64,000 nucleotides of DNA from Candidatus Bathyarchaeota archaeon (lineage in GTDB: Archaea > Thermoproteota > Bathyarchaeia > Bathyarchaeales > Bathycorpusculaceae): contig OY970176.1 of NCBI GenBank assembly GCA_963707955.1, positions 320,001 through 384,000 on the forward strand, read 5' to 3'. Below, one piece after another: positions 1 through 64,000 of this stretch. The position numbers and the translations under genes are program-made. The stretch's first letter is position 1; each line of letters starts with the position of its first letter. The notes beneath the pieces are model-generated. The model had not been told where the DNA came from and made no database searches. It saw nothing but the letters and a program-made list of their open reading frames with translations.

Positions 1-30
1 CATGCAAATCAACGGCCATGCAGAGAACAC

Positions 31-168
31 CTAAGCGCGCGCTAGCTCCTCTTGAATCAATGAATCTACAACGCCGGAAGCGGTTTTCTGTTCCAGGTCC
101 CGGCGCTTTCTCTTGACCGCTAAAATCTTGTCCAGGTCAATCGCAACAATGGCCGTTTTGCTTGACAT
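31..168 (-). CDS. Small basic protein, possibly ribbon-helix-helix-like (45 aa; not in ORF track)
   Basis: Hand translation MSSKTAIVAIDLDKILAVKRKRRDLEQKTASGVVDSLIQEELARA*. The ATG lies 1 nt after the stop of the upstream small ORF, suggesting coupling. Confidence 0.5.
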   Translation of the reverse strand: MSSKTAIVAIDLDKILAVKRKRRDLEQKTASGVVDSLIQEELARA

Positions 169-169
169 G

Positions 170-316
170 TTAGACCTCTTTCAAGAATTGCTGAATTGCT
201 GTTCGAATGGCCTCTGAAAGTGACTTGAACTTTCCTTCTTTGATTAGCTGTTCAATCCTTGTGCGTTGGTCCGGCTCTAGCCTAGTCGTTATGCGTAGGT
301 TCTTCATTTTTAACAT
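170..316 (-). CDS. Ribbon-helix-helix (CopG/Arc/MetJ-type) DNA-binding protein, 48 aa (not in ORF track)
   Basis: MLKMKNLRITTRLEPDQRTRIEQLIKEGKFKSLSEAIRTAIQQFLKEV*: alternating beta strand, helix, then the GxFxSxSEAIRxAI RHH signature. Confidence 0.8.
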   Translation of the reverse strand: MLKMKNLRITTRLEPDQRTRIEQLIKEGKFKSLSEAIRTAIQQFLKEV

Positions 317-321
317 CAACT

Positions 322-349
322 TGTCCGAAGGCATTAAATGTCCGAAGGC
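322..349. promoter_or_regulatory. Perfect 11-bp direct repeat TGTCCGAAGGC x2 between divergent RHH genes; putative operator
   Basis: Copies at 322-332 and 339-349, separated by ATTAAA, inside the 71-bp divergent intergenic gap. Confidence 0.55.
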
Positions 350-387
350 TCAAAAAGATTTCATACACACGAAACTAAGGCGATAAC

Positions 388-744
388 TTGAGCTGGATGA
401 GTAATAGGACCGGAAGGCCAAAAAAAGAGCATGGACATAAAAGACGCAACCTCAGCCTCAACGAATTTACGAATTATGCGCTAGACATCATAAAACCATA
501 CAGCAACATGTCAAAGTTTGTGGAAGAAGAACTGAGGCCAGGCTTAATTAGTGCCATCCACAAGGTCAAGGCCGATATTATGAAGGACCTCTCGAAAGAT
601 AAGAGCCTAGTCGGGCGAATGTTATACAGAATCTTTGAGGCTGTCTTTGACGTCTTTCCTCTCGAACCATGCACTTCGAACTTTTCTAGCCTAAATCTAA
701 CGCCTTTTGTCGAAATAGGCATTTCTTCAACATACACGCTTTAA
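388..744 (+). CDS. Hypothetical DNA-binding protein (GRPK motif plus RHH-like N-terminus)
   Basis: TGRPKK...KRRNLSL...NMSKFVEE pattern resembles RHH proteins of archaeal plasmids/viruses. Confidence 0.5.
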   Translation: MSWMSNRTGRPKKEHGHKRRNLSLNEFTNYALDIIKPYSNMSKFVEEELRPGLISAIHKVKADIMKDLSKDKSLVGRMLYRIFEAVFDVFPLEPCTSNFSSLNLTPFVEIGISSTYTL

Positions 745-1276
745 AAAAGCGAAGACGCTGCGTTCGAGGCGCAAATAACCAAAGAAGCCTATTCCTTACG
801 TTAAGCATGTTGGAACTCTAAGCAAAAGCCTCAGTTTAAGGCGGTTTGAAGAAAAGCGGCTAAGTCCATCGATTTTCAACGGTTCTTCTATGAGGCCCCA
901 GCGAAGTCCATGCCTTGCCCTCAAGAGTGAAGGAAACTGGCCAAAATCTCTTTGCTTTCGCTCAAGGGAGCTTGCTTTGGGGTTTTCTGTTTCGTGTCCG
1001 TTGTGAAAAACTGTCAGCTGTTGCTGAAGGGTAGTTTTACGGCTGAACTTCGTACTCTAATCTGGCCTATTTTGCAGGGTTTATGTTGGGAATTCGCCGT
1101 TTTCATGAAAATGGGCCTGTCGGTTTTCGAAACGCTTTCAAAACGTAGCACTGTTCGAAACGCGCATTCTGCATGGTTAGAAGCTCATGTTATCAGTTTC
1201 TTCATATTGCTGATTTTGAAATACCACTTTAATTGCTCATCGCACTGTGTTTTTTGTCAGAGAAAAGATAGCAAAG

Positions 1277-3555
1277 GTGCCAGTCTTGCCGCCAAGCTGT
1301 TTTGGAGATGACGTTGAAACCCTTGAGAGGAACGTCAACGGAAGGAGAGTCAGTGTGAAGTGGGACTGGGGGAGCTTTGGGAGCACTGAAGGCTTTCCTG
1401 TTGATGACAACCTGATAAACTGGGCCATTGGACAAGACCAGGCCCTGAAAGAATGTTTCTTATGCCTAGATGAGTGGGTGCACAAGCTCAAGTGGCTAGA
1501 GAAGAACGAGTGGTACACGAACTGGAGTAGTCCTGACAAGTCTAAAGCCTCTGTCAAGACGCTGATCAGTCCTGGACCCTATCTCATGCTGCTGGGAGAT
1601 CCTGGAACAGGGAAATCGCTGATCGGTAGGGCCCTGTCGGAAAAGTTGACGCAAGTGTACAGCGAAAACGGCATACGATTGGCCGACGCGCTTTGTTGGA
1701 AAAACTCGGTGTTGCCCAGTCAACCCAAGATTTCGATCCACAAGGCTGGTGAAGGAAAGAAGATTGTTCAAAAAGAACAGCTCAAGGACCTTAAGAGGAA
1801 ATTCCTCACGAGGGTGGGGTTCAAGGCTCTGCAGATTTTGATGGTGGCTATGGGCTTGTTCTTGATTTGCCTCGGGTTTTACTTCATCTACCAGGGCTGG
1901 GTTACTTGGCAGTCGAACCCGCCCTATTCGGGCGAGACTCTTCAGCAATTCTACGGCAACAGTTTCCTATCTTATCTCATCGCACAGTTCGTCGGCCTAG
2001 TTCCTCTGACTTTCATCCCAGGTGGAAGCCTTGTGTTCTTCGGAGTTTTCTTGTGGTGGCTTTCCAAGATGGGTGGAATGGCAAACCTCAAGGGTATCGG
2101 AGGCGCCCAACAGTCTGACGCTCCGAAGCTGATCGTCGACAACAGTTCCGGCTATGCGCCTTTTATTGACGCGACGGGACATAGGACTGCCCAGCTTTTC
2201 GGTTCAATAGCTTGGGATCCGTATCAAACTGGCGGCTTGGGCACTCCTGAGCATCAGAGGGTTAGTGCTGGAGACGTGCACGTGGCGTCTTTGGGCATCC
2301 TTTACATAGACGAGATAAAGAACCTTGACGCTGAGGAAACCGTAACGCTGCTGACAGTGCTGGAAGACGGACAGCTGCCGATAACTTTGCGAGGCAGATT
2401 CAACGGCGGAGACACGGCGGCAATGGCAGTTTCAACGGAACCCGTTCCTTCGATAACGTTTCTTGTCGGCGCTGGGAACTTTGACAGCATAGGACAGATT
2501 CATCCTGCTCTCATGGACAGAATATACGGATACGGCAAAGTCGTGCGCATGAACAACGACATGCCGAACACCATCGAAAACAGGCGCAAGTACGTTCAGT
2601 TTATAACACAGGAGGTCAAACGCTTCAACCTCATCCCGTTCACCAGAGACGCATGCGAAGAAATAGTTGAGGAAGGCAGACGAAGAAGCGACAAAAAGTA
2701 TGCGTTAACAACAAAGTTCAGACCGCTGATCTCGATCATTAAGACCGCTTCGACGCTGGCGATGAATGAGAATGCCGCGATCGTGGAAAGAAGACACGTG
2801 ATTGAAGCCGTTGAACAGCATTGTAAGACCATCCAGAGGCAGATACTCGAGCACAGCATTCAAGAGAGGGGAAACTCCTGGAGATCGAACCAAAGGGAGC
2901 CAAGCTGGGACAAATACACGGCCTAGCCGTTGTCCAAGACTCCTACAGCGGTGAAATGACGGGCAGCGTGTTGAACGTGAAGGCTCAAATGGTCAAGAGA
3001 AGCGCGCTTGCAAGAGACTACTCCTTCAAAGGATACTACAAAGTGACGGGGGCCGCCAAAGGTCAGAGCTTCATTTCAGACAGCATAGCCAAAGTTAGAA
3101 GCGTGATTCTGCAGAAGTACGGCGTGGACATCGCGCAGGACTATCTCACCCACATCGACTTTGCGCAGTCTTACGGCATAGATGGACCATCAGCGGGCGT
3201 TACGATGGCGATTCTGCTGTGCTCACTTATCGAGGGAAAACCGATAAGACAGGACGTCGCAGTCACAGGAGAAATCAACCTTGGCGTTGGAGAATCCATT
3301 CAGGTAACGGCCGTCGGAGGCGTCTACGAGAAGATCAAGTCCGCAGAAGCATGGGGGTTCAAGAAAGTTGTCATTCCGCAAAAAAACTATGAGAATTCCA
3401 TAGACATCAGGGACTACAAGATTGAAGTCGCTCCTGCGGCAACCTTGGACGATTATTTGAAGGCGTGTCTCGTTGAGACGCCTGTGCTCAAGGTTCCAGT
3501 CCAGGCTTGGAGGCGCAACGTGCGGGCTAACGCTACGAGAAGCGCCAGAATGTAG
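1277..3555 (+). CDS. lonB: Archaeal Lon protease (LonB type, membrane-inserted AAA+ plus Ser-Lys protease), split by a frameshift at about 2870
   Basis: IGQDQA, Walker A GDPGTGKS, two TM segments, GSIAWDPYQTGGLGTPEHQRV, Walker B LYIDEI. Second ORF has DGPSAG and GGVYEK (catalytic dyad). The -1 frame from 2870 reads KLLEIEPKGAKLGQIHGLAVV and joins ORFs 1247..2926 and 2956..3555. Confidence 0.92.
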
Positions 3556-3738
3556 CACCCGGACTGATTCTTCAGCCACCTCTTACCACTCCTCGGGAAT
3601 TCTTTTAGTTTTCTTGGCTAGACTCTTCCGATTCCTCAAATCGCCACGTTCACGGCACGCGTAGCCACAGGCTCAATACTTTTTTATCTCTAGCTTTACC
3701 AACATTACTCTGTAGTCGCTTGCTAGAAGAGCCTTCTG

Positions 3739-4170
3739 ATGATCAGGGAAGTCGACAAAGACGCGATTCGCAGATGGCGTAAAAGAGGTTTTTACAGCGA
3801 AAACGCTCTGGTGAAGCTTCTTCAGAAGAACGGCTACTATTCTGTGCGGGTTCCAGTGAGCAACCCGAGCCTCAACCCCTTGCCAGACGTTATGGCCAGA
3901 AGAGGCTTGGACATGTACGCTTTTGAGGTCAAGAACGCAGGATACTATGCCTACTTCCCTAAACAGCAGGTCGAAAAACTCTTTAGGTTTCTCAACGAGC
4001 TCATCCCCGCGGATAATGAGCATAAACATGCCGTGCTCGCTGCTCATCTCGGCAAGAAATGGATCTTTAAGGAAATATGCTGGAGAGACTACGAGAAGGG
4101 AAAACTTCAAGAGAAGGTAAGGATTCTGAAGCGCGACAGAGGAAACATCAACCTGACAAGAGGAGGATGA
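3739..4170 (+). CDS. Hjc-like PD-(D/E)xK nuclease (Holliday junction resolvase family)
   Basis: GFYSENALVKLLQKNGY...RVPVS...PDVMA...FEVK motif order typical of Hjc. Confidence 0.75.
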   Translation: MIREVDKDAIRRWRKRGFYSENALVKLLQKNGYYSVRVPVSNPSLNPLPDVMARRGLDMYAFEVKNAGYYAYFPKQQVEKLFRFLNELIPADNEHKHAVLAAHLGKKWIFKEICWRDYEKGKLQEKVRILKRDRGNINLTRGG

Positions 4171-4865
4171 TTAAAATGAAGACTTCCGAAGCAGCGGTCC
4201 AAGCATCTGTCCTTTGCAAAACATACGAGACGACTGATTCAAAAGTCGAAGTCTTAAAAGACGTAGAGTTGAGGGTCGGAGAGGGCGAATTCACGGTTGT
4301 TGGTGGTCCTTCAGGCTCGGGGAAGACAACACTTCTTAACATGATCGGCGGCATCGACAGGCCGACAAGCGGGAAAATCGTCGTCTTTTCGGAGGATCTG
4401 GCGGCAAGAGACGAAGATTTCTTGGCCAATTTCAGATGTACGAAGGTCGGTTTCGTTTTTCAGTCCTACAACCTAGTTTCAACTCTTACCGTAGCCGAAA
4501 ATGTCGCGTTTCCGATGGAGTGGCTGAGGAAACCTGAAGGTCAGATAAAGAAGCTCGTCGACGAGCTCTTAGAAGTTGTGGGCCTCCGGCAGAGGTCAGA
4601 GCACTTTCCATTTCAGCTCAGCGGCGGTGAGCAGCAACGCGTCGCCTTTGCCCGTGCATTAGCTAACAACCCACCGTTGCTTCTGGTTGACGAACCCACT
4701 GGTAACCTGGACAAGAAAACAAGTGCCAAGATCGTGCAAATGTTAGAGACTTTGAAAAATGAGGGAAAAACAATCATCGTTGCCACTCACGACGAAGGGA
4801 TCTCTAAGCTGGCAGATCAAAAGCTTTGGTTAGAAGACGGGAAACTGATGACTCAGAATGAGTGA
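4167..4865 (+). CDS. ABC transporter ATP-binding protein (LolD/MacB type)
   Basis: [43 protein letters not shown] at 4167 follows GGAGG. Confidence 0.93.
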
Positions 4866-6723
4866 AACATCCTTTCCGGTCAATGACCTGCTTCGAAGGA
4901 AGCTTCAGACAGCCCTCGTCGTTGCCAGCCTGGCGTTGTCTGTCGCTTCAACCCTTTTCCTGCTTCTTTTTGCAGAAAAGATCGGGTTTAGCGTTTCGTT
5001 GATGGTTGAGGGCAAACTGACGGCGGGCTTTTCCGCTGCCTTCTCCCCTTTCATCCTGTTGTTGGTCGTTTTGATTCTCATTGCGGGCGCGGTCATGGTG
5101 TCTTTCATGACTTCTTTGATGATTTCTCGGAGGATAAAGGACATTGGACTCATGAAGGCGGCGGGGTGTCCGAACGACTTGGTCTTCGGCTATTTTCTCA
5201 CAGAGCTCTTAGTCGTCATCTTTTCTGGCTGTTTTTTAGGGACCCTGCTGGGATTATTGGCTGATTTTGCTTCAACAAGTGTTTTCGGTAGCCTCGGTCT
5301 TCAGGCGCCGCAGGTTCCCTTAGACTTGTGGCTAGTTCTTGGCGTATTCGCCTTGTACTTTGTCATCGCATTGGTTGTCGGTGCCAAGCCCGTTTACAGC
5401 GCTTCGAGGGTTGAACCGGCTAAGGCAGTTTCACCAACGTACTACCTTGGACTGGGGAAGGGGTCGAGTTTTAAGGTGCTCTCAAAGTCAAGTCTAGCCT
5501 TCAGAGTTGCACTGAGAAGCCTCATACGTCACAAGTCTGCGACTGTCAAGATCGTGGTCTGCCTGAGCATTGTCTTCACGCTCCTCACCGTCGGCGTTGC
5601 AGGAGGATTGATAGCCGATCAGACCACAGAAAGATGGGTTGAAAAAGCCATAGGTCGAAACACAGTTTTGATCGCGCAGCAAGACATGGGCGAGCAGTAC
5701 GAACTGCTGCTGAAGGAATTTTATGAAGGAAGCACCGCTACACAGTTCAATTACACTGATGAGAGATACGTCATACCTGAGAATCTCCTCGAGAATCTTT
5801 CCTCTTTGTACGGGGATAGCCGTATAGATGCTCGCATCGTTCTTGAAGCGCCCGTGACAGAAGTTGAAGGATATGCCTATAATGGGGAGACCTCGGCGAA
5901 TATCACAACCGTCGGAGATTCTCGGACGGGGCAGTCCCTCGTGGAGGGCGTCGAACCCGGAAGACCGTTGAATGACTGGGTTCTGGATGGCAGTTTCCTG
6001 AACGCGACCTGGGAGGTCGTCGTGGGCGATACTCTCTCCAAGAATTTGTTCTCTGACCCATTGGCCCAGGGGTTGAGAGTGCTTGGCAGGAGTCTAAGCG
6101 TCGTCGGTGTTTGCCTTGATCCCATCAACAACGGAAAGGTTGCTTACGTCTCCTTCCAAGCGCTGCAGAACGCATCAGGCGTGCTCGGACCAAACGTTGT
6201 ACTGCTGAAACCCCCCCCATCGGCTGACCGAACAGCTTTCTTGAATCAATTAAATGCCACTGTCAAGGCAGTGAACCCAGAATTTGCAGTCTTTGACCTT
6301 AACGACGTATTGGACAAGTGCCTCAGCTTCGTGGGCTACATGTGGTCGACGGTGATGATTCTGCCCTTGTTCTCCCTGGTCGCGGCTTCACTCTGTTTAG
6401 TGGGCTACGTGATGCTGGCCGTGGATGAGCAGCGCCAGGAATTCGGTGTTCTAAGGGCTGTAGGAGCAAAGCCTAGCATGGTTCTCAACGTCGTTTCTGG
6501 ACAGAGCCTGTTCGTCCTGCTGTCGAGCTACGGCGTCGGGATAGCCTTCGGCATAATCGCCACTTTGCTGATTTTGGTTCAACAACCGCTCGTCACGGTG
6601 TACACTGTCTTCGAGATCTCGGGGTTGCTGACGGTTGCCTTGGTAGCAACGTTCGTTTCAAGCCTTTACCCTGCCTTAAGATTTGCGAGGAAGCCTTTGC
6701 TGGAGATGATGAGGCAAACATGA
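4858..6723 (+). CDS. ABC transporter permease, FtsX/MacB family (two FtsX domains)
   Basis: RRIKDIGLMKAAG and QRQEFGVLRAVGAK motifs; multiple TM helices; overlaps the ATPase stop. Confidence 0.88.
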   Translation: MSETSFPVNDLLRRKLQTALVVASLALSVASTLFLLLFAEKIGFSVSLMVEGKLTAGFSAAFSPFILLLVVLILIAGAVMVSFMTSLMISRRIKDIGLMKAAGCPNDLVFGYFLTELLVVIFSGCFLGTLLGLLADFASTSVFGSLGLQAPQVPLDLWLVLGVFALYFVIALVVGAKPVYSASRVEPAKAVSPTYYLGLGKGSSFKVLSKSSLAFRVALRSLIRHKSATVKIVVCLSIVFTLLTVGVAGGLIADQTTERWVEKAIGRNTVLIAQQDMGEQYELLLKEFYEGSTATQFNYTDERYVIPENLLENLSSLYGDSRIDARIVLEAPVTEVEGYAYNGETSANITTVGDSRTGQSLVEGVEPGRPLNDWVLDGSFLNATWEVVVGDTLSKNLFSDPLAQGLRVLGRSLSVVGVCLDPINNGKVAYVSFQALQNASGVLGPNVVLLKPPPSADRTAFLNQLNATVKAVNPEFAVFDLNDVLDKCLSFVGYMWSTVMILPLFSLVAASLCLVGYVMLAVDEQRQEFGVLRAVGAKPSMVLNVVSGQSLFVLLSSYGVGIAFGIIATLLILVQQPLVTVYTVFEISGLLTVALVATFVSSLYPALRFARKPLLEMMRQT

Positions 6724-6745
6724 CCGATTCTTGTGAAAAGCCGTC

Positions 6746-7463
6746 TCACTGAAGACTGTTTCTTGAATAATCTTTTAGGCCATTTGCGCTGAGACAAAGT
6801 AACGAGTCCACATACGCTGGCAGTTGATTCAAAAAATCCTGCAGTTGAAGGACTGGGACGACAGGAACTCCTTTGTAGAATTTGAACTTGTCGAAGGTGA
6901 GAGACAAGACAGCAGGCACAAACTTTGCGGTGCCCGAAGAAAGGAACTCGATCTTTACAGCGGGATTTGGCAACGACATAACCAGCGCGCGCGTTCGTTC
7001 TGTCTGCTGCTCAGCAATCCTCTCTGCTGCTGACCTTTGCAGCCCATGGTGCCAGTGTTTGCAGTCCAAACACACGACTGTTGGACTCTTCCAGCCCGAC
7101 GATGTCCATTTCCCATCTGCGACCACCATGTTTAAAGTGCAGATTCCTCACCACAGTGTAACCATTGCTCTCCAACGCAACCGCGGCGATACCTTCAAAC
7201 TCTTTCCACTGAAGAAAACCGCTCACTCTTTCAAGGTCGCCACCTGATTTTAACGCGCGAACAGCCAACCGAAGGCGCTGCACGCTGCTAACCTCCACCA
7301 CACTCTCATGGAGATAAACGAGTCCATCACTTTGCAGTCTTCGAAGCAATTTCCCTACGAGACTTGCTGGGAGCCTGGCCTCCTTATTGATTACTTTTTG
7401 TGAGACAGGCCCGTCTTTTGTCAACTTCAGTATTGAAATTAGCAAGTCGCTTTCAATGTTCAA
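6746..7463 (-). CDS. wHTH plus NERD/restriction-endonuclease-like PD-(D/E)xK protein, frameshifted at about 7090
   Basis: WKEFEGIAAVALESNGY...WEMDIVG continues in another frame as WKSPTVVCLDCKHW; joins ORFs 7011..7463 and 6746..7129. Confidence 0.7.
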
Positions 7464-7640
7464 GTTTGGCCCCCCAATATTTCACATGAGGATGTCTAGG
7501 AATCGGCCAGACAAGCATCAGTTTAAAAGCTTTGCGGCACACAACTACACCGTTGAGCAGATGATGTTCACGTTTGTTCCTGCTTATCCCGTGGATTCTG
7601 CATAATCTTAATACTCGCTTGGTGTTCCACGCCAATTGGT

Positions 7641-8258
7641 TTATGAACGTTTGAGCATGACTTCCGCTTTCTCCAGGTCTAGAGCAGTGTTGACGTTAAA
7701 GAACGTTCTCAGCCGCGGGTCTAACTGCTCGAGCACCAAGGTTGAGACATAACGTACTCTTTGCAGCTTATCTACCATCGCCTGCAGGTTCAACTTGCCC
7801 GAAAGCAATGCGTTTCTGGCGGCTTCCAACGCGGGTCTCGTACAGTACGCTGCCTGGAGGGGTTCTATGTAGCAGTTAGGCCATCGAGGGACAGCTGCGT
7901 TTCTGTTTATGCACAGTTCTAACAGAAGGTGGAGAATGTCCCTTGAAACGAATGGCGTGTCGCATGGGAGGAGGAGCGAATACTTCCCTTTTGCGCGTTC
8001 AAAGCCGGTTGTCGCACCTGCCAGCGGGCCTTGTACTCCAGCGTCGTCAATGAGAACATTGGCATCTTCGCCTAGGACATTTGAATACCTCTCAGCCTGA
8101 ACCTTTGAGCTTACAACCACCAGTCTTTCGTCAACAAGGTCTTTGGTCTTGTCCATAACGTGTTTTACAAGAGGCCTGTTCGACAATTGAACAAGTCCTT
8201 TGTCTCGGCCTAGCCTGCTGGAAAACCCGCCTGCCAGTATGATTGCTGATCTTTCCAA
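7641..8258 (-). CDS. mobA: Molybdenum cofactor guanylyltransferase
   Basis: ILAGGFSSRLGRDKG, GPLAG, PCDTPF, EPLQAAY, FFNVNT. Confidence 0.93.
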   Translation of the reverse strand: MERSAIILAGGFSSRLGRDKGLVQLSNRPLVKHVMDKTKDLVDERLVVVSSKVQAERYSNVLGEDANVLIDDAGVQGPLAGATTGFERAKGKYSLLLPCDTPFVSRDILHLLLELCINRNAAVPRWPNCYIEPLQAAYCTRPALEAARNALLSGKLNLQAMVDKLQRVRYVSTLVLEQLDPRLRTFFNVNTALDLEKAEVMLKRS

Positions 8259-8402
8259 TAATGAGTGGTCTCCGTCACCGGTGTGAGGTTCTTAACGTAT
8301 CCGTTCGGTTGTATAAGTTTTTTGCGTGGAATATTTCTTAACTGGAATACAGCATATAAGCGCACACTTTATTGCTTGTGGGATTATGCAACGGGATGTC
8401 AG

Positions 8403-8522
8403 ATGACCTCAGAAGTGAAGGAACTCAGTCGCATCATCTGCAACAAGTGCGGAGAGAAGGAATATGAAAAGTGCAGGGATTGTAGAATTCACTATTTGTT
8501 GAACAGAATAGCAGCATGCTAG
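8403..8522 (+). CDS. Putative zinc-binding microprotein (39 aa, 2x CxxC)
   Basis: MTSEVKELSRIICNKCGEKEYEKCRDCRIHYLLNRIAAC; TATA-like sequence upstream. Confidence 0.55.
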   Translation: MTSEVKELSRIICNKCGEKEYEKCRDCRIHYLLNRIAAC

Positions 8523-8531
8523 ATACGAAAA

Positions 8532-9305
8532 TTACTTCATGTCCTCTATTCTGTTCGCCATCTCGCCTAGGATTCTGGTGAAGGGATGGTCTGGTTTATC
8601 TTGGGCGAAGATGACCCCTCCCTCAGCCTTCAGGACATCGCAGAAGCACGGAACTATCCCTAGAAGTGGAACCTGATATACTTCCTTAAGCTTGGTCTTC
8701 ACGTCGTCTCTCCCATTTCTCATGGAACCGTCTAGCACTTTGTTCAGGACGATTTCGGTTTTCTTCTCAAACAGGTCGTACAGCTCTCTCAGCATGCGTC
8801 TAGTTCCATCCACGTCTGATCGGTCGAATGTTGTTGCGACGAGGACAAGGTCCGCGCTGACAACCGCGTTTATGGATGAGTATTGCAATCCAGGGCTTGT
8901 GTCGAGTATCAAGTAATCGAAACCTTTGTCGTTTAAGAGTGAAGTTTTTAGAGCAAGGAGTCTTCCTAGTGCCCGCATCTCCCACTTTCTATCTTTTGCA
9001 GACATATCCCTGATCGCTTCAGTGGACGGATTGGCGAAGCCCACGAAGAGTTTGCCGCTGTTGCCAATCCTGTCGCTTAAGTCCATCACTACTTTGTTGA
9101 TCTCGCACACTGCGTTAAGATAATCGTTTAACCAGCACTCTGCTTTGTCAATCTTGAGCAGTGTAGAAAGGCTCGGTGCACGGAAGTCAAGGTCAAGCAA
9201 GCAAACACTCTTTCCGTGCTTGGCAAAAGTTGCAGCCAAGTTGACTGAGAGAAGCGTCTTCCCCGTTCCGCCCTTATAAGAGTGCACAGCTAATATCTTA
9301 CCCAT
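8532..9305 (-). CDS. MinD/ParA family ATPase
   Basis: Deviant Walker A KGGTGKT, LLDLDFRAP, ILDTSPG, VLNKV. Confidence 0.9.
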   Translation of the reverse strand: MGKILAVHSYKGGTGKTLLSVNLAATFAKHGKSVCLLDLDFRAPSLSTLLKIDKAECWLNDYLNAVCEINKVVMDLSDRIGNSGKLFVGFANPSTEAIRDMSAKDRKWEMRALGRLLALKTSLLNDKGFDYLILDTSPGLQYSSINAVVSADLVLVATTFDRSDVDGTRRMLRELYDLFEKKTEIVLNKVLDGSMRNGRDDVKTKLKEVYQVPLLGIVPCFCDVLKAEGGVIFAQDKPDHPFTRILGEMANRIEDMK

Positions 9306-9310
9306 TCAGA

Positions 9311-9706
9311 TCACTCCTTGTTTTCCCTGTCTACGAAGAAGTAGGCCTTTCTTCCATTCCTCTCCTTCTTAAGGTGGCCCATTATCACGAGCTGGTTCAA
9401 ATACGCGCTTTCCACAGCCCTTGCTCTCTTTGTTTGCTCAGCGACCTCGTCTGCTGTAGCCCTGCCCAACCTGCAGATAGTCATAGCAGTTTTTCTCAGG
9501 TGGTCAGGCATCGAAAGCAAAGTCATAACGTCCAAAGGGGCGTCTGACAGTGGCTGTTGAATGTCTTTTCTCTCATGCTTCTGCAGTTCAATCATGACTT
9601 CCACTTTCTCGTTCAGCTTCTCAAGGTTGTCTCTGATCTTTTCCAGAACCTGCAGAGGCTTTTTCGTAAGAACTTCTTCCCTGGACAAAGTGTCTTTCCT
9701 CAACAT
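9311..9706 (-). CDS. Coiled-coil plus winged-helix DNA-binding protein, likely cotranscribed with MinD/ParA
   Basis: N-terminal heptad helix; C-terminal ATADEVAEQTKRARAVESAYLNQLVIMGHLKKERNGRKAYF wHTH; 5-nt gap to the ATPase gene. Confidence 0.8.
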   Translation of the reverse strand: MLRKDTLSREEVLTKKPLQVLEKIRDNLEKLNEKVEVMIELQKHERKDIQQPLSDAPLDVMTLLSMPDHLRKTAMTICRLGRATADEVAEQTKRARAVESAYLNQLVIMGHLKKERNGRKAYFFVDRENKE

Positions 9707-9713
9707 GTCTTAA

Positions 9714-9739
9714 GCGCGTACAGCATGCGCATACAGCAT
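9714..9739. promoter_or_regulatory. Tandem 13-bp repeat GCGC(G/A)TACAGCAT x2 directly upstream of the wHTH-MinD operon
   Basis: gcgcgtacagcat (9714-9726) and gcgcatacagcat (9727-9739). Confidence 0.5.
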
Positions 9740-9963
9740 GATTAAAGACAAGGCAGTTTATTAAGTCTTACGAAACAATGATAATGATTCACAAGACAAT
9801 CCGCGACACATGTCAACGATCCTAACAAGTCTTCCAAAGGTGTGGTTAAAACGACGTTCTCTCCGAGTGGATCGAGATTCCCTGCAGCATCTGACGTCAA
9901 TCAATGGTATCGAGCATTAAGAAAACGAAGACCAAAACTCTGTCAAAAAAGTTGGGAGGTAGC

Positions 9964-10260
9964 CTAGTAGGGCATTGGGACGCGGTTTCTCAGCTCTTCT
10001 TCAAGTATCGGCAGGATCTGCTTCAACTCTCTGAAGTATTTGAGCACTGTTATGCCTCTCTGGGTCACGGCGTAGACGATGCGTCGCTTCCCCACCATGC
10101 GTTCTTCAACGAGGTTCTGCTTGATGAGGAAGTCCAAATATTCTTTCAGAACGCTGCAATTAACGTTAGCCTTGTACATGATGTGAGTCAGCTTCAACGG
10201 GCCTCGATGAGCCAGTACCTTGAGTATGTCTATGTACATCTCAAGTTTGGAACGTCTCAT
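9964..10260 (-). CDS. Winged helix-turn-helix transcriptional regulator (ArnR1-like/HTH_45)
   Basis: MRRSKLEMYIDIL...THIMYKANVN...YLDFL...YAVTQRG. Confidence 0.88.
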   Translation of the reverse strand: MRRSKLEMYIDILKVLAHRGPLKLTHIMYKANVNCSVLKEYLDFLIKQNLVEERMVGKRRIVYAVTQRGITVLKYFRELKQILPILEEELRNRVPMPY

Positions 10261-10347
10261 TGTTCACGCCTCTTTTTTGCCATATTGCAACTCTCCATAT
10301 AAAGCTTTTATGGATTCAAGCTAAGTCTTTTCTGTAAACAGTCTCCG

Positions 10348-10530
10348 TTAGTAGCTCCTTTTCGCCTGTGCTCGAATTAACACGTTCATTCTATTTTGGA
10401 ACGCCGTCACCAAGTCGTCTAGCAATATTCGTTGCAATTCTGCTGGCAGTCCTTTGATGTTTCTCTTGAAAACCTTGGCCATTTTGTTCTGCAGTTCCTT
10501 TCTTTCTTTAAGAGTCAATGTTTTTTTCAA
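10348..10530 (-). CDS. Small helical hypothetical protein (60 aa)
   Basis: C-terminal part of ORF 10348..10665; TTG start after GGAGG; LQRILLDDLVTAFQNR. Confidence 0.6.
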   Translation of the reverse strand: MKKTLTLKERKELQNKMAKVFKRNIKGLPAELQRILLDDLVTAFQNRMNVLIRAQAKRSY

Positions 10531-10996
10531 GGGCTTTCCTCCATTGTTTACGCACACGATAAGCCTTTGGTACTTAACTGTCTTATGAATCGAAAATGTG
10601 AAATTACAATTCATATTCAGAGACGGTCTAACGAACTTGTCGCGTCCTATTTCGGAGGGTTTCAATGTAGTCTTTCAGCCCTCTACAAGGTGTTTGAAGG
10701 GAACGGTAGTCGGTCAGTCAAGCATTCTCGGCATACGTAGCCTATGTACTTTTTATAGAAAGAGAAGATTATGAACGCGCAATCTGCAGTTCATTACGCC
10801 AGAAATCGCTTCCTTGGTGTCAAACTTTTTATTTCCAGTTTCACTACTGTTCTTCTGCCGGATGATGAGAAGGCATTAGATTGACATTCAGGATGAAAGC
10901 TCAGAGTTACTCGGACGGCAATGCATGAGAGTCTTCCAGAATGACATGGCAAACTTCACATCGTGGAACTCACAATGTTCAACAGTTTTTATTGTG

Positions 10997-11572
10997 TCAC
11001 ATTGAAGGGCCACTGCTGTTAGTCTCATTGATGTGGATACGGTAATTCTCTGTAACATCCAGAATCTGTTTTTCTGCGATCGCGTAGACCAGGTTCACGT
11101 CCTTGCTCCATTCCAGAGCGTACATGGATGGGCAGTTGATCCTCTTCTCGGCGGGATCTACGTGCGTCCAAACGCTTTCGGAGAGAATTTCGTTCCAAAC
11201 ATGGTCTCCAGCCACCTTCTTCGATTTGTCTTGAAGTACAGAGCAGTCTATCACCATTCGAGTTTGATAGCTGTTCGCTAGCAACAATCCGTTGTAGAGC
11301 AACGCAAACTCTCCGCACCTGCCCTTGCATTGAACGATTATGTCAATCGGCATTTCTGCTCTTGGTTTAGGCAATTCTTCCTTGGTGTATTTTAGGTGTC
11401 GATGCTCCCAATTCAACAGTTGCTTCCAGTCTAAATCATCAATAGGGTCACGTAAGACAGCTTCTGTGTAGATGCGCAGTTCTTGTTTATACTCTGCTGT
11501 TGCCATCCTGTCGAAGCGTTGCCTGTAGACCTTGACTATTCCTGGATACTCAGGCTCGGGAATCCTTTGCAT
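10997..11572 (-). CDS. Transglutaminase-fold protein resembling the peptide:N-glycanase (Png1/NGLY1) catalytic core
   Basis: GRCGEF...DHVWNEI...WTHVDP...MYALEWSK: Cys-His-Asp triad in PNGase-like context. Confidence 0.75.
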   Translation of the reverse strand: MQRIPEPEYPGIVKVYRQRFDRMATAEYKQELRIYTEAVLRDPIDDLDWKQLLNWEHRHLKYTKEELPKPRAEMPIDIIVQCKGRCGEFALLYNGLLLANSYQTRMVIDCSVLQDKSKKVAGDHVWNEILSESVWTHVDPAEKRINCPSMYALEWSKDVNLVYAIAEKQILDVTENYRIHINETNSSGPSM

Positions 11573-12146
11573 GGGAGATCACGTAGGCAACGTTAAGAAA
11601 CAACGTTTTTCAACATTGTTTACCCCAAATTCAGATTTAGCGCGGCGACCTTGAAGCCCTCTTGAGAAGGCTTGACGCTTATTTGAAGTTGATTGGGACC
11701 ACGCACTCCTTGGTGGAGTGCGCAATCCTTCTTCTCCCTTCTCCTTTCGGTTGTGCAATATCAGCTTGAACGAGAACTATACCAAAAGCTGAACGATTTA
11801 TTGCTTATGAAAGAGCATTCTAGAAGAATCTTCTAGTGCATAGTATGCTTGCCATCAATGGGCTGAGAAGTTCTCTTACAGCGGTTTGGTTGATGGGTCA
11901 CTCTTCTTTTCCTTTTGGTGCCAGATTTCATCGTATACAATCCTATCGCGCACCCGATGGGTCACGGACCCAACGTTAAAGGAACAGACGTTACAAACCC
12001 ATCCAAATTGCGTTTATTAGCTTTAATAATTCTTGAAGCATCAATCGAGTTTTACAGACTCTTTTCGCTGGATGGAAAAGAATGCGACGTGCGGGCGCGC
12101 CAACTTGAGACTCAACGTCCAGATGGAATATTTGCAATTGCGGGGG

Positions 12147-12956
12147 CTATGAATGGCTGATAGAAGCGGCGTTCTTCGTGGCTTTGCGAGCAGTTGTGAT
12201 GTAGCCAGAATGGGCTGTCATCAGAGTCTGCGGTCGAGTCTTTCCCCTTTCTATCTGCATGCCCCTCATCAGACACTCGACCGTTTCAATGTCAGTGAAG
12301 CCATTTTCATTCAGTGCTTCAACAGTCTTGACAACCTGGTCTATCGTCGGGCTGAACGTCACTATTGTCCCGCTGGACCTCAAGGCCGTAAATGAGTGAG
12401 GGACAACTAGCCAAGGAATCGCTAGGTCCAGGATTACCGTATCAATGTCTTTTTCGTCTATTCCAGCGACAACGTCTTTGTTTTTCAGTTCCACGAAATC
12501 TTCCAGACCCGCTCTTTCTAGATTTTTCTTGGCTGTCTTTTGAAATTCTTCCCTTATCTCGTAGCTGTACACTCTTCCGTTGGGCCTCACATAATGTGCT
12601 AAGGCCGTTGTCATTGCACCGGTTCCTGTCCCGGCCTCAACGACCCTGCTTCCTGGGCCTATCCCACTGAACATAACTATCAAGGCTATGTCCTTTGGAT
12701 ACATTATTTGCGTTTGCCTCGCTGACTTCATGATGAAATCGCGCAGAAGAGGCTTCAAAGCTGCGAATTCAAACCCCAGGCTGCTCAGGATTGTGGAGCC
12801 GAAATCTTTTCCTACCAGGTCATCGAGTCTAACAAAACCCTTGTGCGTGTGAAAGCTCTTGCCTTGCTCAACTCTGACTAGGTAGGTTTTCCTCTGGCTG
12901 AGGCTGAGAAGTACGAGGTCACCTTCGGTTATTACCTGACTTGCCAATTCCTTCAC
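12147..12956 (-). CDS. trmI: tRNA (adenine-N1)-methyltransferase
   Basis: FHTHKG, TQIMYPKD, VEAGTGTG, YEIRE, ILDLAIPW, FSPTIDQV, HSGY. Confidence 0.93.
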   Translation of the reverse strand: MKELASQVITEGDLVLLSLSQRKTYLVRVEQGKSFHTHKGFVRLDDLVGKDFGSTILSSLGFEFAALKPLLRDFIMKSARQTQIMYPKDIALIVMFSGIGPGSRVVEAGTGTGAMTTALAHYVRPNGRVYSYEIREEFQKTAKKNLERAGLEDFVELKNKDVVAGIDEKDIDTVILDLAIPWLVVPHSFTALRSSGTIVTFSPTIDQVVKTVEALNENGFTDIETVECLMRGMQIERGKTRPQTLMTAHSGYITTARKATKNAASISHS

Positions 12957-14435
12957 TATGGTGTGTACTTAAACGGGTGCTTCGACCGATCTTTGTTCTC
13001 TACGAGTTCGTCTACGCTTGGCCTGCCTTCCATCGTCTTGCGGATAGCATGTCGCATCGCCTTGTAATTGTTTATGTAGACTCGTTGCCTGTCGACCGCT
13101 GTCGGGTGGACGAACACGTTCGCGACTATTATGAGCTCATCGGTGGCTTCTCTGGAAATCGTCCCGTCCGCAACACTGTCAACCACTGCTTTGGCCACAG
13201 CTGCTTGGGCTGGTCCGTAAACCATGCTTGCCTGGCGCATGCTGGTTATCGTGACCGTTGGAACGATCAGGGTTACCGGTTTAACTGACAGGTTGGGCTC
13301 CAAGATGGCCAGTAACGGCTCGTGGCCAGAAGACTGGCGTTGCCTTGGCCTTCGCGAACGCGTCGGCAACCGGTCCATCTTTCTCCCCGATTAGAAGGTC
13401 GATGTGCGCCACGTCTGAGCCCTGTCCAGCCAAGGCTTCACCTACACGCAGTTTGAATTTCTTGATTATTTCTGGTGTCAGGTCGATTGTTGTGAAACGT
13501 TCTTCGATGGGTTTCTCTGCTATTTCGAAGGCGATGGCCTTGGGCTTTATCTTTCCTATCTTTTCCAAGTCGAGACGCAGTTCTTCTCTTGCCTCATAGG
13601 TTAGTTCTCCGCCTACGCTAAGGGGTTTTCTAACTGGGCCGACCTTGATCTTCATCATGTTGAGAGCCTCTTTCGTACCTACGGCTCCGCTGCTGGCGAT
13701 AATTCTCGCTATTTTCTGAACCTTGTACTGCAGCTCGCGTGCCTGTTGAAGCTCGCCTTTTTTGACGTGATTATAGATTTGAATCCATATGTCTGGAATC
13801 ACGTTGGCGCTTGCCAGTATCGCGCCGGAACAGCCTGCAGCCAACCCTGCTACGACGACTTCGTCGTGCCCGCAAAGAACGTTAATCTTGTCCCTCACCT
13901 TCTCAAGAACAGCCAGTATGAACTTGAGTTGCCCGCTACTGTCCTTTACGCCGACGATGTTTGGTATTTGAGCCAAGTCTTCAACCATTTGCCAAGGCAA
14001 ATCCAGCCCCGTGCACTGGGGAATGTTGTACAGAATTATCGGTATGTCCACTTCGTTCGCGATCGTGTAATAGTGCTCGTAGATTCCTCGGTCGGCTGGC
14101 TTCAGGTAGAAAGGAGTGACGATCAAGGCGGCGGTAGCGCCAGCGTCCTTCGCGTACCTTGTCATCTCCACAGTCTGGTCGGTTCCACTGGCTCCTGTTC
14201 CCGCTATCACTGGAACTCGCCCGTTAACTTCATCGATCACAATTTTGATCACGCGCCTTTTCTCCTCAGTCGTCATGTTCACGAATTCGCCGGTCGTCCC
14301 GCATGGAACGACGCCATGAACTCCCAGTTCGAGGCAGTGGCTAACCAGAGTTCGAAGCCTCTCTTCGTCAACGGCTTTTCCATCATCTGTAAAGGGCGTG
14401 ACCAAAGCTGGAAAAATCCCTTCAGGCTTGAACAT
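12956..14435 (-). CDS. DapA/DHDPS-family class I aldolase fused to a C-terminal formaldehyde-activating enzyme (Fae) domain; frameshift at about 13335
   Basis: GTTGE, TPFY, LYNIP, GVKDSSG, then in the same frame VGEALAG..VAHIDLLIGEKDGPVADAFA (Fae N-terminus). It continues in the second frame as GHEPLLAILEPNLSVKPVTLIVP...GPAQAAVAKAV...VFVHP...NY. Confidence 0.88.
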
Positions 14436-14640
14436 TCGTCGTCCCTAGCTTTTAGTCAGATATCGCTCTTATATCGTTTAAGCTTCGAATTCGGGAACAA
14501 TCTCTTGAGATCGTTTAAGACTCAATGTTCACATAATCGAAAAAGCTCCAAGAGGAGGTCTGCTGACGATCCTTTCGTTTTGGCCGAAAATACTTAAATT
14601 CCATTAATCAACACTTACTAAAATCTGGAGGGCGACTGTC

Positions 14641-15924
14641 TTGGCTGGCCTAAGGGACAGGTTGAAAATTCACGAAGAAAACCTGAAGGAAATCAACGAT
14701 TTTCTGCTGAGAAAGGACAATCAGCTTGTGAATGACCTGCTGGAAATCGTCGACAAGTACGGCGGGGTTGACGAAATCAACCACAAAGCCGAAGAGGCGC
14801 GCAAGATCGACAAGCTCATGGACAGGCTTAGAAAGAGCGAATCTCCGTTTGTTAAAGACCTTGAATGGTTGACTAAGCAACGTGACAAAGAAGCTTTCAT
14901 CAGCGTTTCAGAATACAGGAAGAAGGTTCTGGGGAAGAAGGCGGATTCAATGAAGTTTGACGAGTCCCTCGCAGTCACTCTGGAGATTAGCGCGTTCAAC
15001 TTCTTCCCATGGCTGGTTGAGGAAGCGCAGAAGGCGATTGCAAAACAGGAGCTCATGCCAGCGCGGTACATCCGTGTACGTTCAATGAAGGAACAAATTA
15101 AGGACGATGACATACTGGCTTTCGCAGCAGCGATGCAGATCATCGGCGCATCATATGTTCAAACGCTTGACACGAAAGGTACGCTGCCTGGGCCAGATGG
15201 AAAACCGATCAACGTTCACTTGGCTGGCCCAGAGACAATTACTGGCTATTTCGGGGGAGTGGGTGTCCCGAATGAGTATTCGCTGAAATGGGTTGATGAG
15301 TTTCTCCATTACTACACCGAGTACGGTCTTCCACAAGTGTTGAACACGAATTCAGGCACCGTCCTTCTGGGGTACTGGCTGCACAAGCTGGGAATCAACA
15401 TCGAATTCAAGATTTCAGTCTTCCTAGGAATTGATAACCCCTACTCGATCCTTTGGACGCTGATGACCGCCAAACTCTTCAGCCGCGATGATGGCTCAAC
15501 TCCGCTTATCGGTTTCAACCTCTCAAACTCTGTTGATAACAAAACCATCGAACTAGCGGCTTACGTCCGAAATGCTTTCGACTTTGAAGACGTTGTTCGC
15601 CTTGAGCATCACATCACAGAAGCCTACAAGAGCATCGTAAGACAACCGTACGACCGAACTGCTGAGCTTGTGAGGCTTGCTGACCACGTGAAGAACATCA
15701 GCGCCAAACATGAGGGCGGAATTCCTGAGACAGAAAGAAAAAGGGATCACGCTTCAGACATACTCGACTACTTCATGCCAAAGAAGGACATAATCGACAA
15801 GGGTCTGATGCCAGAGTTTCTCATAAATTACCTTGACAAACACGATGCACTGAACAGAACAGCTGAGACCCTGACCAAGCACGGATTGGCGTTTATCGCG
15901 GCGCAGAACTTGCATAAGAAATAG
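14641..15924 (+). CDS. Hypothetical protein (427 aa), enzyme-like, function unknown
   Basis: Long ORF with normal composition, GGAGG upstream, His/Glu-rich motifs (LEHHITE, KHEGG); no family recognised. Confidence 0.8.
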   Translation: MAGLRDRLKIHEENLKEINDFLLRKDNQLVNDLLEIVDKYGGVDEINHKAEEARKIDKLMDRLRKSESPFVKDLEWLTKQRDKEAFISVSEYRKKVLGKKADSMKFDESLAVTLEISAFNFFPWLVEEAQKAIAKQELMPARYIRVRSMKEQIKDDDILAFAAAMQIIGASYVQTLDTKGTLPGPDGKPINVHLAGPETITGYFGGVGVPNEYSLKWVDEFLHYYTEYGLPQVLNTNSGTVLLGYWLHKLGINIEFKISVFLGIDNPYSILWTLMTAKLFSRDDGSTPLIGFNLSNSVDNKTIELAAYVRNAFDFEDVVRLEHHITEAYKSIVRQPYDRTAELVRLADHVKNISAKHEGGIPETERKRDHASDILDYFMPKKDIIDKGLMPEFLINYLDKHDALNRTAETLTKHGLAFIAAQNLHKK

Positions 15925-15999
15925 CTTGCAGGCTGGGCCGCCTACCCTTCGAGGGCGCTTTCAACGGTTTCCCTGAAGATTCAGTAGCAGCCTTTTGCT

Positions 16000-16779
16000 T
16001 TACCATGACTCTTTTGGTCTGCGAATCACCAGATAGATCGTTGTCACGAAGAAGATTATTGTTGTTACGGCAAGAACCGTTGTCACCCGGCGGGTGTTAT
16101 CAAGATCTCCGAGACTTCCTTTGACAGAAGTGTAGTTTTGGTAAAGCTGTACATAGGTCTGGTTAAGCTGCTCAAAAGTGCCGTTGAGGTTCTGATATAG
16201 GTTAGTTAGCTGTTGGAAACTGTCATTCAAGCTATTAATTTGGTCTTGTAGATTGGTGTTTTGTGTCTCAAGCCCTTCCAGATAAGTGTTCTCTACTTGC
16301 GTCATTGGAAAACCACTTACGAAGTCAGGAAATGTCAAAACCACGCCTCCAACACTCGCGCTGTAACTCAGGCTGATTTCTCCGTAAGTCGTACCCCAAA
16401 CCCAGTTAGGTACGTAGGTACTGTTCACGCACTGCTTTGGTGATGTGCTGTTTATAAAGAAGTTGGTGTCGGTGATGTTCAGCATCGAAAGTTTAATGGT
16501 TCCGTTCAAGAAACCATATACTTCCAAGTTGAAATGTTCGACGCTGACGTTAGTTTGCGTTTCTAGACTAACTACGACAGTGAGGTTCTCCATTGGCTGA
16601 GTCTGCGTCGTTGCGTTGACCTGCGTCGTTGCGTTGACTTGAATCATGATTCCGGGGATTTGTGAGTCAAAAAAAGTCGTCATCTCGTCTGCCGAGGCCT
16701 GCACCTTCACCGTGCTTAACAAGGCATACACCAAGGCGAGGATGCATATCATTAAAGCCAGTTTCCTTAAACCTCTCAT
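16000..16779 (-). CDS. Secreted, C-terminally membrane-anchored glycoprotein with coiled-coil stalk
   Basis: Signal peptide, many N-x-S/T sequons, heptad N/Q/L region, C-terminal TM followed by RRPK. Confidence 0.8.
   Translation of the reverse strand: MRGLRKLALMICILALVYALLSTVKVQASADEMTTFFDSQIPGIMIQVNATTQVNATTQTQPMENLTVVVSLETQTNVSVEHFNLEVYGFLNGTIKLSMLNITDTNFFINSTSPKQCVNSTYVPNWVWGTTYGEISLSYSASVGGVVLTFPDFVSGFPMTQVENTYLEGLETQNTNLQDQINSLNDSFQQLTNLYQNLNGTFEQLNQTYVQLYQNYTSVKGSLGDLDNTRRVTTVLAVTTIIFFVTTIYLVIRRPKESW
16603..16638. repeat. Perfect in-frame 18-bp tandem duplication (VNATTQ x2)
   Basis: ctgcgtcgttgcgttgac repeated at 16603-16620 and 16621-16638. Confidence 0.9.
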
Positions 16780-16897
16780 TGTCTCACACCTGAAGAACAG
16801 CTAGTGAGCGAGTTCTGCAAGAAGTTTATTTAACATTTTCTATCATCGTCGGGACGTTTCCGTAACGTGCAGAGAAATAGCACTTGCCGAGGAGGGA

Positions 16898-17137
16898 CTA
16901 TCTCATTGAGCGGATGAAGCGTTGGTAAATGTACACGAAGTATATGGAAGAAAAAGCAGTCAACAGTATTTCAAAAGCCAAAATAGCCTGGTTGCTTTCC
17001 ACAGCCATGAAGTATCCCTGGGTCAGTATGTCTGCAAAGACTAATATCTGCAGGAATATCGCTCCGCCTAAGCAACTTAGACCCAATGTGTGAAAAAGGG
17101 CTTGCTTTCGTCGGTCCTGCTTTGCCGTGTTGGACAT
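16898..17137 (-). CDS. Small two-TM membrane protein
   Basis: Two hydrophobic helices joined by GYFMAVESN loop. Confidence 0.7.
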   Translation of the reverse strand: MSNTAKQDRRKQALFHTLGLSCLGGAIFLQILVFADILTQGYFMAVESNQAILAFEILLTAFSSIYFVYIYQRFIRSMR

Positions 17138-17363
17138 CGTTATCGTAAATAGCAAGAGTTGATACTTTAATTAATACGTTGTGAATCCTTACACACTACA
17201 AACCCTAATAATCCACTCTCAATATCGACACTAAGAGTTTGGAACCATCTCATGAATGCCCCCCTCCCCCCTTAGAATGTAACTTTCAATCTGTTCATGT
17301 TAGAGCGGGCGCGCCCTCTGCGCCAATAGGAATAATAAGCTCCGTGCAAGAGAGTGAGTTTTA

Positions 17364-17882
17364 GTGCAGGAAATCAAGATGGATGTTCTTGAAGCCACAA
17401 GGATTCGAAGGAGCATTAGAAAATATAGGCCAGAACCAATTCCTGACGAAAAGCTGAGGACTATTCTCGAGGCCGCCCGTCTGGCACCCTCTGCAGCCAA
17501 TCGCCAACCTTGGCGCTTCGTAGTAGTTGAAGACAGGGAACGCAGGAAGGCTCTAGCAAAAGCGGCGAATGATCAGACGTTCCTAGGCGACGCCGGGGCG
17601 ATTGTCGTGGCAATCAGTGATCCTGAAAAGTCTGCGAGATGGCACGAAAAGGACACAATGATAGCGTTGGAACACGTGGTTTTGGCGGCCACAGCTCTGG
17701 GTTACGGCACCTGCTGGATAGGTGCATTTGACGAGGACGCGGTGAAGAGTCTGCTCAAGATTCCTGCAAAGATGAAAGTCGTTGCACTGTTGCCTATAGG
17801 AATTCCAGACGAAAAGCCTCCTCCTAGACGGAGAAGAGAGCTTTCAGAGATTTTCTTCAAAGAGGAGTGGCAGCCCTCTTGA
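17364..17882 (+). CDS. Nitroreductase family protein
   Basis: RRSIRKY, APSAANRQPWRF, LGYGTCWIGAF. Confidence 0.93.
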   Translation: MQEIKMDVLEATRIRRSIRKYRPEPIPDEKLRTILEAARLAPSAANRQPWRFVVVEDRERRKALAKAANDQTFLGDAGAIVVAISDPEKSARWHEKDTMIALEHVVLAATALGYGTCWIGAFDEDAVKSLLKIPAKMKVVALLPIGIPDEKPPPRRRRELSEIFFKEEWQPS

Positions 17883-17903
17883 CGCGCGAGTAAGTCCATG
17901 ACG

Positions 17904-19334
17904 TCAAGTAACGCTGCGCATGCCTTCTCTAATACTGCCCATGTGTTCAAGATTGTTTATCAGAGTTCTGACGCGGTAAGGACTCCTGATCAGTCTCGCG
18001 ATCTGTTTTGATATGAAACTCGGCCTTTTGACAAAGCGGTAGAAACCTTCATGTATCATTTGCCTTATTTCCTCGTAAGGGACTGCAGTCGGGCATATTT
18101 CTGAGACTGCGACGCCTGTCTCCCAATGATCTCCTTTCCTTAGAAACCCCCTAGTTTCGAGTTCATTCCACATGTCTGTTCCAGGAAAAACGCCCAATAT
18201 GTTGAACTGTGGCAGGTCTATCGGAATCCTGTTAGCAAACTCGATCGTGTTCTGAATTTCCTCTCTGGTCTCGTCAGGCGCGCCCACTATAAAAGACCCG
18301 ACTATCGCGTCTGCTCCCGCCTTTCTGGCCGTTCTCACCGCGGTCTTAGATTGTTCAGGCGTTATCCGCTTGTTGTAGTAATCCAGAATTCTTTGATTAG
18401 CGCTCTCGATGCCAAAGTACAAGATTTTACACCCCGCTCTCGCAATCTCCCAGAACATCTGGTAGGAAGCGTTACCCACTCTTCCCTCACAGATCCATTC
18501 GACATCCAGCTTTTCTTTTCTAATTCCTCTGCAAAGCTTGATCACATTCTTTGGGTTAGTGGTGAAATTGTCGTCAACAAAGATGAGCTGCCTATATCCT
18601 TCGGACGCAAGAAAACAAAGTTCTTCCAAAGTATTCTTCACGGATCTAGATCTCCATCTGTTGCGAGCAAACTGCGAACAAGAACAAAACCGGCATCGGT
18701 AAAAGCAGCCGCGGGAAGAAACGATGCTTGTGAACTTTCTTGGAGCAACATTTGCTCCAGCAATCACAGAGTGATAGTCCTCACTGATTAAGGCCCGGTC
18801 AGGAAAAGGAAGACAATCCAAGTCCTCTATTAAAGGCCTATCGGCCGTCGAAACGGCTGCACTTCCGTTCCTGAAACTGATTCCAAGAACTTCTTTAAGC
18901 CTGCGTCTGTTCTCGAACCAATCTACCAAATCGATGACTGTACGTTCTGCTTCTCCTCGTACAATGATGTCAACTGAAGGATATTTTCTCAGAATTCTTT
19001 CGGGATTAAACGTAGCGTAATAATTTCCGAACGTTATAATAACGTTCGGATTTTCCTTCTTAACCTCGCCGCTTATCACCGCGGCCGTGCGACCTGAGCT
19101 CGCAAAAGTTGAAAAACCAAGAATGTCAGGATCCTGAGCCTTTACCCAGCTAATCGTTTCCTTCAGCGTAAAACCTTCTGCTGCTTGATCAAGAACAGAA
19201 ACCTCAATGCCTCGCTCTTCCAAGACAGCAGCCAAATACAAGATGCCCAGAGGGGGCCACGCGCCGACAGACTTCTTCCCCTCACGTTCATCCAAATCTG
19301 CGTTCGGGCCAGCAGCAACGAAAGAAAACTTCAT
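17904..19334 (-). CDS. Cobalamin-binding radical SAM protein (class B type)
   Basis: WPPLGILYLAA B12 domain, SSRGCFYRCRFC, FVDDNF, FGIESAN, SFIVGAPDET. Confidence 0.92.
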   Translation of the reverse strand: MKFSFVAAGPNADLDEREGKKSVGAWPPLGILYLAAVLEERGIEVSVLDQAAEGFTLKETISWVKAQDPDILGFSTFASSGRTAAVISGEVKKENPNVIITFGNYYATFNPERILRKYPSVDIIVRGEAERTVIDLVDWFENRRRLKEVLGISFRNGSAAVSTADRPLIEDLDCLPFPDRALISEDYHSVIAGANVAPRKFTSIVSSRGCFYRCRFCSCSQFARNRWRSRSVKNTLEELCFLASEGYRQLIFVDDNFTTNPKNVIKLCRGIRKEKLDVEWICEGRVGNASYQMFWEIARAGCKILYFGIESANQRILDYYNKRITPEQSKTAVRTARKAGADAIVGSFIVGAPDETREEIQNTIEFANRIPIDLPQFNILGVFPGTDMWNELETRGFLRKGDHWETGVAVSEICPTAVPYEEIRQMIHEGFYRFVKRPSFISKQIARLIRSPYRVRTLINNLEHMGSIREGMRSVT

Positions 19335-19598
19335 ACCCCGACCTACCCTCCCCCTCAAACTTGCGTGAAAAATACTATTATTCCTTTCTATAACCACCAG
19401 ACGCGAAAGTTCCCCGTTAATGGTTCTTCGCCCAGCGCGCGCGAATTCTCTCTTGGTCTTCAGACTCCGATGTTGTTAATCACGGCGCCTGAGCTGCCAT
19501 CTATTAGCGCGCGCTATACATATGCCTATCCCGATCTTGTGGTCGCCGTTTCTCTGAGCATCAAAAAAATGATGTGCACGAACAACAAAAAACCTCGA

Positions 19599-19617
19599 AT
19601 ATATATATATATATATA
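19599..19617. repeat. (AT)9 dinucleotide microsatellite
   Basis: atatatatatatatatata in the intergenic region upstream of the radical SAM gene. Confidence 0.85.
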
Positions 19618-19732
19618 CAAACGAAGGGGCTTTGTCATATCTTCCAATATTCTCTGCTGTCTCTCGCGCCCTATACTTGACCACAGTGATATAGTCGCGC
19701 GAGCGCGTAAGCGTAGAAGCGCGTTGCCGCTC

Positions 19733-20806
19733 TTAGAGGCCGAAGCTGTTGATCACTCTGCCAGAGTTGGCGTCAATGACCAACACGATTTTGTTCCCCT
19801 TGTGGTCGTACTTTGCGAACCATACTGGAGCGTGCAGTAGCTCCACGTCCCCAACGTCCGACTCGGTGTTTATCGACTGGATCATGTGATATTTCGCGTG
19901 CGCCTTTTGTGATTGGAGCTGATCGACCAGGGTCTTTGCCTGGGATTTGGCAACGTCTTCGCCGATGTCTCCGTTGAGGATCTTAACGTCTTTGGGTAAC
20001 TTGGAAATGTCAAACAGTGCTCTGCCTTCGAGATTGAATTGGTAGTCCCGCGGCTGATAGTCCGTGAGAGCCTTTAGCGCAATTACGGGGAAGTTGTAGT
20101 TCGTGTCCATTTGCTCGGTCTTTTTCATTCCGCCTCTGCCCATCCCCATTCCAAAAGCCATTATCCGTATCCGCTTCAACCCAAGAACACCGGTCAACAG
20201 GCCGCCTGTTCCAAATCCACCTTCAAAAGCGCGCCTGCCTCCTCCTCCGAAACCACCTCGCCTTCCTCCGCCGAAACCACCGCCCATCCCGCCGAATATC
20301 ACGCCCATCAACGCGGCAGTTGTAGCAGTCTGGGCAATTTGCGCGGTTTCATCAGTAGCGGTGATGCTCGTGCGGGCCGAGACGCTCACGATCCAGTAAG
20401 GCACGTATGTGAGGCTCATTTCCTCCTGCTTGGAGTCTTCGTGAAGGTGTCTGTGCAGAAGACCCTTATCCATCATCGGCGTAATTATTTTATTCACTTC
20501 GTCAACGCTGGCGACCTTCAAAAGAAGCATTGTCTGCTTCTGTATGTCAGTCCAACCTTGGGTTCCCAGAGTAACTGCGCTGCCACAATACTCGCAGGTT
20601 ATGACCATCTCTCCAAACTTGGGCGCGATAGGAGCACCGCAACTCGGACATTTCAACGATGCTACCCCAGAAGGCGCAACAACAGGCGAAACCGAAGCTA
20701 CAGCTGCTTTAGGCGTAGTTAATGTTGTGCTTGTTCCACATTTTTCACAGAACGCTGCATCATCTGGAATCTGAGCACCACAATTGTGACAAATCAAATT
20801 TTTCAC
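19733..20806 (-). CDS. Zinc-ribbon domain protein with Gly/Arg-rich insert
   Basis: CHNCG..FCEKCG, CPSCG..CEYCG, YVPYW, GGFGGGRRGG tract, LVIDANSG. Confidence 0.8.
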   Translation of the reverse strand: MKNLICHNCGAQIPDDAAFCEKCGTSTTLTTPKAAVASVSPVVAPSGVASLKCPSCGAPIAPKFGEMVITCEYCGSAVTLGTQGWTDIQKQTMLLLKVASVDEVNKIITPMMDKGLLHRHLHEDSKQEEMSLTYVPYWIVSVSARTSITATDETAQIAQTATTAALMGVIFGGMGGGFGGGRRGGFGGGGRRAFEGGFGTGGLLTGVLGLKRIRIMAFGMGMGRGGMKKTEQMDTNYNFPVIALKALTDYQPRDYQFNLEGRALFDISKLPKDVKILNGDIGEDVAKSQAKTLVDQLQSQKAHAKYHMIQSINTESDVGDVELLHAPVWFAKYDHKGNKIVLVIDANSGRVINSFGL

Positions 20807-20889
20807 CGAATTCTTATAGAAACAGTTATTTTGCTTTCTCTTAAATTTTCCTAATAACTAAGCTAAATTCTTTCATGATAAATAAACAA

Positions 20890-21235
20890 TAGACCTTAGT
20901 TCTAATTAGGTTTTTGGCTGTGAAACGAAGTTTTTATTAGGTTATAGGTTAAATATTTTGTTTTTGAGCTGTTTGCGTGATGAACTATGACGGATTATCT
21001 AAAAAACCTTCGATTTTCAGGTATTTTTCAGGATCAGAATTGACCGAATTTGACGCCTTAAACTTGAAGATAACAGAGCGCGCGCTATTGTTGGAATCTA
21101 GAGGACCAAACGACATCCAGCGATCCTTGTTTTCCGGACGCAGAAGTGTATAAGTCAAGTATCTTGCCTTTGACATGTTTGAGAGGAAAACTCTGGGTTT
21201 AAATAGCCAAAAACCGAAACCCTTCTTAAGGCTCG
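20890..21235 (+). mobile_element. Degenerate, internally deleted IS remnant (IS5-like/DDE_Tnp_4 N-terminus)
   Basis: ORF 20980..21153 MNYDGLSKKPSIFRYFSGSELTEFDALNLKI resembles from memory archaeal IS5-type transposase N-termini (YxxLSxKPxxFxxFTGLxxxEFD). Inverted repeat ggtttttggct (20909-20919) / agccaaaaacc (21205-21215); AT-rich left end. Confidence 0.55.
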
Positions 21236-21257
21236 AATCACGTCGTAGCCGAAGTGT

Positions 21258-22211
21258 TTGACGAAGAGGCCTGAAGTCTTGAAGGAATACCTAATCGGAG
21301 CCGGCGGATGGGCTTATTTTCAAGTTCCAGGAGTCAACTCCTTAGGAGCGTATTCTAAGGTTTTCAACTTTGTGGAAGTAAACTCGACGTTCTACCAGAT
21401 ACCTCCCTTGAATGAAGTGGAAAAGTGGAGAAGGCTGGTGCCGCCAGATTTTCAATTCAGCGTCAGAGCGCATCGCTCAATCACCCACACCTACAAGTTC
21501 CAACCCGTACAACAGGCCATTGAAACTCTTGAAAAAATGAGAAAGATATGTCAGGTTCTAAAAGCGAATATCCTACACTTTCAAGTTCCGCGATCATTCA
21601 GGCTGAATCGAGCATCAGTTAAAGACCTTCGTCTCCTCTTGTACTCACTGGACCTTGGGAACGTGCGAGTGGCCCTCGAAGCAAGACAAGCAGCTGGTCA
21701 AGTGCTGCCACCGGAACTCTTGAAGATCATGCAAGACAAGAACATCGTACACTGTGTGGATTTGTCGAAAGGCGAGGAACCCGCTTACGAGTCAGACCTA
21801 CTGTACACCAGACTCTTCGGAAAGGGGCAACACAACATTTACCAGCCAACGGATGGAGAACTGGTCGAAATAGATCGGAGGGCCTCCGCGTCAAAGTCCC
21901 AGAAAGTGGCCATGAGCTTTCATTTTGTAAGAATGTACAAAGACGCTGTAAGGTTGAAGAAGTACAAGCAGACGGGCAAGTTTCCGATGATCACAAGGTC
22001 AACGGGCATCTCTTCCCTTGAAGAGGTTCTTAGAGAAGACGCAGAATTTCCTGCCACGAAACAACAGCTTATCCGCAAGCAAGGATGGAAACTCTTCGAC
22101 ATGACAGAAACGGTAAGAGCCCACGCAGAGGAAGCCCTCCAAGAACTTCCTGAAGGGACCTACAACAACATCGCTGAAGTGATGGACAAATTAGAACATA
22201 TCACCCGGTGA
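21258..22211 (+). CDS. DUF72 family protein with C-terminal DUF2795-like domain
   Basis: IGAGGW, FNFVEVNSTFY, FSVRAHRSITH; C-terminal LEEVL..AEFPATKQQL...LPEGTY. Confidence 0.85.
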   Translation: MTKRPEVLKEYLIGAGGWAYFQVPGVNSLGAYSKVFNFVEVNSTFYQIPPLNEVEKWRRLVPPDFQFSVRAHRSITHTYKFQPVQQAIETLEKMRKICQVLKANILHFQVPRSFRLNRASVKDLRLLLYSLDLGNVRVALEARQAAGQVLPPELLKIMQDKNIVHCVDLSKGEEPAYESDLLYTRLFGKGQHNIYQPTDGELVEIDRRASASKSQKVAMSFHFVRMYKDAVRLKKYKQTGKFPMITRSTGISSLEEVLREDAEFPATKQQLIRKQGWKLFDMTETVRAHAEEALQELPEGTYNNIAEVMDKLEHITR

Positions 22212-23399
22212 TCAGCTTGGCTGAAATCTCCAAAAAAGTTTTCTTGGGCACATCCGGATGGAGCTACAAGGAATGGATAGGCCCTTTCTACACCAAAATG
22301 GACAAGAGCATGCTCCGCGCCTACACAAGAGTCTTCAAGACCGTTGAGATCGACTCCACATTCTACCGCTATCCTTCAAAAGGCACCGGCATGGGTTGGA
22401 CCAGATACTCACCCGAAGGCTTCGTCTACACAGCCAAACTGCCGGGTCTAATCACACATGAGAAGAAACTCGAGCTTGCACGAGACATTGAGGAAGATCT
22501 GCAGAGATTCCTAGAACTAATGGAACCGCTCTCCCTAAGCGGCAAACTAGGCTGCATACTTATCCAACTCCCTCCAAGGTTTGACTACAGGCCAAAGCAG
22601 CTGGAAGACTTCTTCAAATTGCTACCTACCCACGTGAAATTCGCAGTCGAGTTCCGAGACCTCTCATGGATGCGAAGCGAAACATGGGCCCTCCTCGAGA
22701 AATACAAGGTAGCATACACAATCGTCGATGAACCACTTTTACCTCCAGAGACGCACTTGACATCTCAGATCGCCTATTTCCGGTGGCACGGACAAGGAAC
22801 GAGACCATGGTACAACTACTGCTATCGCGCCGAAGAGCTTCGGCCTTGGGCTCCCAGAGTTCAACAAGTTGCTGACAAGGTCGAAAAAGTCTACGGTTAC
22901 TTCAACAACCATTATCATGGTTACGCAGTTGAGAACTGTCTGCAAATAATGGAAATGGTTGGAGCTCTAGAGCCAAAGCAAATCGAAATCAAAAACAGGA
23001 TAGAAAGCTACCGCAAAGCTGCAACTCAGACGACTTATTCCACTCTTGAAGCCTTTGCTGCACCCAAGAGCATGAATTTTGAGAGTCTTATAAGCTACTT
23101 CGTTCCTCCAGAAAGGTTGAAGAGAGCTGAACAGATCCCGGACAGCGACCTGACTTACCAAGCAGGTAAGTGAAAGGCTTGAAGCGAGATTGAGAGAATA
23201 TCACATAGTGATAGACGCAAGACAAAAGATCATCCTTCATGACTGGGCAGACTGGGAACGAGTCTCTTCAACAAAAAAACTCTGCAAGCACCTCGCAAAA
23301 CTGCTATTGTCAATTGACAGAGAACAAGCTAATGGGATACTCAGAGATCTTTACCAACAGGAAGAAGCATGGCAGTTCAAACCTTACCAATTTAGATGA
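22208..23399 (+). CDS. DUF72 family protein with C-terminal SWIM-like domain; frameshift at about 23155
   Basis: GTSGWSY, VEIDSTFY, LIQLPP, AVEFR, YFRWHG, YFNNH; downstream frame HDWADW...LCKH. Confidence 0.85.
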
Positions 23400-23686
23400 C
23401 AAAACATCCTTTTCACCGATCCTGTCTTTCTGTAAACCCTAAATGTTGGTTTTGCGCGCGTAATGCCACTCCTCAGCTCAATGCCCGATCACCATATCCA
23501 ACCTGCTCAAGTGTCAGTCCAAACTCCTAGACGAAGCACGTTAGAAAATCTTGCGATGGAAAAAACCTAGTTAAGAGGCGTCCATGTGCTAGTGGGCCCG
23601 CGGCGCATGGCTCAGCTCCCACGCCGAGAACCGCATTTTGCTAACCTTCATCCTTCAAAGAGACTATAAAAAAAGGGGTTTGACTG

Positions 23687-23926
23687 CTACTTCGCGTCCT
23701 CCGAAGACATCAATGTGAGCGTGGCCCTGACGTTGTTCACTTTTCTGATGCGAACGGTCACAATCTCCTTGAGCCTGTCCATAGTTTCCGCCTTCACCTT
23801 CGCAACTATGTCATAAGTCCCGTAGACAGCAAAGACCTCATCTACACCCTCGACCTTCTTCAAATCCTTCAAAACATCCGTTTCAGACCCTAGCTCCGTG
23901 TTGATCAAGACGAAAGCCGTTGGCAT
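23687..23926 (-). CDS. Stand-alone Lrp/AsnC ligand-binding (RAM) domain protein
   Basis: AFVLIN...VYGTYDIVAKV...IRKVNNVRATLTL; followed by a T-run on the minus strand. Confidence 0.9.
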   Translation of the reverse strand: MPTAFVLINTELGSETDVLKDLKKVEGVDEVFAVYGTYDIVAKVKAETMDRLKEIVTVRIRKVNNVRATLTLMSSEDAK

Positions 23927-24037
23927 CCAAACTTCCCCTTGTCTACTGTCTGCGTGTCAGAATAAAATATTTGCTCCTTATATAAATGGTGACCACAAGC
24001 CTTCAAGAGTCATGGCATGGTGATAGATTTCCACGGA

Positions 24038-25375
24038 CTAAACCTTGTACTCCTTTCCTTTCTCAGGCAGCACCACTTTACCCGTAAGGTCTCGCGTGAA
24101 CTTGCCGAACAGCTCAGCGTTCTCCGTATGAATTGGGAAAACCTTCACTGCATCAATCTCCTTAAGAATCGATTTCAGCTGCAACGGCATGATGTGACCC
24201 GAAACGTAAACCTGATACTGTGGCAGACCATAATGTCCAAGCCAGTTGACAAGCCTCTCAAAATCGATCTCCATCTCCTCATTAAACGGTTCCGATGCAG
24301 ACAAAACATAACAGTCTCCCGGCCTCTGGTCGCAGCTCAACCAACTCCTCCAAATCATAGGATGACAATGCCAACACAACCCTACACTGCTGCTTCGAAA
24401 GATCGAAGGCACTCTTCGCCTTGCCACCGTACCGTTCTAGGATCTGCTTTTCCCACGCGTAGCTTGTGACCTTTGATTTTCGAAAAATCAACAGTTCTCA
24501 TCGTTCAAGTCTGGAAGGCTCAGGCCCCTGTCAGCGCGGAGAGCGTTCAACAAGGATGCTTGCCTAAGTGAGATCGCAAGACAACGCCCGTTGTTCTTGG
24601 CAACTCGGAAGAAACTGTTAAAACGGTCCACATCTCCATAAGCAAACTCTGCAAGCGCAATCCCATTTGCCTCTTCGACGATGGCGTTCAGCTTGTTTTC
24701 AACTTCATCTTCCGAAGACACGTGTGCACTGGTCATGTTCGTGGCTTCTGTGACAACTGCCACAGGGTCCGCTTCACTTGCTTTCCGAGCAAAATCATCT
24801 GTCATCTCACGTTTCGCGCCATGATGCCTGAAATCTCCCGTGTAAACTATCGCACCACTTGACGTGTGAACAACGAAACCATAAGCGCCTGGAACAGAAT
24901 GATCGACGTGAACCGGCTCGACCTCTACATTTCCAACATGGATCTTGTCGCCTGTCCTGAAGGGTCTGAAGTTCAACCCCTCGATGTTAAACTCCAAATC
25001 CGCTCGGCGCATCTTGCTCAGCGCTTGCAGGATGATCCTTGTTGTCTCGCCGCAGTAAACTGGGATCTCACGTTTGATAAAGGAGAGGTAAGCGGAGTGA
25101 TCTAAGTGTGCGTGAGACACGAAGACGGCGTCCACTTCCGGAGCCTTCTCATCGAACCTATAGACTCCATCAAGTTTGGGCAGGATTCCAAATTCCTGCA
25201 AGCTTCTTTCGCTCTTGGGAGACAAGAAAGGTGGTGAATAGAACAGTTTTTTCATGCTGAACGACATGCCGAAGTCGAAGAAAATCCTGGTTTCTCCATC
25301 CTTGACTAGAATCTTGTTCCCGCCGATCTCGTTCACTCCACCGTAAAAGGCCAAAGTCGTTTCACGCTTGACCAT
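24038..25375 (-). CDS. MBL-fold metallohydrolase (RNase J-like), with two frameshifts (about 24490 and 24318)
   Basis: GGVNEIGGNKI, SHAHLDH, VDHSVPG, YTGDFR; C-terminal VSGH and PIHTE in downstream frames. Confidence 0.85.
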
Positions 25376-25377
25376 GC

Positions 25378-27084
25378 CTACGCCTTCATCTTGTCTGCTT
25401 TCCTGCAGACGCTTGAGAGAATAAACATTATGTGCGGAAAAGTGAACACGCTGAAAACCTTCGTGTACTTTGGGCTGCCAGCTTTCCTGACAGTGACAAC
25501 GTTTCCTCCGCCATCCAAATATCCCCTGATAAAAGTCTCAGCGAACTTCTCCAGCCTTCTAGCTTCAACGAACGGAGAAATGTTATGTCCTGAATAGTAG
25601 AGGAATTCGGCAAGGTCCCAAACCGCGTCTCCGTTTCGACTTGCCTGCTCAAAATCCATCAGGCATATTTGACCTTCCTTTCCAATGAGGACATTCTCAG
25701 GTTTCGTGTCACCCAGCGCAATACCCAGAGCATGCACACCTGCAAGCGTTTTCCCAATTCTTGCGACCACATCTAGATCTTTCGCAACCTCATCAGAATT
25801 CGTCGAACTCGCAACCTCCTTCACGACCCTTCCAACATCCTCTCCTTCGAAATACTCCATGACTATCAACCGGTCGCCAGGACTCACGTGCAGAACTTTA
25901 GGGACGACGAAACCGTTTGAATCCAACAATCGACTGATAGCGCATTCCCTTTCGAGTCTTGAGCTGCCTGAAACCGCGAAGGTTCGCGTCCCAACAGACC
26001 ACAACGTGAGAGGAAACCATTTGAAATTCGACCAGTCCCTGAATCGCTTGACGACTGCTTTCCTAAGCTTGCCTCCAGCAAGCGTCTTTACCAGATAAAC
26101 ATCGTTCAGGATGCCACCCATATTCTCAACCATGACCTCGGCATTCGCATCAGCTGAAAACACTTTTCTGGCGACTGCTTCTATGTCTAATCTGCTCGCG
26201 AGCGGCACTAAACCGGTTGCCGTCGGAACATAAACGTAGTTCTCAGGATCCTCGAACCTCTGCCAAATCCTTGAATCCTCACCGAAAGCCCTCTGAATGC
26301 CAGAGAAAAGCTCCCTGTTCTGTGAAAGCGCGTTCATAATCTGCGGGAAGAGACCGAGCAAGGACGTAAATAAAGCTCTTTGGCCTGTCTTGAAAAGGTC
26401 GGTAAAACGTACCCTGCGACTTCGCGAATCGTCGACAAACTTCTTTGAAATTCTCACGTAGCCTTTCGAGTGGTAAACTATGCCGTCTTCTTCAAGCTGC
26501 TTCAATGCTTCGACAAAACCGTGAAGAGAGCACTCCACACCCATTTCACCATCCTTTTTTCCTAGGAGACTCGTCAGGGCATACATTGTCGGTGGAAAAA
26601 GTCGGCCTCTCATCAACAGGGTTTCATACATGAAATACTCTGGTTTAATGTGCAATTCGTACGAGAGTTCTGGGAAATCGATAACCAGACTCTGCAAAAG
26701 TTCGGCAACCAAGCGTTTCTTCAACTTTACCTCCTGCGAGTGCAAGTACGGCTCATTCACTAAGGTTGCATATGGGAAGGTAAGTGCACCGGCCAAAGCT
26801 TCGCCCAGCAATCCCTTGTCTACGTCTCTTTCAAAAACCCACTTGTCAACTGCTGAAACGGTAACGTAGCTTGCACCCAGAACCTTGACGTAATTCATCA
26901 GCCTCGGCTGAAAACCGCGTAGAATGACTAGCACCTGAAGAACCGTTTTCGTCGTGGGCAATGGTGAGGCGTAATCGCTTCTTGCACAAGCGGCAATAAC
27001 GTGTGAAGAGCCTGCGACATGTCTGCAAAAGTCGAGAACTTCTTCAGTCAGTTTCGGATCTGGGTGCAATGTGCCCTGAACCAA
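25378..27084 (-). CDS. Protein with a possible degenerate nucleotidyltransferase-like N-terminus and C-terminal protein-kinase-like (Bud32/RIO/Kdo-type) domain
   Basis: GGILNDVY, VVKRF, VMEY, LGDTKPENVL, MDFEQA, WDLAEFLYY. Confidence 0.75.
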   Translation of the reverse strand: MVQGTLHPDPKLTEEVLDFCRHVAGSSHVIAACARSDYASPLPTTKTVLQVLVILRGFQPRLMNYVKVLGASYVTVSAVDKWVFERDVDKGLLGEALAGALTFPYATLVNEPYLHSQEVKLKKRLVAELLQSLVIDFPELSYELHIKPEYFMYETLLMRGRLFPPTMYALTSLLGKKDGEMGVECSLHGFVEALKQLEEDGIVYHSKGYVRISKKFVDDSRSRRVRFTDLFKTGQRALFTSLLGLFPQIMNALSQNRELFSGIQRAFGEDSRIWQRFEDPENYVYVPTATGLVPLASRLDIEAVARKVFSADANAEVMVENMGGILNDVYLVKTLAGGKLRKAVVKRFRDWSNFKWFPLTLWSVGTRTFAVSGSSRLERECAISRLLDSNGFVVPKVLHVSPGDRLIVMEYFEGEDVGRVVKEVASSTNSDEVAKDLDVVARIGKTLAGVHALGIALGDTKPENVLIGKEGQICLMDFEQASRNGDAVWDLAEFLYYSGHNISPFVEARRLEKFAETFIRGYLDGGGNVVTVRKAGSPKYTKVFSVFTFPHIMFILSSVCRKADKMKA

Positions 27085-27190
27085 CTTTTCACCCTGAACG
27101 AGGACTATGATCTCAAGTACAATCTAAGTCTCTACGAGATATATTTGATGCATCCAACTTCACCCAAAGAAACCGCGTCAACAATGAGAC

Positions 27191-28552
27191 CTAATCCTTT
27201 CTTTCACGAATCATTGCGTAAGCTCTCAACACTCGCATTGCCCTCGCCGCTTTCTCGGGCAGATTATACAGCGGAACACTTGACCGACCCAGCACCTCAA
27301 ACACTTTTGCGAAATCCTCTCCGCCAGCTGGAACATCCACAACTGGTTTGCGAGGAAACCTTGAGGCTATTCTTGGAATTACCCTAGAGTCCTTCGGTTC
27401 AAAGAACGTAGATTTGAGCATATTGATCACTAGCACGCCGTCCACGTTCTTGTCCGCAAGTATAAGCTCGAGCACCTTCTTGTATCTTTCAGCCTTTGCA
27501 TCAGCAATCAAGTCTATAGGATTGCGGGCGTCCACCCCTGGATATAGACGCTCGATTTCCTTCTTTGTCCCAGAAGACAAGTCTGCAAGCTTCAGACCGT
27601 TCCTTTCAACTGCGTCCGCCGCCAGTATGGCCGGCCCTCCAACGTTACTCACGATTGCCACGTTGTCTCCGAGCATCGGTGGCTGTTTAGACAGCGCAAT
27701 GGCCATGTCCATAAGTTCCTCGATGTTTTCCACCCTGATTACACCTGCTTTCTTGAAAGCGGCATCAAAAACCTCGTTTGACCCGGCTATTGAAGCCGTG
27801 TGCGATTTTGCCCTCTGCGCCGACTCACGGGTGACTCCCCCTTTGAGAACCAAAATGGGCTTTCGCTTTACGATCCTTCTCGCCTCGTCAATGAATTCTC
27901 TGCCGTTCTTGACCCCTTCCATGTAGAGACATATCACTTTCGTTTTCCTGTCCTTTTTGAGATACCGCAGCAAATCAACGTCATTCACGTCAACCTTGTC
28001 GCCTACAAAAGCAAATTTGCTGATTCCGACGTTGAAGAAGCATGCCCAGTCGAGCAGGCAGGCGCCGACCCCGCCGCTCTGGGATATGACTGCGATGCTA
28101 CCCTTTTCGGGCATGAGGTCTATTTCAAAGGTCGTGTTCAATCCGTTGGCAGTGTTCAGTGCACCCATAATCGTGTTTGGGCCGAGGATTCTGGTGCCAT
28201 ACTTCTCCTTAAGTCTTAGAAGACTGGCGCGCTGATTTTCTTTGTAGCCACCAGTGATCATGACAAGGGCTTTGACACCTACCTTGGCGCACTCAACTGC
28301 TTGGGCGACCGAAAGTTCGGGTGGAAGCATTATAACTGCAAGGTCAGGTACTTCTGGCAGCTTGATGAGGTTCTTGTAGCCAGCTCGGCCATCGATGTCT
28401 ACGACATAGGCTTTATTGCGGTAGAACCTCTTCATGTTGTACGTAACATTGCCGAAGAGCTGAGGTGAGGTCATCCCGACCTTTTCTCGAATCTTGCTGG
28501 AGCCTATCAGTACGGCCGATTTCGGCTCAAAGATGGCGTCGACTTTGTCCAT
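27191..28552 (-). CDS. Acyl-CoA synthetase (ADP-forming) alpha subunit / CoA-binding protein
   Basis: RILGPNT, ISQSGG, LYMEG, AKSHTASIAGS (phospho-His), NVGGPAILAAD, NPIDL. Confidence 0.88.
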   Translation of the reverse strand: MDKVDAIFEPKSAVLIGSSKIREKVGMTSPQLFGNVTYNMKRFYRNKAYVVDIDGRAGYKNLIKLPEVPDLAVIMLPPELSVAQAVECAKVGVKALVMITGGYKENQRASLLRLKEKYGTRILGPNTIMGALNTANGLNTTFEIDLMPEKGSIAVISQSGGVGACLLDWACFFNVGISKFAFVGDKVDVNDVDLLRYLKKDRKTKVICLYMEGVKNGREFIDEARRIVKRKPILVLKGGVTRESAQRAKSHTASIAGSNEVFDAAFKKAGVIRVENIEELMDMAIALSKQPPMLGDNVAIVSNVGGPAILAADAVERNGLKLADLSSGTKKEIERLYPGVDARNPIDLIADAKAERYKKVLELILADKNVDGVLVINMLKSTFFEPKDSRVIPRIASRFPRKPVVDVPAGGEDFAKVFEVLGRSSVPLYNLPEKAARAMRVLRAYAMIRERKD

Positions 28553-28677
28553 GGGTGTACCCTTCAGACCGAAGGTTCAAGGGTAGAAGGAAACAAGATA
28601 TGTTGTCCGTATTCATAAACCTAACCATGGAAAGCATGCTTGAATGTTACTATGCGCGCTCTATTATTCCTTAATAA

Positions 28678-29448
28678 TCAAGCGTTTCGTGTGAGAATTC
28701 TCGTATAAGCGAAAGCTGCGGTGAAGGTAAAAATAGCGGAGAAGGCTGCAATGTACAAAATAGAAAGATAGGAGAAGGAGAAAAACTTCGGCAACAACAT
28801 AGATCGTATCATGTCAGAAGCTCCGCTTAAGGGATTAATCTCAGCCAACGTGGCCAATGCTGGTCCCGCACTTTGAATTACCGTAAGTGGATAGAAAACT
28901 GTGCTACAGAAGAAAAGTACGTAGTAAACCGCCCCTCTTGCAGTTATAAATTTTTCAAGGCTCGACGTAGAAACGGCGATAGAAATGCTTAAGCCAGAAA
29001 TTCCGACCGCCAGCAGAAAAAGCACAGCCAAGATCAAAAACAACTGCCCTACTGTGGGAAAGCCCACGAAAATGAAACACGTCAGCAGGAGTGGCGACAT
29101 ATACATCATTCCCCTGAGCCCGCCTGAAAGAACCCGTCCGATAGCCAGTTCCAACCGTGTCATCGGCAAGCTCAGCATGTAGTGGTGCACTTCTCTTCGA
29201 CGTTCCATGTTGACTTCGCGTCCAATCATGAAGGCTGAGGCGAAGAGCCCGGTCACGGCCAAACCTGGCGCGAAGAAATTGAAGTAACTGCCAATTGCTA
29301 AGTGAACGCTTTGCTTCAAAATGGTGTTATAGACTAGTGCCGATACGAATAGGTCAGCAAGGTTCATACTGATTAAGCCCACAAGCCACCATTTGTAACG
29401 GAAGAAGTTCCTGAAGTCGTGCTCAACCATCCGAATAATGCCTTTCAT
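28678..29448 (-). CDS. ABC-2 type transporter permease
   Basis: Six TM helices, FFAPG, LSLPMTR, INPLS. Confidence 0.88.
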   Translation of the reverse strand: MKGIIRMVEHDFRNFFRYKWWLVGLISMNLADLFVSALVYNTILKQSVHLAIGSYFNFFAPGLAVTGLFASAFMIGREVNMERRREVHHYMLSLPMTRLELAIGRVLSGGLRGMMYMSPLLLTCFIFVGFPTVGQLFLILAVLFLLAVGISGLSISIAVSTSSLEKFITARGAVYYVLFFCSTVFYPLTVIQSAGPALATLAEINPLSGASDMIRSMLLPKFFSFSYLSILYIAAFSAIFTFTAAFAYTRILTRNA

Positions 29449-30216
29449 CTATCGCCAGCCTCCCCCTTCAATCATCCTTTCGTAGATCGCAATGCCTAGA
29501 AAACTAAAAAGTCCGAAAAAAGCGACGATTCCCAAGAGAGGAAGCAAAGGGTTCTGGACGTATATTATTTTTTCTAGGCCAGTGCCCCATCTGAAAAGAT
29601 CTGCGGCATACGTGAGAGGGTTGAGGTTCGCGGTCCAACCATAGATTGGGTTAGTCTGCTGTATGACATACGCTGGGTACATGGTCGTGCTCAAGCGGAC
29701 GATAAACGCATCTAGGACTCCCATGAGAATATCGAACCGATCGCTCGATTTAATCAATACGGCTATTGCAATTGACATACCTGAAATCCCAAATGAGAAG
29801 AGGAAAAGTGCAAACAAGGCAATTGCAAAACTCAATGGGTTGACAGCGCCAATCACAAACAGCGATACTGCTACGAGCGGTCCAACGTATATGAATGCTC
29901 TGAGTCCTCCACCTATTGATCTTCCTATGACGAGTTGCCTTCTAGAGACGGGGAGGCTTAGAAGATATTCAAAAACGCCGTGCTCGGCTTCCTCATAAAT
30001 GTCGAAGCCGATGAATATAGCGGTTGAATAGAGGGTCATTACAGACAGCCCTCCTACATAATATTGGAAGTAATCTGGAACGTTCACCATATTTGCGGCG
30101 ATCAGCCCAAACAGAAGGACTTGTGAAACGAACCAGATAGCGCGCATTATGATTAAGAACTTGTACTGGAAGAAGAGGCGAACATCTCTCTCGATCACGT
30201 AGAGAGTTTTATTCGT
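29449..30216 (-). CDS. ABC-2 type transporter permease (start at GTG 30198 or ACG 30216)
   Basis: Paralogue of the neighbouring permease; LSLPVSR, LNPLTY. Confidence 0.85.
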   Translation of the reverse strand, partial: TNKTLYVIERDVRLFFQYKFLIIMRAIWFVSQVLLFGLIAANMVNVPDYFQYYVGGLSVMTLYSTAIFIGFDIYEEAEHGVFEYLLSLPVSRRQLVIGRSIGGGLRAFIYVGPLVAVSLFVIGAVNPLSFAIALFALFLFSFGISGMSIAIAVLIKSSDRFDILMGVLDAFIVRLSTTMYPAYVIQQTNPIYGWTANLNPLTYAADLFRWGTGLEKIIYVQNPLLPLLGIVAFFGLFSFLGIAIYERMIEGGGWR

Positions 30217-30223
30217 CTACGAT

Positions 30224-31186
30224 TCACCTGTCATCCTTTTGGGCTTCCTCTATTGTCAAACCCGTGTAGTGAGCAAAAACGTCGTCAAGGCTCGGTTCGC
30301 TCATGCGTATTGAAACAATGGGCACGTTTTTCCGGGAGAACAAGTCCATTATCCGCGGTACAACTTCTTCCACCTTGTTCAAGTAGAGACGCAGGCTGCT
30401 CGACTTGACCTGCATGATGTCTACGACTTCTTTCAGGCTCTTGAGATCTGCTATGATTTCCGCTGAGGCGTCCTGTCCGAGTTCTACGTCGACTATGTCC
30501 CCGCCCAGAATGCTGTCCTTCAACTTTTTAGGCGTGCCGCAGACTAGGAGCTTGCCCTTGTGGAGTATTCCCACGCGGTCTGAGAGTCTGTCCGCCTCGT
30601 AGAGCTCGTTTGTGGCTAGAATTATGGTGCTTCCCTCGTCGCGAAGCTCAAGGAGCATGTTCCATATTTTATGCTTGCCGACTATGTCGATCTGAGCTGT
30701 CGGTTCGTCGACTATCGCTATCTTGGGTCTCTGGACTAGGACTTTGGCCATCTCGACCCGTTTGCGCATTCCACCTGAAAGCGCATGAACATTCTTGTTT
30801 CTAGCGTCCCACATCTGAACGGCGTCCAACACTTCTTTGACCCGGAGTTTTCGCTCCGAGGTGGAGAGGCCACACACTTTGGCGTGCCAGTTGATCACGT
30901 CCCATGGGGTGCTGACCCACAGCATCTTGGGTTCTTGAAAAGCAACGCCTAGAACGCCTCGGACTTTTTCAGGTTGCTTCCGGATGTCGAATCCGCCCAC
31001 TAGTGCAGTGCCATCTGTGGGTTTGATAACCGTTGCGAGCATAAGGATCGTGGTCGTCTTGCCCGCGCCGTTAGGCCCTAGAAGCCCGAGGATCTCGCGC
31101 TCCTCAATGTCCAGGTCCAGATGGTCGACGGCGGCGAGGTCTCCATATTTTTTTGTGAGGTTTTGGATCTGAATTACGGGTGCCAT
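30224..31186 (-). CDS. ABC transporter ATP-binding protein (DrrA-like)
   Basis: GPNGAGKTT, LSGGMRKR, VDEPT, EPSLDDVF. Confidence 0.93.
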   Translation of the reverse strand: MAPVIQIQNLTKKYGDLAAVDHLDLDIEEREILGLLGPNGAGKTTTILMLATVIKPTDGTALVGGFDIRKQPEKVRGVLGVAFQEPKMLWVSTPWDVINWHAKVCGLSTSERKLRVKEVLDAVQMWDARNKNVHALSGGMRKRVEMAKVLVQRPKIAIVDEPTAQIDIVGKHKIWNMLLELRDEGSTIILATNELYEADRLSDRVGILHKGKLLVCGTPKKLKDSILGGDIVDVELGQDASAEIIADLKSLKEVVDIMQVKSSSLRLYLNKVEEVVPRIMDLFSRKNVPIVSIRMSEPSLDDVFAHYTGLTIEEAQKDDR

Positions 31187-31436
31187 CGCTACACCATTTG
31201 TGTTAAAGCAGATAGAATGACCGCACAGAGAAATAAGATTAACTCCCTGCTTCAGAAGATCATAGTTTTATTTTTATGGTGTCCTACTCGGACTCAGATT
31301 TTGTCTCGACTGCACACAAAACTGTTGACAGCGTTTCGTCCGAGTCCAAATAACTGTTTCAGATATTCTTTTAGGTCGTGATCCTGAGGGAAGCATTCTT
31401 AAGAATACTCTGGGCAATACATCTTCGTGGCTTGAC

Positions 31437-32825
31437 GTGAAGAGCATGGGGTTCGACTTCGTTGATAAGAACAACATGGGTCTCATGACCGATTTTTATG
31501 AATTGACAATGTGCACCAGCTATTTTGAAAACAAGAGCAACGAAGCCGCAACTTTCGACCTATTCATAAGAAAACTACCCCCAAATAGGTCATACTTCGT
31601 CTTCGCCGGGCTGGAACAAGCTTTGCTTTTTCTTGAAAACATCAAGTTCAGTCAAGACCAAATTAGCTACTTGAGGACAAAAGGATTAAAGGAAGATTTC
31701 CTCGAATACCTGAAAAGCTTCAAATTCACCGGAGACGTATGGTCTGTTTCCGAAGGAACCATAGTTTTTCCTGACGAACCCCTAATCAGGGTGACTGCTC
31801 CCATAATTGAGGCCCAATTGGTTGAGACATTTATCCTCAACACAATAAACCTGCAGACGATGATAACCACTAAAGCCTCAAGAGTTGTTCTCGCGGCACA
31901 AGGCAAGCCCATAATAGAATTCGGCTTGCGAAGAACGCAGGGAACCGACGCTGGAATGAAGGCAGCAAGGTGCAGCTACATCGCAGGAGCCAGCGGAACC
32001 TCAAACGTCCTTGCAGGCATGAAGCACTGTATTCCGGTGTTCGGAACAATGGCCCACTCTTACGTTATGTCCTTTGACCATGAAATCGATGCCTTCAGAA
32101 CTTTCGCGAACACCTTTCCCGAAAACTCAACCCTCCTCATAGACACCTACGACGACCTGAAAGGCGCAGAAAACGCTGCGACCGTCGCATTGGAATTGCA
32201 GGAAAAAGGGCAAAAATTGAGTGGGGTTCGACTCGATAGCGGCGACCTAGTGAACTTGAGCATCAAGGTCAGACACATCCTAGACGCTCATGGGCTTCAA
32301 TACGTCAAAATCTTTGCAAGCGGAGACCTAGACGAATACGCGATCGAAGACCTCACGAAGAAAAAGGCCAAAATTGATGCATTCGGTGTGGGAACAAGAA
32401 TGAGCACGTCCTATGACAGACCATACGTGGACGTCGTGTACAAGCTGTCGGGCAAAGTGGAGCATGGAGTGTTTGTTCCAGTGATGAAACTGAGCAAAGG
32501 CAAGATAACCTTGCCTGGAAAGAAACAGATCTTCAGAAAGCGAAACAAGGAAGGAAGATACCTCAAGGATATTATAGGCCTGGAAAACGAGAAAGTCAAT
32601 GGAGAACCTCTGCTGGTGGAGGTCATGAAGAAAGGCCGCATAACCTACGACGTCCCAAAGTTAGAAGAAACAAGAAGAGTCACCATACAGAACCTTTCGC
32701 TGCTCCCAGACAAGTACAAGAAACTGGCAGGCGCCGCTTTGTATCCAGTCGAACTGAGCGCTGCGCTGAGAAAGATCAGGAATCAGTTGGAGAGGCAGCT
32801 GAGGCGACAGGAGTACTCAGCTTGA
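31437..32825 (+). CDS. pncB: Nicotinate phosphoribosyltransferase
   Basis: TDFYELTM, EFGLRR, GTMAHS, LIDTYD, VRLDSGD, FGVGT, VYKL. Confidence 0.95.
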   Translation: MKSMGFDFVDKNNMGLMTDFYELTMCTSYFENKSNEAATFDLFIRKLPPNRSYFVFAGLEQALLFLENIKFSQDQISYLRTKGLKEDFLEYLKSFKFTGDVWSVSEGTIVFPDEPLIRVTAPIIEAQLVETFILNTINLQTMITTKASRVVLAAQGKPIIEFGLRRTQGTDAGMKAARCSYIAGASGTSNVLAGMKHCIPVFGTMAHSYVMSFDHEIDAFRTFANTFPENSTLLIDTYDDLKGAENAATVALELQEKGQKLSGVRLDSGDLVNLSIKVRHILDAHGLQYVKIFASGDLDEYAIEDLTKKKAKIDAFGVGTRMSTSYDRPYVDVVYKLSGKVEHGVFVPVMKLSKGKITLPGKKQIFRKRNKEGRYLKDIIGLENEKVNGEPLLVEVMKKGRITYDVPKLEETRRVTIQNLSLLPDKYKKLAGAALYPVELSAALRKIRNQLERQLRRQEYSA

Positions 32826-33165
32826 CGCCAAATCCAGCGATGTTTTTCGGCCTTTTCTACGGCAGCTTGTTCGTCTAGAGTATTCATCTTGTCGTTCTCC
32901 ATCGGAATCTTTCCGTCAAACTATGACAGTGCCTGTATCGCTTTCTTCTGCTGAGTAGACGATGTGGCGTAGATGTGGTGCAAGGGTCTAAGATGTGGCT
33001 TTGAAAAAGTCAACTGCGACTATGTCAAAACTTCAAAGATGCAGCCGTAGAACGCAAGGATTCAGAAACTAACAAAAACTGTGCCGAGCAGCGTCTAACA
33101 TCTTCACTTTATGCTCCGTTGAGCCTTCTCGACCTTACTGACGAAATGAAAATGGAAGTGGGGGT

Positions 33166-33579
33166 TTAGATCATCGCTTTGGGTTCTTCAATTCTTCGCA
33201 GGAGAGGACGCAAGGCTGAGTGTGAGACATTTTCCTCTGCTGGTCCGTTCTTCAACATGACTGGGGAGCCTATTTTTCTGCATATGAAGTTGAGCGAATC
33301 TTCAGTGAAGTTCAGTAGGTTTTGTCCCTCAGTCGTTAGTTTGTACACTTTTCTGGGTCTTTCGGTGGACATCTCCCAGTCGCTCTTAACGAAACCTTTC
33401 TTTTCTAATGTTCCAAGTAAGGGGTAGATTGTGCTGGGTCCGAAATAGACTCCGAACGTCTTACGGATCTTAGTGATTATCTGGTATCCGTGCATCGGTT
33501 GTCCGTTGAGGAACTGGAGTATTATGAGGTCTAGAAGGCCTTTCATCAACTTTGTTTGAACTTCTTTTGAGTTGTTCAT
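33166..33579 (-). CDS. PadR family transcriptional regulator
   Basis: GLLDLIIL..PMHGYQI..GPSTIYPLL..LEKKG..RPRKVYKLT. Confidence 0.92.
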   Translation of the reverse strand: MNNSKEVQTKLMKGLLDLIILQFLNGQPMHGYQIITKIRKTFGVYFGPSTIYPLLGTLEKKGFVKSDWEMSTERPRKVYKLTTEGQNLLNFTEDSLNFICRKIGSPVMLKNGPAEENVSHSALRPLLRRIEEPKAMI

Positions 33580-33640
33580 TTCGAACACCTTTCTTTCTCT
33601 TGTATGCCTGTCCAACAGTTTGCCTGTTAGACGTGGCTAC

Positions 33641-33664
33641 GATATGTCTCTTACGAGACGTATC
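33641..33664. promoter_or_regulatory. Inverted repeat GATATGTCTC-N4-GAGACGTATC between divergent PadR genes; putative operator
   Basis: 10-bp arms with one mismatch; TATA-like elements (ctatatac, gatataaa) adjacent. Confidence 0.55.
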
Positions 33665-33824
33665 TTGAGTCTCTATATACACTAGACACGGATATAAACG
33701 TTGATGCGCATCCCAAACATAAAAAAGCATAAAGAAGCATACACAGCAACGTCAGCTTTTACGTAAGTCTAATAAACTCAGACATGAACCACTACAAAAT
33801 AAGCCACGGCTAGAACGTGAAAAA

Positions 33825-34151
33825 GTGGCGGAGATCTTCAGAAAGGAAATTGTACAACGCATCACCAGAAACTTGCTCGACATCCAGGTACTGAGGCTAG
33901 TTCAGACCGAACCCATGTGGGGCTACAAGATTAAAAAGCAGGCAGAAGCAAAATTCGGCGTAAGACTCAGGCATGGAGCACTCTATCCGCTTCTCAACGA
34001 ACTTGAACAAGAGAGCTTCATAATAGGCCAAAACCAGCGACAAGGTGGAAGAAAAAGAAGAGTGTACCAAATCACTAGGAAGGGCGAAGAGTACTTAGAA
34101 GCGTACAAAAGCGTTCTAAAACAACAGTTAGAAGGAAACGACACGAGATAG
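33825..34151 (+). CDS. PadR family transcriptional regulator
   Basis: LLDIQVL..PMWGYKI..HGALYPLLNELE..RKRRVYQITRKG. Confidence 0.92.
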   Translation: MAEIFRKEIVQRITRNLLDIQVLRLVQTEPMWGYKIKKQAEAKFGVRLRHGALYPLLNELEQESFIIGQNQRQGGRKRRVYQITRKGEEYLEAYKSVLKQQLEGNDTR

Positions 34152-34214
34152 GTTCTACTTGGATGAGATTGATACTGTCCGGTTTTAAATATGACAAATA
34201 ATAGGCATGAGATC

Positions 34215-34634
34215 ATGGGAACGCAGAAAAGTCAGAAAAAATCTGGAATGCTTGTGGAGGAACTGAAAGAAAGAAGCAGTAAAGCACTCGAACTTGCAAG
34301 GAAAGCAATTCTTGCTGAAAAAACACAGTGTGGAAAAGTGCTAGAAGCGTTAGAATACTACACTTTGCACTGAAACGACTTCACTCATCCTGGTTTTTTT
34401 TCAATAGCATGCGAGGCTATTGGCGCAGATCCAGATAGTGTTTTGCCAGTTCAGGCGGCCATAACGATGATGGCCGCGGCTTTTGACATTCACGACGACT
34501 TCATCGATGAATCAAAGGCAAAACATGGAGTCCTAACGGTTTTCGGAAAGTTTGGAAAGAACGTAGCTCTCCTTCTGGGGGAAGCCTTTCTGACAGAAGG
34601 TTTTACATGCCCGCTCTATAAAGAGCGACCGTAG
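34215..34634 (+). pseudogene. Truncated paralogue of the downstream polyprenyl-synthase-like gene
   Basis: Colinear with 34701..35699. In-frame TGA at 34371-34373 where the paralogue has Trp (LH*NDFTHPG vs SYWNDFSHPG); FDIHDDFID retained; homology stops after EGFT. Confidence 0.85.
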
Positions 34635-34700
34635 AATAACCTCGGCCATGATGTTGAAGCAGTTAGCTCTTAAATAGAACTGGCAGTCAGAACTAGAGCC

Positions 34701-35699
34701 ATGAACCCCAAGAACAGCCACAAACAATCAGAAGCCATTATGAAGGAACTCAGCAGACGGAGCAGGGAATGCCAAGACTTTGTAAGAAAATCCTTGTTGT
34801 CCGAAAAAATTGAACACAAAGAACTCCGACACGCACTGGAGCACTACTTTTCATACTGGAACGATTTCAGCCACCCCGGAATCTTTTCAATAGCCTGCGA
34901 AGCCGTTGGAGAAGACCCCACCAATCAAATAGAAGGCCAAGTTGCGATGGCAATGCTGGCGGCAGCCTTCGACATACATGATGACATAGTCGATGGTTCA
35001 AAAGCCAAACATGGCTACCCGACAGTTTTCGGCAAATACGGGAAAAACATTGCACTTTTGCTAGGAAATGCGTTTATGATAGATGGCCTCACTTTAATGG
35101 GTAAGGCAGCCAGTAGTCTACCTCATGAGAAATCCAAACAGATCTTCACTGTCTTGAAGACCTCACTTTTTGAAGTTGGAAACGCTCATGCTTCGGAGCT
35201 CCGTCTTAGACGGAGATTGGATGCTTCTCCTGAAGAATACATGAAGATATTGCAGAAGAAGGCAGCAAGCATCGAGGTGGACATGCACGTTGCGGCTCTG
35301 CTTGGTGGAGGAAACTCCAGAGAGGCTGAAGAGTTGGCACGATACGGAGGGATTTTGGGAACATTGGCCACGCTAAGGGAGGAATTCATAGATATTTTCG
35401 AGATCGAAGAACTGAATCAACGGATTAAGGCTCAGGCTTTACCCATTCCTGTGTTGTATGCCTTCCAAGACAAAGAGTCAAGGAAAAAAGTAGAAAAACT
35501 CATAGATAAAGGCGAACTCACGAGCAAGGATGTCGAGAGGCTGCTTGATATTGTCTTGGAGTCAGAATCCGTGGAACGACTGCGAATGTATATGTCGGAT
35601 CTCGTGGCCAGAGCGAATGCAATAACAACTAACGTACGAAATGAAGCGACCAAGAGCCTCCTTAGAAGAATAGCAGCAAGCACTCTTGAGGACTTGTAA
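34701..35699 (+). CDS. Polyprenyl synthetase (trans-IPPS) fold protein with non-canonical motifs
   Basis: FARM DIHDDIVD, PTVFGKYG..ALLLGN. Second Asp-rich motif replaced by LREEFID; no GKRxR or RRG motifs. Confidence 0.88.
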   Translation: MNPKNSHKQSEAIMKELSRRSRECQDFVRKSLLSEKIEHKELRHALEHYFSYWNDFSHPGIFSIACEAVGEDPTNQIEGQVAMAMLAAAFDIHDDIVDGSKAKHGYPTVFGKYGKNIALLLGNAFMIDGLTLMGKAASSLPHEKSKQIFTVLKTSLFEVGNAHASELRLRRRLDASPEEYMKILQKKAASIEVDMHVAALLGGGNSREAEELARYGGILGTLATLREEFIDIFEIEELNQRIKAQALPIPVLYAFQDKESRKKVEKLIDKGELTSKDVERLLDIVLESESVERLRMYMSDLVARANAITTNVRNEATKSLLRRIAASTLEDL

Positions 35700-35718
35700 A
35701 ACCTATGAGGGCAAAGCC

Positions 35719-35784
35719 CTAAACAAGGGGAAAAGTCCTAACTGGAACCGTGCGCGCTTTCTGTTTCTTCACCTTTACCTTCAT
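35719..35784 (-). CDS. Unannotated 21-aa basic peptide MKVKVKKQKARTVPVRTFPLV
   Basis: ATG preceded by GTGAGGGATTGAG; BRE/TATA-like AAAAACTCTTAAG about 45 nt upstream; hairpin AGGGC-TTT-GCCCT at the stop. Confidence 0.55.
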   Translation of the reverse strand: MKVKVKKQKARTVPVRTFPLV

Positions 35785-35806
35785 CTCAATCCCTCACAAT
35801 AATATC

Positions 35807-35845
35807 TGTTCAACACATCTACTACTTAAGAGTTTTTGTTGAACA
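35807..35845. promoter_or_regulatory. Inverted repeat TGTTCAACA-N21-TGTTGAACA bracketing a TATA-like box between the divergent peptide and MFS genes
   Basis: Perfect 9-bp arms at 35807-35815 and 35837-35845, each itself a quasi-palindrome; CTTAAG between them. Confidence 0.6.
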
Positions 35846-35869
35846 TGAATACTGCTGGAAAGTTAAGAA

Positions 35870-37117
35870 ATGTTTTATGTACAGAAATCATTCCTATATA
35901 GCGGGTCGCCGGGCCTTATGCACCAAGCGAGGATTTTCAAAACTAGAGTTCCAGTTAAGAAGTTCGCTCCGGTTCTCGTTCTAGTGCTCAACAGCGTAGT
36001 ATGGTACACGTTGACGATTGATTTGTTAGGCAACTATGTCAACCAAGATCTCTTAATCTTGGGGGTGCACTATGCAGGAATCGCTTTCGCAGCCATTGTG
36101 GGGGCATCATTGTTCAGGCGTTCAAGAGAAACTTGCCTTTTGTTATGGGCGCTTCTTGGGGCAGCCATGACCGCATTATTACCCGCTATTAGTAGTAGCA
36201 ACGTCCCAATCAGCATCTTGATATCGCTTCTGTTTGGGGCCTCCACAGGTATTGGTCTTCCATCATGCCTCGCATATTTCGCAGACGTGACAAACGTCGA
36301 AAACCGTGGAACCTACGGGGGGATTACATGGGGCACTGTTGGTTTCAGCGTCCTCGCACTTGCTTTGTTGATAAGCAGCCTTGGCACAGCCCAAGCGTTC
36401 GAAGTGCTTGCATTATGGAGATTTCTCGGTTTTGTCGCATTTTTCTGCCTGTCGAGGATTCAAGGGAAGATATTACTTGCTTCTCCCGTTCCCTCTTACC
36501 GCTCAATATTTGGCAGAAAAGACATGCTCCTGTATCTGCTTCCATGGGCTATGTTTTCACTAGTGAACTTCGCTGAAACGCCTATACTCAGGAATTCCTT
36601 TGGACCAAACGCTACTCTTGCTGGATTTGTCGAACTTGCAATATCGGGTTTTTTTGCAGTAGTTGGCGGAATACTGGCGGACATCGTAGGCCGAAAAAGA
36701 GTGATTATTACTGGCTTCGTCATTTTGGGTATCGAATACGCCGTTTTTGGCCTTTTCTCGGCAACCCAGGCGATTTGGTACGTGTATATGGTGTTTGATG
36801 GCATTGCTTGGGGGATGTTTGCTGCGGTTTTCTTCATGACAATGTGGGGAGATCTCGCAGACAACAATCAGAAGGAGAAATATTATCTTCTGGGAGGCCT
36901 TTCATATCTTCTCGCTAGTTTTCTTTCAGACGTCGTGACACCGTTCCTCGGCGTCATTCAAGCTGCCGCCGCGTTCTCATTGGCTAGCTTTTTCTTGTTC
37001 TTGGCTGTTTTGCCCCTGATGTATGCCCCTGAAACCTTGCCAGAGAAAAAGATCCGAGAAAGGGAACTCAGAGGCTATTTGGAAAAGGCGAAGAAAGTCA
37101 AAGAGAAATATGTTTAA
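35870..37117 (+). CDS. MFS transporter
   Basis: About 12 TM helices, LADIVGRKRV motif, ENRGTYGG, C-terminal PETLPEK plus charged helix. Confidence 0.9.
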   Translation: MFYVQKSFLYSGSPGLMHQARIFKTRVPVKKFAPVLVLVLNSVVWYTLTIDLLGNYVNQDLLILGVHYAGIAFAAIVGASLFRRSRETCLLLWALLGAAMTALLPAISSSNVPISILISLLFGASTGIGLPSCLAYFADVTNVENRGTYGGITWGTVGFSVLALALLISSLGTAQAFEVLALWRFLGFVAFFCLSRIQGKILLASPVPSYRSIFGRKDMLLYLLPWAMFSLVNFAETPILRNSFGPNATLAGFVELAISGFFAVVGGILADIVGRKRVIITGFVILGIEYAVFGLFSATQAIWYVYMVFDGIAWGMFAAVFFMTMWGDLADNNQKEKYYLLGGLSYLLASFLSDVVTPFLGVIQAAAAFSLASFFLFLAVLPLMYAPETLPEKKIRERELRGYLEKAKKVKEKYV

Positions 37118-37631
37118 GAACAGCTTGTTCTTTTCGTGGATGGAAGAGGCACGTTCTTTCGCGCGATATTGACAACTGAGTTCAATCTGCGGTGCAAATA
37201 CCGTTTTGGCGAGGCGTAGAAGGATGTGGATGAGGACTTTTTTAATTTAAGTTGACTAGTCACTGCCAATGAGAACAAGCTCCAGTGGTGACTGGTTGGA
37301 TAAATTCTGCAGGAAAGACCCTAATTGCATCCTACCCTTTAACCTGGAGAGCCATTGTTCTGTGCTGTTGAAATAAAGCGCGCGATAGAACTGGAAGAGT
37401 CGTCTTCTCCAGACTGTCAACGGCAAGGTTATCTTCATGCTCACATCAACCAGCGAGACTTACGACATTCTTCCTGTCTCAGAAGTCGGACTATTGTCCT
37501 CTCCAGCACAACATTTCCCTTTTCTTTCAAGTTCACATACTGGATGGCAACCATGACAAAGAGAAAATAGAAAAAGGCTTTTTGTCCTCATCATCCTATC
37601 ATATCAAAGTGAGAGAACGAACCTGCGACCA

Positions 37632-38831
37632 ATGGTGAAAATGATGGCGGAGAACGGAGTTATGCGGCATTTGAAGGAACTTTCTGTGACTATCGGTCCA
37701 AGGGGGCCCACTTCTCAAAACGAAAAGAAGGCTGGTGTGTATATAGAGCAAACTATGAAATCGACTGGAATGAGTGTGAATTCGGAGAGATTTGAGTCAA
37801 TAACCTCGTTCTCTTGGATTGTCGTCACATATGTTGTTCTTTTTGTGACAGCAGTAGTTGTCTTTCCAGCAAGCGCGCTAGTGGCGTTCCTCCTAGACTT
37901 GATGACGGTCGCAATCTTCCTAGAGGAGATGAACCTAAAACATGTTCTGTCAAGACTAATGCCAAAGGGAGAAAGCAGGAATATTATTGGAAAAATCATG
38001 CCGAAAAATACTCCAAAGAAACTAGTTGTTCTCACAGGACATTACGACTCAGCCAAACCTTTGCCATTTTTCCATCCTGCCATAGTAAGATATGTTGACC
38101 GTCTCGTTGTCGTTGCTTCGTTGTCAATGATCCTAACAACCGCATTGTACGGACTTGGAGCCTTGTTCCAGTTCTTGGCTCCTATGAAAATGTTCTCCGT
38201 CTATTTTTGGTATGCTTCATTTTCCTTTATGGGATATCTAGGCCTCATAGGTGGGGGTATGGCTTATGGTGAACTTTTCACCAAACCTACCAATGGGGCA
38301 AACGACAACGCCTCAGGAATCAGCGTGATTCTCAGCATCGGCGAAATCCTCTCAAAAGAACCGTTAAAACACACAGAGATTTGGTGCGTAGCAAGTGGCT
38401 GCGAAGAAGCTGGAACAGTTGGGATGAGACGGTTCCTCGATAAGCACGCGGCAACACTGAAAGACAGTTTTGTGTTCAGTGTCGACTGTGTTGGGATTGG
38501 AAACCTAAGATATGTCGTCAAAGAAGGACTATTAAAAACCATCAGCGTGCCTGAGGAACTAGTAAACCTTGTAAGCGAAACGGCATCCAAGAACCCTGAA
38601 CTGAAAGCCAGTCCGATATTTCTCAAATACAAGGCAAGTGATTCTTATCCTGCACTTTCAAGAGGGTTGAAAGCTACATGTATTATATCGGTAAACGAAA
38701 AGAACCTGCCTTTAAACTGGCACTGGCGAACCGATGTATATCAGAACATCGAAGAAAATGCCCTAAAGAAAGCGCGGAAATTCATGTTAGAAATTCTTAG
38801 AACAATCGACACTCCGCAACATAGTTGTTAA
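37632..38831 (+). CDS. Membrane-embedded M28 family metallopeptidase
   Basis: GHYDS, GANDNASG, GCEEAG, SVDCVG, NWHWRTD; TM insertions. Confidence 0.9.
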   Translation: MVKMMAENGVMRHLKELSVTIGPRGPTSQNEKKAGVYIEQTMKSTGMSVNSERFESITSFSWIVVTYVVLFVTAVVVFPASALVAFLLDLMTVAIFLEEMNLKHVLSRLMPKGESRNIIGKIMPKNTPKKLVVLTGHYDSAKPLPFFHPAIVRYVDRLVVVASLSMILTTALYGLGALFQFLAPMKMFSVYFWYASFSFMGYLGLIGGGMAYGELFTKPTNGANDNASGISVILSIGEILSKEPLKHTEIWCVASGCEEAGTVGMRRFLDKHAATLKDSFVFSVDCVGIGNLRYVVKEGLLKTISVPEELVNLVSETASKNPELKASPIFLKYKASDSYPALSRGLKATCIISVNEKNLPLNWHWRTDVYQNIEENALKKARKFMLEILRTIDTPQHSC

Positions 38832-38969
38832 TACAGGTTCTTGCTTCCTACTGCAACCTGGACCGCGTGTTATCCATACTCAGTTTGACTCCTCTCCCTG
38901 TCTTCATCTAAAGTATGAAGTATTTAGGAATCTTTTGCCGCGCACTTGAAGCTCGTAGGGGTTGTTGGG

Positions 38970-39150
38970 TGGTTAACCCCTGTGTTGGAATAATTCAAAT
39001 AGCAACGGCGTTTTCTTGGGCTAGCATTTTCTTGTTTTCGGCTGTCTTGCCGTTAATGTACGCTCTGGAGACTTTGCCTGAAAAGAGGATTAGAAAGAGT
39101 TGAAGGAATACGTTGAGAGAGCGACGAAGGCTAAGCAGAAATATGCTTAA
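38970..39150 (+). pseudogene. Remnant 3' end of a second MFS paralogue
   Basis: VVNPCVGIIQIATAFSWASIFLFSAVLPLMYALETLPEKRIR aligns with VVTPFLGVIQAAAAFSLASFFLFLAVLPLMYAPETLPEKKIR of 35870..37117; ends ..AKQKYA*. Confidence 0.85.
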
Positions 39151-39182
39151 AGGCGAGTTTATTTCTTCTATGATATGAAATC

Positions 39183-40307
39183 ATGTTTTTCCATTTAATA
39201 CTGTCCACTGAATGCAATTCGAAGTGTAGGTATTGTTACGGTGAAGCGGTGGATGACATGGATGATGATTCTTGGGATGCTGAAGTTGATTATTCGCTGC
39301 CGCGAGAAATGAGCTACGATGTCAGTGTGCTAGATAGGTTTTGTAGGCACGATCCTGATTGTGTATTGACCTTCTACGGTGGAGAACCGCTGCTTTGCGT
39401 CGACTTGATCAGGCGAGTTATGGATGGTGTGAGAGCCAAGCTTTTCATGATCCAAACGAACGGTTTGCTCCTTGACCGCCTTGAACCAAGTTATGTTAAC
39501 CGTTTCCATACGATTCTGGTTTCGGTCGACGGTGATGAAAGCCTAACTGATTTCTACAGAGGAGAGGGCACCTTCAGGAAAGTTGTTGACAACCTAAGAC
39601 TGATAAAGCACAATGGTTTCGAAGGCGAACTCATCGCCAGAATGACGGTCATGGAAAACACTGATATTTACAAACAGGTGAGATGGCTTCTGGAGAACGA
39701 TGTGTTTCCTTTTTCTTCCGTTCACTGGCAGATAAACGCTGGGTTCTGGAAGAACGATTATGCACGGAGGGATTTCAAGAGGTGGAGCGAAGAAAGCTAC
39801 AACCCGGGCATACGAAAACTCGCTGAGTTCTGGGTTGATTGTATGGAAGAGAAAGGTGTTGTTCTCCGGCTCTATCCTTTGCTGGGTATTGCTCAGTCTA
39901 TTCTTTCGGGAGAAAAAGAAAGCCTCCTGCGCTGTGGAGGAGGATGGACAAACTATGCGATACAGACTGATGGCCATATCATTCCATGCCCAACGATGTG
40001 GGGAATGAAGGATTACTACCTGGGACACATCAGCACTGCTGACCCTTTAAAACTGAACAGAGTGTTTGTGGGCGAGCCGTGCACGAGGTGCAGCACTTTT
40101 GGTTTGTGTGGCGGCCGATGCTTGTATGCAAACGTATTGAAACGTTGGGGGTCTGAAGCCTATGGCCAAGTGTGCAAAACCGTGAAGAGCCTGATTGACG
40201 CAGTTTTGGACCAGCTGCCGAGGATACAGGAGCTTATTCATCATGGAAGGGTCAAGTTGAGAGACTTTGAATATGTCAAGTACAATGGTTGCGAAATAAT
40301 TCCGTAA
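39183..40307 (+). CDS. Radical SAM/SPASM protein (resembles AF0577/TIGR04084 family)
   Basis: CNSKCRYC, FYGGEPLL, QTNG, SVDG; SPASM cysteines CGGG..PCP..CTRC..LCGGRC..C; C-terminal CEIIP. Confidence 0.85.
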   Translation: MFFHLILSTECNSKCRYCYGEAVDDMDDDSWDAEVDYSLPREMSYDVSVLDRFCRHDPDCVLTFYGGEPLLCVDLIRRVMDGVRAKLFMIQTNGLLLDRLEPSYVNRFHTILVSVDGDESLTDFYRGEGTFRKVVDNLRLIKHNGFEGELIARMTVMENTDIYKQVRWLLENDVFPFSSVHWQINAGFWKNDYARRDFKRWSEESYNPGIRKLAEFWVDCMEEKGVVLRLYPLLGIAQSILSGEKESLLRCGGGWTNYAIQTDGHIIPCPTMWGMKDYYLGHISTADPLKLNRVFVGEPCTRCSTFGLCGGRCLYANVLKRWGSEAYGQVCKTVKSLIDAVLDQLPRIQELIHHGRVKLRDFEYVKYNGCEIIP

Positions 40308-40362
40308 CACGTCCTAAGATCTGAGAACTGTTATTAGGCAAACACCCGTAAATCGGTACAAG

Positions 40363-40698
40363 GTGAACCGTTTGTCTGTGACTCTTCGCGACGCTCAGCA
40401 TCTCTGCTGGAAAAACTTCAGGAAAATCAATGAGAAGCTCGACCCCGAAAGGGGCAGAGGTTGGACTCCGTTTGTGATGGTCACCGACCTTCTTGAGGAA
40501 GCAGGCGAAGTCGCTGCAGTGGTCAAGGGTTTGGAGAGGTTCAAGCCGCCAGAAAAACCCAAGACGAAGGATATGTTGGCCACTGAGCTTTCGGACCTTC
40601 TTTACATAATTTTCGTGTTGGCTGAGCATTATGGGATAGAGCTGGAAGAATCTTTTCTTCAGACTGTGAATGACTACATGCTGAGATTCATCAAGTAG
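40363..40698 (+). CDS. MazG-like nucleotide pyrophosphohydrolase
   Basis: LLEEAGEVA...ELSDLL...LAEHYGIELE. Confidence 0.88.
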   Translation: MNRLSVTLRDAQHLCWKNFRKINEKLDPERGRGWTPFVMVTDLLEEAGEVAAVVKGLERFKPPEKPKTKDMLATELSDLLYIIFVLAEHYGIELEESFLQTVNDYMLRFIK

Positions 40699-41080
40699 CC
40701 ATGTGCAAAGGTTTTCTAATGGAAGCTGCTGATTGCCATCCCTGTTTTTCATGGGAAAATGTTAGTTTTCCACGTCTCGCGCCCATGTGCAACATCTGAT
40801 TCTTTCAACATTCATCAAACAGCCTCAAAAAGTCAAATTATGACAAAAAGCATTGCTGGAGCGCAGGGTTTGATCGAGTGTGCTGTGGGGAAGCCCTCCA
40901 TTTGAGGGGGAAGGTTAAGCGAAGCTTGACGGGCGATAGACACGTGCAGATTCCTTGTCCTGTTTCCAACTTCTTGAATTCGGCCTGAATCCTGCTCCTT
41001 TTCCGAATCAGGAGTTAGAATCTCTGAGGGATAAGTTATTTATGTCTATTCATCGCTATTTTGTTTTTGGAGATGAGTGG

Positions 41081-41341
41081 TTGACTGAAGAAAACGTCGT
41101 CGAAGTGGGACAGATAACGCATTTTTTCCCAAAGATCAGCGTCGCTGTCATCGAACTCAGGAAACCTTTGAAGGTTGGCGACACCATAGCTGTAAAGGGT
41201 CCAACAACGGATTTTGAACAGCCTGTTGAGTCGATGCAGATCGAGCACAAGGACGTTCAGAAGGCCGAAGCAGGGCAAAGCATCGGCTTAAGAGTTGCCC
41301 AACGCGTAAGAGAAACAGACTTAGTGTACAAGAAGCTGTAG
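41081..41341 (+). CDS. Small translation-factor-domain-II-like beta-barrel protein
   Basis: VGQITHFFPKISVAV..LKVGDTI..KGPTTDFEQ.VESMQI..GQSIG..VRETD.VYK. Confidence 0.85.
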   Translation: MTEENVVEVGQITHFFPKISVAVIELRKPLKVGDTIAVKGPTTDFEQPVESMQIEHKDVQKAEAGQSIGLRVAQRVRETDLVYKKL

Positions 41342-41826
41342 GCAAGCCCCCCTTTTTCCACTGTTTGTCTGGCCGGTTCTTCCCAGTCAGTTGCGCATCC
41401 GCCTTCTGGAACAAAAATTATCGTTGCTTCATGCGAAAATAGGCATTCGCGGGTTTTCTCTTATGCTGATGAACATCTCTGACTTCGTGTATGCTTGAAC
41501 TGCAACTTGGTTGTAGAATCTGCCCGCGATGGGATGATGGACCATTTCCATGAGCGGCTTGAATCCTTTCACTGGAAACTCGCCGCACTTCACTCTTATC
41601 ATTTAGTCAACGGCATTGATGACATCAAGAATAGAAGCGCCATCACCGAAAGAAAGTCGCAGACCGCTAGGAAAAACCCTGCTTACATTGCTTTGTCTGA
41701 TAATCAAAGTGACGGCCTTCAAGAGACAACCCGCAGCATGACCTCGCATCAGGCAAATTTGGGTTGGTAGAACTAAATAATCCATCTTCGAAAAGTCTCA
41801 CATGAAAACGTAGGGTGACGATCGAC

Positions 41827-42077
41827 CCGCTAGGCAAAGGGACAGGCGTTTCTACAAGCTCTGAGCAAAGCGGACGAAACCAGAAGACCGCGCGAATGCA
41901 TAGTGCACCAAAAAGTTACGACCCTTGCCCAGACTCTCGGCCCAGCCCTCGATACGCACTTGGCCTCAAGCCCACACAAATCCAGTAGGGCCTTCATCAG
42001 CGCCCACGTGCAGTGCTAGTACCCTAGGGGGGAGGGTGGAATAGACGAGGCCAAAACGCGAATACAGGGATGTAGCG
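41827..42077 (-). repeat. Dispersed non-coding repeat, copy A (about 250 bp), homologous to 58382-58630
   Basis: Reverse complement shares cgctacatccctgtattcgcgtttt, tctattccaccctcccccctagggtactag, aaggccctactg, gcgtatcgagg, agagtct.ggcaagggt, ttctggtttc, gcctgtccctt. Confidence 0.9.
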
Positions 42078-42263
42078 GTCCCTGAGAATAGAAAAGAAGC
42101 AGTTGAAGGATGAAATGAAAATGCAAACACATGCCGAGTCCAGCCAGGGCACGTGCCAGATGGACACGCTGACAAACGTATACCTTCAACACACGGACTG
42201 GAAATTTCGACCTGACAACCCTGTGACCCAAACCTAGCCCGCGAGTGTGAGGAAACAAGCGGA

Positions 42264-43553
42264 CTATTTAACGATCTCGCCTGCGAGATAGGTTGGAAAT
42301 GCGCCTGTAACTCTTACATTCAACGTCTTGCCGAGCAAATTGTCAGCGCTCTTAACCGTGACAGGCTTGTACGCAAGATTGCGTCCAACCCAAGAACCTG
42401 AGGCCTTGCCAATTTCGTCGACGAGGATGTCACCTTTCCAGCCAACCCACTGCATGTTCTTCTCATGTGCTACCCGTCTCGCAAGAGCTGCTGCAATCCC
42501 GCTTCTGCGTTTGATGTCGAATGGAAATACGAAGTCTCTCTGCATCTCGACCGCAGCTGTTCTCGGTCTGGCAAAAAACTTCGACACATTAACTATATCG
42601 GGCTTCGCCTCTTCAATCAAACGCAAAGTGCGCTCAAAATCCTCTTCACCCTCACCTGGAAAACCGCAAATAACGTCTGTAGCAACAGTCAACTCTGGAA
42701 ACCGAGCCCTAAACGTGTCCACGACCCCTCTGAAATCATTAACAGAGTAAAATCGCTGCATCCGTCTCAAGATTCGATCGTCGCCACTCTGGACGGGCAG
42801 GTGAACGAACTTGAAAATCTTCCTTTCACGAAACACGTCGACCAGTTCGTCCAGGATATCCATAACCATGTTTGGAGTCATCATGCCAACTCGAACCCTG
42901 AAATCTCCATCAACCCTGCACAGGGAGTGCAGAAGCTCAACCAGACTTGTGCCAACGTCTCTTCCATAGCACGCAGTGTCCTGTGACGTCAGCCAAAACT
43001 CGCGAAAGCCCCGACCCACGTCTTCCACAACTCTTTCAACTATCTCCTGAACGGCGTAGCTTCGCAAGCGACCTCTTGCAAAAACTACGCAACAGTACGC
43101 ACATGAACCGAGACAACCATAGCCAATGGGGACGACGCTTACAACCGAGCTTTGCTGCAGCCGGGGCAGTGCAAGCGTGGGCATGCTTGATGAACGCCCA
43201 TCAAGAGTCATCACTTTCTCACCGCTCAGGACACCGCTCACAAGTTTAACGATCGTTTCACCAGCCGCTGGACCAGCAACTCCGTCAAACTTTACTTCTG
43301 CCAGTAGCCTCTCAAGATTGATCAACGGCAAGCATCCGGCAACGATCAACTTCTTGCCTTCAGAAACCCGTCTGCAAATCTCGATCATGCGATCTTCAGT
43401 TGGGCCCTTCACAGCACACGTGTTGTAAACAACCAAGTCGGCACTCGAAACCGAACCTACCAGCTCGTGCCCAGCCTCAGTTAGGCACCCAGCTAGAACC
43501 GCTCCGTCCGCCTGGTTTGTGGAGCAACCAAAACTTCGAACGAGAACTCGCAT
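42264..43553 (-). CDS. tRNA t6A37 methylthiotransferase (archaeal/eukaryal MtaB, CDKAL1-like)
   Basis: FGCSTN, NTCAVK, AGCL, GCLGSCAYC, SQDT, RVGMMTP, HLPVQSG; C-terminal TRAM domain. Confidence 0.92.
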   Translation of the reverse strand: MRVLVRSFGCSTNQADGAVLAGCLTEAGHELVGSVSSADLVVYNTCAVKGPTEDRMIEICRRVSEGKKLIVAGCLPLINLERLLAEVKFDGVAGPAAGETIVKLVSGVLSGEKVMTLDGRSSSMPTLALPRLQQSSVVSVVPIGYGCLGSCAYCCVVFARGRLRSYAVQEIVERVVEDVGRGFREFWLTSQDTACYGRDVGTSLVELLHSLCRVDGDFRVRVGMMTPNMVMDILDELVDVFRERKIFKFVHLPVQSGDDRILRRMQRFYSVNDFRGVVDTFRARFPELTVATDVICGFPGEGEEDFERTLRLIEEAKPDIVNVSKFFARPRTAAVEMQRDFVFPFDIKRRSGIAAALARRVAHEKNMQWVGWKGDILVDEIGKASGSWVGRNLAYKPVTVKSADNLLGKTLNVRVTGAFPTYLAGEIVK

Positions 43554-43759
43554 ACCATTCCATCGACACACCTTGAATGCTTCAACAAGGAATAAAAACA
43601 TAGGGGTTCAGGCACTAGAGAATTTACAGAAATCTGCGAGAGAAGTTAGGCAAGCTTTAAAAACCCAATGGCTGACATGTTAAAGGCATATTTACAGCAT
43701 GTTATAACGAAGTATAAGCGCACGCAGAGTTTTATAGCCCACACAGAGGGAGAGGTGCA

Positions 43760-43915
43760 TTGAAGTTAATAACACTCTACGTGCCCGAAACTTATCTGAA
43801 AGCCTTAGATCAACTAGTGGTCGAGAGGTTCTATCCAAACAGAGCTGAGGCTATCAGAGTTGCGATCCGTGACTTGATAAACGACGAACTTTGGAGGAGG
43901 GACCGAGTTGACTAA
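43760..43915 (+). CDS. cdrS: CdrS-like ribbon-helix-helix regulator (51 aa; not in ORF track)
   Basis: MKLITLYVPETYLKALDQLVVERFYPNRAEAIRVAIRDLINDELWRRDRVD*; TTG after GAGGTG; overlaps the ftsZ start as in archaeal cdrS-ftsZ2 operons. Confidence 0.85.
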   Translation: MKLITLYVPETYLKALDQLVVERFYPNRAEAIRVAIRDLINDELWRRDRVD

Positions 43916-45029
43916 AACGCGTCGTACCGAAAGCGCTCTCAACTACACTTGGCGCTACACGACGGATCAAGGAACTCAGCAACCCGATTACTGCCGTATT
44001 GCGGTGATAGGAGTTGGGAGAGCAGGCAACGACACAGTGACAAAACTGATGAACACGGGTGCGACCTTTGCCCACTGCATTGCCATGAACACTGACGCGG
44101 CGCATCTGAAAGCATCAAAGGCCAGCCAAAAGATTTTGATTGGAGAAAAACTCACTAAGGGCCGAGGGGTGGAGGGCGATCCTGTGCTAGGCAGGGCAGC
44201 GATCGAGGAGTCTAAAAAAAGTGCTGAAGACATGCTTTCAGACATTGACATTGCCTTCATAACCGCGGGGCTGGGCGGTGGAACGGGGGCAGGTGCCGCA
44301 CCAGTTGTTGCAGGGATTGCAAAGCGAAAAGGAGCGGTAACCATAGGTATTGTGACAATGCCGTTTAAAAAAGAAAAAGGCCGCGACAAGTATGCAGCCG
44401 AGGCTTTGGCGGAAATGCGGAGACAGTGCGACACGTTAGTGGTGATCGACAACGACAAGCTTATGCAACTTGTTCCTAACCTTCCAATAGGCGACGCCCT
44501 TAGAGTAGCGGATCAAGTCTTGGCAAACATGATAAAAGAGATCGTTGAAACGATCTCGACGCCAAGCCTTATCAACCTCGACTTTTCAAACTTCAAGACT
44601 ATTGTCACCCACGGCGGGATGGCTGTCGTCGGAGTCGGCGAATCGGATGCGCCGAACAGAGCAGAAGAGGCTGTGCGAAACGCTTTGAGAAACCCTTCGT
44701 TGGACGTTGATTATGCTGGGGCTACTGGGGCCCTGATACACGTCATTGGTGACAACCGTATGACCATTGAAGAGGCAAACCACGTCGGCGAAATAGTCAC
44801 AGAAATGATGGACAGAAATGCCCTCGTCATCTGGGGTGCAAGCGTGGACCCACAGCAAGAAGGCAGGCTGAAAGTCACCTTGGTAATGACAGGTGTGAAC
44901 TCCGCTAACAGCCTAAGAAGCGTTGGAGCAATAGCCCCACAGCTTTTCAATTTGGAACGAAACGCAGAACCTGAAAGGCCAATAGACATAAAACTAGATC
45001 TGTACCAAATGGAATCCGATTCAAAGTAA
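43908..45029 (+). CDS. ftsZ: Cell division protein FtsZ (divergent GTPase motifs)
   Basis: AMNTD, AGLGGGTGAGAAP, TMPF..E, IDNDKL, LINLDF, VIWGA, VMTG. Confidence 0.93.
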   Translation: MTKTRRTESALNYTWRYTTDQGTQQPDYCRIAVIGVGRAGNDTVTKLMNTGATFAHCIAMNTDAAHLKASKASQKILIGEKLTKGRGVEGDPVLGRAAIEESKKSAEDMLSDIDIAFITAGLGGGTGAGAAPVVAGIAKRKGAVTIGIVTMPFKKEKGRDKYAAEALAEMRRQCDTLVVIDNDKLMQLVPNLPIGDALRVADQVLANMIKEIVETISTPSLINLDFSNFKTIVTHGGMAVVGVGESDAPNRAEEAVRNALRNPSLDVDYAGATGALIHVIGDNRMTIEEANHVGEIVTEMMDRNALVIWGASVDPQQEGRLKVTLVMTGVNSANSLRSVGAIAPQLFNLERNAEPERPIDIKLDLYQMESDSK

Positions 45030-45191
45030 CAAAACAGTTCGTCGAAATAGCTCTTTAAGTGCCCTCCCTAAGCATGGCCCAACATCTTTTTTGCGGACAC
45101 AAGTGCGAATATCTGTGTTTGCCATATTGCCTAGTTTGAAATAACGCTCTAATGCCTTCTCGACTCTCGCTCTTGTAATAGAGGAAAAAGT

Positions 45192-45380
45192 ATGGTTGAC
45201 TGTCCAAAGTGCGGAGAGCCTATGGCGAAGGGAAAAAAAGGCAAGTACTTCTGTGAAAGCGCAAATTGTCCGGTCATATTTGTACGATGCCCTTCTTTCC
45301 CCAGCAGAACGAAGCTTGTCTCCTCATCATTAGCAACAACCATTCAGTCCGAAGCGTTCTCACCCCCACCGACTATTTAG
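45192..45380 (+). CDS. Putative zinc-ribbon microprotein
   Basis: MVDCPKCGEPM...YFCESANCPV; GAGG upstream. Confidence 0.6.
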   Translation: MVDCPKCGEPMAKGKKGKYFCESANCPVIFVRCPSFPSRTKLVSSSLATTIQSEAFSPPPTI

Positions 45381-45601
45381 GTCTGCAACGACTGAAGAGA
45401 ATCCAAACATGGACATGAGCAAATACAGTATTCCTTATCCATGGTTCTCGTTTGAAGAATATGATATTTGGCTTTAGGATAAAGAGCTTGCGAAATGCCT
45501 TTCTCAGCTTGTCCAACCGCAACACACAGGTTTGACGAGAAGTACTTTTGCAAAGCACATTGATAACAATAGTAAACGACTCTCTTTTCGCTTTTCTCCG
45601 C

Positions 45602-45748
45602 TGCGCGCGTTGAGCAGGAGCATGTGTGTTCCCAAATTTCCTTTTTAAAGCGTGAAAGAGTTAGGCTAGGCAAGCAAGCCGGTAAATGTTGAATCATATT
45701 TGGATCATATGGTGGACCCGGGGGAGGAAGAGTGAGAGCACAAGCAAA
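45602..45748 (-). repeat. Dispersed non-coding repeat, copy C, similar to 58715-58835
   Basis: Reverse complement ctcccccgggt....atatgatccaaatatgatt (19-bp exact match) and ggaacac...aacgcgcgca shared with the 58.7-kb copy. Confidence 0.7.
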
Positions 45749-46236
45749 CGGAAAACCCTAAAGGTTTAATGGCTTGCGGGCGGTTTCTCCAAACGCCCTT
45801 TTCAACCACGCTAGCACGCTACGCCCTCCAAGCGATGCTTGTTCGATCCGAGACAAATTACCGTCCAGATACTTGGCAAAGCCAGAAAAACAAAGCCCCA
45901 CAGACGAATTTGGGAACGCGCCTGCGCGATTGCTTAGGTGATGATCCAGTTGTCTGGATTCTGGTACAGCACTTTGGCATCGCCTTGCCACAGTAGGTCG
46001 GCAAGCACGAGAAATTCTTTGCTTGGAAGCCTCTTGCTCATGTCAATCATCCTTCTGAGTATCGTAAATTCTAATATAAACCGTGTTGCAGACATCAAAA
46101 CATATCCAATACTGACACATTCCACAGGCAAACTCGGCTTTCAAGACCTCAAAAAATATGTGAGAACTCGGCACTTTTGAAAAACGGTGCGAATGCCTAG
46201 CGTGATTACCATTGGCGTTCTGCTTCTCTGTTTTGT

Positions 46237-46896
46237 CTATGTTTCTCCTGCGGGCCCGAATCTCCTGCGTAAGACAGTGATCTCCCTTTTCAATCTCACA
46301 GCTAGAGGTATTGCCTTGCCGAAGGGTTGGCACTGTTTCCTTTTTATTGCGTTGACTATGTCATCGATGTCAGGCTCAGCATCTATCAGCGTGTAGGCGC
46401 AACCTATTTCAGGACCGTAATGGGCGTCGCTGCCGGCTACGCGTGCTATTTTAAGCCGAGAGGCAATCTGTTCACCACGCTTTACTGAGTGCCTGAAAGG
46501 AATCGCGGATGAGTTTATCACTTCGACGGCGTCAAACATTGAAGTCGTATGATTGCCCAAACTTCCTTTGAACATGGCTCCTGGATGACACGCAATTGTG
46601 ATTCCCCCCGCATTATGAATTCTGTCCACAGTTTCCTCGGCTGTCAGTCCCCTCGCCACTGGATCTTGAATGTTAAGTGCGAGGATGTGGCCGTCCGAGC
46701 TCGTGATCTCCATCCCTGGCAGAATGAGGAAATCTTTTTCCTTGGACATTCTTAGTGCGCTGTCAAGTCGGTCATGGTCAGTAACAGCAACGCCATCCAC
46801 ACCTCTTTTTTTGGCGTAGTACGCAACCTCCTTCGGTGTGATGAGGGAGTCGACCGAATAAATGGTGTGTACGTGTAGGTCGATCTTTAATCGCAA
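46237..46896 (-). CDS. PHP domain metal-dependent phosphoesterase
   Basis: DLHVHT, VTDHD, GMEI, GHIL, CHP, GSDAH. Confidence 0.92.
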   Translation of the reverse strand: MRLKIDLHVHTIYSVDSLITPKEVAYYAKKRGVDGVAVTDHDRLDSALRMSKEKDFLILPGMEITSSDGHILALNIQDPVARGLTAEETVDRIHNAGGITIACHPGAMFKGSLGNHTTSMFDAVEVINSSAIPFRHSVKRGEQIASRLKIARVAGSDAHYGPEIGCAYTLIDAEPDIDDIVNAIKRKQCQPFGKAIPLAVRLKREITVLRRRFGPAGET

Positions 46897-46919
46897 ATTC
46901 TCAAAGCCCCAGCGTGATT

Positions 46920-48617
46920 TCAGACCGCATTTGCCAATTTCTCCCTCACTTTTTGGAGCTTCTCTTCCAACTCTTTAGGGTTATCGTCTATTTTTCTGAA
47001 CAACGGTCTTGCCTTTGCAATCCTGTGGTCCGGTAGAAATGGCTTCAATGCTTCGTCCCATTTCTGTTGATGAACGCTTTCGGGCAAGTTGAGTGTCTTC
47101 CATATTTCTTCAGCCGCAACTGGAACGAATGGAGCTGAGGCAATTGCCAACGCCTTGACGACTTGAGCTGACACATATAAGACGTTCGCAGCTTTTTTTC
47201 TATCCTTTTTGATGAGGTTCCACGGTTCTTTTTCGTTCAGGTACTGATTTCCTATTCTGCTGATGCTTATCATCGTGTTTGCTGCGGACTGCAATCTGCA
47301 GGCTTCAATTTCTTTGGCGATTGTTTCTGTCTTTTCTTTAAGGGTATTCAGGATTTGTGCGGCATCTTCGTCTGGTACTTCAGCCTTGGGGATCACGCCA
47401 TCGAACTGAGAGCTGATGAACGTTAAGGTTCTGTGTATGAAGTTGCCGAAAGTGTCGTTTAGGTCGGCGTTAACCTTCTCAGTGAACAGGCCCCATGAAA
47501 AGTTTGAATCTTTCGTTTCTGGCCTCGTCGCCATTAGGAAGTAGCGCCAGTAATCTGCGGGAAAGAGCTCTAACGCTTCGTCAATCCAGATGCCCACCCT
47601 TTGGCTCTTGGAAGCTTTTTCGCCTTTGAACTGTAAGAATTCTGTCGCTGAAACGTTCCAAGGCAGGTTGTAGCCTTCGCCTGAGGCCAGCAACAGGGCT
47701 GGGAGGATTATCGTGTGAAAAGGAATGTTGTCTTTTCCTATGAAATAGTATGTTTTGGCCTCTTTGTTAAACCAGTACTCTTTCCATCTCTCCGGTTGTT
47801 CACGGTTCTTGAAGTATTCGATCGTGGCTGACACGTAGCCTAGGACGGCTTCTACCCACACGTAGATTTTCTTATTCTCTGCACCTGGGAAAGGGGCTTG
47901 AATTCCCCAAGTGAGGTCCCTCGTCACTGCTCTGGGCTTCAACCCTTCTCTTATCAGGCTTATGCTGAAGTTTTTGGTGTTGCTGGCTAATTGTTCATTA
48001 TTGCTGAGGTAGTCGCTGATCTGTTCGGAAAGCTTGGGCAGGTCAAAGTACCAGTGTTTAGTCGTCCTCAAGACTGGTGTGCTATTGCAGATGGCGCAGT
48101 AGGGCTCTATGAGCAGCGTTGTTTCTAGTAGTCTTCCACAGTTTTCGCACTGGTCTCCACGGGCGTGTTCATAACGACAGTATGGACATTTTCCTTCAAC
48201 GTACCTGTCGGGGAGAAAGCGACCACATTTCTCACAATAGAGCATTTCAGTTTCTTGCGTGAAAATATACCCGTTGTCATAGATTTTGGTCAGAAAGTCC
48301 TTAACGAATTCCTCGTGCACAGGGTTTTCCGTTCTCGTGTAGTTGTCAAAGGATATTCCCCAGACCTTGAATAGCTCAACAATCTTCGCGTGGTTTCTGT
48401 CCGTCAGTTCTTTCGGAGAGATGCCTAGCCGTATGGATTCGACCTCCACCGGGGTGCCGTGTTCGTCTGAGCCGCTGACCATGACAACATCTTCACCTTT
48501 CAACCGGCAGTATCTAGCGAACACGTCTGCGGACAGGATTGAACCTACCAGGTTGCCTAGGTGCGGAGTGCTGTGCAGGTAAGGCCAAGCGGACGTGACC
48601 AGCGTTTTGAGTCTCAA
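46920..48617 (-). CDS. metG: Methionine--tRNA ligase
   Basis: AWPY..PHLGN, GSDEHG, zinc knuckles, YVWVEA, GKDNIPFH, KASKS. Confidence 0.96.
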   Translation of the reverse strand: MRLKTLVTSAWPYLHSTPHLGNLVGSILSADVFARYCRLKGEDVVMVSGSDEHGTPVEVESIRLGISPKELTDRNHAKIVELFKVWGISFDNYTRTENPVHEEFVKDFLTKIYDNGYIFTQETEMLYCEKCGRFLPDRYVEGKCPYCRYEHARGDQCENCGRLLETTLLIEPYCAICNSTPVLRTTKHWYFDLPKLSEQISDYLSNNEQLASNTKNFSISLIREGLKPRAVTRDLTWGIQAPFPGAENKKIYVWVEAVLGYVSATIEYFKNREQPERWKEYWFNKEAKTYYFIGKDNIPFHTIILPALLLASGEGYNLPWNVSATEFLQFKGEKASKSQRVGIWIDEALELFPADYWRYFLMATRPETKDSNFSWGLFTEKVNADLNDTFGNFIHRTLTFISSQFDGVIPKAEVPDEDAAQILNTLKEKTETIAKEIEACRLQSAANTMISISRIGNQYLNEKEPWNLIKKDRKKAANVLYVSAQVVKALAIASAPFVPVAAEEIWKTLNLPESVHQQKWDEALKPFLPDHRIAKARPLFRKIDDNPKELEEKLQKVREKLANAV

Positions 48618-48757
48618 TGTGGCTCCAACATCCGTCGATGCGATTACTACACATTAGAAGTTCAATTACTTAGACTATTCGTTTCTCTTGCAACTGGAGC
48701 TTCCCGCTTTTAGTGATCCTAGAAAGGCGGTGCCCGCTTATACAGGAAACTCGTGAG

Positions 48758-49795
48758 TTAGCAAACGTCTACAGTGGGACTTATTTTAGTTAGATCGTTC
48801 AACACTGCGTAAGCCGTCTGCCTGAGACCCGAAAACTGTGCTGAGACAAAGACTTGCTGCGATGTCTTGAACGAAAGTTTCAACCCCATATGTCCTCCGT
48901 TGACTGTGGCCAAAGGGTCGTCCAGCGGTATGAGCCGTGGTTCGACATGCATTTCAAGCTTGGTTCCTCTCTTTGAGATTTCGCACACCAATTTCACTCT
49001 TCTGTTCAGTTCTTTGGCTTTCTCAACCATCGGCCCCACGTTTCTTATTCCTTCTACCTTCACGTTCTCCAGTTTTGCGTCGTTCTTGAAGAGCGAATTG
49101 GCCAGCATCACTACTTTTCTGGCCGCATCTATTCCGTCTACATCGTCAGAGTAGTTTGTCTCGGCCCACCCTGCTTCTATTGCATACTTCAAGGCTTCTT
49201 GGAAATCTCTGCCCCTCTCCATTTCGCCTATTATGAAGTTCGTTGTAGCGTTGAGTATCCCTTGAAGACTCAGAAGCTCATCAGCCCTGAAACATGAATC
49301 AATCAGGCAGAAGATGGGAACATGAGCTGCAACCGTTGCCTCGTAGAGGAGCTTGACATGATTGCTTCTGGCCAGCTTCGTGAGGTTGCTGTATGCGACG
49401 ACAAGAGGACCCTTGTTGGCCGTGACAACGTTCTTTTTCATCATCAAGGCGGTCCTAATGTGGGATAGGCCTGGCTCACCTGACGGTGTAGACGGCGTCA
49501 GTTCCACGACTACGTCGCTTTCGATGTCGCTAATGGCCTCTGATGCTGTGTATCCATTAACATATTGACTGGCGCCTTTCCATCGATTATCCTTATGCTT
49601 CAACACTTTTCCTAAATCTAGACCTTTCTCATCCACTGCCGTCCCTTTCGAATCGGAAATTGAAACCAGTGTGAGATCGACTCCCAGAGCTTTCAGAGTG
49701 CCTTGTTTCTCTCTTACTAGAGAGAGAAGACTCTTGCCAACATTTCCCAAGCCTACGAGTTGTATCTTCATATAGGAAGTCTTGTCGTCGCCCAT
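48758..49795 (-). CDS. hom: Homoserine dehydrogenase
   Basis: GLGNVG, VVTANKGP, YEATV, GILNATTNFI, DVDGIDAARK. Confidence 0.9.
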   Translation of the reverse strand: MGDDKTSYMKIQLVGLGNVGKSLLSLVREKQGTLKALGVDLTLVSISDSKGTAVDEKGLDLGKVLKHKDNRWKGASQYVNGYTASEAISDIESDVVVELTPSTPSGEPGLSHIRTALMMKKNVVTANKGPLVVAYSNLTKLARSNHVKLLYEATVAAHVPIFCLIDSCFRADELLSLQGILNATTNFIIGEMERGRDFQEALKYAIEAGWAETNYSDDVDGIDAARKVVMLANSLFKNDAKLENVKVEGIRNVGPMVEKAKELNRRVKLVCEISKRGTKLEMHVEPRLIPLDDPLATVNGGHMGLKLSFKTSQQVFVSAQFSGLRQTAYAVLNDLTKISPTVDVC

Positions 49796-49924
49796 ATTTT
49801 AGACTTCGTTCATTCTTTTTGTTGATTGCGGAATTAGGCTCAAAAGATCAAACAAGTGCAAATCTTGCTTGAGGAAATTTGAAATAGTTACAGATTGCGA
49901 GTCAAGGATAGTGAGAGTTTTGAT

Positions 49925-50092
49925 TCAGCTCTTGCGCACAATAAACGACAACAAGAATGATGCAAATAGACAGATCATTCCCGCAAGGAACATCGTCGCA
50001 GCGGTTCTCCATGGTTCCTCGGGAGTTGGACAGACGCCATGGGAGAAGGAGGAGAACGCTGAGAATAGGAACGTCGTTGAACCCAAAACCAT
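49925..50092 (-). CDS. Possible small membrane protein (55 aa)
   Basis: MVLGSTTFLFSAFSSFSHGVCPTPEEPWRTAATMFLAGMICLFASFLLSFIVRKS*. Confidence 0.3.
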   Translation of the reverse strand: MVLGSTTFLFSAFSSFSHGVCPTPEEPWRTAATMFLAGMICLFASFLLSFIVRKS

Positions 50093-50275
50093 GAATCTTC
50101 GGTTGAAGCAGCCTCCTCGCCGTGAAGACCAGTAACCTACAGAAGCCTCAGGCTGAGTGGACCTGATGTTCTAGAATAGGAAGTCTTTGATCAGTCTTAC
50201 AAAATTCTCTTCAAATTCCCCTTGACAAGCACAAAAGATTTCTATAGTGTTCGCAGTTTAAGGAACTGAGGAACA

Positions 50276-50638
50276 ATGTTGGATAGTGTTAATGAGTTCA
50301 AAAAATATCGCGAACGAATGAATTCACGAATCCTCTCTGGCGGAAACCTTGGAATCAAACGGTTCTTTGCGTTAGACAACCAAGCTTACGAAAAAGGTGT
50401 GTTGGATGTTAAGACTAAGGAGCTACTGGGACTAGTTGCATCCATGGTATTACGCTGCGACGACTGCATTTCTTATCATGTCATCCGCTGTGTTCAGGAA
50501 GGCGTCAGCGACGAGCAGTTCTTCGAGGCCCTGAACATCGCATTGATCGTCGGTGGCTCAATCACCATTCCCCACATTCGACGGGCGGTGGAAACAATGG
50601 ATCAATGCAGAGAGAAGCAAAAAAACAAGGGACATTAG
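50276..50638 (+). CDS. Carboxymuconolactone decarboxylase/AhpD family protein
   Basis: LDVKTKELLGLVAS..LRCDDCISYH..VGGSITIPH. Confidence 0.9.
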   Translation: MLDSVNEFKKYRERMNSRILSGGNLGIKRFFALDNQAYEKGVLDVKTKELLGLVASMVLRCDDCISYHVIRCVQEGVSDEQFFEALNIALIVGGSITIPHIRRAVETMDQCREKQKNKGH

Positions 50639-50963
50639 ACGCCTTTCTTGGAAAAGAACACTGCTGCCAAAAAGAAAAAGGAAGAAGACTATGCTGTGTG
50701 CCCAAAGTTGGCAAGTATTACTATGTCAAAACCTTCGACCGTGCCGTCGCCGTTCAGATCGGCTTCGGGATTCCAGTTTGGATCTCCGGGGTGAGCACCG
50801 AAGGCTTTAGCAGCCAATATTGCATCGCGCGCGCTGAGACTATTATAAGCGTTCTAGAATAGTCCTCTATCGAAAATCCACAGCTCCTATGGTCGAGTTA
50901 AGGGTCGGCAAACAAACCTGGATGTTGACCCGAGCAGCCAATTTCCCTTTTCAAACCGATACA

Positions 50964-52226
50964 TCATTGCCGAGCATCGGAGGCAGCAGTTTTGGTCAAT
51001 CCGCGCAACATCTCCGTCAATCTACCCGCCGAAACCTCTGACCGTACTCCCCTTGAACTGAAATGAGTCGACGAGGCTTGAAAACCTTCTTTTCGCAACG
51101 CTTCGATGACAACCTTGACAGGTGGAACTGGCAGGTTTAGGACATCACACATCTTGTCAATCACAAAGTACGTGAACGGAGCGCTAGACTCACTCTTGAT
51201 CAAGCTCAACGTTTTCGCTATTTTTACCCCAAATCTTAGCCTCCTTTTTCGACTTTCCTGTTCCATCATATCGCAGAAACCAGTGTCAAACAACTTCCCG
51301 AGCCACAGAGGGCCAGCAGCCCTCAGCCTTGAGCCGCACTCTCTGCACTCTCTCGAATGATCAACTTCGAACAGGCCCTTTTTGGTTTCCCTGTGGAAGC
51401 ATTTGAAGCAGTGTAGGACAAAACCCATGTTTCCCATGCTTTCATCAGCGCTTTTTGCTCCATACTTCACGGTTGCGTAAACCCTAGCGTAATGTTCTCC
51501 CCGATGCGTGAAGACCACGTTCACGCCTAGATCGTGCTTAGCAGCTACGGTGGTCAGACATCCAGCTATCAGTCTCGCAGCTAGTTCATGGCAGTATTCG
51601 GTTCGCAGAGGGTTTCCACCGTATTTTCTCATACATGCTCTTGGGTGAATCCCACACAGAGATGCCATGTCAGTAGCTGTAAGAGCAAGAAGACCCCCAT
51701 CACGCAGGGCGCGAACCGCGGAATCGAGGAATGGCACTGGGGAGCCGAAGGGGTCGATATCTATGAAGTCAAACCGCATGTGCGGAGCGCTGTAACTGCT
51801 CAGGACAAAGTTTGCTTCTTTCTTTGTCACGGTAATGCAATTAGCAAGACCGTTCATCTGCACGTTGTAACTTGCAAGGCGGAAAGCCTGCTCATTGATG
51901 TCGTTCAACACAGTTTTTCCCACTCCTTCGACTTCCACGGCAAATCGTATGCCTCTCAAGCCGCAGCCAGTCAAGGGTTCGCACACAGAGATCTTGCGCT
52001 CAATTTTTCTCTGATACGCTTGTAGTGCCAGAACAGCTAAGTCGCGATTAAATTCCATGACGGGGTTGTAGAACACAGGGGCCTTGGAAGGCGCATAATC
52101 AGAAGGCAGCTTCACGAACGCCTTAAGTTCGGGAACCAAAACCTTGACTCTGCCCTCTTCGATGATCTGTGTAGGAAAATTCGGTTTGAAACTCTCAAGA
52201 ATCACGTTGCGGTTGTTCCTCAACAT
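50964..52226 (-). CDS. trm1: tRNA (guanine-N2)-dimethyltransferase
   Basis: VFYNPVMEFNRD, GLRGIRF, IDIDPFGSP, TATD, CFKC/CRECG, GPLWLG. Confidence 0.95.
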   Translation of the reverse strand: MLRNNRNVILESFKPNFPTQIIEEGRVKVLVPELKAFVKLPSDYAPSKAPVFYNPVMEFNRDLAVLALQAYQRKIERKISVCEPLTGCGLRGIRFAVEVEGVGKTVLNDINEQAFRLASYNVQMNGLANCITVTKKEANFVLSSYSAPHMRFDFIDIDPFGSPVPFLDSAVRALRDGGLLALTATDMASLCGIHPRACMRKYGGNPLRTEYCHELAARLIAGCLTTVAAKHDLGVNVVFTHRGEHYARVYATVKYGAKSADESMGNMGFVLHCFKCFHRETKKGLFEVDHSRECRECGSRLRAAGPLWLGKLFDTGFCDMMEQESRKRRLRFGVKIAKTLSLIKSESSAPFTYFVIDKMCDVLNLPVPPVKVVIEALRKEGFQASSTHFSSRGVRSEVSAGRLTEMLRGLTKTAASDARQ

Positions 52227-52264
52227 GGTTACGGAAAACTCTTTAAGACAATATTAGACTTCTG

Positions 52265-52840
52265 GTGTTGAGCGAAGAACAGTTGAAGAAACGTCTGTTA
52301 CTCATAACAGGCAGTCCAGGCGTCGGCAAAACAACTCTTTTGCTGAAGGTTATTGAGGCCTTGAAAGCTAAGGGTTACAGGGTCGGAGGAATGATAAGCC
52401 GTGATGTTCGCATGTCTGGAAGTCGCGTCGGTTTCGAGGTAACGGACTTGAACAGTAACAAGAAGGGTTGGCTAGCGAGCGTGCACCAAGAACGGGGCCC
52501 GCAAGTTGGAAAATACCGCGTTGACATTGATGACCTGAATGAGGTAGGTGTGAAAGCTATACTGGAAGCTTGTGAAAAACTTGACGTTGTCGTCATTGAC
52601 GAGATTGGACCAATGGAGCTCTTTTCAGAACAGTTCAGGGAAACTGTCAAAAAGGCTGTTGAAAGCAAGAGGCTCGTTGTTTCTACGATTCACCGGAAAA
52701 TGGGTAACGAGTTGATAGACAGTATAAAGAAAAGAGAAGACGCTAAAATACACATTCTCACTTACGTTAACAGGGAGCATGTGCTTGAAACAATCATTAG
52801 AGAGGCATTGGACTTTCTGTGGAAGGTTGATGCTGAATAA
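52265..52840 (+). CDS. Nucleoside-triphosphatase (THEP1/NTPase_1)
   Basis: ITGSPGVGKTT, RVGF, VGKYRV, VIDEIGPMEL. Confidence 0.93.
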   Translation: MLSEEQLKKRLLLITGSPGVGKTTLLLKVIEALKAKGYRVGGMISRDVRMSGSRVGFEVTDLNSNKKGWLASVHQERGPQVGKYRVDIDDLNEVGVKAILEACEKLDVVVIDEIGPMELFSEQFRETVKKAVESKRLVVSTIHRKMGNELIDSIKKREDAKIHILTYVNREHVLETIIREALDFLWKVDAE

Positions 52841-52870
52841 AGGGTTATAACTTTGAAGCCAAAATAACTC

Positions 52871-53554
52871 TTGAAGAAGAGACTGGTTCTGATGTTGGTA
52901 GCGGGCGTCGACGATGCAGGCCGTGGCGCCGTGATTGGCCCGTTGGTTATCGCAGGCGTTTTGGTCAAAGAAGAGGATTTGCCGAGGCTTAAAGAATTGG
53001 GTGTTAAGGATTCTAAGCTCTTGTCTCCGCACAGGAGAGAGGTGCTGGCACCTGAAATCAGAAAGATTGTTCAGAAATATGCTGTGCTGAAGCTTCAGCC
53101 AGAAGAGATAGATTTGGTTGTGAAGAGCGGCCGGAAGCTTCACAAGTTGAACTGGTTGGAAGCGCAAACCATGGCAAGGGTAATAGAGACACTTAAACCG
53201 GACAGGGTTTACGTCGATGCTTCTGACGTTTTGGAAGAGCGGTTTAAACAGCACATCCTAGAGTGTATGTCTTTCAGAGTTGACATTATCTCTGAACACA
53301 AGGCCGATCGAAACTACGTGGCGGTTTCAGCAGCTTCGATAATCGCTAAAGTCGAGAGGGACCGAGAAGTTGCAGAGCTCGCGCGGGTCTACGGAGATTT
53401 TGGATCGGGCTATCCCTCGGACCAAAGAACAATGAATTTTCTGAAACAGCTGGTGGAGAGAACGGGGGAGTACCCTGAATTCATAAGAAAGTCGTGGAAA
53501 CCTGCGAAGAAAGTCAAGGACGGAAGAGGTTCGCATCAGACGAAGCTTGCTTGA
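52871..53554 (+). CDS. rnhB: Ribonuclease HII
   Basis: GVDDAGRG, VKDSK, YVDA, HKAD, AASIIAKVERD, GSGYPSD. Confidence 0.95.
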   Translation: MKKRLVLMLVAGVDDAGRGAVIGPLVIAGVLVKEEDLPRLKELGVKDSKLLSPHRREVLAPEIRKIVQKYAVLKLQPEEIDLVVKSGRKLHKLNWLEAQTMARVIETLKPDRVYVDASDVLEERFKQHILECMSFRVDIISEHKADRNYVAVSAASIIAKVERDREVAELARVYGDFGSGYPSDQRTMNFLKQLVERTGEYPEFIRKSWKPAKKVKDGRGSHQTKLA

Positions 53555-54497
53555 AGTTTGCAATTAGGTCTTCTGGACCCTTGATCCTGGAAAACTCTTC
53601 ACTGCTGATGCATTGAATATCCTTCTCTCGTACTCCTTGACTTTCAGTAATGAGAATAGGATGAGCCTTCACGATTCTGCTTACGCTTAGAATCTCGTCA
53701 ACTCTTCTATTCAGCTCCTGTTCCTTGTCGTTAGCGACTCCGCCTATTATCTGAACGTCTTCTTTCGGCACACTCAGTACGAAGTCAAAAGGCGCCTTCT
53801 TTACGGTTGTGACGTGCAGTGGAGCAAGCCTCTTTAGAATCATGTTCAGGAACTTGCTCTTGGCAAAAACACGTCTAGCGCTCGTCAAGATGTATTGTTT
53901 GCGTCGAGCGCTTGACTCTTGAAAGATGTCCACTGGCTTAGCCACTGGGATTCCGAGGGTCCATATCAGATTGTAAGCCGCGGATACGGAAGCCTTGGCT
54001 AGGCCCCTTTCATAGCCATAAACGGTTCTTCGCGACATACCCACCATGTCAGCCGTTTCCCCGACTGATAGGTCCATTTTCTGTCTCCTCTGCTTGAGTG
54101 CTTCTCCGTCGATTTCAACGTAGTAACCGCCAGGGCTGGCCTGAATCAACGGACGAACGTTGTGGAGCACAACGTTCTCGAAAGTTCTTGCCGTGACGGC
54201 GAGGATGTTATGTCTTCTGTAGATCGTGTCGTCCTCAAGAGGTTTTTCCCGTGCCTCCTCGCCAATCAGCAAGGAAGCGGCTGAGAAGTTTCTTGCTATT
54301 TCTCCGAGCTCTTGGGAGTCATTCAGAGACATATTCCCGATGTCATGCTGAATCTTGATGAAGATTAGACTCTTTTCTCTCCTTGCTGCGAAGTCGAAGC
54401 AGCTCGGACGAGATGTGCATGTTTGGGAGACGGTGAAACCAGCTTGTCGTAGAAGGGCTTCTGCAGTTTCTAAGTGCTCCCTTCCCCCATGAGCCAT
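53514..54497 (-). CDS. Archaeal HTH-type transcriptional regulator (nuclease-like N-domain plus XRE HTH)
   Basis: SCFDFAAR, PGGYYVEIDG, SRRTVYGYERG, APFD. Confidence 0.85.
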   Translation of the reverse strand: MAHGGREHLETAEALLRQAGFTVSQTCTSRPSCFDFAARREKSLIFIKIQHDIGNMSLNDSQELGEIARNFSAASLLIGEEAREKPLEDDTIYRRHNILAVTARTFENVVLHNVRPLIQASPGGYYVEIDGEALKQRRQKMDLSVGETADMVGMSRRTVYGYERGLAKASVSAAYNLIWTLGIPVAKPVDIFQESSARRKQYILTSARRVFAKSKFLNMILKRLAPLHVTTVKKAPFDFVLSVPKEDVQIIGGVANDKEQELNRRVDEILSVSRIVKAHPILITESQGVREKDIQCISSEEFSRIKGPEDLIANFKQASSDANLFRP

Positions 54498-54563
54498 ACA
54501 ACCGCCACGTTAAACATGAATTACATTGTGAGATATAAACAATGCTTGTCTTCTAGAACTCAG

Positions 54564-55259
54564 TTACACGTGAGCCACGATCATGGCATGCGCTTTGTCG
54601 TAAGGTTCCAGATGCACGACTTCTTCAACCTTGAAACCATGGTTCTCTAGGACCTTGACTTCGCGCTTGTAGACTTCAGCGGGCTCCTTTGTCACGTCTA
54701 TACTCTGCGCCTTCACTGCAAGCATCACCCATCCGGAGTCTTTGAGGAATTGGTCTGCGTTGTCTGCCAGAACCTTTGCTTGTTCAGGCTGGGCTATGTC
54801 GCAGTAGATGTCATCAACCTTTCCGCGTATGAACATCGCATATTTCTGGGGAAAACGAGCATCTTCAAGGATCGGCGACATGTTCATCCTGTAGGTGCAC
54901 ACGTTGTCAACCAGATCTCTTATAGATCGGGAGGCGAACTCTACGCAGTACATGTGGCCTTTTTCTCCGATGATGTCCGAAACGTGGCTCGCTGTTGTTC
55001 CCGAAGCAGCTCCCAGATAAAGAACCACATGCTTTGGTTTGACCGGAACCGTTTTCAAACCTTTCAGGATTGCTGCCGCCAACTTACTTCTAAACGCGTC
55101 CCAGAGTCTGTATTCGACACGTTCGCACCGTATCAGCCTTTCACCGTAGACGTTTCTTCCCGGTGCCAGGTTTCTAGTGGCTAGTCTTCGCGCGCCATCC
55201 TCAAGAGTCACATCATATACTTCGGCAAATTTCGGATGCGGTTTGACCTTAACGATCAC
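54564..55259 (-). CDS. flpA: Fibrillarin-like rRNA/tRNA 2'-O-methyltransferase
   Basis: VYGE, RSKLAAAI, LYLGAASGTTASHVSD, DIAQPEQA, LEPYDKAH. Confidence 0.96.
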   Translation of the reverse strand: MIVKVKPHPKFAEVYDVTLEDGARRLATRNLAPGRNVYGERLIRCERVEYRLWDAFRSKLAAAILKGLKTVPVKPKHVVLYLGAASGTTASHVSDIIGEKGHMYCVEFASRSIRDLVDNVCTYRMNMSPILEDARFPQKYAMFIRGKVDDIYCDIAQPEQAKVLADNADQFLKDSGWVMLAVKAQSIDVTKEPAEVYKREVKVLENHGFKVEEVVHLEPYDKAHAMIVAHV

Positions 55260-56481
55260 GCCTGTGTTTTCCCCATTTCTTCCTGTCTCTGGGCTTTTCA
55301 TGTCTAGGTCTGCTAACTGGCAACTGAGGCGGTTGATCATACTTCTGGTGGATCTCTTCGATTCGTCTGTCCATGTTGGCTTTCAGCTCTTTACCTATGG
55401 ACCTGCCTCCGAAGGCGTCTGCCCTGGCAGCTATGGCCAACTTTCCTGCGATGGCCCTAGCGATTTTCCCTCTCTGCCATTTCTTCGCGTCATGCAACAG
55501 CGTGTGCTGGAAAATTAACCCGTGCTTCGGCGGCCTCGTACCAGTTTTTAATGAGCGGAACAGGGCTTTCTCAGCGCCTAGGACCTGAATCGTGCTTGCC
55601 GGCCTCTTGGCCAGATTCATCAGGCCTCCTGATAACGCTATTAAGCGCGCCCCTAGAAGCGAGCCTACCAAGTATTTTGTGTTTGGTGCAACCTCTTCCA
55701 TGGTTGAGTCCAAGTAGGTTTCCAAATTTTGACGAATTTTGTACAGGTTCATAATGTTGCTGCACAATGCCTGAATCTGTTTTAAATCGGCATCGTCGAG
55801 GTCTGCGCCCATTGATTTTTCTGCAACCTTTGCTATCGCTTCGGCCTTTGATTTCGGAACTTCCTCGCCTTCAAGCCTGTCGATTGTGAAGTTGTCCTTG
55901 TTGCCCAGTTTGACCACGAGCCGCGCGTACGTCTCATGCTTGTCCAGCAGACGGTCCAGCTCGGGGAAGTGTATGCCGTACCATTCTCTCACCCTAGCCA
56001 TGAGCATGTTTATGGTCTTGTCCAACTCGTCCAAGCTTTGGATGGCTTGGGCAACGACGAGGTCTCTTTTCTCGACGGCTCCTTTGACCCGTAGCTTAGT
56101 GATTTCCATCGTGACGTTGTGGGTCCACAGGGCAAACTCGTCAGCGTCTTTGACGAACCCGGCTTTGACCGCAAACCTTTCAGGCTTGGACCGAAGAAGT
56201 TCCCCCGCGTCTGAAGGGTTCGACACTTCAACTTTGATCCCGAGTTTCTTTTGAACTTCGTCGGCAAGGTTTGCGTTTTCGAAGACGAAATCGTCGTAGC
56301 CTTTTTCCCTGAGCGCACTGATCAGGCTGGAGACCTCTTCAGTCATCTTTCCAGCTTCCATCTTAACGAGGGTTTTCGCTGCGCTCTGCGGGTTCTTTGG
56401 GAATAAGACTGTCGCTATAAGCTTGTTTTCCGCGTCGAAAGCCAGTGTTCCAAAGGAGCCCTCAACTATCGTCACTTTCAT
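55249..56481 (-). CDS. nop5: C/D box sRNP protein Nop5/Nop56
   Basis: REWYGIHFPEL, APN, PASTIQVLGAEKALF, PKHGLIF, RGKIAR. Confidence 0.96.
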   Translation of the reverse strand: MKVTIVEGSFGTLAFDAENKLIATVLFPKNPQSAAKTLVKMEAGKMTEEVSSLISALREKGYDDFVFENANLADEVQKKLGIKVEVSNPSDAGELLRSKPERFAVKAGFVKDADEFALWTHNVTMEITKLRVKGAVEKRDLVVAQAIQSLDELDKTINMLMARVREWYGIHFPELDRLLDKHETYARLVVKLGNKDNFTIDRLEGEEVPKSKAEAIAKVAEKSMGADLDDADLKQIQALCSNIMNLYKIRQNLETYLDSTMEEVAPNTKYLVGSLLGARLIALSGGLMNLAKRPASTIQVLGAEKALFRSLKTGTRPPKHGLIFQHTLLHDAKKWQRGKIARAIAGKLAIAARADAFGGRSIGKELKANMDRRIEEIHQKYDQPPQLPVSRPRHEKPRDRKKWGKHRRDR

Positions 56482-56625
56482 TCGAATGCCTCAGCACTAC
56501 TATTGCAGAGGTTAGTGTTAATAAAAACTTACTGGGGTCAGGGAGTCCGCCGTTCCAAAGCGTCTCTTTAGTAGAACTAATATAATTGGTAGGCTTAATA
56601 AGGAGCTGGCCAAGGTGCAAAACGG

Positions 56626-57546
56626 GTGAAAGACGCTGGTTTGGGCGTTGATCTGGCGGGTTTGAGGCTTGCCAATCCGACCATGTTGGCCTCTGGGATT
56701 TTAGGTTACTCCGTTGAAACGCTGTCAAACATCGTTAAGGCCGGAGCGGGAGCGGTGGTGACTAAGTCAGTTTCAGCGAAGCCAAGGGAAGGTTACGCAA
56801 ACCCAACGGTTGTCCAAGCAGACTGCGGTTTGATCAACGCGGTTGGGCTTCCAAACCCTGGGATAGAGGAGTTTGCCAAGGAGATTCGCCGTGCGAAAGC
56901 CATCGCGAGTGTGCCTCTCGTCGTCAGCGTCTTCGGTTTTTCGGCTGAAGAGTACGCGTCAGTGGCAAGAAAAGCCGTCGGTGCAGGCGCGGATGGAGTG
57001 GAGCTTAACGTTTCATGTCCACACGTCAAGGACACGGGTTCGGAGATCGGTCAGGACCCGAAGATTCTAACTCAGGTCATTCGAAAGGTCAAGGCCTCCG
57101 TGGATAAACCTGTGCTCGTAAAGTTGTCGCCCAACGTCACGAGCATGTCAGACGTCGCAGGTGCCGCTGTGCGTGCTGGGGCGGATGCCTTGACGGTTAT
57201 GAACACGGTGAAAGCGATGGCCATAGACGTTGAAACAACGATGCCCGTCTTGGCGAACAGAGTAGGAGGCTTGTCAGGCGCAGCAGTGAAACCAATCGCG
57301 CTTAGGAACGTTTACGAAGTTTACGAGCAAGTCGATGTTCCAATAGTAGGCTGCGGAGGAATAACCAACTGGCGTGACGCGGTGGAATTCCTCTTAGCAG
57401 GGGCTTCAGCTGTTCAAATAGGCACGGCGATAGCCAATGAAGGGCTCGGAGTGTTCAGGGCAGTTACTCGCGGAATAGGTGTATACCTGAGAAAGAAAGG
57501 TTTGAGGAGCGTGAGTGAAATCGTTGGTCTGTCACACCGCAGCTAA
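56626..57546 (+). CDS. pyrD: Dihydroorotate dehydrogenase (family 1B catalytic subunit)
   Basis: LASG, TKS, NAVGLPNPG, ELNVSCPH, KLSPN, NT, GGLSG, VQIGT. Confidence 0.95.
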   Translation: MKDAGLGVDLAGLRLANPTMLASGILGYSVETLSNIVKAGAGAVVTKSVSAKPREGYANPTVVQADCGLINAVGLPNPGIEEFAKEIRRAKAIASVPLVVSVFGFSAEEYASVARKAVGAGADGVELNVSCPHVKDTGSEIGQDPKILTQVIRKVKASVDKPVLVKLSPNVTSMSDVAGAAVRAGADALTVMNTVKAMAIDVETTMPVLANRVGGLSGAAVKPIALRNVYEVYEQVDVPIVGCGGITNWRDAVEFLLAGASAVQIGTAIANEGLGVFRAVTRGIGVYLRKKGLRSVSEIVGLSHRS

Positions 57547-58348
57547 CCAGCTTAGGACCAAGCCCATCATCAACATAAGAGCAGAGAGCCCAACGGTCAA
57601 GACTTTTGTCTTCAAAGACGAACAGTGTGCAAGGGCCAAGGCGGGCCAATTCTTGATGCTGTGGATTCCCGGCGTGGATGAGATCCCGCTGAGCATCATG
57701 GATGCGAGAGAGGATGGAAGAGTCGCTGTTTCCGTCAAGGCTTTGGGTGAAGCCACTGTAGCGTTGCACCAGAAAAGAGTAGGCGAACCTGTCGGCGTGC
57801 GAGGCCCGTTTGGCAATAGCTTCACATTGAACGGACGCAAACCTCTCATAGTAGGCGGTGGGACGGGGATCGCGCCGCTCATGTTTTTGACCAGGAGGTT
57901 GATTTCAAAGGCAGTGAGCACGACGTTTGTGTTGGGGGCAAAGACAAGAGACGAATTGCTGTTCAGAAGCGAATTGGAAAAGCTTGGAGCGAAAAGGGTT
58001 CGTCTTGTGACGTCGACGGAGGACGGGAACTGCGGCCTCACGGGATTGTGCACTGAACCTTTAGAGCAGATGTTGGCTAGAGAAAGGTTTGACGTGATCT
58101 ACGTTTGTGGGCCCGAGCAGATGATACTGAAGGTTTTTGAGTTGGCTGAACAGCGCGGCGCAGAGATGCAGGCAAGCTTGGAACGCCTGATGCGATGCGC
58201 CATCGGCCTGTGTGGAAGCTGTGTGATCGGCAAGTACAGAGTCTGCGCGGACGGACCCGTGTTCACTTCAAAACAGCTTAGGCATGTTAGGAACGAGTTC
58301 GGTTTATCCAAGCGGGACCGATGCGGAAAAAAGGTGCCGCTCGACTGA
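57515..58348 (+). CDS. pyrK: Dihydroorotate dehydrogenase electron transfer subunit
   Basis: GQFLM, RGPFGN, GGGTGIAP, CGP, ERLMRCAIGLCGSC..VCADGPVF. Confidence 0.95.
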   Translation: MKSLVCHTAANQLRTKPIINIRAESPTVKTFVFKDEQCARAKAGQFLMLWIPGVDEIPLSIMDAREDGRVAVSVKALGEATVALHQKRVGEPVGVRGPFGNSFTLNGRKPLIVGGGTGIAPLMFLTRRLISKAVSTTFVLGAKTRDELLFRSELEKLGAKRVRLVTSTEDGNCGLTGLCTEPLEQMLARERFDVIYVCGPEQMILKVFELAEQRGAEMQASLERLMRCAIGLCGSCVIGKYRVCADGPVFTSKQLRHVRNEFGLSKRDRCGKKVPLD

Positions 58349-58381
58349 GCCTGAGCGGTGTCGATACGAATTTGTGGAATA

Positions 58382-58835
58382 CGCTACATCCCTGTATTCG
58401 CGTTTTTCCCCTTCTATTCCACCCTCCCCCTCCCCCCTAGGGTACTAGTACTGCATGTAGCCATTGGGCAAGGCCCTACTGACTTGACGCGGGTCTCAAG
58501 CCAAGCGCGTATCGAGGTCTTGGGGCAGAGTCTCGGCAAGGGTAGTGACTGTCAATGCGCTCAACCGTCACGCGTATTCTGGTTTCATCTGCCCCATTCA
58601 GAGCCTGTCAACTTGCCTGTCCCTTCTAGCGCGCATGCTTGTTCCTAAATTCCTAGATTCCGATCAAGAGGAAGGCATGACGTTTTTCGATGGTGACCGT
58701 CACGGTTCGGCTGGGTTCTTGCTTGCTCACACCCTCCCCCCCGGGTATCCTATATGATCCAAATATGATTGAAGAGCAAAATGAGCAGCACAAGCCACTT
58801 CCCAAAAGAATTCAGGAACACGCTAACGCGCGCAT
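58382..58835 (+). repeat. Dispersed non-coding repeat, copy B (composite; 5' part matches copy A, 3' part matches copy C)
   Basis: Sequence blocks shared with 41827-42077 and 45602-45748; two CCCTCCCCCC..GGGT motifs. Confidence 0.85.
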
Positions 58836-58985
58836 TGGATAATCTGTTTCTCGACACTTTTTGCTGACAAGCCAGTTCAGCTTTTCAGTTTGTGGATGTT
58901 CAAACAGGTTTCCTACCCTTAGAAAGCCGGCGAGTCTACATTGAACAGCTGGATTACGTGCCGAGGCCGAAACGGGAGTTGATGC

Positions 58986-59165
58986 TTATTCCTTTACTTG
59001 CTTGTGTCTGGAAACACGCCAAGCATTGAGCCAAAGAAAAACAGCCCAGACAGACACTATTACCCAATTGATTACTGATAAGGACAGGAGGTTGAAAATC
59101 AAGAACGATAAGGACAAAGTTAAGAATATGCCGACAATGAAGGCAAAAGGACTGTCTTTCCTCAA
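58986..59165 (-). CDS. Small two-TM membrane protein (59 aa; not in ORF track)
   Basis: MRKDSPFAFIVGIFLTLSLSFLIFNLLSLSVINWVIVSVWAVFLWLNAWRVSRHKQVKE*. Confidence 0.45.
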   Translation of the reverse strand: MRKDSPFAFIVGIFLTLSLSFLIFNLLSLSVINWVIVSVWAVFLWLNAWRVSRHKQVKE

Positions 59166-59320
59166 TTTACCCCTAACGATAAGTACTTTCTGCTATCCTA
59201 TAAGCATTCGTTCACGGCTCGATAGCGCGCGCGGGGTCAGCCCTTCCTCAGGCGTTCACGCAAAACTTTTCAAACACTGACTGATTTGCACTGGACCTGC
59301 GAGTGCGAGCATGCGCAACG

Positions 59321-59590
59321 TCATTCTTCACCAGTTATTTCCAAGATCACTCTTCCCTTAGGGTCTGGGCATTCCACGTCGATAACCTTGGGTAGCCAAT
59401 CGTTGGGTTCATCTGTTTTTCTCTGCTTAGCTGGCAGCAGTGGAAGCAGGCTGGAGAGGGCATAAATGCAAAAGTGCTTGTTCTCTCCGGGGAAGCTCAG
59501 TTTTCCGCCTTCAAGTCTGAAGCAGTCTCCGACTTTATGCGTGTCGCACGAACCACCGATTGCTTTAACTCTGACGATTAGAGTTTTCAT
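59321..59590 (-). CDS. TIGR04076-like small Cys protein
   Basis: GSCDTHKVGD.F..FCIYAL..LP..CPDP..VILEI. Confidence 0.8.
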   Translation of the reverse strand: MKTLIVRVKAIGGSCDTHKVGDCFRLEGGKLSFPGENKHFCIYALSSLLPLLPAKQRKTDEPNDWLPKVIDVECPDPKGRVILEITGEE

Positions 59591-59695
59591 GACGGTTCCA
59601 AAATGGATAAAAACAGCTTTCAACTTAAAGGTTTCTCACATAGAGTTTACCAACATCGTGTTGAACTTTCGTGGATGGAGACGTAGTTTTTCCAG

Positions 59696-60169
59696 ATGAA
59701 GAGAATATTGGTTAACGTTGACCGATGCTCTGGATGCAGAATGTGCGAATTAGCATGCTCGTTCAAACATGAAAAAGGGTTCAGGCCTTCCGCGTCGAGG
59801 ATAACCGTTTTGAAAGAGGACGGTTTAGGCTTCGACCTACCAGTCATGTGCTGGCACTGTAACCACTGCAAGCCAGCAGAAAGCTGCCCCGCAAACGCAT
59901 TGCAAAGAAACGCAGAAGGACTCATCTGCGTAGACGAAGAGAAGTGCACTGGCTGCGGTAACTGCGTTGAATTATGCCCTTCGGGCGCGATTAAACTTCA
60001 TCCCAATAAGCATATTCCTTTGCTATGCGACCAGTGCGGCGGAAGGCCGTTGTGTGTCGAAAAGTGCCCCACAAAAGCGTTAACGTACGCGGAAACGGAA
60101 AGACAGCAGCCTAAATCGTCGAACAGGGTTCTTGAAGAAACGTCTAGAAGGTGGAGGGTCACTGGGTAA
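59696..60169 (+). CDS. 4Fe-4S dicluster protein (AOR small subunit-like)
   Basis: CSGCRMCELAC, CWHC..CP, CTGCGNCVELCP, CDQC...CVEKCP. Confidence 0.93.
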   Translation: MKRILVNVDRCSGCRMCELACSFKHEKGFRPSASRITVLKEDGLGFDLPVMCWHCNHCKPAESCPANALQRNAEGLICVDEEKCTGCGNCVELCPSGAIKLHPNKHIPLLCDQCGGRPLCVEKCPTKALTYAETERQQPKSSNRVLEETSRRWRVTG

Positions 60170-62099
60170 GTATTTTGGCTACGCTGGCAGAATTCTCAGA
60201 GTAAACCTTACAAAGAACAAGGTTAGCATCAAGCCCACCGAAAAAAGATTGATAATGGAGTTTCTCGGTGGAAGAGGCTTCAACTCGAGGAGGCTCTACG
60301 AAGAAGTTCCCAAAGACGTCACTCCACTCTCCTCTGAGAACAAGCTCATGTTTGCGACGGGTCCTCTTGTCGGCACGGCTTTCCCTTTAGGAGCAAGATT
60401 CAACGTCAGCGCGAAGTCTCCGCTCACAGGAATACTGGGAGACTCAAATGCTGGAGGCCATTTTGCAGCGGAAATCAAGTTCGCCGGGTACGATCAGATA
60501 ATAGTTGAGGGAAGAAGCCCGAAGCCCTGCTACGTTTTCGTCCAAGACCAAGAAGTCAAAATCAAAGACGCAGAACATCTCGTGGGAAAAGACGTTTACG
60601 AAGCAACCGAAACCATAAGAAAAGATCTAGCGGACCGACACGTTCAAGTGGCAACGGTTGGTCCAGCAGCCGAAAACCTTGTCCTCTACGCGGGAATATT
60701 TGCTAATTTTGTTAGGCCGGCTGCCAGGACTGGAATGGGCACGGTTATGGCTTCCAAGAACCTGAAGGCCATAGCGCTGAGGGGAACGGGCAGCATCAAC
60801 ATCGCTGACTCCAATGCTTTCTGGAAAATCGTTGAAGAAGTGGAAAGAGAGACCTACGCTCATCCGCAGTACTGGCCGCGCAGAGAGATGGGAACGACCA
60901 GAATTCTAAGCCTCGCCGACAAGCTTGGGTTTCTGCCCACGAGACACTTCACCTCAGCCACTTTCGAGCACGCAGCCGAGGTGAGTGGTGAAAGATTGGC
61001 AAGAGAATACAACGTGAAGAACCGGGCATGCTTCTCATGCATAGTTCCGTGCAGCAGGATCTACACGATAAGAGAAGGAGATTACGCTGGCCTTCACGGT
61101 GAAGGACCGGAGTACGAGGCCCTGAGCAGTTTCACTGCCAGAGTTGGAAACGCAAACCTGAACCTGGCGTTGAAGGCTGTTGACCTAACAAACAGGCTGG
61201 GCCTGGACGCGATAACAACCGCCGAATGCATCGCCTGGGCAATGGAGCTCTATGAAAGAGGGCAGTTGACGAAAAAGGAAACAGGCGGGCTTGAACTGAA
61301 ATGGGGTAACGAAGAGGCAATACTCGGGCTGATCGCAAAAATAGCTTACCGAGACGGGTTTGGAGACCTGCTTGCTGACGGAGTGAAGAAAGCAGCCGAA
61401 AAACTTGGAAAGGGAAAGGAAATAGCTTTTCACGTGAAGGGCCTAGAGCTCATTCAGGCTGACCCTCGAGGCTTGAAGGGTTACGGCTTAGGCTACGCGG
61501 TCTCAAGCAGGGGAGCAGACCATTTGAGGTCCGAGCCTTTCCTAGAGCTAAGCGACGACCCAGACAAAGGCTTGAAAATGTTCGGCGTCCGCGAAGCAAC
61601 TCAGAGGCTCGCCTACAGAGGAAAGGGCAAACTGATACGTTACTGCGAAAACTGGTGCGCAATAATAGACTCCTTGGAAATCTGCAAAAACCTGGCCGAA
61701 AACATGGAACTCCTGCCCCTGGACAGAGCAGCCGAGATAACGAAGGCCGCAACGGGCTTTCCCTTCACAGAAGACATGATGTATGAAATCGGAGAAAGAA
61801 TAGTCAACCTTGAAAGAGCCTATCTTATCCGAGAAGGAATCACGAGAAAAGACGACTACTTACCAGCAAGATTCTTGAACGAACCTCTACCCGACGGAAA
61901 CTCGAAAGGATCAGTGTTCGAGATGGAGCCCATGCTTGATGAATACTATATGGAAAGAGGATGGAACTCCAACGGAGTCCCGAAAACAGAAAAACTGAGA
62001 GAAACGCGCCTAGAATACGTAATCCAAGATTTGAAAAGAAGCGCCATTCGAACCACGAAGAAAAAGAAAGTTAAAAAGTATGTAGAGAAAAATTATTAA
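60132..62099 (+). CDS. aor: Aldehyde:ferredoxin oxidoreductase family protein
   Basis: GYAGRILRVNLT, KSPLTG, AGYD, RTGMG.VM.SKNLKA, CFSC..PC, GPEYE, GLD, HVKGLE, RGADH, EYY..RGW. Confidence 0.95.
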   Translation: MKKRLEGGGSLGKYFGYAGRILRVNLTKNKVSIKPTEKRLIMEFLGGRGFNSRRLYEEVPKDVTPLSSENKLMFATGPLVGTAFPLGARFNVSAKSPLTGILGDSNAGGHFAAEIKFAGYDQIIVEGRSPKPCYVFVQDQEVKIKDAEHLVGKDVYEATETIRKDLADRHVQVATVGPAAENLVLYAGIFANFVRPAARTGMGTVMASKNLKAIALRGTGSINIADSNAFWKIVEEVERETYAHPQYWPRREMGTTRILSLADKLGFLPTRHFTSATFEHAAEVSGERLAREYNVKNRACFSCIVPCSRIYTIREGDYAGLHGEGPEYEALSSFTARVGNANLNLALKAVDLTNRLGLDAITTAECIAWAMELYERGQLTKKETGGLELKWGNEEAILGLIAKIAYRDGFGDLLADGVKKAAEKLGKGKEIAFHVKGLELIQADPRGLKGYGLGYAVSSRGADHLRSEPFLELSDDPDKGLKMFGVREATQRLAYRGKGKLIRYCENWCAIIDSLEICKNLAENMELLPLDRAAEITKAATGFPFTEDMMYEIGERIVNLERAYLIREGITRKDDYLPARFLNEPLPDGNSKGSVFEMEPMLDEYYMERGWNSNGVPKTEKLRETRLEYVIQDLKRSAIRTTKKKKVKKYVEKNY

Positions 62100-62114
62100 A
62101 AACGCGCGCCCCAT

Positions 62115-62252
62115 GTCGGCAATCGCATTCAAGGTGCTAACTATCATTGCCCAGCGTGCAAGATTTGCGTCTGCTTCGGCTGCGGGTTGAAAATGATAAG
62201 CAAAGAAAACTATCCTCTCAAGTGCCCAAAGTGTGGCGCAAAACTTCAATAA
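62115..62252 (+). pseudogene. Cys-rich zinc-finger/RING-like fragment lacking a clear start
   Basis: GNRIQGANYHCPACKICVCFGCGLKMISKENYPLKCPKCGAKLQ*, in frame just after the aor stop. Confidence 0.45.
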
Positions 62253-62385
62253 CAGCGCGCGCCTCGTGTCTCTTTGCTCAAAATGCGTCATCAAAAAATT
62301 ACCAAGCAAATCAATTTAGGAACGGATACGCACACGAACTGTTAGCGTCAAGGCTTACATAGTTCTTGTATGAACAGACAGGAAT

Positions 62386-63812
62386 CTAATCGAACCTGAC
62401 TCCTCGCCTAATTTCACTGATAACAGTTTTGATCCTAGGAATGTTGGTAAGAAGTACGGCGGTTCTGTAATGGCTCTTGGCCATTCTCGTTATTTGTTTT
62501 AGAAGTCTTCGGGGCGAAGATAGAATTCTCGGAAATAATCGTATATCATGGAGCGAATTTCTTCATATGGAACAGTGTTTGGCGAAACATCTGGCACGTA
62601 AACGCTTGCCTCCCAACACTCATCCTCATTGATCAGCCCCCTTTCCACCAAGTCATTCCAAATCTTTGTTCCAGAAATAGCACTGAGAATGTTTAAGGAG
62701 GGTATATCAATGTCTAGTTTTTGCGCAAACTTTAACGTGTTTTCTACTTCGCTTTTAGTTTCATCGGGAGCCCCAACTATAAACGAACCTACGATGATGT
62801 CTACACCAGCCTTTCTGGCTTTGCGTACAGCGTTGACGGATTCTTCAGGGGTTATCCCTTTATTGTAGTAATCTAGAATTCTCTGGTTCGCGCTTTCTAT
62901 CCCGAAATAAAGATTACTAAACCCAGCCTTCACCATGTGTCTAAGCATGTCGTATTCAGAGTTGTCAACTCTTGAATCACAAAACCATCGAATGCCCAAT
63001 CCTTCCTTCCTGATTTTCTGACAAAGCGTCTTGACTCTTTTTCTGTTTAGGGTAAAATTGTCGTCGACCAACAGAATTTCCTCATAACCTTCGCTTCGAA
63101 GCATTTGTAATTCGCTCATGATATTCTCAACAGACCTCGGTCTCCAAACCCCTCCAACAAATTTCCGGCATCCACAAAAAGCACAATGGAAAGAGCATCC
63201 CCTCGATGAAAGAAAGGTCGTAAACTTTCTCGTGGCAACCTTCACTCCGAAAATCGTTGATGTATATTCAGCATTCATCAGGTGCCGATCAGGAAAAGGA
63301 AGCTCATTAATGTCTTTGATGAGAGGCCTATCTGGAGTAGAAACGATTTCCCCATTATGCCTGAACGTTATACCGTCAACTTTTCGGATATCGCCTCCTT
63401 TCTCCAAACACTTTGCAAGATTAAGGCTCGTGTATTCTCCCTCTCCTCGAACGATCACGTCAACACAGGGATACTTTCTGAGAATCCTATTGTCGTTGAA
63501 GGTCGCGTGGTAGTTTCCCATAACAATCGTGACATTGGGATTCCATTCCTTCACGAGCTCCGCAATCTTCGGCGCCTCCGTCGCAGCACTCTGCAAAACC
63601 GAAAAACCCAAGATACCAGGATCTTCCTTCTTGACCCAGCTCAAAGCTTGCTCACGAGAGAAACCCTTTGCCGTTTGATCCAGCAAGGAAACATCTATCC
63701 CCTCCTTCGTCAGAACGCCCGCGATGTACAGCATACCCAACGGCGGCCAAGCCTTTGCGCACATATCCGCACTGCCCGGAGCTTGGCTCGGGTTTATGAA
63801 TGAAAACTTCAG
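62386..63812 (-). CDS. Cobalamin-binding radical SAM protein, paralogue of 17904..19334; frameshift near 62510
   Basis: WPPLGMLY, SSRGCSFHCAFC, FGIESANQRILDYYNK. A shifted frame gives LLKQITRMAKSHYR...RFD*, matching the paralogue C-terminus. Confidence 0.92.
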
Positions 63813-64000
63813 ACAGCTCACCTCACACAATGCATGAACCGCGCGCCCCGGTTCTGCCAAGTCTTCGGTTGATGCTTCTCAAGCAATTCTGTTCTTTACC
63901 CATGTTTTCTCACATCACTCTTTAACTGTCCATAGTAATTTTCCAAAATAAAGCTGTTGCATGTACTCTTTATATTGCATAACGTCTCTTGGGCTATTTA

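What the first reader, a model, noticed from the sequence alone, without database searches (positions are those of the whole stretch)
12956..14435. DapA-family aldolase fused to formaldehyde-activating enzyme: possible new C1 entry or exit reaction
Seen: the aldolase (TTGE, Tyr, Schiff-base Lys in GVKDSSG) runs in frame into the Fae N-terminus before the frameshift, so the fusion does not depend on the indel. The DHDPS motif YNxPxRTG is YNIPQCTG here, lacking the Arg that binds aspartate semialdehyde. Known: Fae condenses formaldehyde with H4MPT, and methanogens fuse it to the formaldehyde-releasing Hps. Inference: a pyruvate-dependent aldolase that releases or consumes formaldehyde (for example 4-hydroxy-2-oxobutanoate <-> pyruvate + HCHO, the key step of the synthetic homoserine cycle), channelled to methylene-H4MPT.
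Basis: partly seen in the sequence, partly recalled or inferred. Interest (0 to 1): 0.75.

Follow-up and report, generated by a model that had tools for sequence, protein, structure and literature searches.

The report
Aldolase fused to formaldehyde-activating enzyme
An archaeal gene labelled as a lysine-pathway enzyme is really a conserved fusion of a pyruvate aldolase with a formaldehyde-capturing enzyme, always paired with an unknown barrel-shaped protein, and probably links a four-carbon acid to one-carbon metabolism.

Summary
On the minus strand, 14435..12956 encodes a DHDPS-family domain, a 39-residue linker and a complete Fae domain. The frameshift is one spurious base at window 13333. 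Short-read contigs of three DNA runs omit it and differ nowhere else. The true gene is an intact 492-aa ORF, like all 120 best database hits.

It is not a lysine-pathway DHDPS. The ASA-binding Arg is Cys. The genome gave no match for asd, dapB or lysA. None of 38 fusion-bearing Bathyarchaeia genomes has dapB, against 34 of 83 without the fusion. The aldolase domains of all fusions form one clade among non-Arg relatives.

The fusion occurs in 38 of 121 sampled Bathyarchaeia species and in Asgard archaea. An uncharacterised 428-aa protein, predicted to be a TIM barrel, lies beside it in 70 of 80 loci.

Best reading (about 0.5): a bifunctional enzyme interconverting 4-hydroxy-2-oxobutanoate + H4MPT with pyruvate + methylene-H4MPT. 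This is inferred, not shown, and the direction and pathway are open. Four full-text paper searches found no description of the fusion.

The parts
12956..14435 (-). Whole DHDPS-like-Fae gene. It is a 492-aa ORF once the spurious base at 13333 is left out; the stop codon is 12956-12958.
13563..14426 (-). DHDPS-family (class I pyruvate aldolase) domain, residues 4-291
   Evidence: Pfam PF00701, 267.5 bits. TIGR00674, 247 bits against a cut-off of 206. Best solved relative is chain 2yxg_A, 191 bits.
13944..13946 (-). Codon of Lys164 (VKDSSG). This is the Schiff-base lysine by alignment to solved DHDPS.
   Evidence: Present in 13 of the 15 aligned fusion representatives.
14013..14015 (-). Codon of Cys141 (YNIPQCTG), at the place of the Arg in the YNVPxRT motif of solved DHDPS
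   Evidence: 0 of 15 fusion representatives have Arg here: C 8, V 3, and T, L, Y, A one each.
13446..13562 (-). Linker, residues 292-330. Matches no family.
13338..13445 (-). Fae domain, N-terminal part (profile positions 1-36, motif DVAHIDLLIG), in frame with the aldolase
13333..13333 (.). Spurious extra base of the assembly. It causes the apparent +1 frameshift.
   Evidence: Left out in contigs of runs X1, X2 and X3 at full depth. An RNA contig of a relative also resumes at 13334 (tables 4 and 7).
12971..13339 (-). Fae domain, C-terminal part (profile positions 36-158)
   Evidence: Pfam PF08714, 160.7 bits. The intact homologue aligns without gaps to residues 5-166 of chain 1y5y_A.
14436..14640 (.). 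Intergenic region between the divergently oriented fusion gene and its partner gene. Presumed shared promoter region; not analysed.
   Evidence: The divergent arrangement is conserved in Bathyarchaeia loci.
14641..15924 (+). Conserved partner gene: an uncharacterised 427-aa protein with an N-terminal helical domain and a predicted TIM barrel
   Evidence: No Pfam family. No solved-structure sequence match below E = 1.6. AlphaFold2 model: pLDDT 87.2, pTM 0.87. Found in 19 of 38 fusion-bearing and 0 of 83 fusion-less genomes. In the same locus, within the 6-kb flanks, in 70 of 80 loci.

Best explanation
The gene encodes an intact 492-aa bifunctional enzyme.

- The N-terminal domain is a class I, Schiff-base, pyruvate-dependent aldolase of the DHDPS/NAL family. 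It has lost the arginine that holds aspartate semialdehyde.
- The C-terminal domain is a complete formaldehyde-activating enzyme (Fae).

The most likely net reaction is 4-hydroxy-2-oxobutanoate (HOB) + H4MPT <-> pyruvate + methylene-H4MPT + H2O. The aldolase would split or form the C3-C4 bond with formaldehyde as the aldehyde. Fae would condense that formaldehyde with H4MPT, or release it. This parallels the archaeal Fae-Hps fusion, and is functionally like ketopantoate hydroxymethyltransferase or serine hydroxymethyltransferase.

It works together with the neighbouring uncharacterised 428-aa TIM-barrel protein, which probably makes or consumes the 4-hydroxy-2-oxoacid.

In this organism I favour the cleavage direction: the C4 acid goes to pyruvate plus a C1 unit that enters the H4MPT Wood-Ljungdahl pathway. 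The genome gave no match for asd, GHMP-type thrB, HcyBio, dapB, lysA or type II dehydroquinate synthase.

Shown: the domain architecture, that the gene is intact, the missing Arg, the absence of DAP-pathway context, the conservation, and the gene pairing.

Inferred: the substrate, the coupling between the domains, the direction, and the partner's role.
For: 1. The fusion is real, conserved and intact. All 120 of the 120 best hits are 492-505 aa with both domains. The break in the window is an assembly error.

2. The aldolase catalytic motifs are kept while Arg138 is Cys. 0 of 15 fusion representatives have Arg there.

3. There is no DHDPS context.
- The genome gave no match for asd, dapB, lysA or lysW.
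- dapB is in 0 of 38 fusion genomes against 34 of 83 others. asd is in 10 of 38 against 65 of 83.

4. All 47 fusions in the tree form one clade (SH-like support 98). Only 3 stand-alone rows lie inside it, and its sister groups all lack Arg.

5. The Fae domain is complete. It scores 220.8 bits on TIGR03126 (cut-off 118) on the intact homologue. It aligns without gaps to solved Fae 1y5y, with VGEAL..G..VAHIDL kept.

6. An H4MPT pathway is present.
- Mch scores 411 bits in this genome.
- Mch is found at E <= 1e-100 in 33 of 38 fusion genomes.
- The genome's other Fae is fused to Hps, a formaldehyde-releasing enzyme.

7. Gene context touches the homoserine node in three families.
- G031 has ACT-domain gene, fusion, GHMP kinase (thrB, 201.7 bits) and thrC (376.9 bits) on one strand, and that genome shows no asd or hom.
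- In G110, hom lies directly upstream of a decayed copy of the fusion.
- In four family-f20 genomes the fusion lies about 2 kb from HcyBio.

8. The pairing with the 428-aa gene is conserved in two phyla and in two arrangements. It is divergent in Bathyarchaeia. It sits directly upstream on the same strand, 4-29 nt away, in Asgard loci.

9. RNA contigs of relatives from a peat metatranscriptome cover both domains. This is weak evidence of transcription.
Against: - There are no biochemical data. The substrate is deduced from the domain combination alone.
- The aldolase domain still passes NCBI's dapA equivalog cut-off (247 against 206 bits), and its nearest solved relatives are true DHDPS.
- Six of 15 aligned fusion representatives have a degenerate Fae motif (no AH.D) and a shortened C-terminus. 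Two lack the Schiff-base Lys. In those lineages Fae catalysis cannot be essential, so the domain may also serve structure or binding.
- In the window's own order, the 10 fusion genomes lack thrB and HcyBio (0 of 10 each). Only 1 of 10 has hom. None has the high-scoring thrC type. So no known source or sink of HOB or homoserine is visible there.
- The negative link with asd looks like a lifestyle effect. The same genomes also lack type II dehydroquinate synthase. Within family f18 there is no link: asd in 4 of 15 against 3 of 8.
- Of 5 Asgard genomes with the fusion, 4 have asd and 2 have hom.
- Four genomes keep thrB and thrC without asd, hom or the fusion.
- The partner's fold search gives only generic TIM-barrel matches, so it does not pin down the pathway.
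Confidence: 0.5

Rival explanations
1. Same chemistry, but the physiological role is biosynthetic. Methylene-H4MPT + pyruvate would give HOB, which is transaminated to homoserine and then made into threonine (and methionine). This would bypass aspartate kinase, Asd and Hom, as a natural counterpart of the HOB-aldolase step of the synthetic homoserine cycle.
For: - 24 of the 32 sampled genomes that lack both asd and hom carry the fusion.
- 7 of the 11 genomes that keep thrB and thrC without asd and hom carry it.
- G031 has the fusion in one strand-block with an ACT-domain gene, thrB and thrC, and shows no asd or hom.
- Within-family contrasts in f1, f5 and f28 go the same way.
Against: - In the window's own order the fusion genomes have also lost thrB, HcyBio, dapB and type II dehydroquinate synthase. 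Nothing there would use homoserine.
- Four genomes keep thrB and thrC without asd, hom or the fusion.
- There is no association inside f18.
- Asgard carriers keep asd (4 of 5) and hom (2 of 5).
- No dedicated HOB aminotransferase was identified.
Confidence: 0.2
2. The aldolase acts on a larger 4-hydroxy-2-oxoacid, such as a 2-keto-3-deoxy sugar acid or 4-hydroxy-2-oxoglutarate, made by the TIM-barrel partner. The Fae domain would not take the aldolase's product. It would serve as an oligomerisation, pterin-binding or regulatory module, or would mop up stray formaldehyde.
For: - DHDPS-family members include many sugar-acid aldolases. NCBIfam gives sub-threshold matches to NAL, KDG-aldolase, KdgD and HpaI-type models.
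- 6 of 15 fusion representatives have a degenerate Fae motif.
- The partner is a TIM barrel, a fold shared by sugar-acid dehydratases and aldolases. Mannonate dehydratase, class II FBP aldolases and transaldolases all appear among tied matches.
Against: - In the window's clade the Fae domain is fully conserved, motif and length, which argues for catalysis.
- The only other Fae fusion found in this genome is to a formaldehyde-releasing enzyme, Hps.
- No sugar-acid genes were seen in the conserved neighbourhood.
Confidence: 0.2
3. It is an ordinary 4-hydroxy-tetrahydrodipicolinate synthase (DapA), as the databases name it, with an Fae domain attached.
For: - TIGR00674 scores 247 bits, over its cut-off of 206.
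- The nearest solved structures are DHDPS.
- JGI and NCBI records give this name.
Against: - Arg138 is Cys.
- The genome gave no match for asd, dapB or lysA.
- dapB is in 0 of 38 carriers.
- The tree places the domain among non-Arg family members.
Confidence: 0.03
4. In this genome the gene is a real pseudogene, or is read by programmed +1 frameshifting.
For: The assembly shows a 1-base frame break inside Fae. The genome's second Fae gene is also broken, near the same profile position.
Against: - Contigs of three DNA runs, including the possible source sample, lack the extra base at full depth.
- 98%-identical homologues are intact.
- The break in the second gene lies beside a run of T, a typical consensus error. 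It was not checked with reads.
Confidence: 0.03

Closest known systems
Fae-Hps bifunctional enzyme of methanogens and other archaea (NCBIfam NF009833; a copy lies in this genome at G000:C1:~1403814-1404990)
   Same: An Fae domain is fused on one polypeptide to an aldolase-type enzyme whose reaction involves free formaldehyde. Both occur in organisms with H4MPT. That Hps releases formaldehyde for Fae to capture is recalled knowledge.
   Different: - The partner domain here is a class I pyruvate aldolase (PF00701), not an OMP-decarboxylase-fold hexulose-phosphate synthase.
- The domain order is reversed: Fae is C-terminal here.
- The carbon skeleton would be a C4 2-oxoacid, not a hexulose phosphate.
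4-hydroxy-tetrahydrodipicolinate synthase (DHDPS, DapA; for example solved chains 2yxg_A and 3pud_A)
   Same: The fold family and the GTTGE, Tyr and Lys motifs are shared. 2yxg_A scores 191 bits, the best solved match, and the protein passes the TIGR00674 cut-off.
   Different: - The Arg of the YNVPxRT motif is Cys.
- There is no asd, dapB or lysA context.
- It falls in a separate clade among non-Arg relatives.
- It carries a C-terminal Fae domain.
Promiscuous HOB aldolases used in the synthetic homoserine cycle (E. coli RhmA/YfaU, and the DHDPS-family YagE/YjhH; enzyme names recalled)
   Same: The proposed reaction is the same: pyruvate + formaldehyde <-> 4-hydroxy-2-oxobutanoate. The listed papers on HOB treat synthetic or engineered C1 metabolism (search listing and abstract starts only).
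   Different: Those are side activities of enzymes with other natural roles, and they use free formaldehyde. Here the aldolase is permanently fused to an H4MPT-dependent formaldehyde carrier enzyme, which would make it a dedicated natural enzyme.
Ketopantoate hydroxymethyltransferase (PanB) and serine hydroxymethyltransferase
   Same: The net transfer of a hydroxymethyl unit between a methylene-pterin and a carbon acid is functionally analogous.
   Different: The folds and mechanisms are unrelated, and each is a single active site acting on the methylene-pterin. This genome has its own PanB (318.6 bits), so the fusion is not a PanB substitute.

Membership tests
DHDPS / DapA (EC 4.3.3.7; TIGR00674 equivalog) | Profile score over the curated cut-off | tested here: met
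   247.1 bits (window ORF) and 246.5 bits (P0001), against a cut-off of 206.15
DHDPS / DapA (EC 4.3.3.7; TIGR00674 equivalog) | Arg of the YNxPxRTG motif, which binds the carboxylate of aspartate semialdehyde (role recalled from the E. coli literature) | tested here: not met
   Cys in YNIPQCTG, opposite Arg in three solved DHDPS chains. 0 of 15 fusion representatives have Arg.
DHDPS / DapA (EC 4.3.3.7; TIGR00674 equivalog) | Pathway context: asd supplying ASA, and dapB and lysA downstream | tested here: not met
   No match for TIGR00978, TIGR00036 or TIGR01048 in the 97.2%-complete genome. dapB is in 0 of 38 carriers.
DHDPS / DapA (EC 4.3.3.7; TIGR00674 equivalog) | Phylogenetic placement among Arg-bearing DHDPS | tested here: not met
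   FastTree of 173 aldolase domains. The fusions form one clade (support 98), and the three nearest sister groups all lack Arg.
DHDPS/NAL superfamily of class I pyruvate aldolases (PF00701) | Full-length domain match with the Schiff-base Lys, the Tyr and the GxTGE motif | tested here: met
   PF00701, 267.5 bits, profile positions 2-287 of 289. K164, Y136 and GTTGE are aligned to solved DHDPS.
Formaldehyde-activating enzyme (PF08714; TIGR03126) | Complete domain over the curated cut-off | tested here: met
   220.8 bits against 118.05 on the intact homologue. In the window the domain is in two pieces that cover profile positions 1-36 and 36-158. It aligns without gaps to 1y5y_A residues 5-166.
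Formaldehyde-activating enzyme (PF08714; TIGR03126) | H4MPT-dependent C1 pathway in the same genome | tested here: met
   Mch (PF02289), 411.5 bits. Only this one pathway enzyme was searched.
Formaldehyde-activating enzyme (PF08714; TIGR03126) | Catalysis of HCHO + H4MPT -> methylene-H4MPT | not testable with these tools
   Needs an enzyme assay
Fae-Hps type bifunctional enzyme (NF009833) | Hps (OMP-decarboxylase-fold) domain joined to Fae | tested here: not met
   182.5 bits against a cut-off of 274, and only the Fae part matches. There is no OMPdecase domain. The likeness is of design, not of family.
HOB (4-hydroxy-2-oxobutanoate) aldolase activity | Cleavage or formation of HOB from pyruvate and formaldehyde | not testable with these tools
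   Inference from the domain combination only
Class II fructose-bisphosphate aldolase family (considered for the 428-aa partner) | Clear fold and sequence likeness | tested here: inconclusive
   Foldseek best E = 3.9e-5 but TM only 0.29-0.48. VIA-align places it at Z 10.6, tied with many unrelated TIM barrels. No Pfam match. No meaningful sequence match to solved structures: best E = 1.6, to a designed repeat protein.

The most novel reading that the evidence does not exclude
The fusion and its 428-aa TIM-barrel partner are a previously unrecognised natural pathway module of Bathyarchaeia and Asgard archaea. The module joins the H4MPT C1 pool to C3/C4 metabolism through 4-hydroxy-2-oxobutanoate. 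In lineages that keep thrB and thrC but lack asd and hom, it would be the route to homoserine and threonine. That would make it a natural version of the aldolase step of the engineered homoserine cycle.
Probability: 0.2. Interest if true: 0.9.

Novelty: new variant of a known kind. Interest (0 to 1): 0.72.

Why it matters
Bathyarchaeia and Asgard archaea are abundant sediment organisms whose carbon metabolism is read almost wholly from annotation. This gene is found in 38 of 121 sampled Bathyarchaeia species and in many Asgard genomes. It is currently named as a lysine-biosynthesis enzyme, which inflates predictions of lysine prototrophy and hides a likely C1-C3/C4 link.

If the proposed reaction is right, it would be the first dedicated natural enzyme for pyruvate + C1 <-> 4-hydroxy-2-oxobutanoate. 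So far that step is known only as a side activity borrowed for synthetic methylotrophy. It would also be a second case, after Fae-Hps, of Fae fused to a formaldehyde-handling aldolase.

The strictly co-occurring 428-aa family is abundant and entirely uncharacterised: all 8000 candidates scored reached E <= 0.001, and none of the 120 listed carries a Pfam domain or a name other than 'hypothetical protein'. It now has a testable functional partner.

Tried and rejected
Tried and rejected, or without result:

- Ketopantoate idea. I considered that the fusion replaces PanB. Rejected: the genome has PanB (318.6 bits).
- asd replacement as a general rule. Weakened by four results. The own-order carriers also lack thrB, HcyBio, dapB and type II dehydroquinate synthase. 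There is no association within f18. Asgard carriers have asd in 4 of 5 and hom in 2 of 5.
- lysW route. There was no match, but the profile is only 54 positions long, so this is weak. LysX/Y/Z were not searched.
- Binding of the partner to the fusion. Complex prediction gave no verdict (score 0.00, controls not run). This is evidence neither for nor against.
- First model of the partner. From 14 close sequences it was poor (pLDDT 54.5). It was redone with 39 sequences including Asgard ones (pLDDT 87.2).
- Fold searches of the partner. Only generic TIM-barrel likeness came out. The ESM Atlas gave no usable hit. A profile search against solved-structure sequences gave nothing meaningful.
- Other conserved neighbours gave no pathway clue. 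They include TrmI, peroxiredoxin, nitroreductase, UDP-glucose dehydrogenase, peptidases, a CoA-transferase III near the partner in two f18 genomes, and UbiA plus a histidine kinase in genus g39.
- The Mch class search used a very strict E <= 1e-100. The 5 carriers without a match (G058, G030, G036, G079, G092) may simply hold partial genes.
- Genome-wide rate of assembly indels. Only a crude ORF statistic was made, and no estimate was reached.
- Paper searches. None turned up a description of the fusion.
  - 10 papers hold at least 2 of the 3 terms, 9 were listed, and none of those mentions dihydrodipicolinate synthase.
  - 0 papers.
  - nothing relevant among the titles and abstract starts listed.
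  - 1 paper, on verrucomicrobial methanotrophs, judged unrelated from its title and abstract start only.
  - nothing useful on Fae residues.
  - Of PMC10321748 I read only the passages found for formaldehyde, Fae, DapA and lysine. It reports fae as widespread in Bathyarchaeia and does not mention DapA.
  - Supplements are closed. Gene tables there might list this gene.
- Rows dropped.
  - Tree: only fusions of at least 470 aa, every third Bathyarchaeia locus and every second Asgard locus; only representatives with more than 260 filled aldolase columns and a domain longer than 240 aa.
  - Presence tables: asd was counted only at best E < 1e-40. Eight genomes with weak ArgC-like matches were counted as lacking it.
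  - thrB was counted at or near the curated cut-off. G049, at 165.3 bits, was included.
  - Five partial matches (G092, G079, G083, G077, and G110 with stops) were counted as fusions.
  - Three loci titled only 'uncultured archaeon' (L092, L100, L105) were grouped with Asgard, on identity level and gene arrangement.


Full report
**What is in the window**

The gene lies on the minus strand. ORF 14435..13281 (384 aa) matches Pfam DHDPS over residues 4-291 (267.5 bits). After a 39-residue linker it matches Fae profile positions 1-36 over residues 331-366, in the same frame. One frame over, ORF 13378..12956 carries Fae positions 36-158 (160.7 bits).

**The frameshift is an assembly error**

- Intact homologues read ...AKATPASGHEPLL.... 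Against them, the window has one extra T on the coding strand (ccagTcttc), at window position 13333.
- Logan contigs of three DNA runs all leave out exactly one letter at 13333, at full depth, with no other difference over 12900-14500. The runs are X1, which may be the source sample, and X2 and X3, other samples of the same study.
- A metatranscriptome contig of a relative stops at 13332 with a loose end that equals the window from 13334 onward (table 7).
- The real gene is thus an intact 492-aa ORF.
- All 120 of the 120 best database hits are proteins of 492-505 aa with both Pfam domains. They are 83-98% identical. Where named, most are from Bathyarchaeia, and they are called '4-hydroxy-tetrahydrodipicolinate synthase'.

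**It is not a lysine-pathway DHDPS**

- The domain does pass NCBI's dapA equivalog cut-off (247 against 206 bits), and its nearest solved relatives are true DHDPS. That explains the database name.
- In alignments to three solved DHDPS chains, the Arg of YNVPxRT is Cys here. Among 15 fusion representatives at the 50%-identity level, none has Arg there: C 8, V 3, and T, L, Y, A one each. Among the 126 stand-alone relatives in the same list, 51 have Arg.
- The window's genome is a single 2.35-Mb contig, 97.2% complete. It gave no match for asd, dapB, lysA or lysW.
- Its only other DHDPS-family gene also lacks the Arg (YNVPKFTG).
- In a sample of 121 Bathyarchaeia species genomes, the fusion is in 38, spread over 11 of 30 families. 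dapB is in 0 of those 38, against 34 of the other 83.
- I built a tree of 173 aldolase domains. All 47 fusions form one clade (SH-like support 98) with three stand-alone rows inside it. The three nearest sister groups all lack the Arg.

**The Fae half and the H4MPT context**

- On the intact homologue, the Fae domain scores 220.8 bits on TIGR03126 (cut-off 118).
- It aligns without gaps to residues 5-166 of the solved Fae chain 1y5y_A, with VGEAL..G..VAHIDL kept.
- The genome has Mch (411.5 bits).
- It also has a second Fae, fused to an Hps (OMPdecase-fold) domain.
- Mch is found at a very strict threshold in 33 of 38 carriers and 60 of 83 non-carriers.

**Distribution beyond Bathyarchaeia**

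- A scan of species-representative genomes returned 80 loci, all with near or full-length matches.
- 51 are titled Bathyarchaeia or Bathyarchaeota.
- 26 are titled Promethearchaeota, Promethearchaeia, Promethearchaeati, Thorarchaeota or Hodarchaeota.
- 3 are titled 'uncultured archaeon'. They resemble the Asgard set, at 55-61% identity.

**A conserved unknown partner**

- The divergent upstream gene in the window (14641..15924, 427 aa) has no Pfam family and no meaningful sequence relative among solved structures.
- Homologues of it lie in the same locus, within the 6-kb flanks, in 70 of the 80 loci: 42 of 51 Bathyarchaeia and 28 of 29 Asgard-type.
  - In 64 of the 70 no ORF of 80 aa or more lies between the two genes.
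  - In Bathyarchaeia the gene is always on the opposite strand.
  - In the 24 Asgard-type loci where my ORF caller placed it cleanly upstream and adjacent, it is on the same strand with gaps of 4-29 nt.
  - Five adjacent cases show overlapping ORF calls, an artefact of my start-codon choice.
- In the 121-genome sample the partner is in 19 genomes. All 19 carry the fusion: 19 of 38 against 0 of 83.
- With 39 sequences the AlphaFold2 model reaches pLDDT 87.2. It shows an N-terminal helical domain followed by an eight-fold beta/alpha barrel.
- Fold searches give only generic TIM-barrel likeness.
  - Foldseek's best matches are class II FBP aldolases, at E = 3.9e-5 but TM 0.29-0.48.
  - VIA-align gives Z 10.4-12.3, tied across many families.
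- The partner's function stays open, but the pairing in two phyla and two arrangements argues for a shared pathway.

**What the module does: inference**

- A class I pyruvate aldolase fused to an enzyme whose only known substrate is formaldehyde points to formaldehyde as the aldehyde.
- The 4-hydroxy-2-oxoacid is then 4-hydroxy-2-oxobutanoate, or a 3-substituted analogue.
- The net reaction is HOB + H4MPT <-> pyruvate + methylene-H4MPT.
- The genome's other Fae fusion, to Hps, gives the precedent of Fae joined to a formaldehyde-handling aldolase.

Gene context touches the homoserine node in three families.
- In G031, an ACT-domain gene, the fusion, a GHMP kinase matching thrB (201.7 bits) and thrC (376.9 bits) follow one another on one strand. 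That genome shows no asd or hom.
- In G110, hom lies directly upstream of a decayed copy of the fusion.
- In four f20 genomes the fusion lies about 2 kb from the homocysteine-biosynthesis gene HcyBio.

**Results that cut against a simple story**

Across the sample, the fusion is negatively linked with several genes:

| Gene | Fusion genomes | Other genomes |
|---|---|---|
| asd | 10 of 38 | 65 of 83 |
| hom | 8 of 38 | 69 of 83 |

Of the 32 genomes that lack both asd and hom, 24 carry the fusion. Kin are not independent, so no statistic should be leaned on.

In the window's own order the split is nearly perfect:

| Gene | 10 carriers | 20 non-carriers |
|---|---|---|
| asd | 1 | 20 |
| hom | 1 | 19 |
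| thrB | 0 | 15 |
| dapB | 0 | 18 |
| HcyBio | 0 | 20 |
| 428-aa partner | 10 | 0 |

- Those carriers have therefore also lost everything that would use homoserine or ASA.
- Nine of the ten also lack type II dehydroquinate synthase; G067 has it.
- This looks like broad amino-acid auxotrophy, a lifestyle correlation, and not a specific replacement of asd.
- Inside family f18 there is no association: asd in 4 of 15 carriers against 3 of 8 others.
- Four genomes keep thrB and thrC without asd, hom or the fusion.
- Of five Asgard carriers, four have asd and two have hom.
- Six of 15 fusion representatives have a degenerate Fae motif and a short C-terminus, and two lack the Schiff-base Lys. The family is therefore not uniform.

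**Where I land**

- For this organism I favour the cleavage direction. A C4 acid, made by or with the TIM-barrel partner, would be split into pyruvate and a C1 unit that Fae hands to the H4MPT pathway.
- In lineages such as G031 and family f15, which keep thrB and thrC without asd and hom, the reverse biosynthetic use toward homoserine is a live possibility.
- Confidence in the reaction itself is about 0.5.
- An ordinary DHDPS and a real pseudogene are each about 0.03.

**Comparison with what is known, and novelty**

- The design resembles Fae-Hps, but the partner domain, the domain order and the carbon skeleton all differ.
- The aldolase is a DHDPS-family member but fails three of four DHDPS membership tests.
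- The proposed reaction is known only as a side activity used in engineered formaldehyde assimilation (listing and abstract starts only).
- Full-text searches for the domain pair found nothing relevant. The one Bathyarchaeia survey I read in passages treats fae only as a detoxification or assimilation marker.
- I rate it a new variant of a known kind, with a wholly uncharacterised partner family attached.

**Limits**

- Supplements of papers are closed.
- The complex prediction gave no verdict.
- Only one enzyme of the H4MPT pathway (Mch) was searched.
- Absences in metagenome-assembled genomes of 80-100% completeness mean 'not found', not proof of absence.

Noticed in passing
G000:C1:~1403814-1404990 (L001:1145-2598): The genome's second Fae gene, Fae-Hps, is also split into two frames, near Fae profile positions 29-33. 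By eye, the break looks like one missing base beside a run of T (gaa g-t ttt). It is probably another assembly indel. Relatives have single open frames of about 480-530 aa there.
   Followed up: partly
G000:C1:2142913-2143773 (L006:1483-2403): A second, stand-alone DHDPS-family gene (306 aa, PF00701, 267.7 bits) also lacks the Arg (YNVPKFTG) and has GSNGE in place of GTTGE. So neither dapA-like gene of this genome looks like a DHDPS.
   Followed up: partly
window 14641-15924 (+): The 427-aa family is very abundant. All 8000 candidates scored reached E <= 0.001. Where named, it is 'hypothetical protein'. It has no Pfam domain and stays at least 61% identical between Bathyarchaeia and Asgard. 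It has a long, strictly conserved Gly-rich loop (residues ~180-210) that the model cannot place (pLDDT < 50).
   Followed up: partly
window 48758-49795 (-): A homoserine-dehydrogenase-family gene (152-154 bits, against about 200 bits in most of the class) sits next to the methionyl-tRNA synthetase gene, in a genome with no asd match. Similar low-scoring copies occur in G037, G073 and G018.
   Followed up: no
P0123, P0126, P0128, P0130, P0135, P0136 (alignment A2): This is a sub-group of fusion proteins with a degenerate Fae motif (no AH.D) and a truncated Fae C-terminus. P0128 and P0133 also lack the Schiff-base lysine.
   Followed up: no
G015:C13:12717-15610; G110:C8:518719-520183: G015 carries two tandem copies of the fusion (58% and 53% identical to P0001). 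G110 carries a copy broken by a frame change and three stop codons, directly downstream of hom, in a genome that has asd.
   Followed up: partly
the window's order in the genome sample (families f1-f6): There are two sharply different genome types within one order, and even within families f1 and f5. One type has asd, hom, dapB, HcyBio and type II dehydroquinate synthase. The other lacks them all but has the fusion and its partner.
   Followed up: partly
L001:1145-1400: The Fae-Hps open frame begins with about 90 extra residues that look like a small helix-turn-helix protein (…LGTAEALNIHRDTLYTWLKEF…). It is unclear whether this is a separate gene read in the same frame or a true N-terminal extension.
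   Followed up: no
L031:3966-5132, L033:806-2005: In two f18 genomes (G110, G098), the 428-aa partner gene lies beside a family III CoA-transferase gene rather than the fusion.
   Followed up: no
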